A model generated the notes under the pieces. The model was not told where the DNA came from. It worked only from the letters and a program-made list of their open reading frames with translations, and did no database searches. 64,000 nucleotides of DNA from Terriglobia bacterium (GTDB taxonomy: Bacteria; Acidobacteriota; Terriglobia; Acidiferrales; UBA7541): positions 16,500-80,499 of the forward strand of contig JBGQHF010000002.1 in NCBI GenBank assembly GCA_041497835.1, in the 5' to 3' direction. Position numbers and translations under genes: made by a program. How positions within the stretch are numbered: the stretch's first letter is position 1; each line of letters starts with the position of its first letter. Below, piece after piece: positions 1 to 64,000 of this stretch.

Positions 1-514
1 ACGGCGTCAAGTTGCGGGAAATAATGTCGGGAGAAGGCGGCCCCGATATCTTACCGAAATTCCGTCCCCCGCCCAGGTACGTCTTGGGATTGACCTTCTT
101 CGGCTGGCCAAAGAATGGGTTTGCACCTGGAACGAATTGGGCCTGGGGGCCGGTATCGTGGCAATCGTTGCAGCCCCCAAAGTTCACCAGGTAGCTTCCT
201 AGTCCCACCAGAGCGCAATTCTTATCGTCCAGGTTCAGGGGAACCGGCGCAATGGCAAAGCCGCGTCGAACCCTGGGATCCGATTCCTCCCCTTCGTCCT
301 CTCCGTTTCGTCGTCCCCGTCTCTCTGCGCAGGGATTCTCTCGATCTTCTCGATTCAGATGTACCGTGCCTGAAATTGCAGACGAGTGGAGCATGCCTGC
401 AACCGAATCGGCCGGGTGTTTCGTTTTCTCTGCTTGACCCCTCGGGGTAGTGAACAGCAAGAAGGCGAGGGAGAACCCAACAATCAAAAGGGCGATCATG
501 TGGTTTCGCTTCAT
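1..514 (-). CDS. Exported c-type cytochrome, 3'-partial (runs off the left edge; absent from the ORF track)
   Basis: Manual translation from ATG 514: MKRNHMIALLIVGFSLAFLLFTTPRGQA (signal-peptide-like) ... GFAIAPVPLNL ... VGLGSYLVNFGGCNDCH (CxxCH heme motif) ... YLGGGRNFG ... PDIISRNLTP; no stop before base 1. Confidence 0.75.
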   Translation of the reverse strand, partial: MKRNHMIALLIVGFSLAFLLFTTPRGQAEKTKHPADSVAGMLHSSAISGTVHLNREDRENPCAERRGRRNGEDEGEESDPRVRRGFAIAPVPLNLDDKNCALVGLGSYLVNFGGCNDCHDTGPQAQFVPGANPFFGQPKKVNPKTYLGGGRNFGKISGPPSPDIISRNLTP

Positions 515-820
515 TGTCTAATCACCTCAACTTTCTTTGTTCCATCATCTTCATAGCGGTCACCAACGACGTGATTGATTTCTTTCGGTGGAACCTTTGC
601 CTCACTTGGGATTGAGCATTTGCTCCGGAAATAGAGCGGACTACTTGGTGAGGCAGTGGGAGCAGATTCTGTTCTCCCTACCTTCAGTCAGTCAAGTACC
701 AGAATGAGTCCAGTACCGGGGGATACCGTGCCCTCGGACAATAGTTCTGAACTTGTGGACTCCTAAGAAACTGATTTGCTATGTCATTGAAAATACTAGA
801 TTGTCGGGACAGTTTCTTCT

Positions 821-970
821 GTCCCTGTCCGAGCGGAGCTCAGTCAGTTGCTAACCGGACATGTGGCCCTCCCGGACACCTTGGCGATTGTTCCCGAGTG
901 ACGGCGCACTCGGAGACAATCTACGTGGCCGCATAACGCACTGATCGGAAACTAACCCACTACCAGGGAT
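821..970. ncRNA. Candidate rod-like structured RNA (6S-like)
   Basis: Nested pairings 821-827/964-970, 828-832/945-949, 844-848/940-944, 861-868/927-934 and a 15-bp terminal stem 886-900/907-921; no convincing CDS here. Confidence 0.4.
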
Positions 971-979
971 TGGCTTGTC

Positions 980-1008
980 TTGACGCGGGCATCCCCGACC
1001 TGTAAACT
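980..1008 (+). promoter_or_regulatory. Sigma70-type promoter for the iron-uptake operon
   Basis: TTGACG (980-985), 17 nt, TAAACT (1003-1008), about 40 nt upstream of the FTR1 start; an imperfect inverted repeat GTTGCAACTGATTGTCAAC (1019-1037) follows and may be an operator. Confidence 0.55.
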
Positions 1009-1046
1009 CATTCCTGTAGTTGCAACTGATTGTCAACTGGAGACCC

Positions 1047-2327
1047 TTGCTTTCTGCCTTCCTCATCGCCCTCCGCGAAGGTGTCGAAGCCGCTCTCGTC
1101 GTGGGCATCGTTCTCGTGTACCTCTCCCGCACCGGGCGCTCTCACCTTTCCCGGTACGTCTGGTCCGGCGTCGGCGCCGCCGGGGCGCTCAGCCTCGCCG
1201 TCGCCATTGCCCTGGAGCGCTGGCAGGTCAGCCAGGATGGCTTCGAAGGGCTGCTCCTTCTGATCGCCGCGGTCTTCGTCGTGACGATGATTGTATGGAT
1301 GAACCGCGTTGCGCGCCACCTGCGGAGCAACATCGAATCGCGCGTCGAAACCTATGCGGAGCGCGCCGGACGCGCCGCCGGATGGGGCCTGCTTCTGTTT
1401 GTTTTTCTCATGGTGCTGCGCGAAGGCGCCGAGCTGGCGCTGATCCTCCGCGCCGTGGAGCTCTCCACGGAAGGGATGCAGACCTGGATCGGCACGCTCG
1501 CCGGGATTGCCGCCGCCGTGGCGGTGGGCCTGTTCTTCTTCAAGGGCACCCTGCAAGTGCCGTTACCGCGATTTTTCGCGGCGACGAGCTTGATCCTGAT
1601 GATTGTGGCGTTTCAGCTTGCCCTCACCGGTCTGCACGAGCTGAGCGAGGCGCGCTGGCTTCCCTCGAGCAAAGGCGAAATGGCGCTGATCGGCCCCATC
1701 GTCCGGAACGACTTGTTCTTTTTCGTATTCATCCTGGGAGCCGCGGCCCTGCTGGTTCTCCGCGAGTGGACGTCCCTGGCGCCTGCCGCGCGTTTGCAGC
1801 AGCCCACGCCGCCCGCGCCCCCTGCAAACGATGCGGAACGCCGCCGTTCCGAGTGGGACCGGCGCCGCCAGCGCCGCTGGATGATGGCCGCCGCGTCGGC
1901 GTGCCTTGCCGTGGTGATGGCTCTGACGGCGGACTTCATCTATGCGAAAGCGCACGCCGCTCCGCCGGAGGCTCAACTCATTGAGGCTCGCAATGGAGAG
2001 GTCCGCATTCCACTGGCGAGCGTGCAGGATTCGAATCTGCACCTCTTCACCGTGCGTGTGGACGGCCAAGCGCTGCGCTTCCTCGTGATTCGCAAGCCCA
2101 ATGGCTGGGGCACGGCGCTCGACGCCTGCCGCATCTGCGGAGCCAAGGGCTACCACCAGGATGGCCAGAACGTGATCTGCCGCCACTGTGCTTCCGCGAT
2201 CTATGTGCCGTCCATCGGCGACCAGGGCGGCTGCAATCCCGTAGGCGTGCCTTCGCGGGTGGAGGGCCCCGAGCTTGTTCTGAATGTGTCGTCGATGACC
2301 CAGGCGGCGAGAGAGGTTCCGCAATAG
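1047..2327 (+). CDS. FTR1-family iron permease fused to a C-terminal DUF2318-like Cys-rich domain
   Basis: Two REGxE motifs (LREGVE, LREGAE), multiple TM helices, C-terminal DACRIC..CRHC..GGCNP; TTG start at 1047 after GGAG. Confidence 0.88.
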   Translation: MLSAFLIALREGVEAALVVGIVLVYLSRTGRSHLSRYVWSGVGAAGALSLAVAIALERWQVSQDGFEGLLLLIAAVFVVTMIVWMNRVARHLRSNIESRVETYAERAGRAAGWGLLLFVFLMVLREGAELALILRAVELSTEGMQTWIGTLAGIAAAVAVGLFFFKGTLQVPLPRFFAATSLILMIVAFQLALTGLHELSEARWLPSSKGEMALIGPIVRNDLFFFVFILGAAALLVLREWTSLAPAARLQQPTPPAPPANDAERRRSEWDRRRQRRWMMAAASACLAVVMALTADFIYAKAHAAPPEAQLIEARNGEVRIPLASVQDSNLHLFTVRVDGQALRFLVIRKPNGWGTALDACRICGAKGYHQDGQNVICRHCASAIYVPSIGDQGGCNPVGVPSRVEGPELVLNVSSMTQAAREVPQ

Positions 2328-2355
2328 GCCTCGCAGCCGGCTGCGCGCCACACCT

Positions 2356-3657
2356 ATGTTTCTTCGCCTCGTTGCCGATTCCTTCTCGCGCCGCCTGAGC
2401 CGGCAGCTTCTGACGGCCGCCGCGCTCGCCCTGGGCATGGCCGTGGCCACCGCGGCCTTGAGCGTTTCACTCGATGTGGGCGACCGGCTGGCGCGCGAAT
2501 TCCGCAGCCTGGGCGCGAACCTGCTGGTCACGCCACAGGCCGATTCTTTGCCGCTCGAAATCGGCGGAGTGGACTACCGGCCGGTCAACGCGGGCGCGTA
2601 CCTGCCGGAAGCGGACCTCGGGAAGCTCAAGACGATTTTCTGGCGGCACAATATCCTCGGTTTTGCGCCCGTGCTGGAAGTTCCGGCGGTGATTCTGACG
2701 CCGCCCGTCGGCATGGACGACGCGCCGTGGGTTATCACGCCCATGACCGTAATCGGAACGTGGTCCCAGCACGCGGTTTCCGTTCCGGATGGCGTCACCG
2801 TTCACACCGGGGTTGAAAAAACAAATCCCTGGTGGCGGGTCGAGGGCCGCTGGTTCAGCGAAGCGGGGGGCGAGTGCGTCGTCGGCCGGTTCTTCGCGCG
2901 CCGCACGGGAGTGCGAATCGGCGGCACCATTCTGGTGAAGAACAGCCCTCAGAATATTCCGTTGCAGGTGACCGGAGTCCTGGATACCAGCGGTCCGGAA
3001 GACGACGCGATCGTCGTGCCCATTGGGCTGGCACAGAAGCTCTCCGACAAACCCGGACAGTATCGCCGGCTCTATGTCAGCGCCTTGACGAAGCCGGAAG
3101 ATGAGTTTGGGAGGCGTGATCCGAAGTCCATGACATCCGCGGAATTCGACCGCTGGTTCTGCACCCCGTATATCTCCGCGATTGCTCTGCAGATTCAGCA
3201 GGCTCTGCCCGGCACGGACGCGCGCGTGATCCGTCGCGTGGCCGAAGGCGAGGGCCGCATCCTGACGCGTCTGCGAAATTTGCTTTGGCTCGTGGCGGGG
3301 GCGGCGTTGCTGGCCGCGGCTCTGGCCGTGGGCGCGACGTCCGCGGCCACGATTATCGAGCGCCGCACGGAGATCGGCCTCATGAAGGCACTGGGCGCGG
3401 GGACGGACATGGTGAAGAGCCTCTTTGCGGCGGAGCAGATTCTCCTCTCCCTGGTAGGCGGTGCGGCCGGCTATGCGCTCGGCATCATTCTAGCGCGGCT
3501 CCTCGGACAGATTGTTTTCGGCGCGGCGCCGCAGCCTTCGCCGCTGGTCTTTGCCGTTGTGATGGGGCTTGCCGTTGCCGTCACGCTTCTCGGCAGCGCG
3601 GTTTCCCTGCGGCGGGCTGCACGTCTGGAGCCCGCTCCAATTCTGCGAGGCGAATGA
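2356..3657 (+). CDS. FtsX/MacB-family ABC permease
   Basis: N-terminal TM, EFRSLGANLLV, ERRTEIGLMKALGA, three C-terminal TMs. Confidence 0.88.
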   Translation: MFLRLVADSFSRRLSRQLLTAAALALGMAVATAALSVSLDVGDRLAREFRSLGANLLVTPQADSLPLEIGGVDYRPVNAGAYLPEADLGKLKTIFWRHNILGFAPVLEVPAVILTPPVGMDDAPWVITPMTVIGTWSQHAVSVPDGVTVHTGVEKTNPWWRVEGRWFSEAGGECVVGRFFARRTGVRIGGTILVKNSPQNIPLQVTGVLDTSGPEDDAIVVPIGLAQKLSDKPGQYRRLYVSALTKPEDEFGRRDPKSMTSAEFDRWFCTPYISAIALQIQQALPGTDARVIRRVAEGEGRILTRLRNLLWLVAGAALLAAALAVGATSAATIIERRTEIGLMKALGAGTDMVKSLFAAEQILLSLVGGAAGYALGIILARLLGQIVFGAAPQPSPLVFAVVMGLAVAVTLLGSAVSLRRAARLEPAPILRGE

Positions 3658-4802
3658 TGTTCTGGCGGATTCTACGGCGGCTGCTGCGATCCAACCCCGC
3701 GCGCATGGCCACGGTGCTTCTTGCATTGGGCGCGGGTGCCGCGGTCACCGCCGCGCTGCTGAATCTGAAGGTGGACGCCGAGCGCCGCTTGACGACGGAG
3801 TTCCGCTCCTTCGGCGCAAATGTCGTCGTTTCGCCGCGCGCCGGCACAGCAGACAACGTGGAAACGATCGACGAGGGCCTCCTGAATCGCGTACCACTGG
3901 AGTTCGAAAGTGCGCCGGTTTCCGCTGTCCCGTTCCTCTATTTTGTAGCCGGCGTCTCGAAGTCCGGCGAAGCCCGGCCGCAGACCGTCACCGCCGTTGT
4001 CGCCGGCACGAATCTGTCTGGCCTCAGCCTCGTCGGTCCGGGGTGGAGGTTCGATCCCGTCGTTCCGCTGAAATCCGAGGGAGCGGCTTGCCTTGTGGGA
4101 GCGCGGGTTGCGGCGCAGTTTGACGCGCATCCAGGAGAAATACTGACCCTTCGCAGTGCCGGGAAGGGAGAAAAATGCAGAATCGGCGCGAGTGTCTCTG
4201 CCGGCGGCACGGAAGATAACCAGGTCTTTGTCGAGTTGCCAATGGCGCAGCGGCTGGCCACGCAGCCGGGACGAATCAGCTTGATTCAGGTAAGTGTGGC
4301 GGGCACTCCGCTGCGAATTGAAGCGTTCATCGCGCGGCTTTCGGGGGCGCTGCCGGAGGCAAACGTGCGCGGCGTGCGCCAGTTCAGTGACGCGGAAGCA
4401 CACCTATACGGCCGAATTCGCGGTCTGCTGACCGCGACCGTCGCGCTGATTCTCGTGCTCACCGGACTTTGCGTGATGGCGGCAATGACCAACGCCGCCA
4501 TGGAACGCAAGCACGACGTGGGACTCATGAAGGCCATCGGCGGGCCGGTGGCGCGCGTCTTGCGGCTTTTCCTGGCCGAAGCGGCGATTCTTGGTGTTGT
4601 GGGTGGAATCCTCGGCGCTGCGGCGGGAATTGCGCTTTCGATTTGGCTGGGCAAAGCGGTGTTTGGCGTGGCGGCGCAGCCGCGCCTGATTGTGTATCCT
4701 GTTACGGTCGTCCTCACGGTGCTGGTCGCCATTGCCGGAGCGTTTCCGCTGCGGCGTCTCGCGGGTGTGAAGCCGGCCGTCATTTTCCGGGGAGAGGCAT
4801 GA
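3654..4802 (+). CDS. FtsX/MacB-family ABC permease
   Basis: ATGA overlap with the previous gene; EFRSFGANVVV, ERKHDVGLMKAIG. Confidence 0.88.
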   Translation: MMFWRILRRLLRSNPARMATVLLALGAGAAVTAALLNLKVDAERRLTTEFRSFGANVVVSPRAGTADNVETIDEGLLNRVPLEFESAPVSAVPFLYFVAGVSKSGEARPQTVTAVVAGTNLSGLSLVGPGWRFDPVVPLKSEGAACLVGARVAAQFDAHPGEILTLRSAGKGEKCRIGASVSAGGTEDNQVFVELPMAQRLATQPGRISLIQVSVAGTPLRIEAFIARLSGALPEANVRGVRQFSDAEAHLYGRIRGLLTATVALILVLTGLCVMAAMTNAAMERKHDVGLMKAIGGPVARVLRLFLAEAAILGVVGGILGAAAGIALSIWLGKAVFGVAAQPRLIVYPVTVVLTVLVAIAGAFPLRRLAGVKPAVIFRGEA

Positions 4803-5881
4803 GCGCGCAGGTCATCGTCGAATCGCTCGTCAAGCAGTACGGCGGTCTGCGCGCGCTCGACGGACTCAGCCTGTCCGTGGACGCCGGCGAATGGATCGCC
4901 CTCATGGGCCCTTCCGGTTCGGGCAAGACGTCGCTCATCAATATCCTCGGCGGCTTGGACACGCCGACATCGGGCCGCGTGCTCGTGGACGGCGTGGAAG
5001 TCTCCCGGTTGAGCGAGTCCGAGCTGGTGCGCTACCGCGCGGAGAAGATCGGCTTCGTCTTCCAGCAATTTCATCTCGTGCCGTACCTCACGGCGGTCGA
5101 AAACGTGATGCTCGCGCAGTATTTTCACAGCGTGACCGACGAACCGCAGGCCGCGGAAGCGCTGCGCCGCGTCGGACTGGGCGACCGCCTGACGCATCTT
5201 CCTTCGCAGCTCTCCGGCGGCGAACAACAGCGCGTAGCCATCGCGCGGGCGCTCATCAACCAGCCAAAACTGATTCTCGCCGATGAACCGACCGGCAACT
5301 TGGATGAGGCCAACGAGAAAATCGTGATGGAGATTTTCCGCGGGCTGCACCGGGCGGGGCACACCATCCTGATGGTGACGCACGACACGGGCCTGGCGCG
5401 CGAAGCCGATCGCCGCGTCGAGCTTTCCCACGGGCGCCTCGATCAGGTCGCGGCCATTTCGACCGAGGATCAGGTCCGCTTCGATCATCTGCTCGAACAG
5501 ATCTGGGTGTGCGGGGAAGAGGGCACCGCCGCAAAGGTCGAACGCATTCGCACGCCCGGCTCCGCGGATCCCCTCCGTACCCTCGGGCGTCTCGTGGACC
5601 TTGAGCTCGTCGCCGTCCGCGATTCCGAAGTGCAGCTCACGGAGCAGGGAAGCCGCCGCGCCCGCGACGTCATCCGCAGGCACCGCCTGGCCGAACGCCT
5701 CTTCAAGGATACGTTCGCGATCGACGATTCCGAAGCGCACACGCAGGCCTGCAAGTTCGAACACATCATCAGCCCGGAGCTTGATCACCGCATCTGCAGC
5801 TTTCTCGGCCACCCGAAAACCTGTCCGCACGGCAATCCCATTCCTCCGGGCGATTGCTGCCCCGAGTCTTCTTCCCGCTAG
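4799..5881 (+). CDS. ABC ATPase (LolD/MacB type) fused to a DtxR/MntR-like metal-binding/dimerisation domain
   Basis: Walker A GPSGSGKT, LSGGEQQR, ILADEPTGNLD; C-terminal RRHRLAERLF, ACKFEHIIS, LGHPKTCPHGNPIP. Confidence 0.88.
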   Translation: MSAQVIVESLVKQYGGLRALDGLSLSVDAGEWIALMGPSGSGKTSLINILGGLDTPTSGRVLVDGVEVSRLSESELVRYRAEKIGFVFQQFHLVPYLTAVENVMLAQYFHSVTDEPQAAEALRRVGLGDRLTHLPSQLSGGEQQRVAIARALINQPKLILADEPTGNLDEANEKIVMEIFRGLHRAGHTILMVTHDTGLAREADRRVELSHGRLDQVAAISTEDQVRFDHLLEQIWVCGEEGTAAKVERIRTPGSADPLRTLGRLVDLELVAVRDSEVQLTEQGSRRARDVIRRHRLAERLFKDTFAIDDSEAHTQACKFEHIISPELDHRICSFLGHPKTCPHGNPIPPGDCCPESSSR

Positions 5882-5896
5882 GAGCCGGCAACCCTC

Positions 5897-6283
5897 ATGC
5901 CCACGCCCGTTGATTCCCGGAAAAAACCTTCGAGCATTAAGATTCACGTCTCGACCGGAGCGGGTGTGGACATCGCCTGGGCGGACGGCCACGCCAGCCA
6001 CTACGACTTCGCCTATCTGCGCGAACAGTGCCCCTGCGCCATGTGCAATGACGAACGGTATAAGAAGGCCTCGATGGGGGGCAGCGTCCTCGCGCCCTCG
6101 GCGCTCCTGCCCATGTACAAACCGAAGCCGAGGGCGCAGTCGGCCACGCCGATGGGAAACTACGCCATCCAAATCAGTTTCACCGACGGCCATTCCACCG
6201 GCATCTTCAGCTACGACTACTTCCGCATGATCTGTCCTTGCGGGGAGTGCGCAAAAGCCTTCCGCGAGTCCGAGGCCGGTTGA
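5897..6283 (+). CDS. DUF971 (GBBH-like N-terminal) domain protein
   Basis: IAWADGHASHYDFAYLREQCPCAMC ... GNYAIQISFTDGHSTGIFSYDY. Confidence 0.85.
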   Translation: MPTPVDSRKKPSSIKIHVSTGAGVDIAWADGHASHYDFAYLREQCPCAMCNDERYKKASMGGSVLAPSALLPMYKPKPRAQSATPMGNYAIQISFTDGHSTGIFSYDYFRMICPCGECAKAFRESEAG

Positions 6284-6365
6284 ACAATTCAGACGTCCGC
6301 GTGGCTAGACTTCCACCCCAAAATCGTGCGAGCATCCTTACCCGCCAAGGAACCTTGACCCAGAA

Positions 6366-8642
6366 ATGAGCTCCAATACCATCGGACCCGCGGCTCCCGG
6401 CGGCCGCGGCAGCGCGATCCCACGCGTCATTGTCGCGACAACGGCCCTCCTTACCTTCATCTCGTTCTGGCGCGCCGCGGCCATCGTCCTCAATGACCTC
6501 GCCTCCTCGGCCTACTACGCCGGCGGCGAAGCAGAAGGCTTCGTCGGAAAGTCTGCGCCGTGGTTCATTCTGGCGGTCATGCTCTTTTCCTACGCCGTCC
6601 GCGCCGTGTACGTCGAAAGCTGCAGCATGTTCGTTCGTGGCGGTGTGTACCGCGCCGTCAAGCAGGCGCTGGGCGGCACGCTGGCCAAATTCTCCGTCTC
6701 GGCGTTGATGTTCGACTACATCCTCACAGGGCCAATCAGCGGCGTGACCGCCGGCAAGTATGTTGCCGGCCTCGTAAACGAGCTCTTTGCCTACTTTCAT
6801 GTGCAGGCCTATCTTCAACCAAGCGTAACGGCTGCCGTGTTCGCGGTGGCTGTGACCCTCTATTTCTGGTGGCAAAACATCAAGGGAATTCCCGAATCAA
6901 GCGAAAAAGCGCTGTACATCATGAAGCTCGTCACCGTCATGGTGGTACTGCTCATAGGCTGGTGTTTCTATACAGTTTGGGTCCGCGGCGCCCACCTGCC
7001 GCCGTTCCCGACCGCGAAGACCATTGTTCTCGGGGAGAACGCCTTGGGCTGGCTCCATGGCGTGGAGTTGGGGAAACTGTTTGGACTCGTGGCTATTTTT
7101 GTGGGGCTGGGCCATTCCGTGCTGGCGATGAGCGGGGAGGAGTCCCTCGCTCAGGTCTATCGGGAAATCGAACACCCCAAGCTGCCCAATCTGAAAAAAG
7201 CCGGGCTCGTCATCTTCGTTTATAGCCTCTTGTTTACCTCGTTGGTTTCCTTCTTTGCCGTGATGATCATCCCAGACGACGTGCGTCAGGGCTTTCTGCA
7301 AAATCTGATCGGCGGTCTGGCGATGAACCTCCATGGGCCATTCATCGCGCGGCTGGTCTTTCACGGTTTTGTGGTGGTGGTTGGTACGCTGATCCTGGCC
7401 GGCGCCGTCAATACGGCGATTATCGGCTCGAACGGCGTGTTGAACCGGGTTTCCGAGGATGGCGTTCTGGCTGCTTGGTTCCGGCAGCCGCACCGGCGCT
7501 TTGGGACTTCCTCTCGCATTATCAACATTGTCGTCACGCTTCAGATCATCACAATTCTCATCAGCCGCGGCGACGTCACCTTCCTCGCGAATCTCTATGC
7601 CTTTGGCGTGATCTGGAGTTTCGCGATGAACAGCCTCTCCGTGCTCGTGCTTCGCTACAAACACCCGGGAGAGCGCGAATACCAGGTTCCGTTCAATTTG
7701 CGCATTCGCGGTGTGGAGATTCCCATCGGCCTGGGGCTGATTGCATTGATTTTGTTCATCATCGCCATCGTGAATCTCTTTACGAAACCTGCGGCCACGG
7801 TTTCAGGCGTTGTTTTCTCACTTCTGCTTTTTCTGGTGTTCACGCTTTCGGAGCGCTCTGCGCGCAGGGGGAAAGCCGGCGAGTCTCGCGAGGAAAGCAT
7901 GGACCAGTTCAACCTCGGCCAGGAAAGCGAACTGACTCCCGCTGCCGTCGGTGCGCGCCCGGGCAACATCATCGTACCCGTCAGCAATTACCACTCGCTT
8001 TATCATCTGGGAAGCGTCCTCGACCGGTTCAAGCCAGAGCGCCGTGACGTCGTGGTTCTGCACGTGCGCGTACTGCGCCGCGCCGCTTCCGGCGGGCACG
8101 AACTCGATCCGGAGCAGCTATTTGGAAGTGTCGAGCAGCACCTCTTCTCGCAAGCGCTCTCCATGGCCGAAAAGCGCGGGAAAAGCATCCGTCTCGCGGT
8201 GGTCGGCGCGAACGATCTGTGGGACGGCATCCTGCGCGCCGCGCAGAGCCTCCAGTCCGCCACGATTACCATCGGCACCTCCGCCAAGTGGACCACCGAG
8301 GAACAGGCGCGGCAGATCGGTGATGCTTGGGAAAAGCTGGGCGACCCCAAGCCCCAATTCAATCTGGAAATTCACACTCCCACCGGGGACAAGATTTTCA
8401 AGGTCCTGGGACCTCATGCGCCGAACCTGACGACCAACGAGGTCAATCAGCTCCACCAGCTCTGGCTACGCTTCAGCGAGGTCCTGGCGCCCGAAGAGCT
8501 CCACCACCACGACGTCGTCCATTTCGCGCTGGAGGAAGTGCGGAAGGAGATCGCAGAGGGGAAGGAAGACGAAGTCGTCAAGCGCCTGCGCGACCACATC
8601 GAAGAAAACAAGCGCAAGCGCCCGCCCCGGCCCAGTTCGTAG
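6366..8642 (+). CDS. APC-family permease with a cytoplasmic USP-like C-terminal domain
   Basis: About 12 TM helices, LNDLASSAYY, DYILTGPIS, followed by a soluble domain (IIVPVSN..VVVLHVRV). Confidence 0.8.
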   Translation: MSSNTIGPAAPGGRGSAIPRVIVATTALLTFISFWRAAAIVLNDLASSAYYAGGEAEGFVGKSAPWFILAVMLFSYAVRAVYVESCSMFVRGGVYRAVKQALGGTLAKFSVSALMFDYILTGPISGVTAGKYVAGLVNELFAYFHVQAYLQPSVTAAVFAVAVTLYFWWQNIKGIPESSEKALYIMKLVTVMVVLLIGWCFYTVWVRGAHLPPFPTAKTIVLGENALGWLHGVELGKLFGLVAIFVGLGHSVLAMSGEESLAQVYREIEHPKLPNLKKAGLVIFVYSLLFTSLVSFFAVMIIPDDVRQGFLQNLIGGLAMNLHGPFIARLVFHGFVVVVGTLILAGAVNTAIIGSNGVLNRVSEDGVLAAWFRQPHRRFGTSSRIINIVVTLQIITILISRGDVTFLANLYAFGVIWSFAMNSLSVLVLRYKHPGEREYQVPFNLRIRGVEIPIGLGLIALILFIIAIVNLFTKPAATVSGVVFSLLLFLVFTLSERSARRGKAGESREESMDQFNLGQESELTPAAVGARPGNIIVPVSNYHSLYHLGSVLDRFKPERRDVVVLHVRVLRRAASGGHELDPEQLFGSVEQHLFSQALSMAEKRGKSIRLAVVGANDLWDGILRAAQSLQSATITIGTSAKWTTEEQARQIGDAWEKLGDPKPQFNLEIHTPTGDKIFKVLGPHAPNLTTNEVNQLHQLWLRFSEVLAPEELHHHDVVHFALEEVRKEIAEGKEDEVVKRLRDHIEENKRKRPPRPSS

Positions 8643-8693
8643 AGGTGGCGCGTTTCTCCCCGCCTCTCTCGTTCGATTCACGCAGAGCCGGGA

Positions 8694-9131
8694 TCAGGTT
8701 GCGAGCTGCGCCGTGCAATGCCCGCAGCGCTTCGCCTTGATCGGGATTGTCATCATGCACTGCGGGCAATCTTTCGTTGCCGGCTCCGCCGGCGGAGCGG
8801 GTTTCGCGGTCCACTGGTTCACCTGCCGCACCAGCAGGAACACGGCGAACGCGATGATCAGAAAGTTGATGACCGTGTTGAAGAACAGGCCGTAGTTGAG
8901 CGTCGCCGCGCCGGCGGCCTTGGCCGCGGCCACGGTGTCGAACTGCTTGTCCGTAAGATTGACCAAAAGGTTTGAAAAATCCGCGTGTCCCAGCAGGCGG
9001 CCCATGGGCGGCATCAGCACATCCTCGACGAACGACGTGATAATCTTCCCGAACGCGGCGCCGATGATGATGCCGACGGCCATGTCCAGCACGTTCCCCT
9101 TCATCGCAAATGCCTTGAATTCCTTCAGCAT
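8694..9131 (-). CDS. mscL: Large-conductance mechanosensitive channel with a C-terminal zinc-ribbon tail
   Basis: MLKEFKAFAMKGNVLDMAVGIIIGAAFGKII, NYGLFFNTVINFLIIAF; tail CPQC..CGHC. Confidence 0.95.
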   Translation of the reverse strand: MLKEFKAFAMKGNVLDMAVGIIIGAAFGKIITSFVEDVLMPPMGRLLGHADFSNLLVNLTDKQFDTVAAAKAAGAATLNYGLFFNTVINFLIIAFAVFLLVRQVNQWTAKPAPPAEPATKDCPQCMMTIPIKAKRCGHCTAQLAT

Positions 9132-9190
9132 GGCGCACCTCCTCTTTCGCTGTCAAAAACGATTGTGTACCTGACCGCGCGACGCTCGAT

Positions 9191-9550
9191 CTAGCGTGCG
9201 CGAAAGACCAGCGCCGCGGAGACCACGCCCCGCAGTATCAACAACAGGCCCGCGGTTGTGAGAAGCGGGCCGACCCACGCGAACGGCGCCCGCGCAATGG
9301 CCGCCATCAGCGCGCCGGTCAGTACAAGTGAGAGCCCGCGCGTCCAGCTCTCCCAGCGCGCCCGCCACTCCCCGGGCTTTGCGAGCGCCCGCAGCCCCCA
9401 CAAGATGAGCGCGGCGCTCACCGCCGCCCAGGAAAGCGCGCGCCGGTCGAAAAAAATCCTTCCGCTCACGCCGATCCAGGCCAGCAGCCCGCCGAGCAGC
9501 AGAAAAATCATCTCGTTGATCAGGCGGAAGAGGCGGTCCGGCGTCAACAT
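9191..9550 (-). CDS. Hypothetical membrane protein
   Basis: Four hydrophobic segments; co-oriented between the cyclophilin gene and mscL. Confidence 0.7.
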   Translation of the reverse strand: MLTPDRLFRLINEMIFLLLGGLLAWIGVSGRIFFDRRALSWAAVSAALILWGLRALAKPGEWRARWESWTRGLSLVLTGALMAAIARAPFAWVGPLLTTAGLLLILRGVVSAALVFRAR

Positions 9551-9563
9551 CGTCGTTCGCGGA

Positions 9564-10091
9564 TCAGGAGACTCGCTCGATCCGCACTTTCTGCAGAATT
9601 ACGGGGGTCTTCGGCCGGTCGCCCGCATCGCGGGGCGTGTTGGAAATCTTGTCGGCGACGTCCTGTCCTTCCACGACCTCGCCGAAGATGGTGTGCTTAT
9701 TGTCCAGCCACTCCGTCGGCGCCACGGTGAGGAAGAACTGGCTGCCGTTCGTGTTCGGCCCGGAATTAGCCATCGAGAGCTTACCCGTTTTGGAATGCCG
9801 CAGCGACGGATGAAACTCATCCTGGAAAGTGTAGCCCGGACCGCCGCGGCCGTCCCCGCGCGGGCAGCCGCCCTGAATCATGAACTTGGGGATCACGCGG
9901 TGAAACACCAGCCCGTCGTAAAAATTCCGTTTTGCCTTCTGCCCGGTCTTCTCATCGGTAAATTCCTTCGTGCCCTCGGCCAGCCCGATGAAATTCTCCA
10001 CTGTCTTCGGCGTTTCCTTCTCCAGGAGGCGGCACACAATCGTGCCCAGTGAAGTTTCGAATACCGCGTAAGTCCCTGCCGGTCGCGACAT
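9564..10091 (-). CDS. Cyclophilin-type peptidyl-prolyl isomerase
   Basis: FHRVIPKFMIQGG, MANSGPNTNGSQFF, WLDNKHTIFG. Confidence 0.95.
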   Translation of the reverse strand: MSRPAGTYAVFETSLGTIVCRLLEKETPKTVENFIGLAEGTKEFTDEKTGQKAKRNFYDGLVFHRVIPKFMIQGGCPRGDGRGGPGYTFQDEFHPSLRHSKTGKLSMANSGPNTNGSQFFLTVAPTEWLDNKHTIFGEVVEGQDVADKISNTPRDAGDRPKTPVILQKVRIERVS

Positions 10092-10252
10092 GCTGCCTCC
10101 TTGGCTGCGCCTGCATCCTACACGAGCCGCCGCTCTTAGCGCTACGTGGGAGCGGCGCTCACGGGCGCTGTCCGCGTTTTGCCGCTAGCTCCCAAAGAGC
10201 TCTGCTACTAGATTCTCCCGCGCGATTTCAAGCTAGGCGTCCTCCTCCCGCC

Positions 10253-10996
10253 TCAGAGCGTGACAGAGAGGCCCATCTCCGAATCCTGTGCCACCGTCAC
10301 ATTTGCGTTCCAATCCTTATGGGCCGCTGCCTTCACGCTGAGGGCATGTGCCCCGCGCTTCAAATAAAGAGTCGCGGGAGTCGTTCCCCGGAGGGAGCTA
10401 TCGACATACACTTCCGCGCCTGCCGGCGTGGAGCTGACTTCAACCTTTCCCTCCTCCCATGCAAAATACGCCTCGATGAGCACCACCAGAAATAGCGTGA
10501 TGATCGTCATCCAGACACACAGGACGGCGGCGGTGTCCATGAAAGTCCAATCCGCTGGCGTTGCGGAAACCGGGAGCTGCAGGAGGTTGTGGTGAATCTC
10601 GGAAACCCAGGTTGTAATCCCGTGCGCCAGGCTCCGAATGCCCGTGCGCACTGCCGCTTCTTTGGATCCGATCTCGGTGAAGCTCAACCCGCCCAGAAAC
10701 GCCGCCAACCCGGCCTGAATCTTCTTTTTCAGCATCTTCATGACCGGATACGCCAGCAGAATTCCGTAGATGATTCCTAAAACGCTCAAACACGTGTAGG
10801 CGTGCTTCGAGTAGAAGCCCAGCGCCGGCAGTCCCGCGGTTATACTGATGATGATAAGCGTGGCTACGATGGCTTTCTTCTTTGCTGACCACGGCACGTA
10901 CGCGGAAACTTTCACCGGGTGAGCGACCCCGACAAACTCCAGCGACGGCGACTGGATCCACCTGAAAAGCGACTCAAGCAATCGTAACGGTGACAT
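10253..10996 (-). CDS. Membrane protein with a C-terminal PEGA domain
   Basis: Several TM segments, then VSSTPAGAEVYVDSSLRGTTP (PEGA signature). Confidence 0.7.
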   Translation of the reverse strand: MSPLRLLESLFRWIQSPSLEFVGVAHPVKVSAYVPWSAKKKAIVATLIIISITAGLPALGFYSKHAYTCLSVLGIIYGILLAYPVMKMLKKKIQAGLAAFLGGLSFTEIGSKEAAVRTGIRSLAHGITTWVSEIHHNLLQLPVSATPADWTFMDTAAVLCVWMTIITLFLVVLIEAYFAWEEGKVEVSSTPAGAEVYVDSSLRGTTPATLYLKRGAHALSVKAAAHKDWNANVTVAQDSEMGLSVTL

Positions 10997-11201
10997 GGCT
11001 CTTCCCTCTCTTGCGCGCTCTGCGAATCTTAACTAGGCCCGGCTGTTCCGCGATTTACCGCAATGGTGATCCGATTCGCGCCATTGAGTGACTCCAACCC
11101 TCTCTCTGCCTGAAGAGGGAGAGTAGGCAGATTGTAGTCTGGGCTTGCACAAATTGAGAAGTTGTCTGTGTTCGTCCACTGACCTGCCTCGCTTCGTTCG
11201 T

Positions 11202-11265
11202 GTAGCGCCGGTCTTCAGACCGGCATCTTTCTTTCTTGCCCGTGTAGCGCCGGCCTTCAGGCCGG
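11202..11265 (+). repeat. Two tandem GTAG-type REP-like palindromes
   Basis: GTAGCGCCGGTCTTCAGACCGGC (11202-11224) and GTAGCGCCGGCCTTCAGGCCGG (11244-11265). Confidence 0.7.
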
Positions 11266-11322
11266 TATCCGCAACGCCCTCGCCTGCGCCGAAGCCGCGA
11301 GCGGTGAAGAGCCGGGAAGTCA

Positions 11323-11808
11323 TCAGTTTGGCTTGGAGCTCTTGCCGGGCTCGTCCGTATCGGAAGGGGATAGGTCGGAGCCGGTGTCAGGCTCCTCGTT
11401 TGGTGCTTCCGTTGCTGCCTCGAATGGGCCGAGTGCGGCATCCGGGCCGAGGTCAATGAAGCGTGTGGCGTTCGGGGCGCGGTCCTTGTCGATGGCGGGA
11501 AGGGTTCGGAGGAGCAGGCTGCTGATGTAGGCGAGGACGGCGGCGCGGCGAGGCGAGATGCGGTTCTGGGCGAGCAGGGAATAGAGATCGCCGAGAGAAT
11601 AATTGATGCCGCCAGCGGTCTGAAAGCCTTTGGACCCGCGGAGGAGGTGCCGGGCGTAATCGCGGGCTTGCAGCTCTGCCTGTGCCGCAGCATGACGAGC
11701 GCACTGGCCGGAGCGGCCGGTTGCCAGGGAGAGGCACTGGCGTCCGGTGGAGGTGAAGTGGTTGCAGCGGTGCGCGGTGGAGAATGCAGCGTTCGTTTTG
11801 GTTTTCAT
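11323..11808 (-). CDS. Hypothetical protein with an N-terminal Cys3His motif (DUF5763-like)
   Basis: ATG at 11808: MKTKTN..RCNHFTSTGRQCLSLATGRSGQCARH; helical middle; acidic low-complexity tail. Confidence 0.55.
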   Translation of the reverse strand: MKTKTNAAFSTAHRCNHFTSTGRQCLSLATGRSGQCARHAAAQAELQARDYARHLLRGSKGFQTAGGINYSLGDLYSLLAQNRISPRRAAVLAYISSLLLRTLPAIDKDRAPNATRFIDLGPDAALGPFEAATEAPNEEPDTGSDLSPSDTDEPGKSSKPN

Positions 11809-12428
11809 TTTTTGTCCTTGTTGGGAGTGCGATGGTGGGTGGGATACCCCCACCCCGGTTGTTTTCGCGAAAGAGGCGGCAAGTGATTGGAAAGACGGGA
11901 GTTGAGCTTTTGCAGGCGCGCAAAGAGGCGGCAAATCAAAGAGGGGAAAGGAGATAAGGGAGGTTGAGGGGGTGCGGGAAGGGAAGGAAGGGCCGCTGGG
12001 GCGGGGCTGAAGGGGCTGGAGCCGCGAGTTCACAACGGATGATAGCATGGATGTAGAATATGTTCAAGTCCATTCTTGAGTACTTGTATTTAGCGATGGG
12101 GCACAGAATTCGAGCGGGTTCGGGGTAAGGGCAAGAAAAGAAGAAAGTAGAGTTTACCGGGAGCGGGCGTGACGCAGTCCCTTACACATGGGAAAGCCCA
12201 AAGCCGATCTCCCGCTAAGTTCACGTCTTGGATAGGAAATTCAAAAGCGCCACGTTTTAACTTCGTCAAAACATGGGGCAGGCGCAAGCAAGGAGGAGAA
12301 GTGGTCCAGCCGGGCCGTAAAGGCGTCGTATGATATTAGGCGTGGAATAGGGGGTGAAGAACAATGGGGCATCCAGACCTTTGTCAATCATGAGCCCTGT
12401 GCCCCCCGGGCTTCGGAGGAAACAACCG

Positions 12429-13298
12429 ATGGGCGACTCGGATTCGATAATCAATCTTGGCGAACTGTCGAAGCCCGCAACTGTACTTGTCGAAAAAATT
12501 GCCGACGCGATTGGTGGCATCGCCAAACCCTGGCAAATAAAGCGAGTCGCCCATGCTGAAGCAGAAGGCGACAAGATTCGCGCAGTTGCGGAAATTGAGA
12601 TAACAGCGCTCACGCGACGGGCCGCTCGCCGATTTCTGATGGAGGAAGCCAAGAAGCAGCAGAACATGGAATCCATCATAAGCAAGGCCCTGCCGGAAGT
12701 CGGGGAGCAGGCTAAGGCCGAAGAGGTCGAGGAAGATTGGATCGCAAGTTTTTTCGACAAGTGTCGGTTAATCTCCGATGAACAGATGCAGCGTTTGTGG
12801 GCCAAGATTCTTGCCGGAGAAGCCAACTCGCCGGGTCGGTTCTCTAAGCGGACGGTTGCTATGCTCGCGAGCCTAGATAAATCCGATGCGGCAATGTTCT
12901 CTAAACTGTGCCGGTTCAAATGTCTGGTCACTCAGCTAGTCCCGATCATTTTTGATTACACCCACCCAATCTATTCAGAGTGTGGAATAAATTTTGAGCT
13001 TCTTTGCGATCTCGAAAGTATCGGCTTGATCCATCTCGACACAACTCGTACGCATGTAGTTGACGACCTGGCCCAGAAAATAGCCGTAGATTACTTCGGC
13101 CAGAAGATTTCTGTGGAGTTTGCCAAAGCAGAAAACAATGAGCTAGCAGTTGGGAGCGTCCTCTTCACGCAAGCAGGTTCACAACTTGCCACAATCTGTG
13201 AGGCGCAGCCACGGGACGGCTTTATCGAATTTTTGAAAGAAGCATGGAGAAATTGCGGAACTCCCACATCGGTCCATTTCGGCCCCCCGCAGTTCTGA
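12429..13298 (+). CDS. DUF2806-like protein
   Basis: KPWQIKRVAHAEAE, EEAKKQQNMESII, VEEDWIASFFDKCRLISDEQMQRLWAKILAGE; lower GC than the host genes. Confidence 0.75.
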   Translation: MGDSDSIINLGELSKPATVLVEKIADAIGGIAKPWQIKRVAHAEAEGDKIRAVAEIEITALTRRAARRFLMEEAKKQQNMESIISKALPEVGEQAKAEEVEEDWIASFFDKCRLISDEQMQRLWAKILAGEANSPGRFSKRTVAMLASLDKSDAAMFSKLCRFKCLVTQLVPIIFDYTHPIYSECGINFELLCDLESIGLIHLDTTRTHVVDDLAQKIAVDYFGQKISVEFAKAENNELAVGSVLFTQAGSQLATICEAQPRDGFIEFLKEAWRNCGTPTSVHFGPPQF

Positions 13299-13608
13299 GC
13301 AACTCTGCAACTTTCCATATAGAGGAGTAGCTATCGCAGAGTTAGGGGCAGGTAGCGCAGCATTTCGGTGGATTTCTGGCTTGTGCAAAACAGCGCGATG
13401 GCATCACTTTTCGAAAGTCACGCCTGGGTGATACAGAGGCAGAGTTCTGGGTGGCCTACGTCTTGCTGAAAGCCGCCCAGGATCTTCTTGGCCACTCAAG
13501 TCTTGGCCAACCGCCCGGTGACCTTAGAATGGTCCAATTGTCCGCGCAAAGCACGCCATATAAGTAGTTTAGGGTACAAAACAGGGGTGGGCCTCTCGGA
13601 GGTTCAAC

Positions 13609-14256
13609 TCACGAACTTGTTGCGGCTCTGGCATGACTGACCGTCGGTTCTTCGACAAAATCCCCAAACTCTAGCTGTTGACCGTTCCCCTTGCTGTGAG
13701 CGTGGCCTATCGTGATGCCCTTTAGGTTCTCGATGTTCACGACGGCCCCGTAAGGCATGAACACCTTTGAGAAACGGTCGAACTCTCTCCCCCAATAAAC
13801 CATAGCGCATGACATGGGAGCGCCTTTACCCGTGTCCTTCCCGTTTTCGAGGAAGCGAAGACGCGTGTCGTACAAAAAGCAAACCGCCGTTGCTCTGCCA
13901 TAGATGTATTTCTTCCAGTGGCCTGTGTTCGTGGCCACGGGAACTAGAGCGATGACTTCCGCGTCGTGCACTCTGTGAGCTTCTTCGCATTTCCTCAACC
14001 AATCCTTGATGGTTTTCGCGTGTTGGCGGTCGATTCCATATGGTGGATTGACGTAGACGGTGCGAAAATTCCACGATTCTCGAAGGCCGTCCTTCTTCGG
14101 TAGCGCGTACTCGACGCGAGCATGGACTATGGAATAGCTGTTTGAGCAAGGGTCGAGGTCGATGGTTCCGCCGAAACAGTCTCTCACGGCATCGACGTAC
14201 TTCTTTGGAGTGCCCCAGTCCTTGTTATCGGCGATGATTTTTCGTCCCGCAGTCAT
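13609..14256 (-). CDS. Small DNA N6-adenine methyltransferase (phage Dam-like family)
   Basis: DWGTP, IDLDPCS, VYVNPPYG, IALVP, VCFL..RLRF; ATGA overlap with the upstream gene. Confidence 0.8.
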   Translation of the reverse strand: MTAGRKIIADNKDWGTPKKYVDAVRDCFGGTIDLDPCSNSYSIVHARVEYALPKKDGLRESWNFRTVYVNPPYGIDRQHAKTIKDWLRKCEEAHRVHDAEVIALVPVATNTGHWKKYIYGRATAVCFLYDTRLRFLENGKDTGKGAPMSCAMVYWGREFDRFSKVFMPYGAVVNIENLKGITIGHAHSKGNGQQLEFGDFVEEPTVSHARAATSS

Positions 14257-15395
14257 AGCGAATGTACCCTTCTCCAATTCTTTTCGCGCAATTGCGAGAG
14301 CGCTGTCTCTAGCGCCTTTATTGTACCCCTCGGGGGTCCGATGATATTAAACCACTTCTCGATACGCGCCGCGTTGTCCTTGAAATATTTTTGTAGGACC
14401 TGGTCGGCTCGATAATCTATCTGAACCTTGGTGAACTGGTTCTTCGTTTTCTCACCCGTATAGCTGGCAAGGAATGCGTTCCGTGCAGGCTTAAGCACCG
14501 GAGCAGGCTCAAGCAGCAACTCTGTGATGAATTCTGATAGTCCTGGGTCCGTGAGAAAGAGGAGCCAGTCGTACGATTGAGCGAGCACCTTAAGTTCCTT
14601 GTTGTGGTTCTCCGACGTAAACCAATTCCCGTGATTGCTGACCACGCCGACAGTAAGGATGAAATCGTGCAGGAGTTCGGCATCGTTCGAAGCGATTATT
14701 TCAGCCAACAATTCTGCGTAGGGCTTGGAGTAAATCGTCTGGTCTGCCTTGTATACGAGTCCCCGTAGTTCGCCAGATGCGGTGCGGAGTTTGTGCATCG
14801 AAGAGAGGGACTTTGCGACGTAAGCGCCCTGCTTTGCCTTCTCAATCGTCTGGGGGCCTTTCTTCATGCCTTCCTCTACGCCGACCCTCTTGCACTCGAA
14901 GATCGCATACGGCCTGCGGTATTGTTCGACAATCTGTATCTTCTCCCTGTTGCCCTGAATCGAGTCCAGGGTCGCCACAAGGTGCGAACTCTTGCCGTTA
15001 GCAACCAGGCATGAATTTCTTAGAACGCCCCCGCTAGTAAGCAAGACCCTGTCGGACTTCGTGAAGCCTGCCAACGAAAAGGTTTTCTCGTTGATGTTCT
15101 CCAGAATGCGAGTGGCATTTATTGGCAACTTGTGCGGAAAAACGAGCCGTTGTTGCCGAAGGATGGGATGCAGAGAATATTCAACGTTGTGCGTGATGTC
15201 TGGATTTCCGTACTCAGCTAAGGCGCGCTCAATCGCCATCGAATGTTCGAAGCCCCAGGACTTCAGCATATAGAAGGTAATGATTTCGACGAGAGTGCCG
15301 AGTGCGCGGCCCGCTGCCTTTTTGGAGTCTTTAGCGTAGTGAAAAACTTTTTCTACTAAGACCTTTTGTAGTTGGTCGACTGATGCGTATGCCAT
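14253..15395 (-). CDS. Putative type II restriction endonuclease
   Basis: 380 aa, lower GC, E-x-K motif (FECKRVG), translationally coupled to the methyltransferase. Confidence 0.6.
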   Translation of the reverse strand: MAYASVDQLQKVLVEKVFHYAKDSKKAAGRALGTLVEIITFYMLKSWGFEHSMAIERALAEYGNPDITHNVEYSLHPILRQQRLVFPHKLPINATRILENINEKTFSLAGFTKSDRVLLTSGGVLRNSCLVANGKSSHLVATLDSIQGNREKIQIVEQYRRPYAIFECKRVGVEEGMKKGPQTIEKAKQGAYVAKSLSSMHKLRTASGELRGLVYKADQTIYSKPYAELLAEIIASNDAELLHDFILTVGVVSNHGNWFTSENHNKELKVLAQSYDWLLFLTDPGLSEFITELLLEPAPVLKPARNAFLASYTGEKTKNQFTKVQIDYRADQVLQKYFKDNAARIEKWFNIIGPPRGTIKALETALSQLREKNWRRVHSL

Positions 15396-15501
15396 TTTCG
15401 GCAAAAAGTGTAACACGCCACACAGTGCTCGCCCTACCGGTTGCGGGTGTGGCGGGGGCCACAGCATTGCACAGCGCGCACGGACGGGGCGCCCGGTGGT
15501 A

Positions 15502-15590
15502 CGAAGAGAGATTCCTCACATCCGCGGGCCGACCATTTCACAGGAGTGAAATGGGAAGAAAAAAGCCGACCCGCTACGTTCGGAATGACG
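15502..15590 (-). repeat. REP/MITE-like element CGTCATTCCG...GAGGAATCTCTCTTCG (copy 1)
   Basis: The reverse complement shares both end motifs with 56594-56666; internal 9-bp stem 15533-15541/15546-15554. Confidence 0.7.
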
Positions 15591-15740
15591 AGGTGGGGTG
15601 GTGGCGCCGCGGTGATTCCATCGGACGGTAAGGCAGAGCGATCCAGCCGGGATGCCTTCCGGCCAAGCCGGAATCTTCGATCGGCTGCGCTCACCGCGAG
15701 CCGGTCTTCCCGGTGAAAAGCACCGGGACGCACAAGACGC

Positions 15741-15758
15741 GAAAGACCGGCCACTACA
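15741..15758 (-). repeat. GTAG-type REP half-site
   Basis: Reverse complement TGTAGTGGCCGGTCTTTC resembles the 11202 repeat. Confidence 0.4.
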
Positions 15759-15800
15759 GCACCGTCAAGGAGTTTTTCAGCAGCCAGCACGGGCCTTCGC

Positions 15801-16322
15801 CTACCAGCCCTTCGCTTGCCGCAACTGGGTGATGTGCGCGGTGTGGTGTTTCCCGTGCCAGGTGTAGAGAAACAGCAGCCAATCAACCGTGCGGACGCCA
15901 TGCTCGGGGTGCCGGAAAGTCTTTGCGTAATCGCCGTCCGAAAGCGTGCGCAGCAGGCGCACCCAGCGGTCGTGCAGCGAATCCATCATGGCCAGCGAAA
16001 CCTCCACCGGCGCCGACTTGGCGTCCGGGAGTTCCGCCCAGCTCCCCTCCTCGTACGGTTTGATCGTGGGTTCGTTTTCGGTCAGCGCCAGGCGCAGCCG
16101 CACGTAGGCATTGAGGTGGCTGTCGGCCACGTGATGCACCACCTGACGAGCGGTCCACCCGCCCTCGCGGTACGCGGTATCCAGTTGCGCATCATTCAAC
16201 CCCTTCACCGCGGCGCGCATCTTCGCCGGAGCGGCGGCGATCTCTTCAATCGCCTGTTTGCGCGCCGCCGGCGTCACTTCCTTCGGCTGTTCGTATTTTC
16301 CAATCGGGTAGCGCGGATCCAT
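15801..16322 (-). CDS. bstA: YfiT/BstA-family thiol S-transferase (DinB superfamily)
   Basis: MDPRYPIGKY, LDTAYREGGWTARQVVHHVADSHLNAY, WHGKHHTAHI. Confidence 0.9.
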   Translation of the reverse strand: MDPRYPIGKYEQPKEVTPAARKQAIEEIAAAPAKMRAAVKGLNDAQLDTAYREGGWTARQVVHHVADSHLNAYVRLRLALTENEPTIKPYEEGSWAELPDAKSAPVEVSLAMMDSLHDRWVRLLRTLSDGDYAKTFRHPEHGVRTVDWLLFLYTWHGKHHTAHITQLRQAKGW

Positions 16323-16540
16323 TGGTTGCTTCTCCTGGTGTCGTCCTCTTGCTTTGGGGCAACGGCAAGCTCTTCGCCACGATACTGCGGGGGAAGGCTC
16401 GCGGTCAATTTGCACGGCGAAAAATGCGCTTCCAATTTGGCTCGCCGCATTCCGTTCCCTCCCGCGGAGGATGCTACAATGTCCGATTTCCACTGTATCC
16501 CGCCGGGCGGTCAGGGCATCGAATCACGGGGAGCAAAGGC

Positions 16541-17464
16541 ATGCACGACGTCATCATCATCGGCAGCGGCTGCGCGGGGTTGACCGCCGCCATCTACGCC
16601 GGGCGGGCCAACCTGAAGCCGCTCGTCATTGACGGCCACGAGCCCGGCGGGCAGCTCATGCTCACGACGATGGTCGAGAATTTCCCCGGCTTCCCCGACG
16701 GCATCCTCGGGCCCGACCTCACGGACAACATGCGCAAACAGGCGCAGAAGTTCGGCGCGGAGTTCAAGGCTGGAGCGGTGACCGCGGTGGATGTGAGCAA
16801 GCGTCCGTTCAAGATCACGGCAGGGAAGGATACCTACGAAGCCGGGGCGCTGATCATCGCCGCCGGGGCTTCGGCGCGGCTTCTCGGGATCGAATCCGAG
16901 CGCCACCTGATGGGTCACGGCGTTTCCACCTGCGCGACCTGCGACGGCTACTTTTTCCGCGGGAAACCCATCGCCGTGGTCGGCGGCGGCGATTCGGCGA
17001 TGGAGGAATCCAACTTCCTGACTCGATACGCCAGCAAAGTGTATCTCCTCCACCGGCGCAAGGAGTTTCGCGCGTCCAAGATCATGCTCGACCGCGTCCG
17101 GGCAAACGAGAAAATCGAGATCGTCACGCCGGTAATCCCCGTGGAGATTCTTTCCCCCGCCAAGGGCGCAGTGGAAGGCGTGCGCGTGAAAAATACGGAG
17201 ACGGGCGCGGTGTCCGAGATTGCCGTGGAAGGCGTTTTCATTACCATCGGGCACGACCCGAACACGGCGGTTTACCGCGGGCAGCTCGAGATGGACGCCA
17301 ACGGCTATCTGGTCTCGCGCAACGGCAGCAAAACGAATGTTCCGGGCGTGTTTGTCGCCGGCGACGTGCAGGACCACCGCTACCGTCAGGCCGTCACCGC
17401 CGCTGGCTCCGGCTGCATGGCGGCGATGGACGCGGAAAAGTTCCTCGAAGGGCACAGCCACTAG
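16541..17464 (+). CDS. trxB: Thioredoxin-disulfide reductase
   Basis: GSGCAGLTAA, GGQLMLTTMVENFPGF, CATCDG, GGGDSAMEE, FVAGDVQD. Confidence 0.96.
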   Translation: MHDVIIIGSGCAGLTAAIYAGRANLKPLVIDGHEPGGQLMLTTMVENFPGFPDGILGPDLTDNMRKQAQKFGAEFKAGAVTAVDVSKRPFKITAGKDTYEAGALIIAAGASARLLGIESERHLMGHGVSTCATCDGYFFRGKPIAVVGGGDSAMEESNFLTRYASKVYLLHRRKEFRASKIMLDRVRANEKIEIVTPVIPVEILSPAKGAVEGVRVKNTETGAVSEIAVEGVFITIGHDPNTAVYRGQLEMDANGYLVSRNGSKTNVPGVFVAGDVQDHRYRQAVTAAGSGCMAAMDAEKFLEGHSH

Positions 17465-17499
17465 TTTGGCCCCCCGGTGACGGGCATAATCAACCCTGC

Positions 17500-18411
17500 A
17501 TGCTTCGGTCGCTTCTGCTCAAGCTCTCCGAGAACAAAACCGTGGCCCGCTGGGTCACGTCCAATGCCACGACCCGCCGCATGGCGCGGCGTTTTGTCGC
17601 CGGCGAAACACTGGAAGAAGCCATCGGCGCGGCCCGCGCATGCAACCACGCGGGCATGCTCGCGAGCCTCGATTACCTTGGCGAAAATGTTGCGAGTGTC
17701 GCCGATGCCCAGCGCGCCCGCGACGCCTACCTCGAGATCTTCGACCGCATCGCCCAGGAGAAGCTGAACGCAAACGTCTCCTGCAAGCTGACGCAGCTCG
17801 GCCTCGATCTGAACGGGGATTTCTGCGAAGGGCTGGTCTCCACCATCGTGGAGCACGCCGCGAAATGCGACAGTTTCCTCCGTGTTGACATGGAGGGCTC
17901 AGCCTACACACAGCGCACGATCGAGCTCGTCAAACATGTGCGCTCGCGGAATCCTTCTGTCGGCACCGTTATCCAGACGTATCTCTTCCGCAGCGAGACC
18001 GACGTCAAGGACCTGCTCGCCTATGGCTGCCGCATCCGCCTCTGTAAAGGCGCCTATCAGGAGCCGCCGGAGATTGCCTTTCCCGCGAAGCGGGATGTGG
18101 ACGCGAACTATGTCCGCCTGATGCAGCTTCTCTTGTCCAGCGGTTTCCATCACGGTATCGCCACGCACGATCCCCGCATGATCGGGGAGACCATCCGCTT
18201 TGCGGCGGCGCGGAATATTTCCAAAGAGGATTTCGAGTTTCAGATGCTCTATGGGGTGCGGACAGACCTGCAGAGGATGCTGGTCCGCGACGGCTACCGC
18301 CTGCGCATCTACATCCCCTACGGCCGCGACTGGTTTCCCTACTTCATGCGCCGCCTGGCGGAGCGCCCCGCGAACGCGGCCTTTTTCTTGAAGAATCTTT
18401 TCCGAAGCTAG
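17500..18411 (+). CDS. Monofunctional proline dehydrogenase
   Basis: RRFVAGET, DYLGE, RVDME, RLCKGAY, ATHD, FQMLYG, YFMRRLAERPAN. Confidence 0.93.
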   Translation: MLRSLLLKLSENKTVARWVTSNATTRRMARRFVAGETLEEAIGAARACNHAGMLASLDYLGENVASVADAQRARDAYLEIFDRIAQEKLNANVSCKLTQLGLDLNGDFCEGLVSTIVEHAAKCDSFLRVDMEGSAYTQRTIELVKHVRSRNPSVGTVIQTYLFRSETDVKDLLAYGCRIRLCKGAYQEPPEIAFPAKRDVDANYVRLMQLLLSSGFHHGIATHDPRMIGETIRFAAARNISKEDFEFQMLYGVRTDLQRMLVRDGYRLRIYIPYGRDWFPYFMRRLAERPANAAFFLKNLFRS

Positions 18412-19058
18412 CGCTTCCGGCAGACGGTGACGCCGTCACGCAAGGGAAGCAGCACCGGAAAGAGCTGCCGCGATGAATAGACCATGCGGTTAAACTTCTG
18501 CACCCCGCGCGTGTCGGCATCCGAGCCGCGGCGCGTCACCCGGCCGGACCACAGCGTATTGTCCGTGATGAACAAGCCGCCGCGGCGCAGCTTCGGCAGG
18601 GCTGCGCGCAGCGCCGCGGGATATTGATGCTTGTCCACGTCGTTGAAGATCAAGTCGAACGTGCCGGGCGTTTTCCGGAGAAGGGCGAGCGCATCGCCCG
18701 TCAGGATGCGGATGCGGTTTGCCACTCCGGCCCGGCGGAAATATCCCGCGGCCCGGCGCGCGTTCTCGGGATTTCCGTCGGTGTAGAAAACCTCCGCTTT
18801 CGGGCCCGCGGCGCGCGCCAGCCACACCGTGGAATAGCCGATCGCAGAACCCATCTCGAAGATGCGCCTGGCCCGAGACGCTTCCGCCAGCAAGGCCAAC
18901 AGCCGCGCCACGGCCGGGCCGATAATCGGCACATTGTGCTTTCTGGCGTACGCTTCCATCTCGCGCACGACGGCGTCGCGCGCCGGCAGCAGGGAGTAGA
19001 GGTATTCGTCCACATCGGCGCGGACAAATGCACTGGCGAGATTCTTGTCTTTACGCAA
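18408..19058 (-). CDS. Class I SAM-dependent O-methyltransferase
   Basis: PIIGP, FEMGSAIGYS, FDLIFNDVDK, ITDNTLWSG; start uncertain. Confidence 0.88.
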   Translation of the reverse strand: MRKDKNLASAFVRADVDEYLYSLLPARDAVVREMEAYARKHNVPIIGPAVARLLALLAEASRARRIFEMGSAIGYSTVWLARAAGPKAEVFYTDGNPENARRAAGYFRRAGVANRIRILTGDALALLRKTPGTFDLIFNDVDKHQYPAALRAALPKLRRGGLFITDNTLWSGRVTRRGSDADTRGVQKFNRMVYSSRQLFPVLLPLRDGVTVCRKR

Positions 19059-19767
19059 GGGCTTCTCCTGGCTTCAGAGCATGGATTTCGAGCCCCGCGA
19101 TGCCGCGGGCTTCGCGGCGAAAAGCGTCGGCGGTGCCCGTGAGAAAGGGAAATGTCGAGTAGTGCATCGGAACGACATGCTTCACGCCAAGCAACCGGAC
19201 CGCGTGCGCGGCTTCGCGCGGGCCCATCGTGTACAGATCGCCGATCGGAATACAGGCGACGTCGGGCTTGTAGAGTTCCCCGATGAGTTTCATGTCGCCG
19301 AAGAGCGCGGTGTCGCCCGCATGATAGACGGAGAAGCCGCCGGGCATGCGAATCACAAAGCCGGCGGGCTCTCCGCCGTAGATGCGCGTGCCGTTGTCGT
19401 TGATGGAATTGGAGTGGAACGCGTGAGTCATGGTGACTTCGAAGTCGCCGATTTTCTGCGTGCCGCCCTTGCCCATCGGCCGCGTGAGTTCCTCGAACCC
19501 TTTGGACTCGATCCAGAGACACGTCTCAAAGATGGCGACGATCTGCGGCTTGTGCTGTTTGGCCAAGGCTAGCAGGTCGCCGAGGTGATCGCTGTGGCCG
19601 TGCGTGACGAAGATGGCATCGAGCCGGGCAATGTTTTTGAGCGCATCCGGGCAAACCGGATTCGTCATCAACCAGGAGTCAATCAGCGCCACTTGTCCAG
19701 ACGGCGTCGCAATCGAAAACGTGCTGTGGCCGAAATAGGTGAGGCGATTGCCATTTGTATTGAGCAT
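19051..19767 (-). CDS. Metallo-beta-lactamase-fold hydrolase (UPF0173-like)
   Basis: YFGHS, THGHSDH, AFHSNS, YHAGDT, PMHY. Confidence 0.9.
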   Translation of the reverse strand: MLNTNGNRLTYFGHSTFSIATPSGQVALIDSWLMTNPVCPDALKNIARLDAIFVTHGHSDHLGDLLALAKQHKPQIVAIFETCLWIESKGFEELTRPMGKGGTQKIGDFEVTMTHAFHSNSINDNGTRIYGGEPAGFVIRMPGGFSVYHAGDTALFGDMKLIGELYKPDVACIPIGDLYTMGPREAAHAVRLLGVKHVVPMHYSTFPFLTGTADAFRREARGIAGLEIHALKPGEALA

Positions 19768-19777
19768 AGGACCTTCC

Positions 19778-20341
19778 CTAGTGGCTCGGTTTGTCGTTCG
19801 GTCCACCGTTGGAACCCGAAGCAAGCAGCGTTCGAATCGCCGCTTCAAAGGTCTCACGATCCCCGGCACCGAAGTAGTGGCCGATCTGTCTTCCATCCGC
19901 AGCGTAAAAGAAAGAGGCGGGAAGGGATCCATTCCAGGCGGCGTTGACGGCCCGCACGAATTCGTCGTTCTTTCCCGCGCGCTTGCGGTAGTTCGGAAAG
20001 ACCGGCTGATGGCGCGCCAGGAACCGCCGCACCAGGATCATTTCGCCGTCGTCATCGAGGCTGACGCCGACAACGTGCAGACCTTTCGGTGCGTATTGTT
20101 TTGCGAGCTGGTTGAGGAGCGGGTATTCGTCGCGGCAGGGTTCGCACCAGGTAGCCCAGAAATTCACGAGAAGCGCCTTGCCGCGATACTTCTCGAGGAG
20201 TTGCTTGTACCCCTGCTCGTCGATCAGCTCCGGGTCGCGGGGAGCCTTTGCCTGCGGTGCCGCCAGCGCAGCCGCGGCAGCCAACAAAAGAACCACGCCA
20301 AGCCAAGTCCGGTTTCTCACAGTGATCTCCGTCCCTGGCAT
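19778..20341 (-). CDS. TlpA-family thiol-disulfide oxidoreductase
   Basis: Signal peptide; LLVNFWATWCEPC; LPAS. Confidence 0.88.
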   Translation of the reverse strand: MPGTEITVRNRTWLGVVLLLAAAAALAAPQAKAPRDPELIDEQGYKQLLEKYRGKALLVNFWATWCEPCRDEYPLLNQLAKQYAPKGLHVVGVSLDDDGEMILVRRFLARHQPVFPNYRKRAGKNDEFVRAVNAAWNGSLPASFFYAADGRQIGHYFGAGDRETFEAAIRTLLASGSNGGPNDKPSH

Positions 20342-20361
20342 TCTATCCACTCGCGTCACAG

Positions 20362-20377
20362 TTGAGAATCTGATTCC
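20362..20377 (+). repeat. attL core
   Basis: TTGAGAATCTGATTCC, identical to 24847-24862 (18/19 match if extended by 3 nt). Confidence 0.88.
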
Positions 20378-20438
20378 TCCGTCTAAAACCCCGCCCAAAC
20401 AAAGGCCCGAAGCAACACGGTGTCCAACAGGTGTCCAG

Positions 20439-20759
20439 ATGCTCAAAAGATACGGTAAGTGGATGGCCGACTGGCGGGACCAACACGGCAAGCGCCACAG
20501 GAAAGCCTGCCGCTCGAAGACCGCCGCCGCGCAACTCGGTGCGAAGATGCGCCGATGCGAAGCAGCAAAAAAAGACCAGCCCTCGGGGACATCGGCCAAA
20601 TCCTCACGACGTGGGCGCAAGGCTGGCCGCCGAACACCGCGAACCGCCAAGTCGCGCTCGAACTCACCGCGGAAATCGGCCACCTACAACCGCGCCAACT
20701 CAGCAGCTTCATCGCAGAAGCCTTCTTCGCAAAATGGCGAACACGCTACTCGCCCATGA
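20439..20759 (+). CDS. Integrase arm-domain-like ORF (zero frame); possible N-terminus of a frameshifted integrase
   Basis: MLKRYGKWMADWRDQHGKRHRKACRSKTAAAQ resembles arm-type DNA-binding domains; the A7 run at 20567-20573 joins it to the catalytic frame by a -1 shift. Confidence 0.65.
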   Translation: MLKRYGKWMADWRDQHGKRHRKACRSKTAAAQLGAKMRRCEAAKKDQPSGTSAKSSRRGRKAGRRTPRTAKSRSNSPRKSATYNRANSAASSQKPSSQNGEHATRP

Positions 20760-21403
20760 CGCTCTACACACGCCGAGCCATCTACCAACGACTTCTCGGT
20801 GTCCTCACGCAGTACGGCGCACCGCCCATCAAACTCAGCAAGGTCAGAAAACCAGAACCACGCGGCGTCACCGCAACGCAGGAAGAAATCCAGAAACTTC
20901 TAGGCGCAGCGACGCCGGCACTCCGACTCTTCATCATCCTCTGTTGGCAGCTCGCCCTCCGAAGAAGCGAAGCCCTGGCCGTCACACCGCTGTCCTACGA
21001 CGACAAAACCCATACAGTCTGCATCCGGACCAAAGGCGGAAAGATGCGACGCATCCCGCTCACCAGCGACGCGGAAGAAATGATCCGCGTCGCCAGCAAA
21101 TCCGCAGCAGACCCCTCCGAAAGCTGCGTCTCCATCCTCAACGGAAGGCCGATGAAGCGCATGGACAAACGCTGGTGGCAGCTAACGAAGAAATGCAACC
21201 TCACTCACATCCACCCCCACGACCTCCGCAGAACCACCGCGACGAATCTCTACCGCACGACCCACGACATCCGGGCCGTGCAGCAGTACCTCGGACACAC
21301 ACAACTGGTGTCCACAACCCACTACCTCGCGCCACTCTCCGAGGAGCAGCTGCGCGGGATGCACCAACTCCTCAACTTCCACGGAAAGGGAGCGCCCAAC
21401 TGA
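20555..21403 (+). CDS. Tyrosine recombinase/integrase, core-binding and catalytic portion
   Basis: LALRRSE (R), RTKGGK (K), HPHDLRR (HxxR), LGH...STTHY (H, Y); all catalytic residues present. Confidence 0.92.
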   Translation: MRSSKKRPALGDIGQILTTWAQGWPPNTANRQVALELTAEIGHLQPRQLSSFIAEAFFAKWRTRYSPMTLYTRRAIYQRLLGVLTQYGAPPIKLSKVRKPEPRGVTATQEEIQKLLGAATPALRLFIILCWQLALRRSEALAVTPLSYDDKTHTVCIRTKGGKMRRIPLTSDAEEMIRVASKSAADPSESCVSILNGRPMKRMDKRWWQLTKKCNLTHIHPHDLRRTTATNLYRTTHDIRAVQQYLGHTQLVSTTHYLAPLSEEQLRGMHQLLNFHGKGAPN

Positions 21404-21585
21404 TGGACACCAACAAACACATGACGGACCCGGAAGCCTTCATCGCACTCGGCGACCTACTGCTAGACAACTTCGACCCACAGGACACCATGCACGGCAT
21501 CCTCAGCGACAAAAGGGTGGACGCCATCCTGACCGCGCAGCGTGCCCTCGTGGAACGCATCGCGCGCAACACCCCCATAGGCTAG
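21403..21585 (+). CDS. Element hypothetical protein (60 aa)
   Basis: TGATG overlap with the integrase stop; MDTNKHMTDPEAFIALGDLLLDNFD. Confidence 0.65.
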   Translation: MDTNKHMTDPEAFIALGDLLLDNFDPQDTMHGILSDKRVDAILTAQRALVERIARNTPIG

Positions 21586-21593
21586 AGGACACC

Positions 21594-21782
21594 ATGACGA
21601 ACGTCGCAGACCAAAGATGGATAGTCCGCATCACCTGCGGACCATGGGCCATCCGCGAACTCGTCAACGCCCCGGACCAGCGCATCGCCGCAAACCGCGC
21701 TCTGCAACTCTTCAACCACAAATTCGACCCGGACACCGCGATGACCATCACGGTGTCCCTCCAGCAGGAGCCGCACACATGA
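21594..21782 (+). CDS. Element hypothetical protein (62 aa)
   Basis: RBS-like AGAGGACACC directly before the ATG. Confidence 0.7.
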   Translation: MTNVADQRWIVRITCGPWAIRELVNAPDQRIAANRALQLFNHKFDPDTAMTITVSLQQEPHT

Positions 21783-21937
21783 TTGCCGTCTACTACGTCA
21801 AGCTCCGCAAACCAACACCACCAGCGCGGCCGCACGACAACTGCGCCTGCCGCCACGTCCGGCTACACCACGGGCCGAAACGCGGCCCCTGCACCATCAC
21901 GAACTGCCCCTGTCCGCACTTCAAGAGGACACCATGA
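21779..21937 (+). CDS. Element Cys/His-rich micro-protein (52 aa), putative zinc finger
   Basis: ATGA overlap; CACRHVRLHHGPKRGPCTITNCPCPHF. Confidence 0.65.
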   Translation: MIAVYYVKLRKPTPPARPHDNCACRHVRLHHGPKRGPCTITNCPCPHFKRTP

Positions 21938-22152
21938 GCCGCCGCACCTACCGCTGCGTAATCGAGTGGAACCACCGAAAGTGGGGTCCACAAATGCAGA
22001 AGAGCGTGGCGGAAGGTACCTCGATCCGCCGCGCCATCAACAACGCACTCCTGGCCTTCTTCTCGGACACCAGCCAGCGAGAGCATCGCCGCGACGCCCA
22101 CGCCCACATCGAAATCAAGGCGTGGCGCGTCAAGAAAGAAGCCGCGAAGTGA
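21934..22152 (+). CDS. Element hypothetical protein (72 aa)
   Basis: AGAGGACACC before the ATG; ATGA overlap. Confidence 0.7.
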   Translation: MSRRTYRCVIEWNHRKWGPQMQKSVAEGTSIRRAINNALLAFFSDTSQREHRRDAHAHIEIKAWRVKKEAAK

Positions 22153-22373
22153 CGCCACTCGACGCGCTAGAAATCGCAGCCACCGTCCTGATCGCACTCT
22201 GGTGCGGTCAGACCATCGTGCACATCACCCGAACCGCCATCCGAGAGGACACCGCGACGAAACTCCAGCAAGAGGCAGAGCACGGCGCAACCAAACGCCA
22301 CGTCCGCGACGCCCACGGTCAAGGACACCAAGAAGTCAAACCACCAACACCCAAAGAAAGGAGGACCCCTTGA
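22149..22373 (+). CDS. Element single-TM protein (74 aa)
   Basis: GTGA overlap; LEIAATVLIALWCGQTIVHI hydrophobic segment. Confidence 0.6.
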   Translation: MTPLDALEIAATVLIALWCGQTIVHITRTAIREDTATKLQQEAEHGATKRHVRDAHGQGHQEVKPPTPKERRTP

Positions 22374-22531
22374 ACGAATACACAGTGACCATCAGCGACG
22401 GAATCCTCTCCATCCCGCAAACCGTCACAGCCGAAACCCACAAGGCCGCCGCCCTCGAAGCCCTGACCCATCTCGACGAATCGAAGCTCGACCCAGCGGC
22501 CGACCTCATCATCAACGTCACCACTCCCTGA
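22370..22531 (+). CDS. Element hypothetical protein (53 aa)
   Basis: TTGA overlap, AGGAGG upstream; MNEYTVTISDGILSIPQTVTAE. Confidence 0.6.
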   Translation: MNEYTVTISDGILSIPQTVTAETHKAAALEALTHLDESKLDPAADLIINVTTP

Positions 22532-23598
22532 GCGACCGCAGCGGCGTGCAGGGCTGAGAAGCGCCAGCACGCCGCCGCTCGTCTCACGGAGCCGCAGCGG
22601 CATCGGCGTGCCATCGGCGCATCGCCACGGGCCGCAAGAGGAGCGAGCATGCGGCCCGCGCTCGCGCTGGAAGAAGCACGCCTCACGCCGCTGCTGGTCC
22701 TCGGCCCTCGACCAGCGGTGTCCATCGCCGGACAAATCTCAGAGTTGCGCAGCTGTAAAAAGTGGATGCCTGCGCGCGGCACGCGTTCGGCCGCAAATCG
22801 CTTCGCTGCGTCCTCCGCCGTCGGACAGCCGCGCGAGAATCCCGCGCGGTTCTCGACCTTCACTAGTGCGGTTGCGGCGTCGCAGCATGTCGGTCGCCGC
22901 GCAAAAACAAAAGCGCGCGTCGCCCGCCCTGCGCGCCGCCGCGTCTTCCGGCACGCTCCGCCCCACGCCGTACCGCTCTCCGCACGGCGTGGGGCCCGCG
23001 TCGCGGCGGTCCTCGGCATTCGGCGCGCCCGCATCATCGAAGAACGTTATGAAGGATGCGGGCAAACGCGCCGAAAGCCTGTGGGCCGCGCCCGCGCAGA
23101 ACCAGCGCGGTCGCCGGTTCGTGTCCGTGCCGGAACGGGCCGCGCGGCAGCACCCGCAAAAGAGGGCGGGTGTCATGGCCGCGCGGCCCCGCGCCCCGTG
23201 CATCTCCCCTCGTCCGCAGATCGCCGCTCGTCTGTGCGGGCCACCATAGCGGGCGCGGCCTTCTGCCGCGCCCTGGTGTCCCGCAGCTCGCGGCGTTTTT
23301 TGTTGCGGCGGCTGTCCCGCCGCCGTTCGCGTCTCTATCCGTCCTCGTGTTCGGTCAGGGTCTCCACGGGGCGCGGTCCGTTCCGGCCCGGCCAACGGAT
23401 TATTGAAGAGAAAGAAACACCATCGCCCCGCGCGCCGCAGATCGAGCGATGCGGCGCGCGATGTTGCAGCCTGGGCGACCGCGATCGCGGCTCCTGGCTG
23501 GCGGGGAGCCGCGTTCGCGCTACAATCCCCCACAGCAACAGCCAACCGCTCACTGATCGGAGAGCAACCGCCCGCCACACCACGGCGGGCGGCTCCCC
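22532..23598. other. About 1.06 kb hairpin-dense, probably non-coding region inside the element
   Basis: At least 13 perfect 6-11 bp stems, e.g. 22961-22971/22984-22994, 23138-23148/23178-23188, 23429-23439/23450-23460, 23568-23576/23584-23592. Confidence 0.7.
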
Positions 23599-23919
23599 AT
23601 GACGCCCGCAGAACGCCAGCGCCGCTATCGACAGAGGCACCAAGACGAAGAGAAAAACCGTCGAGCCTCACCCCACCACAAGGAAACTCTGGCGCGCTGC
23701 AAAGCCCGCCGCGACCCCAACCGCGATCGCGAGCACAAACAAGAGCTCTACTTCCGCTTCCACGGCCACCACCACTCCGGATGCAACGCTCTGCAACTCA
23801 AAACGCCGCGCCTGTCATGGCTGGACACCGCAGGCCGCATCCACCACGACGACCTCCGCTCGGCCGAAGAAGTGATCGCCGAGCACGAAGAGAAGGAAAA
23901 AAGGGAGTCCTCACAATGA
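23599..23919 (+). CDS. Element hypothetical protein (106 aa)
   Basis: Basic helical N-terminus MTPAERQRRYRQRH; element-type codon bias. Confidence 0.7.
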   Translation: MTPAERQRRYRQRHQDEEKNRRASPHHKETLARCKARRDPNRDREHKQELYFRFHGHHHSGCNALQLKTPRLSWLDTAGRIHHDDLRSAEEVIAEHEEKEKRESSQ

Positions 23920-24224
23920 GCAAGCTGACGCCAAAAGACGCACGCAATCTCCTCGACGTTTACTTCCAGAAGGACACCAACAGCGAGACAGTCGCCGAAG
24001 CAGACCGCGACGCAAAAATCTGGCTGCGAGCGCAGACCGCAATCGTGAAAGGACACCACGCCCGCGAGCTCGCCGAAATCCACTTCGCCGACCTGTCCGG
24101 CAAAGCCACACCTACACAGCTCGAGCTACGCAACCAACTGATGAAAACAATCTGGCTGCAGGCCGAGAGCGAACAACTCGCCAGTGAGGAGGCCGCCGCC
24201 CATGCCGAAACCCACGAAACTTGA
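23916..24224 (+). CDS. Element hypothetical protein (102 aa)
   Basis: ATGA overlap with GGAG upstream; MSKLTPKDARNLLDVYFQKD. Confidence 0.7.
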   Translation: MSKLTPKDARNLLDVYFQKDTNSETVAEADRDAKIWLRAQTAIVKGHHARELAEIHFADLSGKATPTQLELRNQLMKTIWLQAESEQLASEEAAAHAETHET

Positions 24225-24417
24225 GGAGCGCCTGCAGCTGCTCGACGCCGAGCGACTCGTGCTCACCGTAGAGCTCCGCTGCGAGCTCATGCGCCAGGCG
24301 AAGAAACTCCTGCCCGCCGCGATCGCGCAGGCGCGCGCGAAGAAGGGAAGCCCCGCGCTGCTCCGAATCATCACCCGCCTGGCCATGAGGCCCGCCAACA
24401 TCGAGAGAAGGCACTGA
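24202..24417 (+). CDS. Element hypothetical helical protein (71 aa)
   Basis: GAGGAGG upstream; MPKPTKLEERLQLLDAERL. Confidence 0.65.
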   Translation: MPKPTKLEERLQLLDAERLVLTVELRCELMRQAKKLLPAAIAQARAKKGSPALLRIITRLAMRPANIERRH

Positions 24418-24846
24418 GAGCGCCGAGCGCGAAGCGCGACCGCGCCCTCAGCTCAACCAAATCCGAAAAACCGTGGGACCTCACACCCACGACCCAAAAT
24501 CGAGCGCCGCCGCTGACGTCGTGGAAGTCAACTCACTTCACTTCCAAACAACACCGCGCCTCGGGCGGCCCGGCCAGATCGGCTAGCTGTCCGGGCCGCT
24601 GCTACTCGGCGCAGATCCCCAGCTCGACCCTAAACGACCGATAATCGCCCAAAGCGCCGACCGACAAACACGCTGTCACGCACAAACCACCACCCCACCA
24701 CCCTGCCGGTCCCCGACCCGCCCCGACGGACACCAAACCCGCCAAGTGTCCAACAAACCGCTGGACACCGCAGCGAAAAGAGCGTAGACCGATAGCACAG
24801 ATGGACACCGCAGCCTATCGGACCGCAAGAGGCAGGGGCAATAGAT

Positions 24847-24862
24847 TTGAGAATCTGATTCC
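24847..24862 (+). repeat. attR core
   Basis: TTGAGAATCTGATTCC, identical to 20362-20377. Confidence 0.88.
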
Positions 24863-24875
24863 CCCCGCGTAGAAT
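24847..24875 (+). promoter_or_regulatory. Sigma70-type promoter for ferredoxin, overlapping attR
   Basis: TTGAGA (24847-24852), 17 nt, TAGAAT (24870-24875). Confidence 0.55.
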
Positions 24876-24991
24876 CAGGAGAGTCGGCTTGTTCCACCCA
24901 GCGGAGACGTGCTATAAAAGCCGTTTCGCCGGCAGGACTTCCGTCTGGAGAAGCCGCCGATTTGACCGGACCACGCTAAAGGAGATTCCTG

Positions 24992-25258
24992 ATGGCTTAC
25001 GTGATTGCCGAACCGTGCATCGGCACAAAGGACACCGCGTGTGTGGACGTCTGCCCGGTGGATTGCATCCACCCGCGCAAGGACGAGCCGAATTTCGAGA
25101 GCGAGACGCAGCTCTACATCCATCCGACCGAGTGCATAGACTGCGGAGCGTGCGTGCCGGTCTGCCCCGTCACCGCGATCTTTGCTCTGGAAGACCTGCC
25201 GGAGAAGTGGCAGAACTTCACGCCGATCAACGCGGATTGGTTCGCAAAGAAGGTCTAA
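24992..25258 (+). CDS. 2[4Fe-4S]-type ferredoxin
   Basis: [17 protein letters not shown] and [12 protein letters not shown]. Confidence 0.95.
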
Positions 25259-25342
25259 GACATCCTCGATCCGGGCGCGGATTCGCGCTCGATTTTGGCG
25301 GCGTGCCCAGGCACGCCGCATTTTCTTTTTGGATGGATTGGC

Positions 25343-25801
25343 CTAGAGATCGAGCCGAGCCAAACTTTCGCCGCGCGCCATGCCGCCAAGCGTGCGCTTG
25401 CGCACGTCGTCAAAGGTCGTGGCGAAGAGGATTTTTTCGACCGCCTCCTGAACATCCTGCCACACCTGTTTCAGCCCGCAGCTCTCGGTTTCCGGGCAGA
25501 CATATCCCCGGGATTCCTCGTTCTCCGAACAACTGGATTGCGTGAAATCGCCGTCCACGACCCGGAGCACCTCGCCCACGGTGATTTTCTCCGGCGACCG
25601 CGCCAGGGTGTAGCCGCCGTGCACCCCGCGCCGGCTGTCCAGCACGCCGCCGCGCCTCAATTCCAGAAGGATGTGTTCGAGGTACTTGAGAGGAATGCGA
25701 TGCCGCCGCGCGATCTCCTGGATGGTGACGACTTCCGGATAAAGCAGCGCCAGGTGCAGGACGGCCTTGGTTGCGTATTCGCCTTTCGCTGTGACGCGCA
25801 T
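25343..25801 (-). CDS. Rrf2-family transcriptional regulator
   Basis: KGEYA, IPLKYLEHILLELRRGG, SRRGVHGGY; three C-terminal Cys. Confidence 0.92.
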   Translation of the reverse strand: MRVTAKGEYATKAVLHLALLYPEVVTIQEIARRHRIPLKYLEHILLELRRGGVLDSRRGVHGGYTLARSPEKITVGEVLRVVDGDFTQSSCSENEESRGYVCPETESCGLKQVWQDVQEAVEKILFATTFDDVRKRTLGGMARGESLARLDL

Positions 25802-25941
25802 GGAAGAACCGAATGAGGCTCCAGCCTTTCACACCACTCGCCGCGTGTCAATCTTCGGCGCCGCCTGGTGCTGTCCTAACTCGTGTGATGGGCAAGCCAA
25901 AGGCCGCGAATATCAATTGGCGCGGTAAAAATGGAATCTAT

Positions 25942-26139
25942 CTAGCGGACGCAGACAAGCCGCTGGGGTTTCCACACTAAAAAGGTGAGTGCTCCAATGA
26001 AGAGGGCTGCTTCAATCCAATCTTTGGCTGGATGGCCCTTAAATAAGAAAGCAGTGGCGATGAAGGCAGATGCCCAAACAAGCGACCCGATAACGAGCGA
26101 TGTTCCGTGCGTTTTAGATTTAGACATCATAAAAGGCAT
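25942..26139 (-). CDS. Small two-TM hypothetical protein
   Basis: Two hydrophobic segments; lower GC. Confidence 0.45.
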   Translation of the reverse strand: MPFMMSKSKTHGTSLVIGSLVWASAFIATAFLFKGHPAKDWIEAALFIGALTFLVWKPQRLVCVR

Positions 26140-26175
26140 TATACTCCTGCTTTGTCAGCACCACAAATTAGGACA

Positions 26176-26538
26176 TTACCCGCCGCCGCGCAGCGCGGGG
26201 AAGGCGGGAGGGGTATCCGCCGCTCCGGATTGCAGCGCGGCCAGCCAGGCGCGAATTTCTTCGCGCAGGGGATCAACCGCAATCCCGCCGAAGACGCCCG
26301 GGTAACGCTCCAGCCGCCGCAGCGCGGCCTGCAGCAGGGAAGCGGTCCCCGCGCGATTCCCGCGCTGGTAATGATGAAACGCCGCAGCCACCTGGATCAA
26401 TCCTTGCAGAAATGTTTTCTCCGGTTCCTTCGCCGCGAGCCAGATACTTTCCCAATGCTCATGCGCCGCGAAGAACTTCCCGCTGCGGTAGCAGCACAAA
26501 CCTTCGCGGAGGGCTCCCTGGCTCCAATCGAGTTGCAT
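26176..26538 (-). CDS. DUF309 domain protein
   Basis: FFAAHEHWESIW, FLQGLIQVAAAFHH. Confidence 0.88.
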   Translation of the reverse strand: MQLDWSQGALREGLCCYRSGKFFAAHEHWESIWLAAKEPEKTFLQGLIQVAAAFHHYQRGNRAGTASLLQAALRRLERYPGVFGGIAVDPLREEIRAWLAALQSGAADTPPAFPALRGGG

Positions 26539-26710
26539 TTGGCGGCACGCGGCGCGACAGAAATGGCACCTGCTCGCGCCCGGTGGAATCCTATCAGCAA
26601 GTCCGGCCGGGACGGGATCGGCCTGAACGGATTCGGCGCAGCCCGCAGATCGGCCGGGTAAGGGCTTGCGAGACAGGTTATGATTCACAGGTCAGCGGAA
26701 GCGAGTCTCC

Positions 26711-28843
26711 GTGCGGCCCAAATTCCATCTCGTCCTCCTGATCCATGCCCACCAGCCCATCGGCAATTTCGGCAATGTGCTGGAGCAGGCCTACGAACAC
26801 TCTTACCTGCCCTTCCTCGATTGTCTCGAAAAGCACCCGGCGGTGCGCCTCGGACTGCATTACTCCGGCCCACTCCTGGAATGGATTGAGGCGCACCATC
26901 CCGAATACTTCGACCGCCTTCGCGCACTCGCCTTGCGCGGGCAGATCGAGCTGATCGGCGGCGGCTTCTACGAGCCGATTCTCGTGTCCATACCGCCGGC
27001 GGACCAACTGGAGCAAGTAACGCGGATGGCGGCGTACCTGGAAAAGCATTTCGGGCGGCGCCCCGCAGGCGCCTGGCTGGCCGAGCGCGTGTGGGAGCCT
27101 CAACTCCCGTCCGTGCTTGCGGAGGCCGGCGCCAGCTACACGCTGGTGGACGACATCCACTTCCTCTCCGCGGGTTTCGAACCACAAGAACTTTTCGGCG
27201 ATTACGTTGCCGAGGACCGCGGTCTGACCGTGAGGGTTCTGCCGGGTCTGAAAACGCTGCGCTACCTCATTCCGTTCGGGGCGGTCGAAGAGGTGATCGC
27301 TTTTCTGCGCGAAGCCGCCGGCGCGCATTCCGGCGGAATGGCCGCGATGGGCGATGACTGCGAGAAATTCGGCGTGTGGCCGGGAACCTACGATCACTGT
27401 TTCCGAGACGGCTGGCTGGAAGATTTTTTCCAGGCTCTGGAGAAGAACGCGAATTGGCTCGCCGTATCCACTCCGGCTGAATACTTTGCTGATCATGCGC
27501 CGCTCGGCCGCGCCGACCTCCCGACGGCGTCGTACAGCGAGATGATGGAGTGGGTTTTGCCGACGGGCACGCGGCAGCGGCTCCACGCCATCCGGAACGA
27601 ATTTCAGGCGCGCCCAGATGTGCTGGCGTTTCTGCGCGGCGGCTCCTGGCGCGGTTTCTTCCGGAAATACGCGGAAGCCAACCTGCTGAACAAGAAAATG
27701 TTGCGCGTGTCGGCAAAGCTCGCGCAAGCCCCTCGCCGCCGCGCGGGCACGCGCGCCGCGGCAGAGATGGCGCAAGCGCGCACGCATCTGCTCCGCGCAC
27801 AGTGCAACGATGCCTACTGGCACGGCATTTTCGGCGGGATTTACGCGCCCCACCTGCGCACAGCTCTCTGGCGCGAGCTGATCCAGGCGGAAACCATCGC
27901 CGGCCGCCATTCACGAGGAGGGCTGCACCCGCGGGTTGAGGCGGCGGACTATGACGCCGATGGGGCGCAGGAGCTGATTTTTTCCTCGCCGGAATATCTC
28001 GGATTGCTGAAGCCCTCCGACGGAGGGACGCTGGCGGCGTTCGATTTCCGCGCTGCTTCGGCCACGCTCGTCAATTCCGTCATGCGCCGCCGCGAGGAGT
28101 ATCATGCGCGGCTCGCCAGCGCGTCCTCCGGCGCGTCCGGCGGCGTGGCCTCCATCCACGAGCAAACGCGGGTGAAAGAACCGGGTCTGGAGCGCTATCT
28201 GAAGTATGACCGCTGGCCGCGGCACGCCTTCCGCGTGATGATCTTCGACGCCTCCCGCCCGCAGTCCGACTACGCGGCCCTTCAGCTCGGAGAGAACGCA
28301 TCCTTCGCCGCGGGGGAATATGCCGTGCGAGAGTCCCAGGCGCACGGGGCGGAATTGTTTCGGGAAGATACGCTTACCGCAGCCGTGGAAGATGCCACGC
28401 TCGAGGCGCTCGAGGTAACAAAACGATTTTCCTTCGGGGCGGCGCCGCGCGGTTGCGAGGTCGCCTGCGAGATCGCGGTGAAATGCAAGCACTCTCCGGC
28501 GCGGCCGCTCGCCGTCGGGCTCGAATCCATCGTGAACCTTCTGGCTCCGAACGAGCCGGACCGCTTCTTTGAGACGCCGGAAGGCCGCCAGCCGCTTCGC
28601 TGGGGCGGCGCCGTTCCGGGGCCGATGCTGCGGATGGAAGATGGATGGCAGCGCGTCCGCGTGGCGCTCCATGCGCCCGAAGCGAAGGAATTCTGGGTCG
28701 CGCCGATCGAGACCGTGTCCGAATCCGAAGAAGGCTTTGAGCGGGTCTACCAGGGCTCGCAAATCCTCGCTGTCTGGTATCCCCTCCTCACCGCGCCAAA
28801 AACCTGGTCGGCGAGGCTGGTCTGGCGCATCGAATCGTTTTAA
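26711..28843 (+). CDS. GH57 alpha-amylase/4-alpha-glucanotransferase
   Basis: HAHQP, GGGFYEPIL, WLAERVWEP, GDDCEKFG, SYSEMMEW, QCNDAYWHGIFGG. Confidence 0.92.
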   Translation: MRPKFHLVLLIHAHQPIGNFGNVLEQAYEHSYLPFLDCLEKHPAVRLGLHYSGPLLEWIEAHHPEYFDRLRALALRGQIELIGGGFYEPILVSIPPADQLEQVTRMAAYLEKHFGRRPAGAWLAERVWEPQLPSVLAEAGASYTLVDDIHFLSAGFEPQELFGDYVAEDRGLTVRVLPGLKTLRYLIPFGAVEEVIAFLREAAGAHSGGMAAMGDDCEKFGVWPGTYDHCFRDGWLEDFFQALEKNANWLAVSTPAEYFADHAPLGRADLPTASYSEMMEWVLPTGTRQRLHAIRNEFQARPDVLAFLRGGSWRGFFRKYAEANLLNKKMLRVSAKLAQAPRRRAGTRAAAEMAQARTHLLRAQCNDAYWHGIFGGIYAPHLRTALWRELIQAETIAGRHSRGGLHPRVEAADYDADGAQELIFSSPEYLGLLKPSDGGTLAAFDFRAASATLVNSVMRRREEYHARLASASSGASGGVASIHEQTRVKEPGLERYLKYDRWPRHAFRVMIFDASRPQSDYAALQLGENASFAAGEYAVRESQAHGAELFREDTLTAAVEDATLEALEVTKRFSFGAAPRGCEVACEIAVKCKHSPARPLAVGLESIVNLLAPNEPDRFFETPEGRQPLRWGGAVPGPMLRMEDGWQRVRVALHAPEAKEFWVAPIETVSESEEGFERVYQGSQILAVWYPLLTAPKTWSARLVWRIESF

Positions 28844-28880
28844 GCCGCCACCCGGCGGTCTCGTTTCTCTGGAGGATTCA

Positions 28881-29450
28881 ATGGACGGGCAACGCCCTCT
28901 CTTTATCCCGGTGATTCTCGGCACGGTGCGCAAGGGACGCATGAGCGAGCACGCGGCGCGGCTGATGGTGCAGGAAGTGGCCAAGCGTCCCGGTGTGGTA
29001 ACGGAGCTCATCGACATCGCCAAGCTGACCTTGCGGCTGGATGACGCTGGAGAAGCTGTCAAGGACCCCGTATTTTCCGAAAAGATGAACCGCGCGGATG
29101 CGCTGGTGATCGTCTCACCGGAATACAATCACGGTTATTCGGGCCTGCTGAAGCACGTTCTCGACAGCTGCCTGAAGGAATACGTCCACAAGGCCGTCGG
29201 AATCGCCGGCGTTTCCGCGGGGCCGTTTGGCGGCGTTCGCTCGATTCAGAATCTGCTCCCGGTCCTGCGCGAGCTCGGCCTGGTGACAATATTCTGGGAT
29301 GTGAATTTTTCGAACGTGAGGGACGTCTTTGCGGAAGACGGCTCGCTGAAAGATGCGTCCTTTACCCGCCGAATCGACAAATTCCTCAAGGAACTGATGT
29401 GGATGGGAAAAACCCTGCGTTACGGCCGCGAGAGCATCGCGCTGGAGTAG
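28881..29450 (+). CDS. NADPH-dependent FMN reductase
   Basis: GTVRKGRMS, VSPEYNHGYSGLLK, GGVRS. Confidence 0.9.
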   Translation: MDGQRPLFIPVILGTVRKGRMSEHAARLMVQEVAKRPGVVTELIDIAKLTLRLDDAGEAVKDPVFSEKMNRADALVIVSPEYNHGYSGLLKHVLDSCLKEYVHKAVGIAGVSAGPFGGVRSIQNLLPVLRELGLVTIFWDVNFSNVRDVFAEDGSLKDASFTRRIDKFLKELMWMGKTLRYGRESIALE

Positions 29451-29463
29451 CCAAGGAGGGACA

Positions 29464-29655
29464 ATGCCGGTGAAGGGTTCAGGAAAAATGAAGTGCCCAG
29501 AGTGCGGCGTGGACATGAATCATCACGCCGAGAAGCTTGTCGAACCGACGAATGCGGGGGAAGCTGCCCAGGCCGATCCCAAGCTTGGCGGCCTCGTGGA
29601 AGAAATGCACACCTGCCCGGTGTGCGGTCTTGTCCACTCGCGTCGGCAGGGCTGA
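29464..29655 (+). CDS. Small CPxCG zinc-finger-like protein
   Basis: CPECG ... CPVCG; strong RBS AGGAGG. Confidence 0.7.
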   Translation: MPVKGSGKMKCPECGVDMNHHAEKLVEPTNAGEAAQADPKLGGLVEEMHTCPVCGLVHSRRQG

Positions 29656-29721
29656 ATCCGCCAGAAAGCATGCAAGAAGAGTTCTCGCCGCAATGGCGCT
29701 AGGGCGCGCCCCGACCAATCT

Positions 29722-30690
29722 CTATTCCGCGAAGAGCAGGTTCTGCGCGAACGGCCACTCCTCATCAATCCACTGCGCTTCGCACCGGAAGCCCGTGCGG
29801 GCGGCCATCTCGATCACTTCCGCTGGAAAATACTTGTGGGAGCTTTCTGTCCAGAGGGTCTCATTCTCCTGCAGCATGACGCGCAGCCCCGCCGCCGGAA
29901 TACGGACGGTCTGCCGGCAGGTTGAACGCAGGTGCATTTCGATGCGCCGCTCCGCCGCGTTCCAACGCGCTTCGTGGCGGAACGAGGCAAGATCGAAATC
30001 GGCGCCCAGTTCTCGGTTCATGCGCGCAAGGAGATTCAGGTTGAAAGCCGCCGTGACCCCCGCCGGATCCTCGTAGGCAAGAATCATTCTCGTGACAGGT
30101 TTTACCAGGTCCGTTCCCAGGAGCAGGGCATCGCCCGGAGAGAGGGTGGTGCGAACCCCGCGCAGAAATTCTTCGCCTGCGTCGCGATCGAAATTCCCGA
30201 TGGTACTGCCCAGGAAAAGCACGAGAAGATGTTCGCCGTCCCCTCGGCGTTGCGCCGCGGCTTGGAGGCCCTCCAGGTAGGGCCGCTCATACCCGAGGAT
30301 GCTGACCAAATCTATGTGCCCGAGCTCTTTTTCGCACGCGGCCAGGGCCGAAGGAGATATTTCAATCGGGAAGTAATGGGTTCGCTGGTGCCGCGATAGG
30401 GATTCGAGGATCCACCGCGTCTTCTTGCCGCTCCCGCTGCCGAGCTCCGCGACCAGCACGGGCAACGGCAGCCTGCCGACAATCTTATCCGCGTGCCGCT
30501 CCAGCAGCCGCGCATCCGCGCGCGTGAGGCCATATTCCGGCAGGACGCAGATCGTTTCGAAAAGCGCGGAACCCACTTCGTCGTATAGATATTTCGAGGG
30601 AAGCTCCCGCTCGAAGGGTTTGGTCAGGCTTTCGCGGACATCGGCCGCGAATTCCGACACGTGTCGCGCTGGAAGGGTCTGTAGCAGCAT
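29722..30690 (-). CDS. egtD: L-histidine N-alpha-methyltransferase
   Basis: LPSKYLYDEVGSALFETICVLPEYG, ELGSGSG, FLGSTIGNF, WTESSHKY. Confidence 0.93.
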   Translation of the reverse strand: MLLQTLPARHVSEFAADVRESLTKPFERELPSKYLYDEVGSALFETICVLPEYGLTRADARLLERHADKIVGRLPLPVLVAELGSGSGKKTRWILESLSRHQRTHYFPIEISPSALAACEKELGHIDLVSILGYERPYLEGLQAAAQRRGDGEHLLVLFLGSTIGNFDRDAGEEFLRGVRTTLSPGDALLLGTDLVKPVTRMILAYEDPAGVTAAFNLNLLARMNRELGADFDLASFRHEARWNAAERRIEMHLRSTCRQTVRIPAAGLRVMLQENETLWTESSHKYFPAEVIEMAARTGFRCEAQWIDEEWPFAQNLLFAE

Positions 30691-30714
30691 CGTGTGGCTC
30701 CCAAGGGCCAGGAT

Positions 30715-32043
30715 TCAATCTTCGACGCAGCGAAACGTCGCGTACACATACGGGTAGTGGCCCTGGAACCAGTTCCGGAACGACCGACGCAGCATGCAGG
30801 CCGCCGTTCGCGGTGAGCCGCCCTTCATGACGTAGTGCTTGCCGTCAAAGAAATTTGCGGAATATCCCGGATAAAACGGGGCTGGAGCGAAGCCGGGAAA
30901 CGGACCGAACACGGTGCGCGTCCATTCCCAGCCGTTTCCGACCAGGTCCTGCACGCCGAACGCACTTGCCCCCGCCGGATGCGATCCCACCGGAGCAGGA
31001 TCCCACCGGTGAAAATCAAAATTACCGTGCCTCTCGCCGGGCGCTTCCTCGCCCCACGGATAGTTGCGCTCGAGTCCTTCCGGCGTGCCGTATGCCGCCC
31101 GGTGGAACTGCTCTTCCGTGGGAAGCTTCCGGTCCAGCCATTTCGCGTAGGCCGAAGCCTCGGCGTGACTCACATACGCGGGCCATTCGAGCGGGAGGCG
31201 AATTTCACCGAACATGGCCCGGTGCATCCACAGATTACCGTCGCGCTTCCAGAACGCCGGATGGCGCACCCCGGCCTTCTCTTTCCAGCTCCAGTCGTCG
31301 GCGCTCCAGAGAGCCCGGTTTTCGTACCCGCCGGCCTCGAGGAATTGCAAGAAATCGCCGTTGGAAACGTTGCAGGCGTCCATCGCAAATTCGGCAACGT
31401 CCACTTCGTGCTCGCCGAACTCGTTGTCCCAGCCGAATTCCTCTCCCGTCACTTTCTGGATGCCAAGAATCGCCCGGCCCGCCAGAATCTCAACCATCCG
31501 ACACTTGACGCGTCCCCGTACGGAGGCGGGCCCGACGTGGCCCGGAAATTTTCTTTCCACGGGTAGCTGGTGAAGTAAATAAGCAAGCGTTTCCGCGTGC
31601 ATCAGGCGGTGCTCGATCGCCGCTTCGAGCATGGCGGTGAGGTGGGGATGTCCCTCCGAGGGCCGTTGCAGCGCGCGGTCAATCGTGGCGTCGAGCTCTT
31701 CCCGTAGCCGCCGGTTGTAGTTCTCCACTTCCTCACGGGCCGGCCAGTCGCTGGGCTTATCGGAGGGAAGCCCTCCGTCCACGGGATCAATGCCGAAGGC
31801 GAAGAGCTTGTCGAACGCAGGGTGGACAGAGCGCAGCCCGAAGGCGCGATGCGCGAGGAGGTTCCAATCAAACGCTTCGACGTGGCCGAGGTAAAAAATA
31901 ATTCGGTGGCGCTCGTCAATCGCGCGATCATAGAGCGCTTCCGGCCGGACGATCTGAAACAGCTCGTCCGTGCGCGCACGCGCGTCTAGCAGGCGCGTCT
32001 GAAGATCGTGGCGGATACGAACCGCAGTGGCGAGGACTCCCAT
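30715..32043 (-). CDS. egtB: Ergothioneine sulfoxide synthase (DinB plus FGE-sulfatase domains)
   Basis: FYLGHVEAFD, EHRLMHAETL (HxxxHxE), GWDNE, GNGWEW, SFRNWFQ; adjacent to egtD. Confidence 0.9.
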   Translation of the reverse strand: MGVLATAVRIRHDLQTRLLDARARTDELFQIVRPEALYDRAIDERHRIIFYLGHVEAFDWNLLAHRAFGLRSVHPAFDKLFAFGIDPVDGGLPSDKPSDWPAREEVENYNRRLREELDATIDRALQRPSEGHPHLTAMLEAAIEHRLMHAETLAYLLHQLPVERKFPGHVGPASVRGRVKCRMVEILAGRAILGIQKVTGEEFGWDNEFGEHEVDVAEFAMDACNVSNGDFLQFLEAGGYENRALWSADDWSWKEKAGVRHPAFWKRDGNLWMHRAMFGEIRLPLEWPAYVSHAEASAYAKWLDRKLPTEEQFHRAAYGTPEGLERNYPWGEEAPGERHGNFDFHRWDPAPVGSHPAGASAFGVQDLVGNGWEWTRTVFGPFPGFAPAPFYPGYSANFFDGKHYVMKGGSPRTAACMLRRSFRNWFQGHYPYVYATFRCVED

Positions 32044-32184
32044 GGCGTTTTCCCCTCCGAGTTGGATGCCTGCCCTGCCTGAAGGATTCAGCCGAATCTT
32101 GCTACGCGAGAGGGAGGGAGACAGTAGAATGACCCCCCAGCCCGGTGCAAGTCAATCGAAAGGATGGCGAAATCGAGGGGAGCA

Positions 32185-32940
32185 ATGTCATCCGCCGATA
32201 AGGCAATCGTATTCAAAGATGTGACCTGGCAGGTGAACGGGCGCGCGATCGTGGCTGGTGTGTCGCTCGAGATTTCCACAGGCGAAACCATCGTTCTCCT
32301 GGGCCGCAGCGGAGCCGGAAAGACCACCCTGCTGCGCTTGATCAATCGCCTGCTGGTGCCTTCGGCCGGCGAAGTCCGCGTTCGCGAGCGCGCGACCACC
32401 GCTTGGGATCCCATCCGGCTCCGGCGCGAGATGGGGTACGTCATTCAAGAGGGCGGCCTCTTTCCCCATTACACGGTGGCCGAGAACATAGGGCTTGTGC
32501 CTGCCCTCGAGGGCTGGGATGGCCCGCGGGTGAAGAGCCGCGTAGAAGAGATGCTGCGGCTGGTCGGCCTGGACCCAGCGGAGTTTGCAGCGCGCCGGCC
32601 GCGCGAGCTCTCTGGCGGGCAGCGGCAACGCGTCGGCGTGGCGCGCGCGCTGGCGGCGGACCCGGCGATCCTTCTCATGGACGAACCGTTCGGCGCGCTC
32701 GACCCGGTGACGCGCGCCGAATTGCAGCGCGAATTCCGCGCCCTCGCGAGGCGGCTTGGGAAAACAATTGTCTTTGTGACGCATGACGTTCGGGAAGGGC
32801 TCCTGCTCGGAACGCGCATCGCCTTGATGGCGGCGGGGCGGCTTGTTGCAGTGGCTCCCGCGCAGGAATTCTTGAAAATCGCGCATCCCGAGGTGCAGGC
32901 TTTTGCCGCCGCCCTGAATGCTTCCTCCGGAGCTGCCTGA
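32185..32940 (+). CDS. QAC/osmoprotectant ABC transporter ATPase (OpuBA/EgtV-like)
   Basis: GRSGAGKT, LSGGQRQR, LMDEPFGALD. Confidence 0.9.
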   Translation: MSSADKAIVFKDVTWQVNGRAIVAGVSLEISTGETIVLLGRSGAGKTTLLRLINRLLVPSAGEVRVRERATTAWDPIRLRREMGYVIQEGGLFPHYTVAENIGLVPALEGWDGPRVKSRVEEMLRLVGLDPAEFAARRPRELSGGQRQRVGVARALAADPAILLMDEPFGALDPVTRAELQREFRALARRLGKTIVFVTHDVREGLLLGTRIALMAAGRLVAVAPAQEFLKIAHPEVQAFAAALNASSGAA

Positions 32941-32964
32941 GATGCTTTGCCTTGGAGGTGTCCG

Positions 32965-33597
32965 ATGACACCCTGGACATTTTTCGTCGAGCACCATGGC
33001 GAGATTATCTCCGCCACCCTGGAGCATCTCGCTATCGTCGCCATGGCGATGTTTTTTGCGATCCTGATCGGTCTCCCGCTCGGCATGGCGCTGGTGGAGC
33101 GCCGCGCGCTCCGAGGGGCCGCGTTGGGCGTCGCGAACATCCTGCAGACCGTCCCGAGCCTGGCCCTCTTCGGCTTTCTCATCCCGATTCCGTTTATCGG
33201 CGGGATTGGCCGGCGCACGGCGGTCGTCGCGCTGGTCCTGTATGCGCTGCTCCCGATTCTCCGAAACACCTACGTGGGTCTCGCGAGCGTGGATCCCGCG
33301 GTCCTCGAAGCTGCCGAAGCGATGGGCATGACGCGGCAGCAGATTCTCTGGAGGGTGCGCATGCCGCTGTCGCTCGGCGTGATTCTGGCGGGCATTCGCA
33401 CCGCCACGGTCATCACCATCGGCGTGGCGACCATCGCCGCGGCGATCGGCGCAGGCGGCCTGGGATCGTTTATTTTTCGCGGCGTGGCCATGGTGAGCAA
33501 TGCCGTCATTCTCGCGGGCGCGGTTCCTGCGGCGCTCCTTGCCGTCGCGGCGGATCTCGCGCTCGGCTGGGCGGAGCGGCGGTTGAAAGCGGCTTGA
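32965..33597 (+). CDS. QAC ABC transporter permease
   Basis: LQTVPSLALFG, EAAEAMGM, LAGIRTA. Confidence 0.9.
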   Translation: MTPWTFFVEHHGEIISATLEHLAIVAMAMFFAILIGLPLGMALVERRALRGAALGVANILQTVPSLALFGFLIPIPFIGGIGRRTAVVALVLYALLPILRNTYVGLASVDPAVLEAAEAMGMTRQQILWRVRMPLSLGVILAGIRTATVITIGVATIAAAIGAGGLGSFIFRGVAMVSNAVILAGAVPAALLAVAADLALGWAERRLKAA

Positions 33598-33598
33598 G

Positions 33599-34480
33599 AT
33601 GCGACGCACCGCGTACCTCGTCCCGGCCGCTCTCTTGCTCCTTTCCCCGGGCTGCCGTTCACGGCGCGCCGATCACATCGTTATCGGCTCGAAGTTTTTC
33701 ACCGAGCAGGTTGTTCTCGCCGAACTCCTCGCGCAGCATATCGAGGCACGCACCGGAATCCGCGTCGAGCGGAAAAGCAATCTCGGCAGCACGCAGATCT
33801 GCCATCAAGCGTTGCGCGCCGGCGATCTCGATTTGTACGTTGAATACACCGGCACAGCGCTCACGGCGGTGCTCGGAGAAAAACCCGGCGGCGATTCCGC
33901 GGCGGTCTATCAGCGCGTCAAACAGGCCTATGGGGAGCAGTTCCATTTCGAAGTGACCGAGCCGCTCGGCTTCGAAAATACCTTTGCGATGGTGATTCGC
34001 GGCGACGATGCCCGCCAGAACCATTTGCGCACCATCTCGGAGATTGTCCCGCGCGCGCATCGCTGGCGCGCCGGCGTGGGGTATGAATTTCTCGAGCGCC
34101 CGGACGGCTTTCGCGGCTGGGCCGAGCGGTATGGCCTCCAGTTCGCCAAGCCGCCGCGCGTCATGGACCTCGGGCTCCTGTACCGCGCCTTGAAGGAAAA
34201 ACAGGTGGACATCGTCGCCGGCAACTCCACCGACGGCCTCATCGCCGCGCTGGATCTTGTGGCTCTTGAAGACGACCGCCACTATTTTCCGCCCTACGAC
34301 GCAGTTCCCATCGTCCGTCAGGAGACGCTCGCCCGCTTTCCGCAGCTTCGTGCTGCTCTCGCGGACTTCGCCGGAAGAATCACCGCCGAGGACATGCGCC
34401 GCCTCAACTACGCCGTGGACGGCGAGCACCGCGACGTCGCCGCCCTCGTCCGCGAATACCGTCTCGCAAAAGGTCTGTAG
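33599..34480 (+). CDS. QAC ABC substrate-binding lipoprotein (OpuBC/EgtUC-like)
   Basis: Lipobox LSPGC, IGSKFFTEQ, YVEYTGT, FENTFA, FPPYD. Confidence 0.9.
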   Translation: MRRTAYLVPAALLLLSPGCRSRRADHIVIGSKFFTEQVVLAELLAQHIEARTGIRVERKSNLGSTQICHQALRAGDLDLYVEYTGTALTAVLGEKPGGDSAAVYQRVKQAYGEQFHFEVTEPLGFENTFAMVIRGDDARQNHLRTISEIVPRAHRWRAGVGYEFLERPDGFRGWAERYGLQFAKPPRVMDLGLLYRALKEKQVDIVAGNSTDGLIAALDLVALEDDRHYFPPYDAVPIVRQETLARFPQLRAALADFAGRITAEDMRRLNYAVDGEHRDVAALVREYRLAKGL

Positions 34481-34576
34481 CGGCCGGCGCGAGGTTGCTC
34501 TGCGCAAACATCGTCTGCTAGAGTCGCAAAGCGCATTGAGACAACTCTCAAGCGACATTACCGCAGGGAAAAGACC

Positions 34577-34750
34577 ATGCCCATCAGCCAGGACCTGCTC
34601 GACATTCTTGTTTGCCCGGAGTGCAAAACTCCGGTGAAACTCACGCCCGACGGCGCCGGTCTGAAGTGCGCCACCTGCCGGCGCGTCTATCCAATCAAGG
34701 ATGAAATCCCCGTCATGCTTCCCGAGGAAGCGACCATCGCCCCGGAATAG
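34577..34750 (+). CDS. Trm112-family protein (absent from the ORF track)
   Basis: LLDILVCPECK ... CATCRRVYPIKDEIPVML. Confidence 0.9.
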   Translation: MPISQDLLDILVCPECKTPVKLTPDGAGLKCATCRRVYPIKDEIPVMLPEEATIAPE

Positions 34751-34756
34751 CTGCAC

Positions 34757-35818
34757 ATGACCTCTCTCCTCGCCGATTCCGTTCCCCGTTTGAAGCGATT
34801 GCTGGGCCGTTTGCGGGGAAGGCGCGCCGGCGTTTTCGGCGACCTGATGCTCGATCGCTACCTGTGGGGCACGGCGACGCGCCTCTCGCCCGAGGCGGCC
34901 GTGCCGGTGGTGGATTTTGTCGAGCAGAGCGAGTGCCTCGGCGGTGCAGGAAATGTGGCGGCGAATCTTGCGGCGCTCGGCGCCCGCGTGGAACTGTTTG
35001 GCGCAACGGGAAAGGACGAGCCCGGCTCCGCCCTGAGCAAGTGCCTTCGTGACGCCGGGATCGGCGACCGCGGCGTGATCGCCGACCCCCAGCGCCTCAC
35101 CACGGTGAAGACCCGCATCATTGCCCGCCACCAGCAGGTTGTCCGCGTGGACCACGAGCGGCGCGAGCCTTTGCGGAAGGAAACCGAAGAAGCGCTCGTC
35201 CGGCGCCTCCTCGCGTCCTTGCGCCGGCTCGACTTGCTCGTCCTCTCCGATTACGACAAAGGGCTCATCACCGATGCGCTCGCCGACCGCGTCCTGGGGG
35301 CATGCCATCGGCTGAAGGTTCCCGTGTTCGTGAAGCCCAAGACGTCGCGGCTGTATGCCTATCGCGGCGCCCGAGCCATCGTCTGCAACTCGAAAGAAGC
35401 GGGCTTTTTCGTGACGCGCTCCCTCTCCGAAGAAAAATCCGTGGAAGAAGCCGGGCGCGCGCTGCTGGCCCATTTTGGCTGCGCCGCGGTCGTCATCACC
35501 CGCGGCGAAAAGGGAATGAGCGTGTTCGAAGAAAGCTCGCCGCGCCACGTTCACGTGCCGGCGACGAGTTTCGAAGTGAGTTACGCCCGCGTCGGCCGAC
35601 CCGGCGTGGAAAGCAGCGCCAGCGGGCGCCAGGTCTTTGACGTCACCGGCGCGGGAGACACTGTGCTTTCCGTGCTTTCTCTGGGGGTCGCGGCCGGCGC
35701 TTCACTTCCCGACGCCGCAGTGCTCGCGAATACCGCGGCCGGCGTCGTTGTCGGCAAACTTGGAACAGCCATTGTAAGTCCGAAAGAGCTGGCCGCAGCG
35801 CTCGACGATCTTCGCTAG
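34757..35818 (+). CDS. rfaE1: Heptose-7-phosphate kinase (PfkB family, RfaE domain I)
   Basis: GDLMLDRY, RLSPEAAVPVV, GGAGNVAAN, SDYDKG, DVTGAGDT. Confidence 0.9.
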   Translation: MTSLLADSVPRLKRLLGRLRGRRAGVFGDLMLDRYLWGTATRLSPEAAVPVVDFVEQSECLGGAGNVAANLAALGARVELFGATGKDEPGSALSKCLRDAGIGDRGVIADPQRLTTVKTRIIARHQQVVRVDHERREPLRKETEEALVRRLLASLRRLDLLVLSDYDKGLITDALADRVLGACHRLKVPVFVKPKTSRLYAYRGARAIVCNSKEAGFFVTRSLSEEKSVEEAGRALLAHFGCAAVVITRGEKGMSVFEESSPRHVHVPATSFEVSYARVGRPGVESSASGRQVFDVTGAGDTVLSVLSLGVAAGASLPDAAVLANTAAGVVVGKLGTAIVSPKELAAALDDLR

Positions 35819-35901
35819 CATAGAAATTGGTCAGCGCATCCCTGTTCGGTCAGATCAAGCAGGAATCCACGCACAGGCGGGAGCTTCCGCTACGGCCAAT
35901 C

Positions 35902-36363
35902 TCATGGCGGGAACGTAAAGGACTTATCCTTCGATTCCACCCAGACACTCACCGTGCGCGTGCGCCGGTGTTTCTCGATGTCATTCGCGGGGGGCAATGG
36001 AGCGAAGGGGCTGATATTCACGGACACGATCACGCCGCTCCCGCCGCGCGGCAAGCTGGCCTTTACGATCTCATAGCTCTTTACCGGGCCGTAGTAGCCG
36101 TTGGGCCCCCAGTCGGCCAGAAAATCCTGCATCGTATAACTGGGCGCCGGCTTCCAGATTTGATACGCGCGCACCATGTCCCCGGCCACCACGGCGTCGA
36201 AAAATTTCTCCGCCGCTTTCTTCTCCGGATAGAAACGGAAACTCCACCAGGCAAGCAGCGCGAGCACCACGACACCCGACAGGACCATCCATGCGAGCCG
36301 ACGCGATTTCGCCCGCGGATCCGGCGGAGTTTCAAGCATGAACATGGGCGGACCTCGCGGCAC
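35902..36363 (-). CDS. Hypothetical single-TM protein
   Basis: TM segment followed by an NTF2-like AEKFFDAVVAGD; abuts the ABC operon. Confidence 0.7.
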   Translation of the reverse strand: MPRGPPMFMLETPPDPRAKSRRLAWMVLSGVVVLALLAWWSFRFYPEKKAAEKFFDAVVAGDMVRAYQIWKPAPSYTMQDFLADWGPNGYYGPVKSYEIVKASLPRGGSGVIVSVNISPFAPLPPANDIEKHRRTRTVSVWVESKDKSFTFPP

Positions 36364-36368
36364 GCATT

Positions 36369-37499
36369 TCAGAGCTGCCGCTGGAAAAGCGCGATCGTGC
36401 CGCCGATCAGCAGCACGGAGAAGCCTAACAAGATGCCAACATCGAAGTAAATGCCTTCGAAACCCGTATTTTTCAGCAGCAGGTTTTTCAATGCGTGCAC
36501 CGCATAGGTGAAGGGATCAATGACGGAGATCCACCGCAGCCACACGGGGAATCCCTCGGGCGGGTAGATGGCTCCGGACGGAAAAAAAAGCAGCGTATTC
36601 AGAACGCCGAAGATCGCGCGCGGCACCAACGGGTCGCTCACCCGCACCATCACCAGAAACATGAAGCTCATCATCGCCAGCGAGGCCGCCGCGAGCACCA
36701 GCAGCAGATAGAAAAGCCGCACCGGCTCCCACAGCCGCTCAATCCCCGACAGCATCCCGCCAATCAGCGTGATCGTCAGCCCGGCCATCATGCCTTTGAT
36801 GGCTCCGGCGAAATTCAGTCCGAGCACCAATTCGGCTTTGCTGATCGGCGTGACGAGGTAGCCTTCGTGCAGCCCGCGCGCCTTGTCGTCAATGAAGACG
36901 ATGCCGCCGCCGATCATCGCCGCGATGAAAATGGCCATCGAAATCGAGCCGGCCAGCAGGTACTTGATGTATTCGATGTACGGATAAATCTCCACAATGC
37001 GCAGGTCAATCGCGCCCGGCAATCGCTCAGCAAGCCGCGGCGCGTTCAGCGAGGCGGTGATCTGCTGCACGCGCTCGAGCACCTGCGAGCTGACGAAATT
37101 GTCCGTATTGTCCTCGATGAAGCCGATTTGGGGGCGGTCGTGCTGCAGCACGCGCCGCGAGTAGCCGTACGGAATGTGGATCACCGCGCGGACGAGCCCC
37201 GCGCGCAGGTCCGTGTCGGCATCCGACAGCGAGGAGTATTCCGTGATGGCAAATGTCTTGGGCCCTGCTTCGATGGAGTTCAGCCGCTCGCGAAGCACCC
37301 GCGATTCGGCCGTGCGGTCCTCATCCACCAGCGCCACGTCGATGTTTTTGATCTTTCCGCCGAAGGCGTAGCCGAGCACGATGAGCTGCATCATCGGAAA
37401 CACCATGGAGCTGACCATCAGCGCCGGGCTGCGGAGGAATTTCCGCATGTCGCGCTCGATGATCGCCGCGATGCGTTCGAAATTGAGCCCCAGCTTCAT
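36369..37499 (-). CDS. ABC-2 type permease
   Basis: N-terminal TM, extracytoplasmic loop, five C-terminal TMs, SGAIYP, PFTY. Confidence 0.9.
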   Translation of the reverse strand: MKLGLNFERIAAIIERDMRKFLRSPALMVSSMVFPMMQLIVLGYAFGGKIKNIDVALVDEDRTAESRVLRERLNSIEAGPKTFAITEYSSLSDADTDLRAGLVRAVIHIPYGYSRRVLQHDRPQIGFIEDNTDNFVSSQVLERVQQITASLNAPRLAERLPGAIDLRIVEIYPYIEYIKYLLAGSISMAIFIAAMIGGGIVFIDDKARGLHEGYLVTPISKAELVLGLNFAGAIKGMMAGLTITLIGGMLSGIERLWEPVRLFYLLLVLAAASLAMMSFMFLVMVRVSDPLVPRAIFGVLNTLLFFPSGAIYPPEGFPVWLRWISVIDPFTYAVHALKNLLLKNTGFEGIYFDVGILLGFSVLLIGGTIALFQRQL

Positions 37500-37505
37500 T
37501 CGCGC

Positions 37506-38498
37506 TTATTTATAGAGGTGACTGATGTCCAGTTGCGATGCGCTGCGCACCACGTCGCGCAATTGCCGCCCCGTGTAGTGCAGGAAAACGTCGTCGAGCG
37601 TCGTGCCCTGCACGCTCACTCGCTTCACCGTAATGCCGCGCGCCTTGGCGCGCTCCATCAGCGCCGCAACCGTCTCCGGGCCGCTGTCGGACATGATATG
37701 CACGGCTCCATCGTGTTCGGATACGCTTCCCACCTTGGGGAGTTGCCGGAGCTGTTCCATCCATCCGGCCCAGTCCGCCTGCGCGTTGGTGAATTCCGCT
37801 TCGACCACGTCCGTGCCCGGGACGCTGTCCTTGAGCTGCGTGGGCGTGTCCAGAGCGGCCATTTTGCCGTGATCCACGATGGCGATGCGCTCGCACAACT
37901 TATCGGCTTCGTCCATGTAATGCGTCGTCAGCAGAATCGTCAGCCCGGAGCTCTCCTTGAGCCTCATGATCATCTCCCACACGCTCGTGCGGGAAACAGG
38001 GTCGAGGCCCGTCGTCGGTTCGTCGAGGAAAAGAATCCGCGGCGAATGCACCAGCCCGCGGGCGATCTCCAGACGCCGGCGCATTCCACCGGAGAAATTG
38101 CGCACGAGCTGGTTGGTGAACTCGCTGAGGTTCATCGCCGACAACAAATCCTTGCACAGCTTGCCGCGCTGTGCCGCAGGCACCCCGTAGAGCTTCGCGT
38201 GGATGAGTATGTTTTCGCGCGCCGTCAGCTCCGGGTCCGAGGTCAGCGCCTGCGGGATGACGCCAATGGCGTGGCGCACGCCGTCGGCATCCTTCACGAT
38301 GTCGTGCCCGGCGACCCGCGCGGATCCCGAGGTCGGCGGCGTGAGCGTCGTCAGCATGCGGATCAACGTCGTCTTGCCCGCGCCGTTCGGCCCCAGCAGG
38401 CCGAAAATCTCGCCCTCCGCCACGGCGAAGCTGACTTCATCCACCGCCGTGAAGTCGCCGAATCGCTTGGTCAGCTTTTCGACCTCAATTGCGTTCAT
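37506..38498 (-). CDS. ABC-2 ATPase (DrrA-like)
   Basis: GPNGAGKT, FSGGMRRR, FLDEPTTGLD. Confidence 0.93.
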   Translation of the reverse strand: MNAIEVEKLTKRFGDFTAVDEVSFAVAEGEIFGLLGPNGAGKTTLIRMLTTLTPPTSGSARVAGHDIVKDADGVRHAIGVIPQALTSDPELTARENILIHAKLYGVPAAQRGKLCKDLLSAMNLSEFTNQLVRNFSGGMRRRLEIARGLVHSPRILFLDEPTTGLDPVSRTSVWEMIMRLKESSGLTILLTTHYMDEADKLCERIAIVDHGKMAALDTPTQLKDSVPGTDVVEAEFTNAQADWAGWMEQLRQLPKVGSVSEHDGAVHIMSDSGPETVAALMERAKARGITVKRVSVQGTTLDDVFLHYTGRQLRDVVRSASQLDISHLYK

Positions 38499-38562
38499 CG
38501 CTATGCACTCAGCTTCGCGCTTTCTGTTTCACGGGAAATGCGAAATTCCTTGGTCCAATGAT

Positions 38563-39639
38563 TCAAGGGCGCGTCCACCAACTCTTGTCTTTCGCCGGCT
38601 GCGGCAAAAGCACGGTGGCGCTCATCCCGGCGAAAAGCCGCCGGCCGGGATTGGGCACCGCCACTTTAATCGCGAACGTCTTGATGTCGCGTTTCGTGCG
38701 GCTCACGTCTCGCTGCGTGGCAAATTCGCTCTCGACGCCCTTGAAAATCACACTGCCTTCGATGACATCCCCCGAGGGCAGCTTCACGCGCAGCTTTTGC
38801 CCGAACTGAATCGTATTCACGTAGCTCTCTTCCACACCGGTGCGCACCCACAGGTGGTCAATATCCACAATCGTGACAATCGGGGCGCCCGGCTGCACGA
38901 CTTCGCCCTGCCTGGCCACGCGCACGGACACAATGCCGTCGAGCGGCGCGTAGATCTTCGTGTAGCCCAGTCTCGTTTCCGCCTCGGCCTTCGACGCGCG
39001 CGCCTGCGCCAGTTGCGCCTGCATGGAGGCCAGCGCACTCTGCTGGACGGACAGTTGTTTCCGATTTGCCCGCGACAGTGCCAGCCCAGCCTCCTGTGCT
39101 TTCACCTGGTCTTCCAGCGACCGCACCGTGGCCCGCGAAGAGCGCAGTGCCGCGTCCGCATGATCTTTGTCCTGCGCCGTGGCCACGCCCGCTTCGAATA
39201 GGCTTTGGATGCGCTTCTGGTCCAGCTCGTTCTTGGTCAGATCCGCGTGGGCAGCTTCCAGTTGGGACTGGATGGACGTGAGAGTGGCGGCGGACTGGCC
39301 GATCTGCGCCGTTGTCTGCTCGTCGGTCAGCCCCCACGCGCTCTGAACCTGCCGTACCTGCGCAGCAAAGCTCCGGATCATGGCGTCGGCCGAATCGCGC
39401 TGCGCGGTGAGTTCCGCGGAATCCAGCTCAGCCACAAGCTGGCCGGCCTTCACCTCGCTGCCTTCTTCCACCAGGAGCCGCTCAATGCGGCCCGTGATCT
39501 TCGCGCTGACGATTACTTCGTTGCCGTCCAGGATGCCCTTTAGCGGGATGTCCGTGCCGTGCGGCGCCGTGTAGATGTAGATCAGCAGGGCCACGACGAA
39601 CACGATGCCGAGAAACACAAAGAATCGGGAGATCTTCAT
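38563..39639 (-). CDS. HlyD-family membrane fusion protein
   Basis: N-terminal TM, lipoyl half-motifs VEEG and IYAPLDG, coiled coil. Confidence 0.9.
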   Translation of the reverse strand: MKISRFFVFLGIVFVVALLIYIYTAPHGTDIPLKGILDGNEVIVSAKITGRIERLLVEEGSEVKAGQLVAELDSAELTAQRDSADAMIRSFAAQVRQVQSAWGLTDEQTTAQIGQSAATLTSIQSQLEAAHADLTKNELDQKRIQSLFEAGVATAQDKDHADAALRSSRATVRSLEDQVKAQEAGLALSRANRKQLSVQQSALASMQAQLAQARASKAEAETRLGYTKIYAPLDGIVSVRVARQGEVVQPGAPIVTIVDIDHLWVRTGVEESYVNTIQFGQKLRVKLPSGDVIEGSVIFKGVESEFATQRDVSRTKRDIKTFAIKVAVPNPGRRLFAGMSATVLLPQPAKDKSWWTRP

Positions 39640-39759
39640 CGGAGTCTCAATCGCGTGAGCACAAGGGCATTAGTGTACCGTGAGGCGCTTCGGAATGCGC
39701 GGCTTGGCCTCCACTCCTTTGTACTCAGACCGTGAAAGTTTTGGTACAGGGGTGAGGCG

Positions 39760-40893
39760 TCAGGCTTGGAGTGCGCCGCCCGCGCCTTCGGGGAGCTCAA
39801 TTGCGTATTTGGTACGGGTTTTTTCCCGGTGTTGCTCGAGAGCCAGGGTGATGAGCCGGTCAATCAGCTCCGTGAAGGGGATTCCGCTCGCTTCCCAGAG
39901 CTTGGGATACATACTGATTGAAGTGAAGCCCGGGATGGTGTTCACTTCGTTGAGATAGATCTTTCCGCTGCGCTTCTCGAGGAAAAAGTCCACTCGCGCC
40001 ATTCCCGAGAGCTCCAACGCGCGGAATGCGCGCACCGCCAGGTCCTGAAACTTTCGAACCTGGCCTGCTCTGAGCTTCGCCGGAATCAGGAGTTGCGTCC
40101 CCTCTTCCAGATACTTGGCCGCGTAGTCGTAAAACTCCCGGTGCGGCACGATCTCGCCGGGTACAGAAGCTTTCGGGTCGGAGTTCCCGAGCACGGAGAC
40201 TTCGATTTCTCGCGCGCTGACCGACCGCTCGACCAGGATTTTCATCGCGAACTCAGCCGCCAGATCGAGCGCCGGGCCGAGCTCCGCCCGGGAATGCGCC
40301 TTGCTCATACCCACCGAGGAGCCCAGCGTCGCCGGTTTGACGAATACCGGGTACCGGAATTTCTTCTCGATCGCGCGTTGAAGGCGCTTGCGGTCGCGCT
40401 CCCAGTCCGGGCGCGCCACAGTCAGCCAGGGGACGACGGGAATCCTTGCCGCTTGGCAGAGGCGCTTGGATACGTCCTTGTCCATCCCGATGGCCGAGCC
40501 GAGCACACCCGCACCCACAAATGGAAGCCCTGCCAGATCGAGTAAGCCCTGCACGGTGCCGTCCTCGCCAAACGTGCCGTGGAGTACCGGAAAGACCACA
40601 TCCATGCGCTGGCCGCCGCCGCTGCGGTCGAGCGGCACGAGCGCCGGGTCGGTGGGGTCCGCGGTCATCGTCACGCGCTGCCCCGTCCGCAGAATTTCCG
40701 GCAGCATCTTTTGCGCGCCTACCCCGGCAAGCCAGTGCCCCTCTTTGGTGATTCCGATGGGGACCGCTTCGTACTTGTCGGGGTCCAGCCCGCGGATCAC
40801 CGACGCCGCCGAGGCCAGCGAAACTTCGTGCTCGCCCGAACGCCCTCCAAAAAGCACGCCCACCCGCAGCCGTTTTTTTTCGTTTGTCGTCAT
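39760..40893 (-). CDS. ddl: D-alanine--D-alanine ligase
   Basis: FGGRSGEHEVS, LHGTFGEDG, GSSVG, NEVNTIPGFT. Confidence 0.96.
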   Translation of the reverse strand: MTTNEKKRLRVGVLFGGRSGEHEVSLASAASVIRGLDPDKYEAVPIGITKEGHWLAGVGAQKMLPEILRTGQRVTMTADPTDPALVPLDRSGGGQRMDVVFPVLHGTFGEDGTVQGLLDLAGLPFVGAGVLGSAIGMDKDVSKRLCQAARIPVVPWLTVARPDWERDRKRLQRAIEKKFRYPVFVKPATLGSSVGMSKAHSRAELGPALDLAAEFAMKILVERSVSAREIEVSVLGNSDPKASVPGEIVPHREFYDYAAKYLEEGTQLLIPAKLRAGQVRKFQDLAVRAFRALELSGMARVDFFLEKRSGKIYLNEVNTIPGFTSISMYPKLWEASGIPFTELIDRLITLALEQHREKTRTKYAIELPEGAGGALQA

Positions 40894-40900
40894 CTGGCCT

Positions 40901-41812
40901 CTACAGAATCTTCTTTCCCAGCCCCGAGCACACCAGCTCGACGCCCAGCAGCGCCGTCCGATTGTGCTCGTCAATCACCGGATTGATCTCCACGACCTCG
41001 AGCGACACCATCGATTCCGTGTCCGCGATCATCTCCATCGCCAGGTGCGACTCCCGGTAGGTCACGCCGCCGCGCACCGGCGTTCCCACGCCCGGCGCGT
41101 CCGAGGGGTCCACAAAGTCCATGTCCAGGCTCACGGCAATGCCGTCCGTGTCGTCGGTGGCAAACTTGATGGCGTCGCTCATCACTTCGCGCATGCCGCG
41201 CTCGTCAATGTCGCGCATGGTGAAGACGTGCACGCCGGACTTCTTTACCAGGCGCTTCTCCTGAGCGTCAAGATCGCGCACGCCCACCAGCACCACGTTC
41301 TGCGGCTCCACCTTCGGCTTGAACCCGAGCAGCTCCACCAGCTCCGGCGCGCCATAGCCCATCACGGAAGCCAGCGGCATCCCGTGAATGTTGCCCGAGG
41401 GCGAAGACTCCGGCGTATTCATGTCCCCGTGCGCGTCCAGCCAGATGTATCCGATATGTTTTTCGCTCACTCGGAAGTGCGCGGATACGCCGGAGAGTGC
41501 GCCCACGGCGATGGAATGGTCGCCGCCCAGCACCAACGGCAGCAAACCTTCCTCCAGCGACTTTTGCACCGTCTGCGCGAGTTCCTTGCACGTCTCCGCA
41601 ATTTCATTCAGGTATTTGGCGCGTTTTTCGCCGTAGTGCTGTTCCTCGGCCTGCTTCACCGGGATGTTGCCCATATCTTCTACCTGGTGGCCAAGCTGCT
41701 TGATGCGCGCCTGCAATCCCGCAACGCGCAGCGCGGAAGGCCCCATGTCCACGCCGCGGCGGCTCGCGCCGAGGTCCATGGGCACTCCAATGATGCGGAT
41801 CTTTTGTGGCAT
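40901..41812 (-). CDS. rocF: Arginase
   Basis: GGDHS, DAHGDMN, SGNIHGMP, SLDMD. Confidence 0.95.
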   Translation of the reverse strand: MPQKIRIIGVPMDLGASRRGVDMGPSALRVAGLQARIKQLGHQVEDMGNIPVKQAEEQHYGEKRAKYLNEIAETCKELAQTVQKSLEEGLLPLVLGGDHSIAVGALSGVSAHFRVSEKHIGYIWLDAHGDMNTPESSPSGNIHGMPLASVMGYGAPELVELLGFKPKVEPQNVVLVGVRDLDAQEKRLVKKSGVHVFTMRDIDERGMREVMSDAIKFATDDTDGIAVSLDMDFVDPSDAPGVGTPVRGGVTYRESHLAMEMIADTESMVSLEVVEINPVIDEHNRTALLGVELVCSGLGKKIL

Positions 41813-41833
41813 ACGAAGTCCCATAGAGCGTCT

Positions 41834-43135
41834 CTAAGGGTAAACCCGGTAAATCATGCGCGGGAAGGGAATCACTTCGCGGATGTGCTCCGTTCCGCAA
41901 ATCCACGCGACCGTGCGCTCCAGCCCCAGCCCGAAGCCTGCATGCGGCACGCTCCCGTAACGCCGCAGATCGAGATACCACTGGAACGCCTCTTCCGGCA
42001 GGTTGTGCTCCCGCAGCCGCTTGAGCAGCAGGTCATAATCGTGAATGCGCTGCCCGCCGCCGATGATCTCGCCGTAGCCCTCCGGCGCGAGCATATCGAA
42101 GCCCAGAGCCAGGTCCGGCCGCTGCGGGTCCGGCTGCATGTAGAACGCCTTGATCGCCGCGGGGTAGCGGTGCACGATCACCGGCCGGTCGTACTGGCTT
42201 GAAAGAACCGTCTCCTCGTCGCCGCCGAAGTCGTCGCCGTGTTTCGCCGGGTTGCCGCTCTTCTGCAACACTTCGATCGCTTCGTCGTAGCTCATCCGCG
42301 GGAAGGGCGGCTTCACGCTGGCGAGCTTTGCCGTATCCCTCTTCAGCATTTCGAGTTCGCGCGTGCGGTTCTTCAGGACCGACTGCACGACATGGCTCAC
42401 CAGCCCCTCGGCCAGCGCCATCATGTCGTTGATGTCCGCGTACGCGGCTTCCGGCTCCAGCATCCAGAATTCGGTCAGGTGCCGCCGCGTCTTGGATTTT
42501 TCCGCCCGGAATGTTGGCCCAAATGTATAGACCTTGCCCAGCGCCATCGCCGTGGCTTCGACGTAGAGCTGCCCCGACTGCGTCAGGTAGGCCTTCTGAT
42601 CGTCAACGTATTTCACTTCGAAAAGCGTTGTCGTGCCTTCGCAGGCCGCCGGCGTGAACACCGGCGCGTCCGTCAGCGTGTAGCCCTGGCCGTCCATGAA
42701 CGCGCGCGCCGAGCGAATGGCCTCCGCGCGGATGCGCAGGATGGCCACCTGCCGCGGCGTGCGAATCCAAAGGTGCCGGCGGTCCAGCAGAAAATCCACG
42801 CCGTGCTCTTTGAGCTGGATGGGGTAGGGATCGCTGTCCGCGACTCGCTGCACGATTTCGAGTTTCGTTACCCCGATTTCGTAGCCGCCCGGCGCGCGCT
42901 TTTCCGCGCGAATCTTTCCCGTCACGATGACGCTCGATTCCTGTGTCAGCCCGTGCAGCGCCTCGAACGCTTCCGGCTGCTCTTTCTGCGCGCACACGCC
43001 CTGGATGATCCCCGTGCCGTCCCGGAAGATCGGAAAGAGCAGCTTCCCCGACTGGCGCAGGTTGTAGAGCCACCCACGCAGGGTCACTTCCTGCCCGTCG
43101 TAGTTTCCCGCCTGTTCGATCGTGATTACGCTCAT
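41834..43135 (-). CDS. asnS: Asparagine--tRNA ligase
   Basis: [40 protein letters not shown]. Confidence 0.95.
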
Positions 43136-43154
43136 GCTCTCTTCCTGGGTCCGC

Positions 43155-44024
43155 TCACTGCTTCGCCTGCCAAGTTTTCTCGAATTGGTCCGCTGCGCGC
43201 CGCGCCGCTTCGAGTTGCGCCGCCAGCGGCTTCGCTTCCGGCCCCGTCTGCTCCTTCAATTCCAGCACCATCGGCAGCGGCTTCACCGGCGCCGATTGGA
43301 GAAGATTGGCCGCGGCCTTCCAGTCCAGCGACCCTTCAAAGGGCGGCAGATGCTCGTCCTTCTCGCCGTGGTTGTCGTGAACGTGCGCCGTGGCCACCAG
43401 GTCGCGCATTGGCCCAAAGCATTTTTCCAGGCGCTCCTCGGCCGGGCCGTCGGCGAGATGCGCGTGGCCCGTATCGAAGCAAAGCCGCAATCCCGTGAGC
43501 CGCGTTTCGTCCACGAATTGGCGCAGGTACGCTGGATCGCCCATCTCGCTCATCGTGTTTTCGATCGCAAGCGTCACGCCGACATGCTTCGCGTGGAGCA
43601 TCAGGTGTTCCAGCGAGCTGAACGCCGCATCGCGCTTGCGCGGATCGGCCGTCTCCCGCGGGCCGCCCAGGTGCATCACGAGAAGCGGAAACGGCAGAAT
43701 CTCCGCCACGTCGATCGCCCGCTTGTATTCGTCCATCGCCTCGATCCGCCGCACGCGCTCCACCTCGCATAGCGACAGCGGCAAACCACCCTCGCGCGCG
43801 GGCCCCAGGTCACGGCTCGTCGGCGCGTGCAGCGAAGTAAGCGTGAGTCTCCGGTCCGTAAGCACGCGCGCGATTTCGCTAATCTCCTGCGCCGTGTGGT
43901 AATCGAAGTGGCTCCTTGCGCAAAAGATTTCCACGCCCTGGAATCCCGCATCCGCCACCTGCCCAAGCATCTCCGGGGTGAGCCTCCGCGAGACGAATTG
44001 GTACGTCGAAAGGAGCCGTTGCAT
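43155..44024 (-). CDS. Sugar phosphate isomerase/epimerase (TIM barrel)
   Basis: [22 protein letters not shown]. Confidence 0.85.
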
Positions 44025-44029
44025 CGTCT

Positions 44030-45844
44030 TCAGTATCCCTGCGCGGAGCCATTGTCGCGCGGGTCGGCCGCGCCCAGCCGCTCGCCCGTCTGCGGATCGA
44101 TGCCGATGGCGTTCACAAGACCGATGTGCCCCTGCCGCCTGGTCTTGTGTCCCCGCGCCTGCAGCGCTTGCTCGATGCCTGCCGGAAAAGTCTTTTCCAG
44201 CAGGATTCGGTCCGGGAGCCACTGGTGGTGAAAGCGCGGCGCGTTGATCGCGGCCTGGGCTTCCATTCCCAGCCGCATCCAGTTCAGCACGCTCAGCAGC
44301 GTCACCGAGATGATCGTCGGCCCTCCCGGCGAGCCCGTCACGAAGCTGAGCTTGCCGTCGCGCAGCAGGATCGTCGGCGTCATCGAGCTCAGCGGCCGCT
44401 TGCCCGGCCCAATGGCATTCGCATCCGACTGTATCAGCCCGAAAAGCGCGTTCGGCACGCCCGGCTGCGTTGTGAAATCATCCATTTCGTCATTCAGCAG
44501 AAACCCCGCCGTCGAAGTCACGTGCGAACCGTAGCTGTCGTTCAGCGTGGTCGTCGAAGCCACGGCATTGCCCGCCGCATCCACTACGGAAAAGTGCGTC
44601 GTGTGCGGGCCTTCGCCGAGGCTGACGATGGTTTGCGGCTTCTCCGGCTGGTGCGCACCGCTCGCGGGGGCCGCTCCGCACGTATGGGGCTGCCCGGCGC
44701 GCACCACTTGGCTCGACGAAGCGCGCTGTGGATCAATCGTGGCCGCGACTTCTTTTGCGTAGCAGGGGTCGGTGAGCCCCGCCACCGGCACATTCGAAAA
44801 ATCAGGGTCCGCCAGATACGCCGCGCGGTCGGCAAAAATTCTTCGCATCACTTCCGCCACGCGGTGCACGCTGTCCGCGTCGTCCCAGCCCTGCAGCGGC
44901 ACGCCCTGCAGCATATTCAGCGCCTCGATCATCGCCACGCCGCCCGAGCTGGGCGGCGGGGAGGTGATCACGTCCCACTTGTGTCCATCCTGTTCGTACG
45001 AGGCGCGCAGTACTTCGCGAATCTTTGGCTTGTAGTTCGCGAGGTCTTCCATCGTGATCAGCCCGCCGAGCCGCGCCATGTCGTCCGCGATCATCCGCGC
45101 CGTCTCTCCGCGGTAAAACTCCGCGCCCCCATTTCGCGCAATTCGCTTCAGAGTTGCCGCCAGCTCCGGCTGCCGCAAAATCTCGCCCGCCCGGTACATC
45201 TGCCCATCGCGCAGGAAAATCCGCCGGCTCACCGAGAATCGCTGCAATTCTGTCCGCTCCCCTTCGAGCTGGCGCGCAAGTTTCTCGCTGACAGGAAAAC
45301 CCTCTTCCGCCAGGCGGATCGCCGGCCCCACCGCTTCGGCGAGCTTCATCGTTCCGTGCGTTCTGAGCGCGAGTTCCAGCCCCGCTACTGTGCCGGGCAC
45401 GGCCACGGACCGGTATCCGATCGTCGAGCCTTCGTTATCAAGCTTTCCGTCGGGGCGGATATACATGTCCCGCGATGCCCCACCGGGCGCCCTCTCGCGG
45501 TAGTCGAAAAAGCTCGTCCGTCCATCGGCGAGCCGCACCAGCATGAACCCGCCCCCGCCGATATTCCCCGCAGCCGGCTCGACTACCGCCAGCGCAAACG
45601 CCGTCGCCACGGCGGCGTCAACGGCATTACCCCCGCGCTTGAGGATTTCGACGCCAACGGCCGAGGCCAGCGGCTCGTCCGTCGCAACCATGCCTTTCGC
45701 TCCGCGTACGGCGCGCTCCGGCCAGCTCCGTTCGAGAGAGGCCAGCGTGTTGAGCTCCGCTGCCGCCTGTCCGTGCAGGAGGGGCGCCAGCGGCGTGGCG
45801 AGCAGGCAAAACAGGGCCGCCCACATCAAGATTCGTGGTTTCAT
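44030..45844 (-). CDS. ggt: Gamma-glutamyltransferase
   Basis: GGNAVDAA, GGGGF, HTTHFSVVD, LNDEMDDF, PLSSMTP, GSPGG. Confidence 0.95.
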   Translation of the reverse strand: MKPRILMWAALFCLLATPLAPLLHGQAAAELNTLASLERSWPERAVRGAKGMVATDEPLASAVGVEILKRGGNAVDAAVATAFALAVVEPAAGNIGGGGFMLVRLADGRTSFFDYRERAPGGASRDMYIRPDGKLDNEGSTIGYRSVAVPGTVAGLELALRTHGTMKLAEAVGPAIRLAEEGFPVSEKLARQLEGERTELQRFSVSRRIFLRDGQMYRAGEILRQPELAATLKRIARNGGAEFYRGETARMIADDMARLGGLITMEDLANYKPKIREVLRASYEQDGHKWDVITSPPPSSGGVAMIEALNMLQGVPLQGWDDADSVHRVAEVMRRIFADRAAYLADPDFSNVPVAGLTDPCYAKEVAATIDPQRASSSQVVRAGQPHTCGAAPASGAHQPEKPQTIVSLGEGPHTTHFSVVDAAGNAVASTTTLNDSYGSHVTSTAGFLLNDEMDDFTTQPGVPNALFGLIQSDANAIGPGKRPLSSMTPTILLRDGKLSFVTGSPGGPTIISVTLLSVLNWMRLGMEAQAAINAPRFHHQWLPDRILLEKTFPAGIEQALQARGHKTRRQGHIGLVNAIGIDPQTGERLGAADPRDNGSAQGY

Positions 45845-45932
45845 GGCAAACAGGGAACTGTAAGGGATTCAACTGGAAGCGTCAAGGCAACGCCGACTGG
45901 CTGTGTCCGGCCGGAGTAAACTCTTTCTTTTC

Positions 45933-46808
45933 TTAGTTTTCGCTGAGGAATTCAACCGAAGGTGGTCCCGGCAGCAATCCGGCCTTCGTGCCGCGCTCGA
46001 TCAGTACGCGCACCGCTTTGCGGCCTCGCTCCCCGTAGCCTAGAGTCCAGTTATTGACGTACATCCCGACGAACTTGTCGGCGACATCGGTTTCCATGTC
46101 GCGCGCAAACTGCATGGCGTAGTTCAGCGCCTCCTCACGGTGCTCCAGAGCGTATTTCACGCTCTGCCGGATCGTTCGCGCGATCTGCCGGCCCAGGGCA
46201 GGGCCCAGCGCGCGCCGCACGGCGTTCCCACCGAGCGGCAACGGCAGTCCGGTCTGCTCCTGCCACCAATGACCGAGGTCCACCACGCGGTGCAGGCCCA
46301 TCTGCGGAAACAGGAGCTGCCCTTCGTGAATGAGCAGGCCGGCCTCGACGACTTCATTTTTCACCGCATCGAGAATTTTGTCGAAGGGCAGCACCACGGC
46401 CTCGAAATGCGGCTCGTAGAGCTTGAGTGTCAGATATGCCGTGGTCTTCAGACCCGGCACGCCGATGCGCTTCCCGGCCAATTCGTCGCCCTTCATGGCC
46501 CGCGAAGAGACCACGATGGGGCCATACCCCTCGCCAAAGCTGGCTCCGCAGTCGAGCAGGGTGTACTTGTCGCGCAGCTCCGGGTACGCCGCGAAGCTCA
46601 CCGCCGTCACTTCGTAGGTCTCCGTCAGCGCGGCTTCGTTCAGCGTCTGGATGTCCGAAAGGACGTGAGTAAACTTCATTCCTGGCGTCGCGATCTTGTG
46701 CGTCGCCAGCGCGTAAAACATGAACGCGTCGTCGGAGTCCGGCGAATGCGCCAGCTTGATCTCGACGGTCTCCTTGGCCGCTTTTGTGGATGCCTGTTTG
46801 CCTGCCAT
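45933..46808 (-). CDS. mqnD: 1,4-dihydroxy-6-naphthoate synthase (futalosine pathway)
   Basis: AHSPDSDDAFMFYA, DIQTLN, GEGYGP, TTAYL, LIHEGQL, LPLGGN. Confidence 0.88.
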   Translation of the reverse strand: MAGKQASTKAAKETVEIKLAHSPDSDDAFMFYALATHKIATPGMKFTHVLSDIQTLNEAALTETYEVTAVSFAAYPELRDKYTLLDCGASFGEGYGPIVVSSRAMKGDELAGKRIGVPGLKTTAYLTLKLYEPHFEAVVLPFDKILDAVKNEVVEAGLLIHEGQLLFPQMGLHRVVDLGHWWQEQTGLPLPLGGNAVRRALGPALGRQIARTIRQSVKYALEHREEALNYAMQFARDMETDVADKFVGMYVNNWTLGYGERGRKAVRVLIERGTKAGLLPGPPSVEFLSEN

Positions 46809-47246
46809 TGGTCGAGTCGAACCTGCCTTCTTGCTGCCTTTGCCGGCCGGTCTCTTCAAGAGGATGCCTCCGCGCAGGAGAGCGCGTTCAGGAAACAGGA
46901 GGAAGAGAACGTTCGCGACGCAGGGACTGCGCCGCATGGCCGGGCCGTTCTTGGCGAGAAGAGCCTAGCACACCGCCCCCCGCCTGACAAATCTCCGCTG
47001 CGCCCTCCCAGTTTGCCGGAAACGTATTCTTGGGATGGGAGACAGGCGGTCTCCACCTAACGCCCGCAAATCTAAAAGTCTAGCCAGCACCCGCATGAAG
47101 ACATTTTGCCGCGTAATAGGGGCGGCCCGTTGTTAACACTTGTCTCCGTCTTCGCGTCTATCCTTGACGGATGGCATGCGATTCTCGACTGTCGAAACGC
47201 GGGAACCTTAGTTGACTTCCGTACCAGAAACACGGAATGTCGGGCC

Positions 47247-47828
47247 GTGACCGCGCTGCCCGTCACCGAATCCGCCGCCGATCTCTCGCTGGTGGATGCC
47301 GCGCGCGAAGGCGACCGCGCCGCGTTTGGCCGGCTGTATGATCGCTACGCGCGAATGGTCCACGGCATCCTGCTGGCGCGCGTCCCGCCAAATGAAGTGG
47401 ATGATCTTGTTCAAGACGTCTTTTTGCGGGCGCTTCCTCAACTCCATGCCCTCCGGGACATCGCCCGCTTCGGAGCATGGCTGGCCGCGATCGCACGCAA
47501 CCGCGCCAATGATTATCACCGGCGCTCCAGACCAACGGTTGAGTTCACGGAAGACTTTTCCGTAGATGAAGTCGCGGGCAGGGACACGAGCGGCGCTCAG
47601 GATGCGGAGGCTGCGGCGATCCTCGCGGTTATCCGGAGCCTGCCGGAGGCCTATCGGGAGCCGCTCATCCTACGCTTGGTCGAGGGCATGACCGGTCCCG
47701 AGATCGCCGCGCGCACGGGGCTTACTCACGGCTCGGTCCGCGTCAATCTGCACCGCGGCATGCAACAGCTCCGGGAAAAACTCGACCAGAGCTTGCCGCG
47801 CAGCAAGTCGAAACACGGCATGCTTTGA
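47247..47828 (+). CDS. ECF RNA polymerase sigma factor
   Basis: GDRAAFGRLY, DLVQDVF, WLAAIARN, SVRVNLHRG; start uncertain. Confidence 0.92.
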   Translation: MTALPVTESAADLSLVDAAREGDRAAFGRLYDRYARMVHGILLARVPPNEVDDLVQDVFLRALPQLHALRDIARFGAWLAAIARNRANDYHRRSRPTVEFTEDFSVDEVAGRDTSGAQDAEAAAILAVIRSLPEAYREPLILRLVEGMTGPEIAARTGLTHGSVRVNLHRGMQQLREKLDQSLPRSKSKHGML

Positions 47829-47895
47829 AGACGGCAAGACGGTTCGGTAGGAACGCGCAAGGCGCAAGAGGCGCACTGATGACGAGGAATGATTC

Positions 47896-48972
47896 ATGAA
47901 AGACGATTACCTGTGGGACGGTACCGGCAAGCCCGATGCGGAAATTCAGAGATTGGAAACCGCTCTGGGCAGATTTCGCCACGATCGCCCGGCCCCGGAA
48001 TTTCCTGAGATCGCGAGAAGCAGCCGCCGGCTGCCGCGGCCGCGAGTTCTGCCCATGTGGTTGGCACCCAGATGGCTGGCCATGGCTGCAACGGTCTTGT
48101 TACTTGTTGCAGGCGGGTACCTCGTGCGGCGGTTGAAGCCAACTCCTGCTTCACGGCCTGGATGGGATGTAGCGCGTCTGGCGGGCACGCCACACGTGGG
48201 AGCGGAGACAATCGGCGAAACCAGCGGCACTCGCAGGCTCGGCATCGGACAAATCCTGGAAACAGACAGCGGGTCGCGCGCCAGCATCAAGGTTGCCGAG
48301 ATCGGCCAGGTGGACGTGGAGCCGGACACACGTCTGCGGCTGCTCGGCACCAGCGCTCGCCAGAAACATCTGGCGCTGGACCGGGGGACGATTCATGCCT
48401 CGATTTGGGCGCCCCCGGGTGAATTCGTAGTGGATACGCCTTCCGCGGTAGCGGTGGACCTCGGATGCGCTTATACGCTGCACGTGGACGATTCGGGCGC
48501 AGGCCTGTTGCGCACCACTCTCGGCTGGGTTGGATTCAAGCTCGAGGGCCACGAATCCTTCATCCCTGCCGGAGCGGCTTGCGCGACTCGGCCGGGGATT
48601 GGACCGGGCACGCCCTACTTTGAGGATGCGCCGGAGCCGCTGCGAGCAGCCCTGTCCAAGCTTGATTTTGAGGCGGGCATGCCTGAGCAGCGCAGCGCAG
48701 GCCTCAATGTTGTTCTCACGCAATCGCGCAAGAGAGACGCGCTCACCCTCTGGCATCTGCTTGCCCGCGTGAGCGGCTCCGAGCGTGATCGCGTCTTCGG
48801 CCGCTTGGCAGCGCTCGTTCCGCCTCCGCCGGGGGTGACGCGCGAAGGAATCCTGGGTCTCGACCAGAGGATGCTCGATCTGTGGTGGAACGAGCTGGGC
48901 CTGGGTGACATCTCGGTGTGGCGCACCTGGGAGCGCTCCTGGTCGCAACGCGAAAACAGCGGGAAGGAATGA
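47896..48972 (+). CDS. FecR-domain anti-sigma factor
   Basis: Single TM then a beta-rich FecR-like region (LDRGTIHA, FVVDTPSAVAVDLG). Confidence 0.8.
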   Translation: MKDDYLWDGTGKPDAEIQRLETALGRFRHDRPAPEFPEIARSSRRLPRPRVLPMWLAPRWLAMAATVLLLVAGGYLVRRLKPTPASRPGWDVARLAGTPHVGAETIGETSGTRRLGIGQILETDSGSRASIKVAEIGQVDVEPDTRLRLLGTSARQKHLALDRGTIHASIWAPPGEFVVDTPSAVAVDLGCAYTLHVDDSGAGLLRTTLGWVGFKLEGHESFIPAGAACATRPGIGPGTPYFEDAPEPLRAALSKLDFEAGMPEQRSAGLNVVLTQSRKRDALTLWHLLARVSGSERDRVFGRLAALVPPPPGVTREGILGLDQRMLDLWWNELGLGDISVWRTWERSWSQRENSGKE

Positions 48973-49133
48973 ATGGGCGTTGAGAATGCATGGCTCCCCA
49001 AACGCGAAAGTCATGCGGCGCCCTGCTTTCCTCGTGCAACCCTCATTTTCCCTCGCGCTTGTTAACAGCGTCTCCTTCCGAGCGTCTTGCAGGGTGAACG
49101 GCGAAATCACTCGAAAGGAGATTCGACCAAGGC

Positions 49134-49832
49134 ATGAAACCTCATCGAATTCATTCACCGCGATTTGCGCTCGGCATTCTGGGGGCGATTCTCGTTCTGG
49201 CAAGCACCGCCCAGGCAGGTCCGCCTTTGATCTGCCATGTGATTGAGATTGGACAGGCAAAATCTTTGCCCTGGACCAGCCACGGCTGGGACCTGTCGGA
49301 AAATCAGAACTATGACCCTAAAAACCTCGTCCGGGACACGCTCGCGATCCTGGATGCGAACACGCCTGTCCTCGTGCGCATGGAAACGCTGCGCCGGGCG
49401 ACTCTCTACGCGCGGAAAGACCCGCGAGCAGCGAAAGAACTGCTTACCAGACTGCACGCTCGCGCGACCGGCGCAGAAACCGCCGGGCGCCCCGACGCTC
49501 TGGCCTGGTTTGACGCCGGATATCTCGCCGAAGCCTACAAACAGTGGATTGGAAAGGACGAGCATAATCCGGCGACAGGCCTCGACGGCTATGCCTGGGT
49601 GAAGAGGGCGATCAGTCTCCGCGGGGAAGATCCGGAGATGGAGTTCGCGGCCGCGCTGATTACTCTCGGAGGGCCGCAGAAAGATCATCGAGAGCACGCG
49701 CAAAAGGCGATGGCCGGGGCGAAAGGGGATCCGCTCCTGGCGCAGAACCTCGCGAGCCGCTTCATCGGAAATCAAGGGGAAACAATTTCCGAGATGCTCG
49801 CTAAAACCACAGAAGCGAAAAAGCTGCAGTAA
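49134..49832 (+). CDS. Exported hypothetical helical protein
   Basis: Signal peptide ending AQA-GPPLICH. Confidence 0.75.
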   Translation: MKPHRIHSPRFALGILGAILVLASTAQAGPPLICHVIEIGQAKSLPWTSHGWDLSENQNYDPKNLVRDTLAILDANTPVLVRMETLRRATLYARKDPRAAKELLTRLHARATGAETAGRPDALAWFDAGYLAEAYKQWIGKDEHNPATGLDGYAWVKRAISLRGEDPEMEFAAALITLGGPQKDHREHAQKAMAGAKGDPLLAQNLASRFIGNQGETISEMLAKTTEAKKLQ

Positions 49833-49845
49833 CTTAATCTCTGAC

Positions 49846-49890
49846 GAGGCCCGCCGCTCTTGCTGCAAACAGAGGCGGGCCTCTCTCTCT
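49846..49890 (+). terminator. Possible (bidirectional) terminator hairpin
   Basis: GAGGCCCGCC/GGCGGGCCTC 10-bp stem between convergent genes; weak U tract. Confidence 0.5.
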
Positions 49891-49978
49891 GCAATTAGGT
49901 GCAGATCGGAAGGAACCGGCGGAGCGACGCTCGGCACGACGTTACGATAGCCGTTCACATCAAATCCCGAAGCAGGTC

Positions 49979-51010
49979 TTACATTGCCGACACCATCCGC
50001 GCGATGGCATCGTCAAACGATGCCCGCCCTTCGAGATAAGGCTGCCAAAACCGCTCGAGCAACTGCTGGTAGCCCGACCAACCCCGTGCGTACAATCCCT
50101 CGCGTACCGCGTACGGTATGTATCCCGGTTTCGCCGCATCCGGGGACGGCGGAGCGGCCCTCATGGCGGACTTTACCGCTTCCCCAGTCGTATAGAAGAG
50201 CAGCGCGTGCCACAGGTCCCGCGGAATCGGTTTATTCCGCTGGCGGCACTCCCTGACGATGGCATCCTGCACCGGCCCGGCAAGCCCGTGCGACGACTCG
50301 TGGAAAAGAATCTCCAGCGCCGCTTCACCTTGGTTTCGTGAGTCCTTGCTCGAAATCGTCACTCGCAAAGGGTCGAGCGTCGTGTAGGCGCCCGCCCAAT
50401 TCGCAGAAACCGTCACTTCGACTCGAATCTTTTCTTTCGGCCACCGCGATTGATAAATCGCCGCGAGCCGCTCCGCCAGATCCAGCCCCTTTTGCCGGAC
50501 CAGCGGCGCCACGGCCGCCACCCAGCGCCGGTTGGCCCGGTCGTGCTCCCGCCACCAGTGCGCGCGATAGACGGGCGCCGCGCGGTTCAGCACCGGAGTG
50601 ATCTTCCCCGGCAGGCCCGCGTCGCACTCCTCGCGCGATGTTCCCGCCAGCTCCTGGCAATCTTCAAAATCGCCGATGTGATTTTTCAGCGCGATCAGGT
50701 CGGAGTTGAAAAGCAGGTCTTTGTCCGCGTAGTTCGTTGCGTAGAAGCTGACGGCTTCTTCCCATGCCTGCTGCTCTTTGTCGCTCAAGCCCGGTATCGG
50801 CCCGGGAGCGGTTTTCGAGGCCCCCGGAGCGCGCCGCTCCCTCGCCTGCTGGTAGAGGTAATGGTGCAGATTCACCCAGAAGCCGCTGTGGAGTTCAAAG
50901 ACGGGAACAGGCCCCATGGGCAACTCGCCCTGCGGCCCTGCGGTTGCGGCATCCGCGAGCACAAGGACGATTGCCGCTAACAGCAGGAGATGGAGGGCCG
51001 GGCGGCGCAT
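49979..51010 (-). CDS. Exported protein with an HExxH motif (putative zinc metallopeptidase)
   Basis: Signal peptide; LFHESSHG; downstream HALLFY. Confidence 0.7.
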   Translation of the reverse strand: MRRPALHLLLLAAIVLVLADAATAGPQGELPMGPVPVFELHSGFWVNLHHYLYQQARERRAPGASKTAPGPIPGLSDKEQQAWEEAVSFYATNYADKDLLFNSDLIALKNHIGDFEDCQELAGTSREECDAGLPGKITPVLNRAAPVYRAHWWREHDRANRRWVAAVAPLVRQKGLDLAERLAAIYQSRWPKEKIRVEVTVSANWAGAYTTLDPLRVTISSKDSRNQGEAALEILFHESSHGLAGPVQDAIVRECRQRNKPIPRDLWHALLFYTTGEAVKSAMRAAPPSPDAAKPGYIPYAVREGLYARGWSGYQQLLERFWQPYLEGRASFDDAIARMVSAM

Positions 51011-51124
51011 GGTGTAAACCCCGAGTCTAGCTTCTTCTCCATCTGGGGACAAATCGCGCCACGAATTCGCGCTGCGAAATGCCGGCGGGCGCAGCAGGCG
51101 CCGCAGCTCGGCTCGCTCAAATAG

Positions 51125-51301
51125 GACACGCGCTACGAGTCGTTCCTTGCTCCGGGCGACAAGCCCGCTGTTGAGATGAACAAGGAGAAAATGGAAAAGT
51201 TCGCGCCCGAGCTGAGGAAGTATTACTACGACCCGGCGCGCTTCAAGACCTACCTTGAACAGTTGGGGATACAGTACCCGACGCTGAAGCAGACTCCATA
51301 G
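51125..51301 (+). pseudogene. Orphan C-terminal fragment resembling M20/AbgB-type amidohydrolases
   Basis: DTRYESFLAPGDKPAVEMNKEKMEKFAPELRKYYYDPARFKTYLEQLGIQYPTL; in-frame TAG immediately upstream; assignment from recalled C-terminal motif. Confidence 0.45.
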
Positions 51302-51309
51302 CGGCAATT

Positions 51310-51624
51310 TCAGGCCAGGAGTGCGCTGGCCAGCCAGCGATCGAGAATTGCGCGTTGGGGCGCAGGCACATCCAGGAACGCGACCCCCATCCCCATCCCA
51401 GGAGCTTCGTAGACGACTCGCGCGCGGGTTTCAAAGACCTCTCCCTCATGCGACAGGCGCAACTGGATCAGTGTGCCGGCGGGAATGGGATTCAACGTAT
51501 CAATGTAGCAGCCGCCGTGACCGACATCGGAGGTTCGGGCACTGGCCTTCGCGCCGGAGCTTTCCACGGTTACGTCTGCTTCGAGGACTAACGCGCATCG
51601 GGCTGCGGCGCGGCGTTCGGGCAT
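51310..51624 (-). CDS. PilZ domain protein
   Basis: ERRAAAR (RxxxR), DVGHGG, GMGVAF. Confidence 0.85.
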   Translation of the reverse strand: MPERRAAARCALVLEADVTVESSGAKASARTSDVGHGGCYIDTLNPIPAGTLIQLRLSHEGEVFETRARVVYEAPGMGMGVAFLDVPAPQRAILDRWLASALLA

Positions 51625-51826
51625 TAGAGCATCGCCTCCAGGTTCTCCTACCCCCGAGAAACCCGTCAGCAGCGAGGCCGGTACCGCGAATCACCTCGCC
51701 GCGCGATGAATGCCCCGACTCCAGTCTCCATCGGCGCCGGGTTCGAAGCAAGCAGCAACTCGAATGTGCCGCCAATGGATTACCCCGCGGATCGTCCTGT
51801 CACAAGCCACGATGCTGAAGGGGATC

Positions 51827-52759
51827 TCATTCGATGCGCGCGTCGGCCCGGCTCGCCAGTCCGCCCTGCCGATCGGCTCCGTGCAGCCCGCCGCCGGCGT
51901 CTCGGAAGAAGGACCGGCGTCCGGTCGTCCCGTAGGCGAGAGGCGCCGCGGCCAACTCATATCTGGCGAGTGCTCCCACGGCATTGGCCCCTTCGATCAC
52001 ATACCGGAACGCGTACCCGTTCTTCATTCCTGCGGCGAGTTCGGCATCAATCAGGCCGGCTCCCTCCGCGCTTGCCTGGCCCTGTTCCGGCGGACCCAGC
52101 CGCCCCAGGCTTTCCGGCAGCCGCGCGTACGTGCGGCGGTACGTTTCCACCGCCCGCGCCAGCTTCTTGAGAGTTTCAATCGCCTCCCGCTCGTTTCCAT
52201 CGAGGTTTGCGCGTTCCCATTCCACCTCCAAGATAGGCAGATCCAGAAGCAGCAGACCCGCCGCGAGCAGTTTCCATCCGCCATTTTCCCGCACCATGCC
52301 GATCTGGATGCGTCGTGCCTCAGCCCTGGCCGCCCCAGTCGCGCGGATCTCCAGCGGCAGGAACGCGAGATTCTCCTGCGTGTCCGCGCCACCGATCTGC
52401 ATTTCGTTCGTCAGGGCGGGCGTTTCGCAGAGGACCGTGGGCCGGCCGGAAGGGTTCAGTTGCACAGTTGGTTTGCCCACCTCGTCCAGAAGTACAAAGC
52501 GTTTCATGAGCGCGATCTTCGAAGTAACGCTGAGCTGCGCATAGGATCGCGCGTTGCGCGCCGTGAAGTACCGGCCGAAGTCTTTTTCGTTTTGCGCGCA
52601 CGCGGCGGACAAGAGGTCCCGCAGCGCGGACGTCGGATCGCCCGCGGCCGTCTGCCCCGGAGTCATGGATTGCTGCCCGGCAGCCGGAAGGCGAGCCGGC
52701 CCAGCCGCGAAAAGGGCAGCCGCGGCCGTCAGCAACCGGATTCGATGCCGGCGGCTCAT
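51827..52759 (-). CDS. Exported protein with a C-terminal pilin-like domain
   Basis: Signal peptide; NEREAIETLKKL..ETYRRTY..SLGRLG..GLIDAELAAG..GYAFRY..GTTGRRSF. Confidence 0.7.
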   Translation of the reverse strand: MSRRHRIRLLTAAAALFAAGPARLPAAGQQSMTPGQTAAGDPTSALRDLLSAACAQNEKDFGRYFTARNARSYAQLSVTSKIALMKRFVLLDEVGKPTVQLNPSGRPTVLCETPALTNEMQIGGADTQENLAFLPLEIRATGAARAEARRIQIGMVRENGGWKLLAAGLLLLDLPILEVEWERANLDGNEREAIETLKKLARAVETYRRTYARLPESLGRLGPPEQGQASAEGAGLIDAELAAGMKNGYAFRYVIEGANAVGALARYELAAAPLAYGTTGRRSFFRDAGGGLHGADRQGGLASRADARIE

Positions 52760-52760
52760 G

Positions 52761-53111
52761 TCAGTCCCTTGCCGTGGACAGAATTGCCGCCAGGTTTTGC
52801 GTGAAGCTCGAGCGTGGCAGGACCTCATCGCAACCGGCCGTACGCGCGCGCTGCGCTAGGTCGAGCTGCACGTGCGAGAGGAATCCGATGATGCGCACGG
52901 AATTTCCCGCGGCACGCAGTCGCTCCACCGCTTCGACCGGCTGGCTGCGCCCGTTCAGGTCCACAATCACCAGCCGCGGCGAACTCTGTGCTTCCGCGAG
53001 CAGCGCGTCCGCGCTTTTCGCGACCTTTAGCTCCACGCCGAGTTGCTTGGCTGTTTCCGCGAGCTTCATCTGAAAAAATAGATCGTCCATCAGCGCCACA
53101 ACTTTGCCCAT
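52761..53111 (-). CDS. Single-domain response-regulator-like protein
   Basis: ALMDDLFF, VIVDLN, GFLSH; conserved Lys replaced (VLPRS). Confidence 0.75.
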   Translation of the reverse strand: MGKVVALMDDLFFQMKLAETAKQLGVELKVAKSADALLAEAQSSPRLVIVDLNGRSQPVEAVERLRAAGNSVRIIGFLSHVQLDLAQRARTAGCDEVLPRSSFTQNLAAILSTARD

Positions 53112-53198
53112 GCGTAGCGTCCTTTCCCGGCCGCCGTCCCCTTCTATTATGCTTCTCCCCGCTCTCCAGCGCGCGTAGAATACGGACACTCATCGGAG

Positions 53199-53735
53199 GT
53201 GACGATGCCCCCTTCCGAATCGATTTATTTGCACAACGCAATTTCACTACTCGAAAAGACGCCAAAACTCATCGAAACACTGCTCGCGGGCGCTTCCGAG
53301 GTCGCTGTCTCCTGGAAACCCGCCCCCGACCGCTGGTCCATCGCTGAGGTTCTTGCCCACCTTTCCGAAGTGGAAGCCGTCTTCGGTGGCCGGGTACAGC
53401 GCATCGTCGGGGAGGAGTGCCCGGCCCTCGAAAATTTCGATCCGCCCAAGGGATACCCGGACGCGAACAGTGCCCGCGGGCAGGCCGAGGAGCTTGTCGC
53501 GGGATTTGCCGACGCGCGCTCCGGAACGATTGCCTTTCTCGCCATGCTCCCGCCCACCGTGGGGGAGCGAACGGCCCTCCATCCGGAGGTCGGTTCCATC
53601 ACATTGTCGGAGTTCCTCAACCATTGGGCGGTGCATGACCTCGGCCACTTGCGCCAGATTGCCGAGCTCTACCGGGCGCGGGAGTTCCATCCGCACGCCG
53701 GTCCCTTCCGGAAATACTCGAATCTGAAGCCGTGA
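53199..53735 (+). CDS. DinB-family protein
   Basis: WSIAEVLAHL, HWAVHDLGHLRQI. Confidence 0.88.
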   Translation: MTMPPSESIYLHNAISLLEKTPKLIETLLAGASEVAVSWKPAPDRWSIAEVLAHLSEVEAVFGGRVQRIVGEECPALENFDPPKGYPDANSARGQAEELVAGFADARSGTIAFLAMLPPTVGERTALHPEVGSITLSEFLNHWAVHDLGHLRQIAELYRAREFHPHAGPFRKYSNLKP

Positions 53736-54031
53736 CCCCGCCGCAGCAACGCGCACATCCCGAAGACGAACGTCTCGCCCGCGCGTCTCCCCGCGAGGTC
53801 ACTCTCTATACGCGCCCAGGCTGTCATCTCTGCGACGAGGCCAAGGCCGCTATCGCACCGCTCCTTCGCGAATTCAGCGCTACTCTCCGCGAAGTCAACG
53901 TGGACGATGATGCGGTTCTCCGCGAGCGCTACGGGTGGGATGTTCCGGTACTATTCCTCGGCTCGCGCAAAGCCGCGAAACACCGCGTCGATCTCGAGCA
54001 GTTCCGCCGCCAGCTTCGCGAAGCGCAGTGA
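53732..54031 (+). CDS. Glutaredoxin-like (DUF836) protein
   Basis: YTRPGCHLCD, YGWDVPV. Confidence 0.88.
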   Translation: MTPPQQRAHPEDERLARASPREVTLYTRPGCHLCDEAKAAIAPLLREFSATLREVNVDDDAVLRERYGWDVPVLFLGSRKAAKHRVDLEQFRRQLREAQ

Positions 54032-54110
54032 ACGAGTGCAATTCGAAAAACGGAAAGAACCTCGGGAAGGGTGTGCCCGGTTGCTGTTTCCACGAACACA
54101 CGAGTGGGGG

Positions 54111-54554
54111 TCAGTGTCCGCCGTTTGGGCTGTGCGCCCCAACCGTCTCATCCGGCTCGTCGCCCGGCCGCCCTTTCACCCGGTCGTACACCGAGACAAG
54201 GCTCACTGAACCGAGAGCTTCGTTGTAGTAGGTCGGCACGCCCAGCGCCGTGCGCAACTCTTCATTGAACATGCGCAAATTCTGCAGGTGATGCGCCTGT
54301 GCCGGCAGTTTCAGACCGTCGTCGGCCAGCAGAAACTTCTGGTAGCCCGCGTCCCACAGCCGCGTAAACTGCCCGCGCAGCATGATTGCCGGCAGAATCG
54401 TAAGTCGGTAGCGCCCATCGGGGCTTTGCCGGAATTCCGCTCCACAGCTGTATTTCTCCACGCGCGCCACACCGCGCGTGCTCCCCACAGAAAACCCCTG
54501 CGACGCCAGCGCGTCTATCGCCGCTTTCTCGAAGCGCTCCTCTACATTCCACAT
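54111..54554 (-). CDS. Hypothetical protein
   Basis: Clean ORF, host-like codon usage; ARVEKYSCGAEF, LWDAGYQKF. Confidence 0.7.
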   Translation of the reverse strand: MWNVEERFEKAAIDALASQGFSVGSTRGVARVEKYSCGAEFRQSPDGRYRLTILPAIMLRGQFTRLWDAGYQKFLLADDGLKLPAQAHHLQNLRMFNEELRTALGVPTYYNEALGSVSLVSVYDRVKGRPGDEPDETVGAHSPNGGH

Positions 54555-54814
54555 GGCTTCTTCAGGGTACTTTCCCTGCGCACGCCTGTAAAGGCCTGCT
54601 CTCTCTGGTTGCGCATGGGGATGCCGCGCCACGGACATTCGCACCGGGCCATTGAGCCAAGCATGAGCTCAAATGCAGATACTCGACGAATTGTAGGGTC
54701 TTTTGGTCTAATAGATGTGGCGTTGACCCGGACGGAGTAACTTCCAAGCGCTATGCGCATCGAAATAGGATTAAAATGGTCCTATATCAAACGAGCGGCG
54801 TTCCGAGCTAGACC

Positions 54815-55786
54815 ATGGCTACAGTAGAGCGCAAACCTCTTCAACTCGACGGGCGACACCGGGAAACCAGCCCGGTCGGCCGATCCCTGCTCGATTACAT
54901 TGGCAATACGCCCCTGCTCCGTTTGGAGCGCATTGGCCTCGATTTTCCAAATGTTGAGTTTCTTGCCAAAGCGGAATGGTTCAATCCGGGCGGCTCAGTC
55001 AAGGACCGCCCCGCGCTGAGCATGATCCAGGCCGGACTGGCTTCCGGCGAACTGCGCCCTGGGAAAACAATCGTTGACGCCACCAGCGGGAACACCGGAA
55101 TCGCCTACGCCATGATCGGAGCGGCCCTGGGCTACCCGGTGAAGCTCTTCCTGCCAGGGACTGCCTCGCACGAACGCAAGCTCGTGCTTTTTGCCCATGG
55201 CGCTGAGCTCGTCATCACGCCCGGTGACGAAGGCACGGACGGCGCGATTCGCGGCGTCCGTGAACTCTATGCCGCCGACCCGGACAAATATTTCTACCCC
55301 GATCAGTACAGCAATCCCGCCAATTGGCAGGCGCACTACCGCACGACGGCAAACGAAATCTGGGAGCAGACCGCGGGCCGCATCACCCATTTTGTCGCCG
55401 GGCTCGGCACGAGCGGCACATTTGTCGGCGCAACGCGCCGGTTGAAAGAGCTGAATCCGGCGATTCGATTCGTCAGCCTGCAGCCCGACGGTCCCTTCCA
55501 CGGCCTGGAGGGCTGGAAACACATGGAAACGGCACTGCGCCCGTCTATTTACGACGACACGCTCGCCCATGAAAATCTCGCCGTCGGCACGGAAGATGCT
55601 TATCGTCTCGTAAAGCGCCTCGCGCGGGAAGAGGGACTGCTCGTCAGTCCCAGCGCGGCGGCGGCCCTTGCGGGTTGTTTCCAAGTGGCTGCGCGGATTC
55701 CACGCGACGAGCGCGCCGTGATGGTTTCGATCTTCGCCGACAACGCGTCCAAGTACCTCAGCGAACGATTCTGGCACGAGGCCTAG
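54815..55786 (+). CDS. cysM: PLP-dependent cysteine synthase (CysM type)
   Basis: IGNTPL, NPGGSVKDR, ATSGNTG, DQYSNPAN, GLGTSGT. Confidence 0.9.
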   Translation: MATVERKPLQLDGRHRETSPVGRSLLDYIGNTPLLRLERIGLDFPNVEFLAKAEWFNPGGSVKDRPALSMIQAGLASGELRPGKTIVDATSGNTGIAYAMIGAALGYPVKLFLPGTASHERKLVLFAHGAELVITPGDEGTDGAIRGVRELYAADPDKYFYPDQYSNPANWQAHYRTTANEIWEQTAGRITHFVAGLGTSGTFVGATRRLKELNPAIRFVSLQPDGPFHGLEGWKHMETALRPSIYDDTLAHENLAVGTEDAYRLVKRLAREEGLLVSPSAAAALAGCFQVAARIPRDERAVMVSIFADNASKYLSERFWHEA

Positions 55787-55787
55787 A

Positions 55788-56282
55788 TTGCGTATGAGCA
55801 CGACGCCACAGCTTTGGATCAGCAAAGATCTCGCGGAGAAGATTCGCCGCCACGGCGCCGAGACCTATCCACACGAATGCTGCGGCGCTTTGCTCGGCCT
55901 CGACCACGATTTTCCGGCCGGTATGGACGCTCAGGGCGGCGCTCGCGAGGCTCCCCGCGAAGTCCTCGCGCTCTTCCCGCTGCTCAACCGGCGCGACGAT
56001 TCCCCGCGCAACCGCTTTTCGGTTACCGCGGACGACGTGCGAGCCGCCGAGAATGCCGCCCGCGAGCGCAAACTCCAAGTCATCGGCTGGTACCACTCGC
56101 ACCCCGACCATCCTGCACTGCCCAGCGAGTATGACCGCGAGCACGCTTGGCCCTGGTACAGCTACATCATTGTGAGCGTCCACGGTGGCGCACCGCAGGA
56201 GATGACGTCCTGGCGCCTCGCCGATGATCGGACGGAGTTTTTGCCGGAAGAGATGGAGACACAACAGCATACTTCGGCGTGA
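55788..56282 (+). CDS. Mov34/MPN/JAB (M67) metallopeptidase
   Basis: YPHECCG, WYHSHPDHPALPSEYD. Confidence 0.93.
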   Translation: MRMSTTPQLWISKDLAEKIRRHGAETYPHECCGALLGLDHDFPAGMDAQGGAREAPREVLALFPLLNRRDDSPRNRFSVTADDVRAAENAARERKLQVIGWYHSHPDHPALPSEYDREHAWPWYSYIIVSVHGGAPQEMTSWRLADDRTEFLPEEMETQQHTSA

Positions 56283-56308
56283 GCCGCCAGTTCTGAGGAG
56301 ATGGAGAG

Positions 56309-56674
56309 ATGGCCGTCAAAGTGATCATTCCGACGCCGCTTCGCCCCTATGCGGCCAAACGCGATTCCGCGGAATTCGCTGCTGCCACGGTGGGCGAGGC
56401 CCTCGCCAAGCTCACCGCGGAATTTTCCGACCTGCGCAAGCATCTCTTCACGGAAGACGGCAAGCTGCGCAGCTTCGTCAATGTTTACGTGAACGATGAA
56501 GACATCCGCTATCTGGCGAAGGAGCATACGCAGACGAAGGACGGCGACACCATCAGCATTGTGCCTTCCATCGCCGGCGGGGCATTCTTTTCACGTCATT
56601 CCGGGGAGCGCAGCACGCTCTTTGTTTCGCGAATGGTTTTGCGGGGCGGCGAGGAATCTCTCTTCGCTTTGTGA
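56309..56674 (+). CDS. MoaD/ThiS/CysO-like sulfur carrier with a 30-aa extension after Gly-Gly
   Basis: IPTPLR, FVNVYVNDEDIR, IVPSIAGG followed by AFFSRH...LRGGEESLFAL. Confidence 0.9.
   Translation: MAVKVIIPTPLRPYAAKRDSAEFAAATVGEALAKLTAEFSDLRKHLFTEDGKLRSFVNVYVNDEDIRYLAKEHTQTKDGDTISIVPSIAGGAFFSRHSGERSTLFVSRMVLRGGEESLFAL
56594..56666 (+). repeat. REP/MITE-like element CGTCATTCCG...GAGGAATCTCTCTTCG (copy 2), inside the carrier ORF tail
   Basis: Both end motifs identical to the reverse complement of 15502-15590. Confidence 0.7.
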
Positions 56675-56716
56675 GATAGGGAATCTTCGAGAATCCTGGA
56701 GGAGCTGTAAACCGCA

Positions 56717-57901
56717 ATGGCCACCAAACTTCAGCCAGCAACAAGCGCAGCGCCCGCCGCGAGCCTGTCGAATGAAGAAATTCTGCGTTACAGCCGCCAC
56801 CTCATCATGCCCGAAGTCGGCATGGAGGGGCAGCTCAAGCTCAAACAGGCGAAGGTGCTGCTCATCGGCACGGGCGGGCTCGGCGCTCCGCTCGGGTTGT
56901 ATCTCGCGGCCGCCGGCGTCGGCCACCTCGGCCTGGTGGACTTCGATGTCGTGGACTTCACCAATCTCCAGCGCCAGGTAACCTTCGGCACCGCCGATGT
57001 CGGCCGCCCGAAGACCGAGGCCGCGCGCGAGCGCCTCGGCAACATGAATCCGAGCATCGAGATTCAGGCCTTCGATGCGAAGCTCACCAGCGAAAACGCC
57101 CTCGAGCTATTCAAAGACTTCGACATCATCGTGGACGGCACGGACAATTTTCCCACGCGCTATCTTGTCAACGACGCCTGCGTTCTTCTCGGCAAACAAA
57201 ATGTTTACGGCTCCATCTTCCGTTTCGAGGGACAGGTCACCGTTTTCGGCGCGCCGGGCGGGCCGTGCTACCGTTGCCTCTATCCCGAGCCGCCTCCGCC
57301 GGGCCTCGTGCCTTCCTGCGCCGAAGGCGGCGTTCTCGGCGTGCTCCCGGGAATCGTCGGATCGATTCAGGCCATGGAGACCATAAAGCTCATCCTCGCC
57401 CGAGGCGACAGTCTCATCGGCCGCCTCCTGCTCTTCGATGCCCTCGGCATGAAATTCCGCGAACTGAAGCTCCGCAAGAATCCGGAGTGCCCGATCTGCG
57501 GTGACAAGCGGACCATCCGCCAACTCATCGACTACGATGAATTCTGCGGCATCCGCGGCGAAGAACCCCAGGCACCGGGCGTTCAAATACCGGAAATCGC
57601 TCCGCGCGAGCTGAAGGCTCGCCTCGATCGTGGCGACGACCTCTTCATCTTGGACGTGCGCGAGCCCCACGAATACCAGATCTGCAATCTTAAGGGTCAC
57701 CTCCTTCCGCTCGGCGAACTGCCTCGCCGTGTCCATGAACTGGATTCTTCCCGCGACATCGTGGCACACTGCCGTAGCGGCAAGCGCTCCGCAGAGGCCG
57801 TAGATTTTCTGCGCAAGGCAGGCTTCCGCAAGATTTGGAATCTCAAAGGCGGCATTCTCGCCTGGTCGGACGAAGTGGACCCGTCGGTGCCCAAGTACTG
57901 A
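56717..57901 (+). CDS. moeB: ThiF/MoeB adenylyltransferase with a rhodanese domain
   Basis: RYSRHL, GTGGLG, NLQRQ, CYRC, PSCAEGG, CPIC, HCRSGKRS. Confidence 0.93.
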   Translation: MATKLQPATSAAPAASLSNEEILRYSRHLIMPEVGMEGQLKLKQAKVLLIGTGGLGAPLGLYLAAAGVGHLGLVDFDVVDFTNLQRQVTFGTADVGRPKTEAARERLGNMNPSIEIQAFDAKLTSENALELFKDFDIIVDGTDNFPTRYLVNDACVLLGKQNVYGSIFRFEGQVTVFGAPGGPCYRCLYPEPPPPGLVPSCAEGGVLGVLPGIVGSIQAMETIKLILARGDSLIGRLLLFDALGMKFRELKLRKNPECPICGDKRTIRQLIDYDEFCGIRGEEPQAPGVQIPEIAPRELKARLDRGDDLFILDVREPHEYQICNLKGHLLPLGELPRRVHELDSSRDIVAHCRSGKRSAEAVDFLRKAGFRKIWNLKGGILAWSDEVDPSVPKY

Positions 57902-57917
57902 AGCATGGAGGCTCAGA

Positions 57918-58151
57918 ATGGCAGCAACAAGAATTACGCCGGGGCACAATGGCCCACTGCGCGTCGAAGGTGATTTCGAACTCCTCGATCCAAACGGGAA
58001 TCGTTTCGGGCTCGCGGGCCGCACGACCCTGTCTCTCTGTCGCTGCGGTCATTCTGCCAATAAGCCCTTTTGCGACGGTTCCCACAAGACCGTGGGATTC
58101 ATCGATCAGGTTCAGGCGCGAGACTTACCTCCACCGAAACCAAAGACCTAG
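57918..58151 (+). CDS. CDGSH iron-sulfur domain protein
   Basis: LCRCGHSANKPFCDGSH. Confidence 0.93.
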   Translation: MAATRITPGHNGPLRVEGDFELLDPNGNRFGLAGRTTLSLCRCGHSANKPFCDGSHKTVGFIDQVQARDLPPPKPKT

Positions 58152-58496
58152 AAGTGAAGCCGGTCGAGGCATTCTCATTCCTGAGACTGTCTCAGACTGA
58201 TACAAGTGCACCAACTCGGACCATTTTGCGCTCTATTTTCTCTAACTAATTCATAACAAAAACGATAAAATCCACCACGCAGCGAGGAACCGTTTCTCGC
58301 GCGTCTCGCCGCTGCTTCACGCCCTGTTGAAATCCGACCTGCTTATTTTATCTTCTTATATTTCAGCGACTTACAGACAGAAACTTTCCGCCGAAAAAGG
58401 TCACTGACGTGCATCTTGACGAGATTGTCCGGTTTTCATCGGGAGTTGGAGGATTTCTTGGGTGATTGGTCCAAATTCGTTGGGTTTTACCGGGAG

Positions 58497-59768
58497 ATGC
58501 GTTCGCGCCTGCTAGTCATTACCGTTGGCGCGTCCCTCGCGCTTTTCTTCGGCGGAATACTTTTGCTGCGGCACTCTAACATTTCCGGCGAGCCGCAAAC
58601 CTACCTCTATCTGGAAATTTGCGGGACTCTCCTAAGCTTTTGTTACGCGGCAAACGCCCTTGTGCGTTTCCGCGGAACGCAGGACCGCACCGCGCTGATT
58701 TTGGCGTTCGGTTTTGTCATTTCCGGAATTCTCGAAACGATTGGTTATTTCGGGCTGGCGGATCAGTTGGAATCCGGTCCCATCTCGCTCGTGAGCGTTC
58801 CGATGAGCTGGATGGTCAGCCGAACGCTCTTGGCCATACTGATCCTCGCCGCCATCGTCGTCGAGCGGCGCATGCCAACCTCGCGGCAGCCCAGCCGGGA
58901 AATCGCGGCCGCGTTTCTCGTGGTTGCGGCAGCCGCCTATCTGACAAGCGCTGCATTCCTGGCTGCTCCGGCCGCGCCGCTGGCGCGGGCGGCGAGTTTC
59001 ATCTCCCGTCCGTGGGATCTGCTTCCCGGCGCGTTATTCCTCGCTGCCTCGGTTTTCTATCTGCGCCGACTGCGCGAATTCGCCACGCTTTACGACTACG
59101 CGCTTTTCGTCATGACCCTGCTGAATACGGCGAGCCATGCCGCCGCCTGCTTCTCACGACAGTTCTTCGATGGACCATTCTTCGTCGCCGAGGTCTGCAA
59201 GACGGCGGGATACGCTGTTCTGCTCGGCGGTGCCCTGCTCGATCAGGCTCGACTCTTCGATCAGGTGCGCGCCATGGCCGTCAGCGACTCGCTCACCGGC
59301 CTTGCCAATTACCGGCGGCTCATCTCGGCACTCGTCGGAGAATTGGAACGCTCCCGCCGGAGCGGGCTGCCCTTCAGCGTCGTGCTGCTGGACATGGACG
59401 GTCTCAAGACGGTCAACGACCAGTATGGCCATCTTGTCGGAAGCCGCGCCCTGTGCCGCCTGGCGACGGTTCTGAAGCTCCATTCGCGCTCCATTGACAC
59501 CGCCGCCCGCTACGGCGGCGACGAATTCGCACTCGTTCTGCCGGAGGCTGGCCGGGAGGTTGCCGCGCGCGTGGTGGAACGCGTTCGCGAACGGCTCGTC
59601 CAGGACGGTGAGCTACCCCGGCTGTCGGTCAGCGCGGGGGCGGCTATGTTTCCCGCGGACGGCGATACGCCGGAAAAGCTTCTCGGTGCGGCGGACCATG
59701 CGCTGTATCGCATGAAACACCGCCACACAAGTCCACAAACTTTCGTCCGCATCGCCGCGTGCTTGTGA
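58497..59768 (+). CDS. Membrane-bound diguanylate cyclase
   Basis: About 7-8 TMs, DSLTGLAN, LDMDGLKTVND, RYGGDEF. Confidence 0.9.
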   Translation: MRSRLLVITVGASLALFFGGILLLRHSNISGEPQTYLYLEICGTLLSFCYAANALVRFRGTQDRTALILAFGFVISGILETIGYFGLADQLESGPISLVSVPMSWMVSRTLLAILILAAIVVERRMPTSRQPSREIAAAFLVVAAAAYLTSAAFLAAPAAPLARAASFISRPWDLLPGALFLAASVFYLRRLREFATLYDYALFVMTLLNTASHAAACFSRQFFDGPFFVAEVCKTAGYAVLLGGALLDQARLFDQVRAMAVSDSLTGLANYRRLISALVGELERSRRSGLPFSVVLLDMDGLKTVNDQYGHLVGSRALCRLATVLKLHSRSIDTAARYGGDEFALVLPEAGREVAARVVERVRERLVQDGELPRLSVSAGAAMFPADGDTPEKLLGAADHALYRMKHRHTSPQTFVRIAACL

Positions 59769-59781
59769 GAGAGAGACACCA

Positions 59782-60093
59782 GTGCCCAAAGGCAATTCCT
59801 TTCATCGCGGCGAGCGCCGCATCCCGATGGAGGTTGCCGTTGTGCTCGACGGCCATGCGGAGATGCCTGGTCTGGAAAACACTTTTACGCAAAATGTCAG
59901 CGCCCATGGAGCGCGGGTGATCACCATCCGCCGATGGGCGCCAAATGAACGGCTGACCGTCCAGTCTCCAGCCGGCGATTTTCGCTCCGCGGCCCGGGTG
60001 GCCTACTGCCAGTCTTTGCGAGGCGACGGCTTCGCGATTGGCGTGGAGTTCCTCGATTCGCGAGGGCGATGGATTGTCCAATCCCAGAAATAG
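59782..60093 (+). CDS. PilZ domain protein
   Basis: RGERR, NVSAHG, IGVEF. Confidence 0.85.
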   Translation: MPKGNSFHRGERRIPMEVAVVLDGHAEMPGLENTFTQNVSAHGARVITIRRWAPNERLTVQSPAGDFRSAARVAYCQSLRGDGFAIGVEFLDSRGRWIVQSQK

Positions 60094-60241
60094 CTTGACT
60101 CCGAGTCGAGCGGAAAGGAGGGAACGCCTGGAGCAGAAGGCAGAAACTAGCGCATGTAGTCTTCGAGAGCGCCGTGCGGAAGGAGAAGGAGCCGCCCGGC
60201 GCTTTCGTTTTTCGTCCTCGTTCTATCTGTAGGGGCGGGCT

Positions 60242-61336
60242 TCACCTCCCCCGCTCGGTCGCGCCGAGTTCCTCATAGAGCGTTATCATCTTTTCCACCA
60301 TTCCATCGGCGGAAAAATTCTGCTGAACACGCTCGCGTCCAGCTTCTCCAATCCTTCGAGCAAACTCAGGGTCACGCAGAAACCGGGCCACCGCTCCCTG
60401 GATTTCGTGCACGTCCGCCGTCTCCACCAGCAACCCGCTCTTCTCATTCTCGACGATCTCTCCGAACGCGCAGCGGTCAAACGTGATCGATGGAACCGCG
60501 TGGGCCATGGCTGCCAGCAACGACGTTCCCAATCCCTCGAAGAGCGACGGAAAGAGAAAAACGTCGAGCGCCGCATATACGTTTTCGACGTCTTTCACAA
60601 AGCCGGGGAAGAGAACCGCATCCGCAACCCCGAGCTCATGCGCATGCGCTTCCAGCTTTGGCCGCAGCGGTCCGTCTCCGGCAAGGAGCAGGCGGCAATT
60701 CGGAAATTCCGGACGCAATCCAGCCAGCGCCTGAATCAGCCACTCCTGTCCTTTGTCCGGCAGGAAAACTCCGGCACACCCTAGAAGCGGCGTTTCGGGA
60801 GAAACTCCCCAGCGCGCCCGAGCCCGGCCCCGCTGTGCGGGCGATGGGACAGCGAGAATCTCGACGCCTTCGTAGATGACGGTGATCTTTTCTCTCGCGA
60901 TGCCGCAGTTCTCGACGATTCCCGCAACCCAATGCGAATTGGCGATAATTCGCCGCGCCGCGCGATAGCGTTTTTTCGCCAGCCATGACCGCGAAAGGGG
61001 ATACCCCACGCGCCGCGAAACGACCATGGCCGTCAAGTCGTGCGCACCCGCGAGCCATGCCGCTGTCAAGGCGTGCGGCTCGTTTGCATGAATGATTTCC
61101 GGAACGGCTTCCCGAAAGATTCTGCGAATCTCCCGGTACGCATGAAGCGTGGAGAACCTGGCGGGTACCCCGTGCACGGTCTCGCCGGCTGCTCTCGCTC
61201 GCTCCGCCAGCGCGGAGCTCTCTACGGCAATGAGTTCCGCGGCGTGGCCCTGCGCCCGGAGTCCCTTGAGCAGCAGAAGCGCTTGGTTTTGTCCGCCCCG
61301 CCATTCCGTTTCGAGATCCACGAGCAGAGGTCTCAC
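60242..61336 (-). CDS. GT4-family glycosyltransferase
   Basis: WRGGQNQ, DKGQ, PSLFEGLGTSLLAAM. Confidence 0.9.
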   Translation of the reverse strand: MRPLLVDLETEWRGGQNQALLLLKGLRAQGHAAELIAVESSALAERARAAGETVHGVPARFSTLHAYREIRRIFREAVPEIIHANEPHALTAAWLAGAHDLTAMVVSRRVGYPLSRSWLAKKRYRAARRIIANSHWVAGIVENCGIAREKITVIYEGVEILAVPSPAQRGRARARWGVSPETPLLGCAGVFLPDKGQEWLIQALAGLRPEFPNCRLLLAGDGPLRPKLEAHAHELGVADAVLFPGFVKDVENVYAALDVFLFPSLFEGLGTSLLAAMAHAVPSITFDRCAFGEIVENEKSGLLVETADVHEIQGAVARFLRDPEFARRIGEAGRERVQQNFSADGMVEKMITLYEELGATERGR

Positions 61337-62124
61337 GCTTTCGCCCTCGCGCCCTGCCGCTCCGCTTCAATCAGCTTTCCAAGCTTCGCGTATTTCAGCC
61401 GCACCGCTCGCGCCGCCATTTGCGCGATGATGGCCCCGCGATATCCGTCCAGAAACCCGCGTTGCAGAAAAAAGCTTCGGAACCAGCTCCAAGGCGTCGC
61501 AAACCACAGCGCCCCCCGCTGGCTCCGCCTTCCGGCCGCGTAGAGCTGCTCTGCCGCGAGCGTCGTGTAGTGCTCGACGTTCGCTTCATGTTCCGCGAAA
61601 GAGCGCACCGTGTAGTGCAGAAGGTCGCCTTCGAGCCGCCCCGCTCTTCCTTCCATCTTCGCCGCGTCCGTTACCCGCAGCGATTCGTGCACGATTCCCT
61701 CGAACCGCGCGGCATCCCGCCGGTAGAGCCGCCGCTGAAAATCCGGATACCATCCCGAGTGTTTGATCCACGCGCCGAGATACCATGTCAGGCGTGAAAC
61801 TTCGCACACCTGCGCGGTTGGCGGACTCGCTTTCCAATTCAGCACGGAGCTCTGGAGCGTCGTGCTCAGTTCCTCATCGGCGTCCAGGGAGAAAATCCAC
61901 TCGTTCGTTGCCTGGGCGGCGGCGAAATTTTTCTGGTCCGCGTAATTGGTCCAGGCGCGCGAGAATACGCGCGCGCCATGCTCCCGCGCGATGCCGGCGG
62001 TGCGGTCCGTGCTCCCGGAATCCACCACCACAATTTCATCCGCGACGCTCTTCAGCGATGCAAGAGCGCGCGGCAGGTTGTGCTCTTCGTTGAGCGTGAT
62101 CAGACAAGCGGTAATGCGGTTCAT
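61333..62124 (-). CDS. GT2-family glycosyltransferase (KdtX/WaaE-like)
   Basis: ITLNEE, VDSGSTD, QKNFA, SLDADE, VHE. Confidence 0.9.
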   Translation of the reverse strand: MNRITACLITLNEEHNLPRALASLKSVADEIVVVDSGSTDRTAGIAREHGARVFSRAWTNYADQKNFAAAQATNEWIFSLDADEELSTTLQSSVLNWKASPPTAQVCEVSRLTWYLGAWIKHSGWYPDFQRRLYRRDAARFEGIVHESLRVTDAAKMEGRAGRLEGDLLHYTVRSFAEHEANVEHYTTLAAEQLYAAGRRSQRGALWFATPWSWFRSFFLQRGFLDGYRGAIIAQMAARAVRLKYAKLGKLIEAERQGARAKA

Positions 62125-62201
62125 ACTGCGGCCGGTGGAAGTATCTCACAGATGGATTGGCCGGAGCCGGGGGTGGCACGGCTTTGAGAGGGAGTGCAGG
62201 A

Positions 62202-62735
62202 TTACTTGGGCACCAGCGCGAGGCGAATAACGCTCGAGCCGATCCGGATTTCGGCGCCGTCCAGGAGAAAGGCGGCCCGCACTCGTTCCTCTTCGAAAAA
62301 TGTTCCGTTCGTAGAATCCAGGTCTTTCAGGTTGATGGCTTTGTCCTTCACTTCTAGCATGCAGTGATGGCGCGATACTTCCGGGTCTTCCAGCGCAAGG
62401 TCAGCTCCCGTGCGGCCGAGTGTGACGCGGGGTCTTGTCAGCTCGAACACCGTACCCTTCGAAGGTCCTGCCAGAACCGTTAGGACCACTTTGCATTCCT
62501 TCGGCAGGCTGAGTCCTTCGTAGTCGTCCCGGATTCGCAAATTCGAGTTGCTGCTGTCCGCCCGGGCGAAGGACGGCAGCGGAGAAATCACCACGGTGCT
62601 GTCCACACGGTGGCGAATCTCAATCACGGTGGTCTTTCCGCACTTCGTGCAGCGAAATTGCACCTTGGGATGGCCGCCGGTATCAGCGTCCTTCAGCAGG
62701 TGTTTCATCCCGCAATGCATGCACGTGGCTTGCAT
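62202..62735 (-). CDS. Zinc-ribbon plus FHA domain protein
   Basis: CMHC..CTKC; LGR, VSRHH, LDSTNGT. Confidence 0.88.
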   Translation of the reverse strand: MQATCMHCGMKHLLKDADTGGHPKVQFRCTKCGKTTVIEIRHRVDSTVVISPLPSFARADSSNSNLRIRDDYEGLSLPKECKVVLTVLAGPSKGTVFELTRPRVTLGRTGADLALEDPEVSRHHCMLEVKDKAINLKDLDSTNGTFFEEERVRAAFLLDGAEIRIGSSVIRLALVPK

Positions 62736-62894
62736 GGAAAAAGGGTATCACCGGCGGGCGTCGCGCGGCCGAACCCGGCGCGGCGCCGTGCGGCAAAAGT
62801 AAAGCGCAACAGGGATGTTCCGCAGGGCTCCGCGCGGACCTGTGCGCAAATATGCTAGCATGGGGGTTCCGAGCCATCCGAAGGAGAAGACGTC

Positions 62895-63614
62895 TTGTCG
62901 CAGCACATTTCGCGCAAGGAGTTGAAGCAGGACAAGTTCCGGGAATCACTCGCGCACGGCGCCGAAGCGGTTTATTCGCACAAGGCTTTTTTTACCGTTC
63001 TCCTGGCCGCGCTTGCCCTGCTCGTCGTGGGCGCCGGCGCTTGGCGCATTTATTCGGAGCGCCGCAATGTGATTGCGTCGGCGGCCCTCGAGGGAGCGAT
63101 GAAGGTTTACAACGCCCGCATCCGCGCGGCCACCGAACCCGCCGAGCCCGGCGAGGTTACCTACCTCGACGATTTTGCAAAGTTGCAGGATGCCGCGGCA
63201 AAGTTCAGCGATGTGGCGGAAAAATTCTCCCGCACCAATCCCGGCCGCCTGGCCCGCTACTACGCAGCCTTGAGCCTCGAAGGCATGGGCCGCCACAATC
63301 AGGCTCTCGAAAATTTAAGGAAGGTGGATGACAGCAGCGATAAAGAGCTCGCCGCCCTGACGCAATACCAGGTCGGCCAGATCTACTCCCGCACCGGAAA
63401 AACGGACGATGCCGTGAAGATCTACCGCGCGCTCGCCGAAAAGCCCACCGTATTCGTGCCGCGCAGCCTCGTTCTTCTCGAGATGGCCGGCCAGCTCCGC
63501 GCCGCCGATCCCAAGGAGGCGGCAAAACTTTACGCGCAGATCAAAAAGGAATTTCCGGACACGGCCATTGCCGAAGAAGCCGATCGCGGCCTTGCGGCGC
63601 TGCCGAAATCCTGA
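62895..63614 (+). CDS. Membrane-anchored TPR protein (YfgM-like)
   Basis: [13 protein letters not shown] segment, TPR-like helices. Confidence 0.8.
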
Positions 63615-63675
63615 GGGTACACGGAAGGAAGTGAATTCCGGCCCCGAGACGATTGCAGCCTCTTCCGAGCGGTTC

Positions 63676-64000
63676 ATGAACCTCGCGCCCTACGCGATGC
63701 ACGCGGAAAATTCCCGCGGGCGGCGCCATCCCGAGCCGGCTCACCCTTACCGCAGCGACTATGCGCGCGATCGCGACCGTATCATTCACTCACGCGCCTT
63801 CCGCCGCCTGGAAGCCAAGACCCAGGTTTTCACCACGCGCTATTCCGATCACTTCCGCAACCGGCTCACGCACACACTGGAGGTGGCACAGATCGCCCGC
63901 ACGGTCGCCGGCGCGCTCGGTCTGAATACGGAGTTGGCGGAGGCGCTTGCGCTCGCACACGACGTGGGCCATCCGCCCTTCGGACATGCCGGCGAGCACA
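63676..64000 (+). CDS. dgt: dGTP triphosphohydrolase (HD family), 3'-partial
   Basis: [42 protein letters not shown]; alternative GTG start at 63631. Confidence 0.93.

What the first reader, a model, noticed from the sequence alone, without database searches (positions are those of the whole stretch)
20439..21403. Integrase split at a slippery A AAA AAA run: possible programmed -1 frameshift
Seen: ATG 20439 opens an arm-domain-like peptide (MLKRYGKWMADWRDQHGKRHRK...) that ends at 20759 after 106 aa. The catalytic domain is in the -1 frame. The two frames meet at GCA AAA AAA GAC (A7, 20567-20573); a -1 slip gives KKRPALGD... and a ~321 aa complete integrase. CCAGCC at 20576 has a complementary GGCTGG about 45 nt downstream, which could form a stimulator. 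Known: IS1/IS3 use A-rich heptamers to make a DNA-binding repressor plus a rarer fused transposase; this is unusual for tyrosine integrases. Inference: the short product could act as a directionality or repressor factor. An internal ATG at 20555 offers a two-gene alternative.
Basis: partly seen in the sequence, partly recalled or inferred. Interest (0 to 1): 0.7.

Follow-up and report, generated by a model that had tools for sequence, protein, structure and literature searches.

The report
Frameshift-dependent integrase of small mobile element
The integrase of a 4.5-kb integrated element is encoded in two reading frames joined at a slippery A AAA AAA site. The same split recurs in about 97% of more than 150 divergent relatives, so it is most likely a programmed -1 ribosomal frameshift and not an error. 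I found no report of this for a tyrosine integrase in the papers I could search.

Summary
ATG 20439 opens a 106-codon ORF, A7 lies at 20567-20573 in register A_AAA_AAA, and the PF00589 catalytic part lies in the -1 frame and ends at 21403. A -1 slip gives a 321-aa integrase.

The split is not an error or a pseudogene:
- Three independent metagenome assemblies carry the identical A7.
- All 27 relatives' loci that I read as DNA (33-70% protein identity) have the arm domain in frame 0 and the rest in frame -1.
- All 27 have a slippery motif in register at the junction. Most are A_AAA_AAA; the others are A_AAA_AAG, A_AAA_AAC, C_CCA_AAA and G_GGA_AAA, and one has only the A_AAA tetramer.
- Runs as short as A4 argue against transcriptional slippage and phase variation.
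- Of the 150 best arm-domain clusters, 146 are short ORFs. The few unsplit relatives are colinear with the predicted fusion.

The slip site sits exactly at the end of a confidently modelled 45-residue arm-binding domain.

The gene belongs to a 4.5-kb element (attL 20362-20380, attR 24847-24865). Arm-type repeats (GGTGTCCA) abut the int start codon.

Any role of the short product remains inference. This is a new variant of a known mechanism.

The parts
20362..20380 (.). attL core: left copy of the 19-bp direct repeat TTGAGAATCTGATTCCTCC
   Evidence: (family D17): second copy at 24847-24865, 18/19 identical; exact repeats of 14-24 bp start 75-85 nt upstream of the int ATG and recur 3.3-5.1 kb downstream in 9 relatives' loci.
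20419..20437 (+). Two tandem arm-type repeats GGTGTCCA (20419-20426 and 20430-20437), 11-nt period, ending 2 nt before the int ATG
   Evidence: the motif occurs 9 times in the window against 1.07 expected, and 8 of the 9 lie inside the element; a tandem pair at the same position in nearly all relatives, and both units change together (GGTCTCC, GGTCACC, GGACACC, GGTCGCC, GGTGTCAC).
20439..20759 (+). Frame-0 ORF (106 codons plus stop): the product of standard decoding, a 45-residue arm-binding domain followed by a 61-residue basic, disordered tail
   Evidence: AlphaFold model: residues 1-45 have pLDDT 93-96, strands at 2-4, 7-13 and 19-24, and a helix at 27-45. Residues 46-106 have pLDDT 56-68 and no secondary structure. 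In relatives the frame-0 tail after the slip site is 2-77 codons long.
20567..20573 (+). Slippery heptamer A_AAA_AAA (frame 0: GCA AAA AAA GAC), the proposed -1 slip site, encoding K44-K45 at the end of the arm-domain helix
   Evidence: an in-register X_XXY_YYZ motif at the homologous place in relatives. Lys codons elsewhere in these genes are 229 AAA to 230 AAG.
20573..21403 (+). -1 frame part of int (276 codons plus TGA): core-binding and catalytic domains, read after the slip starting with AGA (R46)
   Evidence: PF00589 E 9.5e-25. PDB profile hits to XerC-like, XerA and XerD. R175, K199, H261, R264, H287 and Y296 are invariant or nearly so in 19 fused relatives. PHROG phrog_1 integrase aligns residues 4-313 of the fused protein.
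20555..20557 (+). ATG in the -1 frame (start of the 282-aa gene call P0001), the 'two-gene' alternative
   Evidence: Not conserved: an ATG within 6 codons of the slip site in only 4 of 24 loci, and no ATG/GTG/TTG at all in 10 of 24.
20574..20626 (+).
   Evidence: Family level: the 50-nt window that starts right after the heptamer is the most stable of 283 positions along the gene (mean -19.3 against -11.4 kcal/mol). Mean z against shuffles is -1.06, and about 0 at control offsets. Against: no RNAalifold consensus, covariation not significant, window z +1.38 and +0.96.
21404..24700 (+). Cargo of the element: small + strand ORFs (for example 21404-21585, 21594-21782, 21934-22152, and ORFs with stops at 24224 and 24417) with no recognised family
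   Evidence: no Pfam or PHROG match reaches a curated threshold. Relatives carry similar strings of 50-130-aa ORFs with no family match.
24728..24809 (-). Arm-type sites on the other arm: GGTGTCCA on the - strand at 24762-24769 and 24802-24809, GGTGTCC on the - strand at 24728-24734, and a degenerate AGTGTCCA on the + strand at 24745-24752
   Evidence: The same order of sites, (-)(+)(-)(-) then core then (+)(+), with the same spacings but a different unit, is seen in L238 and L088.
24847..24865 (.). attR core: right copy of the direct repeat (TTGAGAATCTGATTCCCCC), followed by a ferredoxin gene from 24993
   Evidence: The element of L228 (Int 70% identical) also lies next to a Fer4 gene and has a related core, TTGAGAAACCGATTCC....

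Best explanation
The gene at 20439-21403 is the integrase of a 4.5-kb integrated element (20362-24865). It is expressed by a programmed -1 ribosomal frameshift.

How it works. Ribosomes start at ATG 20439 and translate a 45-residue arm-binding domain. Most then continue in frame 0 and release a 106-residue protein, which is the arm domain plus a disordered basic tail. A minority slip back one base on A_AAA_AAA (20567-20573), where the two tRNA-Lys re-pair. These ribosomes continue in the -1 frame and make the 321-residue heterobivalent tyrosine integrase: arm domain, core-binding domain and catalytic domain.

Shown by comparison: the layout, the in-register slippery motif, and its conservation.

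Inferred, not shown: the frameshift itself, its efficiency, and the role of the short product. My preferred reading of that role is as follows. The short product binds the GGTGTCCA arm-type repeats, two of which abut the int start codon. It thereby limits int expression and/or competes with full-length Int at the att arms, as OrfA/InsA do in IS3/IS1 elements.
For: 1. The sequence is real. Three independent sediment-metagenome assemblies at 13-19x are identical over 20300-21500, with no gaps.

2. The split is conserved. tblastn of the fused protein places the arm domain in frame f and the rest in frame f-1 in every family locus that holds both parts. Across 27 loci read as DNA, at 33-70% protein identity, the junction carries an in-register slippery motif: 22 A_AAA_AAA, and one each of A_AAA_AAG (L084), A_AAA_AAC (L242), C_CCA_AAA (L238), G_GGA_AAA (L240) and the tetramer-only C_CAA_AAA (L239). 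Elsewhere in these genes AAA and AAG are used equally (229:230), so the AAA AAA pair is held by selection.

3. Database scale. About 62 catalytic-part homologs all lack the arm domain. All 48 word-index hits of the arm profile are 47-81 aa. An exhaustive HMMER scan of 1.84 billion representatives gives 506 clusters at E<=0.001, and 146 of the 150 best are not full-length.

4. The fusion is meaningful. 19 conceptual fusions of 320-334 aa align without a break through ...KK(S/R/T)P..., with the catalytic R-K-H-R-H-Y set conserved. The rare unsplit relatives P0249 and P0224 are colinear with the window's fusion across the junction. phrog_1 aligns residues 4-313.

5. The slip site is at a domain boundary. 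The modelled helix 27-45 ends at K44-K45.

6. The elements are mobile. In 9 loci, exact 14-24-bp direct repeats flank elements of 3.3-5.1 kb at different chromosomal sites. A working integrase must therefore be made.

7. Independent initiation of the -1 frame is not conserved.
Against: - There is no direct evidence of a trans-frame protein or of frameshift efficiency. No RNA runs hold this sequence, and only contigs, not raw reads, were available.
- A conserved stimulator is not established. RNAalifold finds no consensus, covariation is not significant, and there is no conserved upstream SD-like sequence (6 of 27).
- The window's own downstream region folds no better than shuffles.
- Most sites are homopolymeric A7-A8, so some contribution from RNA polymerase slippage cannot be excluded for those.
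- Two in-frame relatives with the KK motif exist (P0249, P0226). I could not read their DNA.
- The proposed role of the short product rests only on the position and co-variation of the repeats.
Confidence: 0.74

Rival explanations
1. Transcriptional slippage. RNA polymerase inserts one extra A while copying the A7 run, so a fraction of mRNAs carry A8 and encode the fused integrase in one frame. The ribosome does not shift.
For: 22 of 27 sites are A7-A8 homopolymers. One added A gives exactly the same 321-aa protein. Sharma et al. 2014 (PMC4066793) note that AAAAAAA can give indels in mRNA by transcriptional slippage.
Against: The motif is always in X_XXY_YYZ register with frame 0, which is irrelevant to RNA polymerase. 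Five lineages have runs too short for efficient slippage but still have a ribosomal slippery motif in register: A4 in C_CCA_AAA and G_GGA_AAA, A5 in L239, and A6 in A_AAA_AAG and A_AAA_AAC. From my own knowledge, efficient bacterial transcriptional slippage usually needs runs of about 8-9 or more.
Confidence: 0.12
2. DNA-level phase variation. Replication slippage switches the run between A7 (integrase off) and A8 (integrase on) in a subpopulation of cells.
For: The homopolymer is at the junction. Two relatives, P0249 (351 aa) and P0226 (297 aa), are in frame through a KK motif, as an A8 allele would be.
Against: None of the 27 loci read as DNA is in the 'on' state, including four with A8 in which the extra A belongs to the preceding codon. 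Three independent assemblies all carry A7. The non-homopolymeric heptamers cannot phase-vary. Only 2-4 of the 150 best clusters are full-length.
Confidence: 0.05
3. Two separate proteins. The arm peptide and a core-binding plus catalytic protein that starts at ATG 20555 are made independently and work as a non-covalent pair, or the arm peptide serves only as a regulator.
For: A -1-frame ATG lies 6 codons before the slip site in the window, and within 4-6 codons in three other loci. Gene callers use it (P0001, P0002).
Against: 10 of 24 loci have no ATG/GTG/TTG in the -1 frame between the last stop and the slip site. In 3 loci that frame is open for only 6-9 codons and holds no ATG, though 2 of these have a GTG 5-6 codons upstream. 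The next Met is 21-138 codons downstream, inside the conserved core-binding domain. Conservation in the -1 frame begins exactly at the slip site (K45 and P47 are invariant). Unsplit relatives show the two parts as one chain.
Confidence: 0.05
4. Sequencing error or a recent inactivating 1-bp deletion, making the gene a pseudogene.
For: Homopolymers are error-prone, and a single extra A would restore one ORF.
Against: The same sequence appears in three independent assemblies. The same split occurs in relatives down to 33% identity and in hundreds of clusters. Catalytic residues and arm-domain residues are conserved on both sides of the junction. The att repeats are intact at 18/19.
Confidence: 0.02

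Closest known systems
IS1 (InsA / InsAB') and IS3-family (OrfA / OrfAB) transposases made by -1 programmed ribosomal frameshifting on A_AAA_AAC / A_AAA_AAG
   Same: A -1 slip on an A-rich X_XXY_YYZ heptamer. The upstream frame encodes the small DNA-binding part that recognises the element's ends. Standard decoding gives that part alone, and the rarer frameshift fuses it to the catalytic part. Sharma et al. 2014 (PMC4066793) list A_AAA_AAA, A_AAA_AAG and A_AAA_AAC IS clusters as proven cases.
   Different: Here the catalytic part is a tyrosine recombinase (PF00589), not a DDE transposase. The element integrates site-specifically, with a 19-bp core and arm-type sites, and has no inverted-repeat ends. 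A regulatory role for the short product is documented for IS elements but only inferred here.
Heterobivalent tyrosine integrases of the lambda Int / Tn916 Int type (N-terminal arm-binding domain, core-binding domain, catalytic domain)
   Same: The fused protein has the three-part layout and the R-K-H-R-H-Y catalytic set. Its N-terminal domain is modelled as a three-stranded sheet plus helix. Repeated arm-type sites lie on both sides of a short core.
   Different: Those integrases are encoded in one frame, whereas this family needs recoding to join arm domain and enzyme. Pfam does not recognise the arm domain. Its only similarity to solved structures is a weak AP2-type hit (E 0.36; Foldseek probability 0.85 but E 1.3).
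Escherichia coli dnaX (tau/gamma) -1 frameshift on A_AAA_AAG
   Same: Lys-Lys slippery heptamer of the same class. One member here (L084) has exactly A_AAA_AAG. G+C-rich hairpin potential lies just downstream at family level.
   Different: In dnaX the shift truncates the protein, and both an upstream SD-like sequence and a defined stem-loop stimulate it. Here the shift extends the protein. No SD-like element is conserved and no defined stem is established.
FseA of ICEMlSymR7A: an excision activator of an integrative element made by +1 programmed frameshifting (PMC4755241; mentioned in PMC5009743)
   Same: Ribosomal frameshifting gates the mobility of an integrating element by keeping a key protein rare.
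   Different: There it is a +1 shift in a transcriptional activator of the excisionase on a 502-kb conjugative element. Here it is a -1 shift inside the recombinase gene itself on a 3-5-kb element.

Membership tests
Tyrosine recombinase / phage integrase (PF00589) | Significant match to the catalytic-domain profile | tested here: met
   PF00589 E 9.5e-25, 87.8 bits against a cut-off of 27.1. Profile hits to XerC-like 4a8e (4e-23), XerA and XerD. phrog_1 integrase 7e-34.
Tyrosine recombinase / phage integrase (PF00589) | Catalytic residues R-K-H-R-H/W-Y present | tested here: met
   R175 (18 of 19), K199, H261, R264, H287 and Y296 are conserved in the alignment of 19 fused proteins, and all are present in the window's protein.
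Heterobivalent (arm-binding) integrase, lambda Int / Tn916 Int type | Separate N-terminal arm-binding domain (three-stranded sheet packed on a helix) | tested here: met
   AlphaFold model: strands at 2-4, 7-13 and 19-24, helix at 27-45, pLDDT 93-96. This is a prediction only. Similarity to solved AP2-type domains is weak.
Heterobivalent (arm-binding) integrase, lambda Int / Tn916 Int type | Arm-type DNA sites, distinct from the core, on both arms of attP | tested here: met
   GGTGTCCA occurs 9 times against 1.07 expected. Two copies lie 39 nt right of the attL core, and two to four lie 38-119 nt left of the attR core in the opposite orientation. The layout is conserved with a different unit in L238 and L088.
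Heterobivalent (arm-binding) integrase, lambda Int / Tn916 Int type | The arm domain binds those sites | not testable with these tools
   Needs EMSA or footprinting. The only hint is the concerted change of both tandem units between elements.
Programmed -1 ribosomal frameshift site | X_XXY_YYZ heptamer (or Z_ZZN tetramer) in register with the incoming frame | tested here: met
   A_AAA_AAA in frame-0 register. All 27 loci have an in-register motif. Motif definition from PMC4066793 (abstract).
Programmed -1 ribosomal frameshift site | Site and two-frame layout conserved among diverged homologs, with both frames under protein-level constraint | tested here: met
Programmed -1 ribosomal frameshift site | Stimulatory element (downstream stem-loop or pseudoknot, or upstream SD-like sequence) | tested here: inconclusive
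   The most stable 50-nt window of the gene starts right after the heptamer, and mean z is -1.06. Against that: no consensus structure, covariation not significant, window z +0.96, and an SD-like sequence in only 6 of 27.
Programmed -1 ribosomal frameshift site | Trans-frame protein detected; efficiency measured | not testable with these tools
   No RNA or proteome data are available.
Transcriptional slippage site | Long homopolymeric run (about 8-9 or more) as the conserved feature, independent of reading-frame register | tested here: not met
   Run lengths range from A4 to A8 while the register is invariant.
Phase-variable homopolymer (contingency locus) | Both on and off run lengths found among strains or reads | tested here: not met
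   0 of 27 loci are in frame, and three assemblies all carry A7. Minor variants in raw reads could not be examined. Two in-frame relatives exist only as protein records.

The most novel reading that the evidence does not exclude
One gene encodes both a recombinase and its own antagonist or regulator. The frame-0 product, an arm-binding domain alone, occupies the co-evolving arm-type repeats, two of which sit against the int start codon. This would repress int and block synapsis. The frameshift frequency would then set the integration/excision rate of a whole family of 3-5-kb acidobacterial elements. That would be convergent evolution, in a tyrosine integrase, of the IS1/IS3 'DNA-binding repressor plus rare fused enzyme' logic.
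Probability: 0.4. Interest if true: 0.85.

Novelty: new variant of a known kind. Interest (0 to 1): 0.78.

Why it matters
Programmed -1 frameshifting is well known in IS transposases, dnaX, phage tail chaperones and retroviral gag-pol. I found no report of it in a bacterial tyrosine integrase. The GeneTack survey (PMC3711429), the 2016 recoding review (PMC5009743), the E. coli heptamer survey (PMC4066793) and four full-text searches did not mention one.

If it is confirmed, three things follow:
- It adds a large, old recoded gene family: 506 clusters at 50% identity.
- It shows that site-specific integrases can be throttled in the same way as transposases.
- It provides a natural system in which the isolated arm-binding domain is made alongside the full enzyme. 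That bears directly on how arm binding controls directionality.

There is also a practical point. Gene callers currently annotate every member as a truncated 'integrase' plus a 'hypothetical protein'. Annotation pipelines therefore miss the real product.

Tried and rejected
- RNAalifold on 24 aligned downstream regions gave no consensus structure.
- A hand-defined 14-bp stem (GCCCA...UGGGC type) was 62.8% paired against 33-48% when slid, but covariation was not above shuffles. I do not claim a defined stimulator.
The window's 67 nt give z +0.96.
- An upstream SD-like stimulator is present in only 6 of 27 loci.
- RNA evidence: no RNA run holds the sequence.
- Empty-site or circular-junction contigs: none in four runs.
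A mixed alignment misplaced the short ORFs and was dropped. Only the frame-0 product was modelled.
- Foldseek of that model against the PDB gave nothing significant.
- The arm profile against PDB sequences gave only E 0.36 to an AP2 domain.
- IMG/VR holds no close relative (at most 31% identity, catalytic part only), so a phage origin is not supported.
- Pfam and PHROG scans of the small cargo ORFs found nothing.
- L241 (P0116) is an arm-domain remnant with no integrase downstream and was left out.
- My first statement that no unsplit relative exists had to be softened after the exhaustive search.

Full report
**Observation.** The sequence is as described.
- ATG 20439 opens a frame-0 ORF of 106 codons with its stop at 20757-20759.
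- The only A7 run of the region, 20567-20573, reads GCA AAA AAA GAC in that frame. This is the canonical X_XXY_YYZ register.
- The -1 frame is open across the run and continues to TGA 21401-21403. It carries the phage-integrase catalytic domain (PF00589, E 9.5e-25).
- A -1 slip, or equivalently one extra A, gives MLKRYGKW...CEAAKK|RPALGDIGQ..., a protein of 321 residues.
- An A7 run alone is unremarkable here: 7 in the window against 6.5 expected.

**Is the sequence real?** The stretch 20300-21500 is found in at least 18 sediment-metagenome runs. Contigs from three of them, at 13-19x, are identical over the whole stretch with no gaps. These are contigs, so minor variants cannot be excluded.

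**Is the split conserved?**
- A search with the fused protein found about 62 family members at 36-70% identity. None covers the N-terminal arm domain. Several begin with the same 'nonsense' reading of the arm region in the -1 frame.
- I fetched their DNA from species genomes, JGI metagenomes and contig look-ups.
- tblastn places the arm domain in frame f and the rest in frame f-1 in every family locus that holds both parts.
- At the junction, 22 loci have A_AAA_AAA in frame-0 register, including four A8 runs whose extra A belongs to the preceding codon.
- L084 has A_AAA_AAG, L242 A_AAA_AAC, L238 C_CCA_AAA and L240 G_GGA_AAA. L239 keeps only the A_AAA tetramer.
- Elsewhere in these genes Lys codons are 229 AAA to 230 AAG, so the AAA AAA pair is selected.
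- The conceptual fusions are 320-334 residues. They align without a break through ...KK(S/R/T)P..., with K45, P47 and the catalytic R-K-H-R-H-Y set conserved.

**Database scale.**
- An arm-domain profile found 48 proteins in the 5.8-billion-protein collection, all 47-81 residues long.
- An exhaustive HMMER scan of 1.84 billion representatives found 506 clusters at E<=0.001 and 156 at E<=1e-10. Of the best 150, 146 are not full-length.
- Four of the 150 are long. P0249 (351 aa) and P0226 (297 aa, with an internal deletion) are in frame through the KK motif. P0224 (366 aa) is a more distant unsplit relative without KK. P0164 re-enters the integrase frame about 60 residues later.
- P0249 and P0224 align colinearly with the window's predicted fusion across the junction. 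The -1 fusion therefore reproduces a natural single-chain protein.

**Which mechanism?**
- The invariant feature is a ribosomal slippery motif in register, not the length of a run. Sites with only A4-A6 still satisfy X_XXY_YYZ.
- That argues for ribosomal -1 frameshifting, and against RNA-polymerase slippage or DNA phase variation as the conserved mechanism.
- None of the 27 loci is in the in-frame state.
- Independent initiation of the second frame is not conserved. Ten of 24 loci have no ATG/GTG/TTG between the last -1-frame stop and the slip site, and only four have an ATG within six codons.

**Stimulators are unresolved.**
- The 50 nt that begin right after the heptamer are the most stable window of 283 along the gene, averaged over 24 loci (-19.3 against -11.4 kcal/mol).
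- They fold better than dinucleotide shuffles on average (z -1.06, about 0 at control offsets).
- However, there is no alignment-wide consensus and covariation is not significant.
- The window's own sequence is the weakest of the set (z +1.38 and +0.96).
- No upstream SD-like sequence is conserved.

**The two products.** The AlphaFold model of the frame-0 product is confident for residues 1-45: a three-stranded sheet plus a helix at 27-45, pLDDT 93-96. The model is disordered from residue 46 to 106. The slip site therefore lies exactly at the end of the arm-binding domain. In relatives the frame-0 tail is 2-77 codons long and is unlikely to matter. Similarity of the domain to solved AP2-type domains is weak.

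**The element.**
- A 19-bp direct repeat, TTGAGAATCTGATTCC(T/C)CC, lies at 20362-20380 and 24847-24865. It bounds a 4.5-kb element between a thioredoxin-like gene and a ferredoxin gene.
- Equivalent exact repeats of 14-24 bp start 75-85 nt upstream of the int ATG and recur 3.3-5.1 kb downstream in nine relatives. They lie at different chromosomal sites, so these elements have integrated repeatedly.
- GGTGTCCA occurs 9 times in the window against 1.07 expected, and 8 of the 9 are inside the element.
- Two tandem copies with an 11-nt period end 2 nt before the int ATG. Inverted copies lie 38-119 nt inside attR.
- The tandem pair is present at the same place in nearly all relatives, and both units change together from element to element.
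- The whole (-)(+)(-)(-) then core then (+)(+) layout recurs in L238 and L088 with a different unit.
- I read these repeats as arm-type sites that co-evolve with the arm domain. Because two of them abut the start codon, autoregulation by the arm-only product is a reasonable hypothesis, but it is untested.
- No close relative is in IMG/VR. The cargo ORFs match no family.
- All named relatives are Acidobacteriota/Terriglobia.

**Comparison with what is known.** In function this is the IS1/IS3 arrangement: a DNA-binding part by standard decoding and a rarer fusion to the enzyme by a -1 slip on an A-rich heptamer. Here that arrangement is transplanted onto a lambda-Int-type heterobivalent tyrosine integrase. 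The protein meets the membership tests for a tyrosine recombinase, and by prediction those for an arm-binding integrase. The site meets the sequence and conservation tests for a -1 PRF site. Proof of a stimulator and of the trans-frame protein is missing. I found no mention of frameshifting in a bacterial tyrosine integrase in the GeneTack survey, the 2016 review, the E. coli heptamer survey, a 2025 preprint, or several full-text searches. A literature search of this kind cannot prove absence.

**Verdict.** It is a new variant of a known mechanism and deserves experimental follow-up.

Noticed in passing
window 20362-24865: A complete 4.5-kb integrated element bounded by a 19-bp direct repeat (20362-20380 and 24847-24865, 18/19 identical). 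It lies between a TlpA-like thioredoxin gene on the - strand and a ferredoxin gene (24993-25258). The 70%-identical relative L228 sits next to a ferredoxin gene too and has a related core.
   Followed up: yes
window 20001-26000; relatives' loci, first 3 kb from the int ATG: The coding strand of the element is strongly A>T and C>G (window AT skew +0.28, GC skew -0.17). The flanks are not skewed. The same holds in all 20 relatives checked (AT skew +0.11 to +0.38). The cause is unknown; a single-stranded or rolling-circle stage is one idea.
   Followed up: partly
L088, L236, L238 (upstream of int): In these short contigs the DNA upstream of int carries the other-arm sites (L088, L238) and the element's skewed composition (all three). 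They look like the excised circular form (attP) or a circular episome, not an integrated copy.
   Followed up: partly
window 21584-21601, 21924-21941, 22244-22261: AGAGGACACC(ATG) is repeated three times at 320-340-nt spacing. Two copies are the SD-plus-start of small ORFs. GGACACC is the reverse complement of the arm-site unit GGTGTCC. Counting both orientations, the 7-mer occurs at least 12 times in the 4.5-kb element. Whether these are extra protein-binding sites, or RNA that pairs with the int leader, is unexplained.
   Followed up: no
C-terminus of int: window 21380-21403, and relatives (alignment A3, columns 340-355): Most family members end in a nearly invariant ...F(H)SEVKQ*, even at 35% overall identity. 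The window (FHGKGAPN*) and L228 (FEAQPGEPAN*) differ. This may be a functional C-terminal tail or an overlapping DNA signal.
   Followed up: no
L004 (JACQDE010000086.1), int: This relative has Gly in place of the first catalytic Arg (ALALGQNE instead of LALRxxE), yet keeps the split, the A7 site and 24-bp att repeats. It may be an inactive or divergent copy.
   Followed up: no
window 22600-23600: This stretch of the element is the most G+C-rich (0.66). It has no convincing + strand ORF, only long overlapping ORFs in several frames. It may be non-coding, or it may hold a gene that I did not resolve.
   Followed up: no
protein records P0001-P0062 and P0071-P0118: Public gene calls split every family member into a truncated 'integrase' (about 230-300 aa, with a start codon chosen ad hoc) and a 47-81-aa 'hypothetical protein'. 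This is a systematic annotation error for the family.
   Followed up: yes

Follow-up and report, generated by a model that had tools for sequence, protein, structure and literature searches.

A hairpin-dense non-coding block recurs in an undescribed family of tiny mobile elements in Terriglobia

Background

Why should a mobile element of about 4.5 kb give over more than a kilobase of its length to DNA that encodes no protein and is packed with hairpins? The block that raises this question occupies positions 22532..23598 of a 64,000-nucleotide stretch of the genome of a Terriglobia bacterium, a soil/sediment acidobacterium (the whole of that stretch is hereafter ‘the window’). An earlier note, made by reading the letters alone, had offered two answers: a new large non-coding RNA (ncRNA) of the GOLLD or ROOL kind, or a cis-acting single-stranded DNA (ssDNA) signal, such as an origin, packaging site or promoter array, used with the aid of a helper. 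Here, we describe the element and its relatives, and weigh the roles that the block might play at the level of protein, RNA, double-stranded DNA and ssDNA.

The element and its gene content

The block lies within an island of 4,504 bp (20362-24865) that is bounded by 19-nt repeats identical at 18 of 19 positions. These repeats, attL (20362..20380) and attR (24847..24865), stand 4,485 bp apart and read TTGAGAATCTGATTCC[T/C]CC, with TTGAGAATCTGATTCC as their exact 16-nt core; in the closest relative, L008, a 22-nt repeat (TTGAGAAACCGATTCCCACCGC) is found at both ends. The right-hand copy overlaps a promoter-like site (TTGAGA-N17-TAGAAT) facing a host ferredoxin gene. Between the repeats, and all on one strand, are a tyrosine integrase and small open reading frames (ORFs) only. 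The integrase (20555..21403, plus strand; 282 aa as called, with a longer reading from 20459) matches PF00589 (E = 1e-24) and a PHROG integrase, and its 45 homologue clusters reside mostly on short contigs, many of them 3-6 kb long. It is followed by a chain of small overlapping plus-strand ORFs (60, 62, 52, 72, 74 and 53 aa; 21403..22531) whose codon periodicity is strong and whose coding strand is rich in A+C; the same genes are called in identical contigs. The 72-aa product (21934-22152, plus strand) is the hallmark of the family, with 52 homologue clusters, and its AF2 model (pLDDT 92) weakly matches the fold of the rRNA-binding protein eL20/LX. Beyond the block, gene calls delimit a right-hand plus-strand operon (23599..24417) of 106, 102 and 71 aa, in which the 71-aa ORF is highly conserved across the family and the 106-aa protein, which adjoins the block, returned no homologue in a word-indexed protein search. 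Searches found no tRNA in the 64-kb window, and no replication, relaxase or capsid families in the island or in four relatives, the latter inspected by eye.

The island is an integrative element with a tyrosine recombinase, its excision junction being seen in relatives only. Ten relatives are flanked by repeats of 16-24 nt, and the family excises, because two contigs, L025 and L029, contain attP-type junctions of elements related to the island. The island itself is integrated in two metagenomes, since its read depth equals that of its flanks (19x and 16x), and the assembled contigs of the DNA runs contain no excision junction of this copy. A low-depth variant, about 86% identical, occurs in run X3. 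No RNA runs holding island sequence were found.

The composition of the island is strongly strand-asymmetric. At four-fold sites its frequencies are A 0.19, C 0.54, G 0.23 and T 0.04, against A 0.065, C 0.44, G 0.41 and T 0.085 in the host, and the asymmetry spans the whole island, non-coding arms included; to our knowledge, this bias is among the strongest for an integrated bacterial element. The non-coding arm next to attR (24418..24846), for example, has A 0.27, T 0.10, C 0.39 and G 0.24, and carries three copies of GGACACC. This heptamer and its complement, GGTGTCC, are 20-fold enriched in the elements and are found within several stems.

A dense array of stem-loops

At least 13 stem-loops are crowded into the block, which is 1.07 kb long, 71% GC and free of skew. 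The 13 stem pairs that the earlier note had listed are all perfectly complementary, two of them reaching 12 bp, and the loss of the A/C skew that it reported is real, with A 0.144, T 0.143, C 0.38 and G 0.33 in the block against A 0.27-0.28 and T 0.10 in the other non-coding arms of the island. Perfect hairpins with loops of 3-30 nt were counted in the block and in 300 dinucleotide-preserving shuffles. Stems of at least 7 bp numbered 16 (5.9 +/- 2.6 in shuffles), those of at least 9 bp numbered 9 (0.67 +/- 0.87) and those of at least 11 bp numbered 3 (0.05), and no shuffle matched any of these counts; at a threshold of 10 bp, where 3 were again observed, a single shuffle in 300 did as well. 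The entire window has 22 stems of at least 9 bp, and 9 of them fall within the block. Folding energies, compared with dinucleotide shuffles as the earlier note had advised, agree: over 1,000 nt the minimum free energy is -563 kcal/mol on the plus strand (shuffles -507 +/- 9.7; z = -5.8) and -578 on the minus strand (-521 +/- 8.8; z = -6.5), none of 20 shuffles folds as well on either strand, and z in 200-nt windows runs from -3.4 to -6.3 within the block and mostly from +0.7 to -3 outside it.

Several members of the array are distinctive. A nested hairpin at 23137..23189 has a 12-bp outer stem, an inner 7-bp stem and the loop AAAAGAGG; its position is kept in relatives L013 and L019, with stem and loop changed. 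Pyrimidine-rich islands (CATCTCCCCTCGTCCGCAGATCGCC ... GCTCGCGGCGTTTTTTGTTGCGGC) at 23184..23307, where the AT skew reverses locally to about -0.5, are conserved with the same two relatives. On the plus strand at 23480..23526, an inverted repeat (CGCGATCGCGGCTCC-N10-GGAGCCGCGTTCGCG; the palindrome itself spans 23480-23519) is followed by TACAAT and, by analogy with relatives that have no block, may be an operator and -10 box for the downstream operon; a scan with consensus promoters made no call there, and at the equivalent place in L196 and L170, which have no block, there is a palindrome with TTGTGG-N17-CACAAT. Finally, a plus-strand hairpin at 23560..23598 (GGAGAG-CAA-CCGCCCGCC-loop-GGCGGGCGG-CTCCCC) abuts the ATG at 23599 and is likely a 5'-UTR element masking the ribosome-binding site, equivalent hairpins lying directly 5' of the homologous gene in L196, L170, L090 and L013.

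A repeat finder placed the hairpins of the block in no repeat family, nearly all being unique in sequence, and neither it nor TRF found a CRISPR or tandem array in the block, whose sole tandem row is 2.9 copies of an 8-nt unit (score 30; 23177-23198). An array of intrinsic terminators is not supported: the island has 7 terminator-like sites where 7.3 are expected, with none on the plus strand of the block and two weak ones on its minus strand. The idea of a CsrA sponge, which calls for GGA in loops, was dropped once the loops had been read, only two to three hairpins having GGA there.

The block does not encode a protein

Gene finders call a 317-aa plus-strand ORF across most of the block (22649..23602), and some features favour it: the frame is open, it fits the chain of overlapping genes, it is preceded by a ribosome-binding site (AGAGGAG), and its stop overlaps the start of the next gene in ATGA. 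Nevertheless, we consider it very improbable that the block encodes this Arg/Ala-rich protein. GC content is flat across codon positions (0.71/0.69/0.72, with 13% T at third positions), against about 0.6/0.45/0.75 and 1-6% in the real genes next to it; there are no Pfam or PHROG matches; tblastx of the block against relatives detects no protein-level conservation in any frame; and the gaps in the L013 alignment have lengths not divisible by three. It is overlapped by three further long ORFs, which is what a GC content of 71% would lead one to expect, and relatives attract similar spurious calls over their own blocks. The ORF is judged spurious because it lacks both codon periodicity and protein conservation, and the frames crossing the block, which the earlier note had described as Arg/Ala low-complexity, are by-products of its composition; the conserved coding signature that would have spoken against its non-coding reading was looked for and is absent. 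A 66-aa ORF suggested by weak periodicity at 22920-23190 was also rejected, being unconserved and having an alignment to L013 with indels not divisible by three.

A recurrent and fast-changing feature of the family

With the integrase alone as query, neither genomes nor viral contigs yielded close relatives, and a profile search was required to recover them. IMG/VR contained distant integrases only and no relatives of the element, and INPHARED phages and PLSDB plasmids contained neither relatives of the element nor of the 72-aa protein, all PLSDB integrase matches being below 30% identity. The Terriglobia relatives of 4.2-5.5 kb mostly carry a counterpart of the block, likewise GC-rich and dense in hairpins, whose sequence bears almost no similarity to the one in the window. 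Stems of at least 9 bp exceed all 100 shuffles in 9 of 14 relatives and perfect stems reach 25 bp, while the blocks vary from 0.6 to 1.8 kb in length and also in position. Alignment with the blocks of L013 and L019 yields short collinear islands only, and BLAST of the window hairpins against family blocks gives chance-level matches except for these islands and the R1 hairpin described below. The hairpin block recurs but changes fast within this undescribed family of tiny mobile elements. Six elements have hairpins with a stem of 12-14 bp and a loop of 28-30 nt, an apparently common geometry whose copies are not positionally homologous.

Some relatives of ~3 kb have a 200-nt spacer in place of the block, which is absent from L196, L197 and L170, and for this reason the block is not essential for integration or excision. 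At the left end of that spacer the block-less relatives carry a clean intrinsic terminator on the minus strand (GGGGGCC-loop-GGCCCCC-T8). The contigs L187-L189 were considered as circular permutations and rejected, being integrated (host flank is present in L190) and without terminal overlap; L193 has the look of a circular permutation, also without terminal overlap.

Stems that change on both sides

One hairpin type, R1, can be followed through the family. It consists of GCATGtC, a variable stem, an A-rich loop and GcCATGC, and is present in 10 elements. The window copy (22885..22943; GCATGtC, variable stem, loop AAAAACAAAA, GcC(c)TGC GC) scores 72.8 bits against a covariance model, by which it is modelled on the plus strand, its fold being more stable on the minus strand; the nested hairpin at 23137..23189 is a weak R1-like match (13.7 bits, E = 0.077). 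All 13 significant matches have the same orientation relative to the genes, and the search, which covered 311 kb, placed none in the host DNA flanking the loci.

In an alignment of 13 copies from the 10 elements, which was fitted to the covariance model and is to be read with that caveat, 90.6% of cells are paired (68% when shuffled; 26-48% in slid controls), 12 of 15 pairs have changed on both sides, and compensatory cells number 40 against 12.4 +/- 2.7, a value that none of 500 shuffles reaches. L012 and L027 share a common 29-nt loop on a stem that differs at 8 of 13 positions, every difference being compensated. The covariation that the earlier note had called for is therefore found in R1, in the stems of L012 and L027, and in L013 at hairpin 23137-89, and these comparisons support the view that stem pairing in the block is under selection.

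Mismatches may bear on which strand folds. In R1 there are 2 G.T and 8 A.C pairs (the latter G.T on the minus strand), with no one-sided changes. Family blocks contain 22 single-mismatch helices, against 1.6 expected per shuffle, and in 12 of these the mismatch is C.T (G.A on the minus strand; 3.4 expected). With DNA parameters the minus strand is the more stable in 13 of 13 R1 copies, by a mean of -3.8 kcal/mol, and with RNA parameters in 10 of 13. Mismatch types, fold energies and the extreme A+C strand bias of the island all indicate that it is the minus strand that folds, with the proviso that the A.C and C.T excesses are small counts that could stem from the mutation bias skewing the island instead of from tolerance for G.T and G.A on that strand.

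Resemblance to known systems

Among the closest parallels are the Ff phage intergenic region and the single-strand initiation sites of plasmids (sso, ssi/Frpo), which are likewise orientation-specific, non-coding clusters of stem-loops in small mobile replicons, with conserved bases and loops on variable, compensated stems, and which act only while one strand is single-stranded, as we propose here. The block differs in being 1.07 kb rather than about 0.15-0.5 kb and in being GC-rich, with short perfect stems in place of one long imperfect hairpin; it has neither sigma-70-like hexamers nor a CS-6 motif. The island also lacks a Rep or relaxase, and the strand that would be exposed is the template strand of its genes, the opposite of the arrangement in Ff phages.

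Large structured RNAs (GOLLD, ROOL, HEARO/omega RNA and OLE) resemble the block in size range, are likewise predicted to be strongly structured and also lie in integrated mobile elements, but the block has no covariance-model match, no conserved architecture or sequence core, variable length and position (to the point of absence in some members) and almost no G.U pairs on the gene strand. REP, BIME and REPIN sequences are also clusters of GC-rich palindromes in non-coding DNA, and R1 recalls them as a repeated hairpin with conserved ends; in contrast, nearly all hairpins of the block are unique, R1 is confined to the islands and not found in host flanks, and the island has no RAYT/TnpA gene. 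In integron attC sites a tyrosine recombinase is again associated with imperfect hairpins, whose conserved mismatches could confer strand selectivity, yet the block has no R''/R' core sites (neither GTTRRRY nor RYYYAAC...GTTRRRY on either strand) and no cassettes between hairpins, and the att cores on which the integrase acts, 16-24 nt long, flank the island as a whole.

Among satellites, PICMI and VEIME (PMC9618062 for VEIME) are similar in being ~5 kb long with an integrase, few small genes and no structural genes. They have no sequence relationship to the island, for which encapsidation is not indicated. We know of no hairpin block or extreme strand bias described in them. Anelloviruses offer an analogy only: these small replicons have an A/C-rich coding strand, with the complementary strand being the single-stranded one, and a long untranslated region whose GC-rich hairpins are thought to act in replication, features reminiscent of the island; they are, however, viruses of eukaryotes, lack an integrase and encode a Rep-like ORF1.

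What the block may do

The reading that we favour, with a probability of a little under 0.4, is that the block is a cis-acting array of stem-loops used during an ssDNA stage of a helper-dependent element. In this view it is the enlarged intergenic region of an integrative element of ~4.5 kb, which excises and seems to rely on a helper. It is a mosaic of independently folding GC-rich stem-loops rather than one RNA of fixed architecture, with R1 as a sequence-defined, orientation-specific hairpin type common to the family. The stem-loops would act in cis when the minus strand, complementary to the strand that carries the genes, is present as single-stranded DNA, as the excised circle is replicated, transferred or packaged with the aid of a helper, and may serve as entry or recognition sites for a recruited factor, for example in complementary-strand initiation or as targets of a hairpin-binding protein. 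The last ~120 nt of the block would double as the operator/promoter and 5'-UTR hairpin of the downstream operon. C and A deaminate while a strand is single-stranded, and the strand bias of the island is in the direction that deamination of minus-strand C and A in ssDNA would be expected to produce. That the block acts in cis with a helper is plausible because the island has no recognisable replication, transfer or capsid gene. The lack of any known sso, ssi or Frpo signature in the block counts against the ssDNA model: TAGCGW (CS-6), the mark of an ssoA-type origin, is absent from both strands of 22401-23700, and a scan restricted to sigma-70-type consensus found no promoter-like site of the Frpo type on either strand of the block. 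The flank-level read depth in two metagenomes, the absence of relatives from IMG/VR, INPHARED and PLSDB, and the existence of block-less relatives weigh on the same side.

A role at the level of RNA is possible but doubtful. The block could be a long minus-strand (antisense) ncRNA, or the structured, untranslated spacer of a plus-strand polycistronic transcript. Its stem-loops would then lend stability or insulation to the two operons, cover ribosome-binding sites or be bound by a protein of the element. It probably is transcribed, because the operons on either side run in the same direction and no plus-strand terminator precedes it, and hairpins that would mask a ribosome-binding site abut the next gene both in the window and in the four relatives named above. 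The canonical minus-strand terminator carried by block-less relatives implies a minus-strand RNA, which would fit the strand evidence equally well; on that strand R1 is ~90% Watson-Crick with 4% G.U and some G.A pairs, as in an ordinary RNA helix. The modelled fold of the 72-aa protein, weakly matching an rRNA-binding protein, would also suit this reading. Set against it are the results of cmscan, with no Rfam match in the whole 64-kb window at gathering thresholds and, at E<=1 over 18-28 kb, only a chance snoRNA match outside the block; this and the want of a common architecture among relatives speak against the single large ncRNA of the GOLLD/ROOL type first envisaged. Consensus promoters are likewise missing from both strands of the block, both its length and its position vary, functional RNAs seldom have perfect stems of 19-25 bp, and an RNA role alone would leave the extreme strand bias of the whole island unexplained.

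It is unlikely that the block is filler, its hairpins generated by intra-strand template switching (quasipalindrome correction) or by selfish palindromic insertion, although its dispensability in some relatives, its mosaic make-up and the fast turnover of its length, position and sequence are what filler would show, and perfect stems with double changes and no one-sided intermediates are as templated correction would leave them. Against this, the base sequence and mismatch of R1 are conserved across 10 diverged elements, with an A-rich loop and one orientation throughout, the 29-nt loop is kept between L012 and L027, and the block withstands the strong mutation bias evident in the skew of the island's other non-coding arms. 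That the palindromes act in double-stranded DNA, as binding sites of dimeric proteins or cruciform-prone sites for regulation, partition or packaging recognition and possibly in connection with the dispersed GGTGTCC, is quite unlikely. The stems are almost purely Watson-Crick, the palindrome at 23480-23519 stands where relatives have an operator-like one, and the enriched heptamer recurs inside stems; but each of the 13 palindromes has its own sequence, too varied a set for a few proteins to read. Furthermore, the conserved half-sites of R1 lie 30-50 bp apart around a spacer that is variable yet self-complementary, a covariation that makes sense only if the stem extrudes, and its conserved, orientation-specific T.C mismatch favours a strand-specific folded form.

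Returning to the ssDNA stage that we favour, a bolder extension of it, which we regard as rather unlikely, is that the islands are the integrated form of unrecognised acidobacterial replicons or satellites existing much of the time as negative-sense ssDNA circles, with the block as their origin or recognition region. R1 could then be a hairpin recognised by a protein or polymerase, and GGTGTCC a second cis signal, for instance in priming or packaging.

Implications

Terriglobia rank among the most abundant bacteria of soils, and almost nothing is known of the mobile elements they carry. The islands described here form a family of undescribed, very small integrative elements with three signatures: a hairpin-dense core in which pairing is maintained, an extreme bias in strand composition and a 20-fold enriched heptamer. 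They also expose a systematic annotation error, as databases list ‘proteins’ of 260-320 aa that run across such blocks. If the ssDNA reading is true, these islands would represent a new way for minimal elements to move and a natural system in which to study hairpin-based recognition; if instead the block acts as RNA, it would be a new, fast-evolving structured RNA module.

A non-coding array of stem-loops

The block, a GC-rich stretch at 22532-23598 inside the integrase-bearing island of the window, is a non-coding array of stem-loops maintained by selection, at once modular, fast-evolving and specific in its orientation. The stem pairs that the earlier note had listed are all perfectly complementary where it placed them (two extend to 12 bp), and its expectation of folding beyond chance is borne out, with z = -5.8 on the plus strand and -6.5 on the minus strand over 1,000 nt of the block; in 200-nt windows, three parts of the block have z between -3.4 and -6.3, against values mostly from +0.7 to -3 outside it. 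When perfect stems with loops of 3-30 nt were counted over 22532-23598 and in 300 dinucleotide-preserving shuffles, the block held 16 of at least 7 bp (5.9 ± 2.6 in shuffles), nine of at least 9 bp (0.67 ± 0.87) and three of at least 11 bp (0.05), counts that none of the shuffles reached; at a threshold of 10 bp, one shuffle in 300 reached the observed count. The entire 64-kb window has 22 stems of 9 bp or more, and nine of them fall here. The compositional skew of the neighbouring genes is lost, as had been claimed, with A at 0.144, T at 0.143, C at 0.38 and G at 0.33; the remainder of the island, non-coding arms included, has about 0.27 A and 0.10 T. Unpaired positions of the block keep an excess of C over G (0.335 vs 0.14), a measure biased because G has two possible pairing partners. 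At the left edge (22541-22611), the arm GCACGCCG(C) at 22567-75 can pair either upstream with GCGGCGTGC (22541-49) or downstream with CGGCGTGC (22604-11), in mutually exclusive hairpins.

Gene callers set a 317-aa ORF on the block (22649-23602), with AGAGGAG as its ribosome-binding site and overlapping the following gene by ATGA. GC at its three codon positions is flat (0.71/0.69/0.72, T3 13%), against about 0.6/0.45/0.75 and a T3 of 1-6% in all real genes of the island; codon periodicity is absent over the block in every frame of both strands, tblastx against relatives finds no conserved frame, and indels relative to the related locus L013 have lengths not divisible by three. All this marks the block as non-coding, as first proposed, and the ORF as an artefact of high GC, so that a protein-coding role is essentially excluded. 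Public gene calls place 'proteins' of 260-320 aa across hairpin blocks (window 22649-23602, L187:4060-4845 and L195:4274-5068), the artefactual ORFs of the relatives L195 and L187 measuring 264 and 261 aa; such calls will pollute protein databases.

Selection on pairing

Covariation among homologues, proposed earlier as a check on the structure, is present in three settings. A 29-nt loop, CAAACCRTARGGCGCTRAAAACCGCGCAT, is common to L012 and L027, while the 13-bp stems that close it differ at eight positions, all eight compensated. The hairpin at 23137-23189 is retained in L013/L019 between conserved flanks with stem and loop both different, the stem there including a compensated insertion. The family-wide hairpin type R1 (window copy 22885-22943, 72.8 bits) consists of GCATGtC, a variable 9-12-bp stem, an A-rich loop (e.g. 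AAAAACAAAA) and GcCATGC, followed by GC; the hairpin at 23137-89 is weakly related to it. A six-copy seed gave a covariance model that, with copies accepted at E<0.02, found 13 copies in 10 elements among the 311 kb searched, seven of them outside the seed, some elements having two or three; all 13 lie on the gene strand, and none was found in the host flanks of those 311 kb. Across the 13 copies, 90.6% of cells are paired (68.2 ± 2.2 in shuffles), 12 of 15 pairs show changes on both sides and 40 cells are compensatory (12.4 ± 2.7), values reached by none of 500 shuffles and somewhat inflated by the fitting of the alignment to the model, yet the stem sequences plainly differ. A slid-partner control left 26-48% paired.

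The island and its family

The island (20362-24865; 4,504 bp) is bounded by 19-nt repeats, TTGAGAATCTGATTCC[T/C]CC, which are identical at 18 of 19 positions with an exact core of 16 nt, and is inserted between the redoxin and ferredoxin genes of a Terriglobia-like host; its relatives fall in MAGs of Candidatus Acidoferrum and Terriglobia. Its genes, all on the plus strand and mostly joined by ATGA-type overlaps, are a tyrosine integrase (PF00589) and about ten ORFs of 52-106 aa; for these small ORFs there were no Pfam or PHROG matches. The family hallmark is a 72-aa protein (21934-22152, +), represented by 52 clusters, all unannotated. Its AF2 model is confident (pLDDT 92) and comprises two strands, two helices and one strand; the rRNA-binding ribosomal protein eL20/LX accounts for its best matches, none of them strong (E about 0.1, TM 0.6-0.68), and the protein may bind nucleic acid. 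Identical island copies occur in seven sediment-metagenome contigs and one MAG, with island depth equal to flank depth in two runs. A close variant co-occurs in the sediment run X3, where low-depth contigs are 83-90% identical to island parts 20396-20621, 22583-22783 and 23575-23750. The att core overlaps promoter-like sites, TTGAGA-N17-TAGAAT at the right repeat copy (overlap at 24847-24875, +) and a mirror site at the left (20368-20340, -), so that the host's divergent redoxin and ferredoxin genes may keep their promoters after integration. About 5 kb from the island lies a low-GC (0.52) region at 12000-15500, possibly another mobile or prophage remnant, with a DUF2806 protein (12354-13298) and a phage-type Dam N6-adenine methyltransferase (13609-14277, PF05869).

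A profile of 27 integrases yielded about 40 related loci, and exact-protein look-ups yielded more; ten relatives have their own flanking direct repeats of 16-24 nt and measure 4.2-5.5 kb. All share the A+C-rich gene strand, and the conserved genes are the integrase, the 72-aa protein, the C-terminal part of a 106-aa protein and a 71-aa protein. Replication, relaxase or capsid genes were not recognisable among the ORFs of four relatives, read by eye and thus weak evidence. That the family excises is directly evident from two metagenome contigs (L025:3070-3140 and L029:990-1060) in which one att core links the right end of an element with its left end, as in an excised circle or tandem (attP-type junctions); the elements concerned resemble L018 (92-96% identity) and L090 (79%), respectively. 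The elements are recombination mosaics. Between L018:6943-10051 and L025, segments alternate between 100% and 64-90% identity; between L013 and L019, genes are 74-82% identical and exactly the 730-nt non-coding block (L013:2705-3434, L019:2812-3542) is 97% identical.

Most relatives (L008, L012, L013, L019, L027, L090, L091, L187, L011, L014, L193 and L195) contain a non-periodic, GC-rich, skew-poor region of 0.6-1.8 kb, mostly central in the element and adjoining the right repeat in L018. Perfect stems of at least 9 bp exceed all 100 shuffles in nine of the 14 relatives tested, the longest reaching 19-25 bp, and primary sequence is hardly conserved, with only short collinear islands (22572-22723 and 23184-23307) aligning to L013/L019. 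In three compact relatives of about 3 kb (L196, 5009-7972; L197; L170), a spacer of just 200 nt stands in its stead; the block is thus an expanded regulatory spacer, dispensable for the core life cycle. The short spacer carries an operator-like palindrome, CACCACAAGTAATTGTGGTG, a promoter-like TTGTGG-N17-CACAAT and a covarying 5'-UTR hairpin just ahead of the next gene's ribosome-binding site. Its left end forms a canonical terminator for the minus strand, a hairpin with T8 after it, and the combination suggests a small antisense RNA.

The heptamer GGTGTCC/GGACACC is the most enriched 7-mer of 11 pooled elements, L008, L014, L019, L090, L092 and L187 among them (140 copies in 52 kb vs 14 in 111 kb of flanks); 21 of its 26 window copies lie inside the island (20419-24809), with 5.9 expected for the whole window. 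It occurs in both orientations, often directly before start codons (AGAGGACACCATG), as an 11-bp-spaced pair beside the left repeat, three times in the right arm, and within several hairpin stems opposite a mismatch.

Strand of folding and strand bias

Perfect stems are symmetric, so the mismatches carry the information on strand. The family's blocks contain 22 helices with a single internal mismatch, where 1.6 are expected per shuffle, and these include 12 C.T (3.4 expected), four A.C, one G.T and one A.G; R1 pairs show two G.T, eight A.C and no one-sided changes, and a T.C mismatch at the R1 base is conserved in about 10 of 13 copies. Seen from the minus strand, A.C and C.T become G.T and G.A, the best tolerated mismatches, A.C and C.T on the plus strand being among the worst. 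The minus-strand fold of R1 is the more stable in 13 of 13 copies with DNA parameters (mean -3.8 kcal/mol) and in 10 of 13 with RNA parameters. The block thus probably folds on the minus strand, with the caveat that the mutation bias inferred for the plus strand (G>A, T>C) would alone create A.C; C.T is not so explained.

Four-fold sites of the island genes have A 0.19, C 0.54, G 0.23 and T 0.04, and those of six host genes A 0.065, C 0.44, G 0.41 and T 0.085. The non-coding arms at both repeats show the same A+C excess, which spans the whole island (20400-24860) and so is not a codon effect. On the gene strand the bias runs from G to A and from T to C, contrary to what usually accompanies transcription. 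By established chemistry, single-stranded DNA deaminates at C and A, and this direction would be expected from such deamination on the complementary strand if that strand were often single-stranded.

What the block may do

Our preferred reading, tentatively held (probability about 0.38), is that the block acts in cis during a putative single-stranded minus-strand DNA stage, in which its stem-loops would be recognition or initiation sites used with a putative helper. This would account jointly for the strand bias, the spectrum of mismatches, a covariation confined to Watson-Crick pairs and the lack of autonomous functions in an excising island without recognisable replication or transfer genes. 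Action at the RNA level, somewhat less probable, is still a strong rival: transcription almost certainly runs through the spacer, the terminal hairpins cover ribosome-binding sites, and the minus-strand terminator of the block-less relatives suggests an antisense RNA. A functionless accumulation of palindromes is unlikely, and an array of duplex-DNA binding sites a little more so, both explaining fewer of the observations.

In its logic the block is akin to the Ff intergenic region and to sso/ssi/Frpo elements, the latter raised in the earlier note, but of their signatures the two tested, sigma-70-type hexamers and CS-6, are absent; the large ncRNA also raised there found no matching Rfam family. 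An attC array, a REP-like element, a terminator array and a tandem array were each tested and rejected. The nearest analogues of the whole element are minimal integrase-only satellites such as PICMI and VEIME, with no sequence relationship. We rate the block as belonging with the structured cis-acting non-coding regions of small mobile elements, in an element family that appears to be undescribed.
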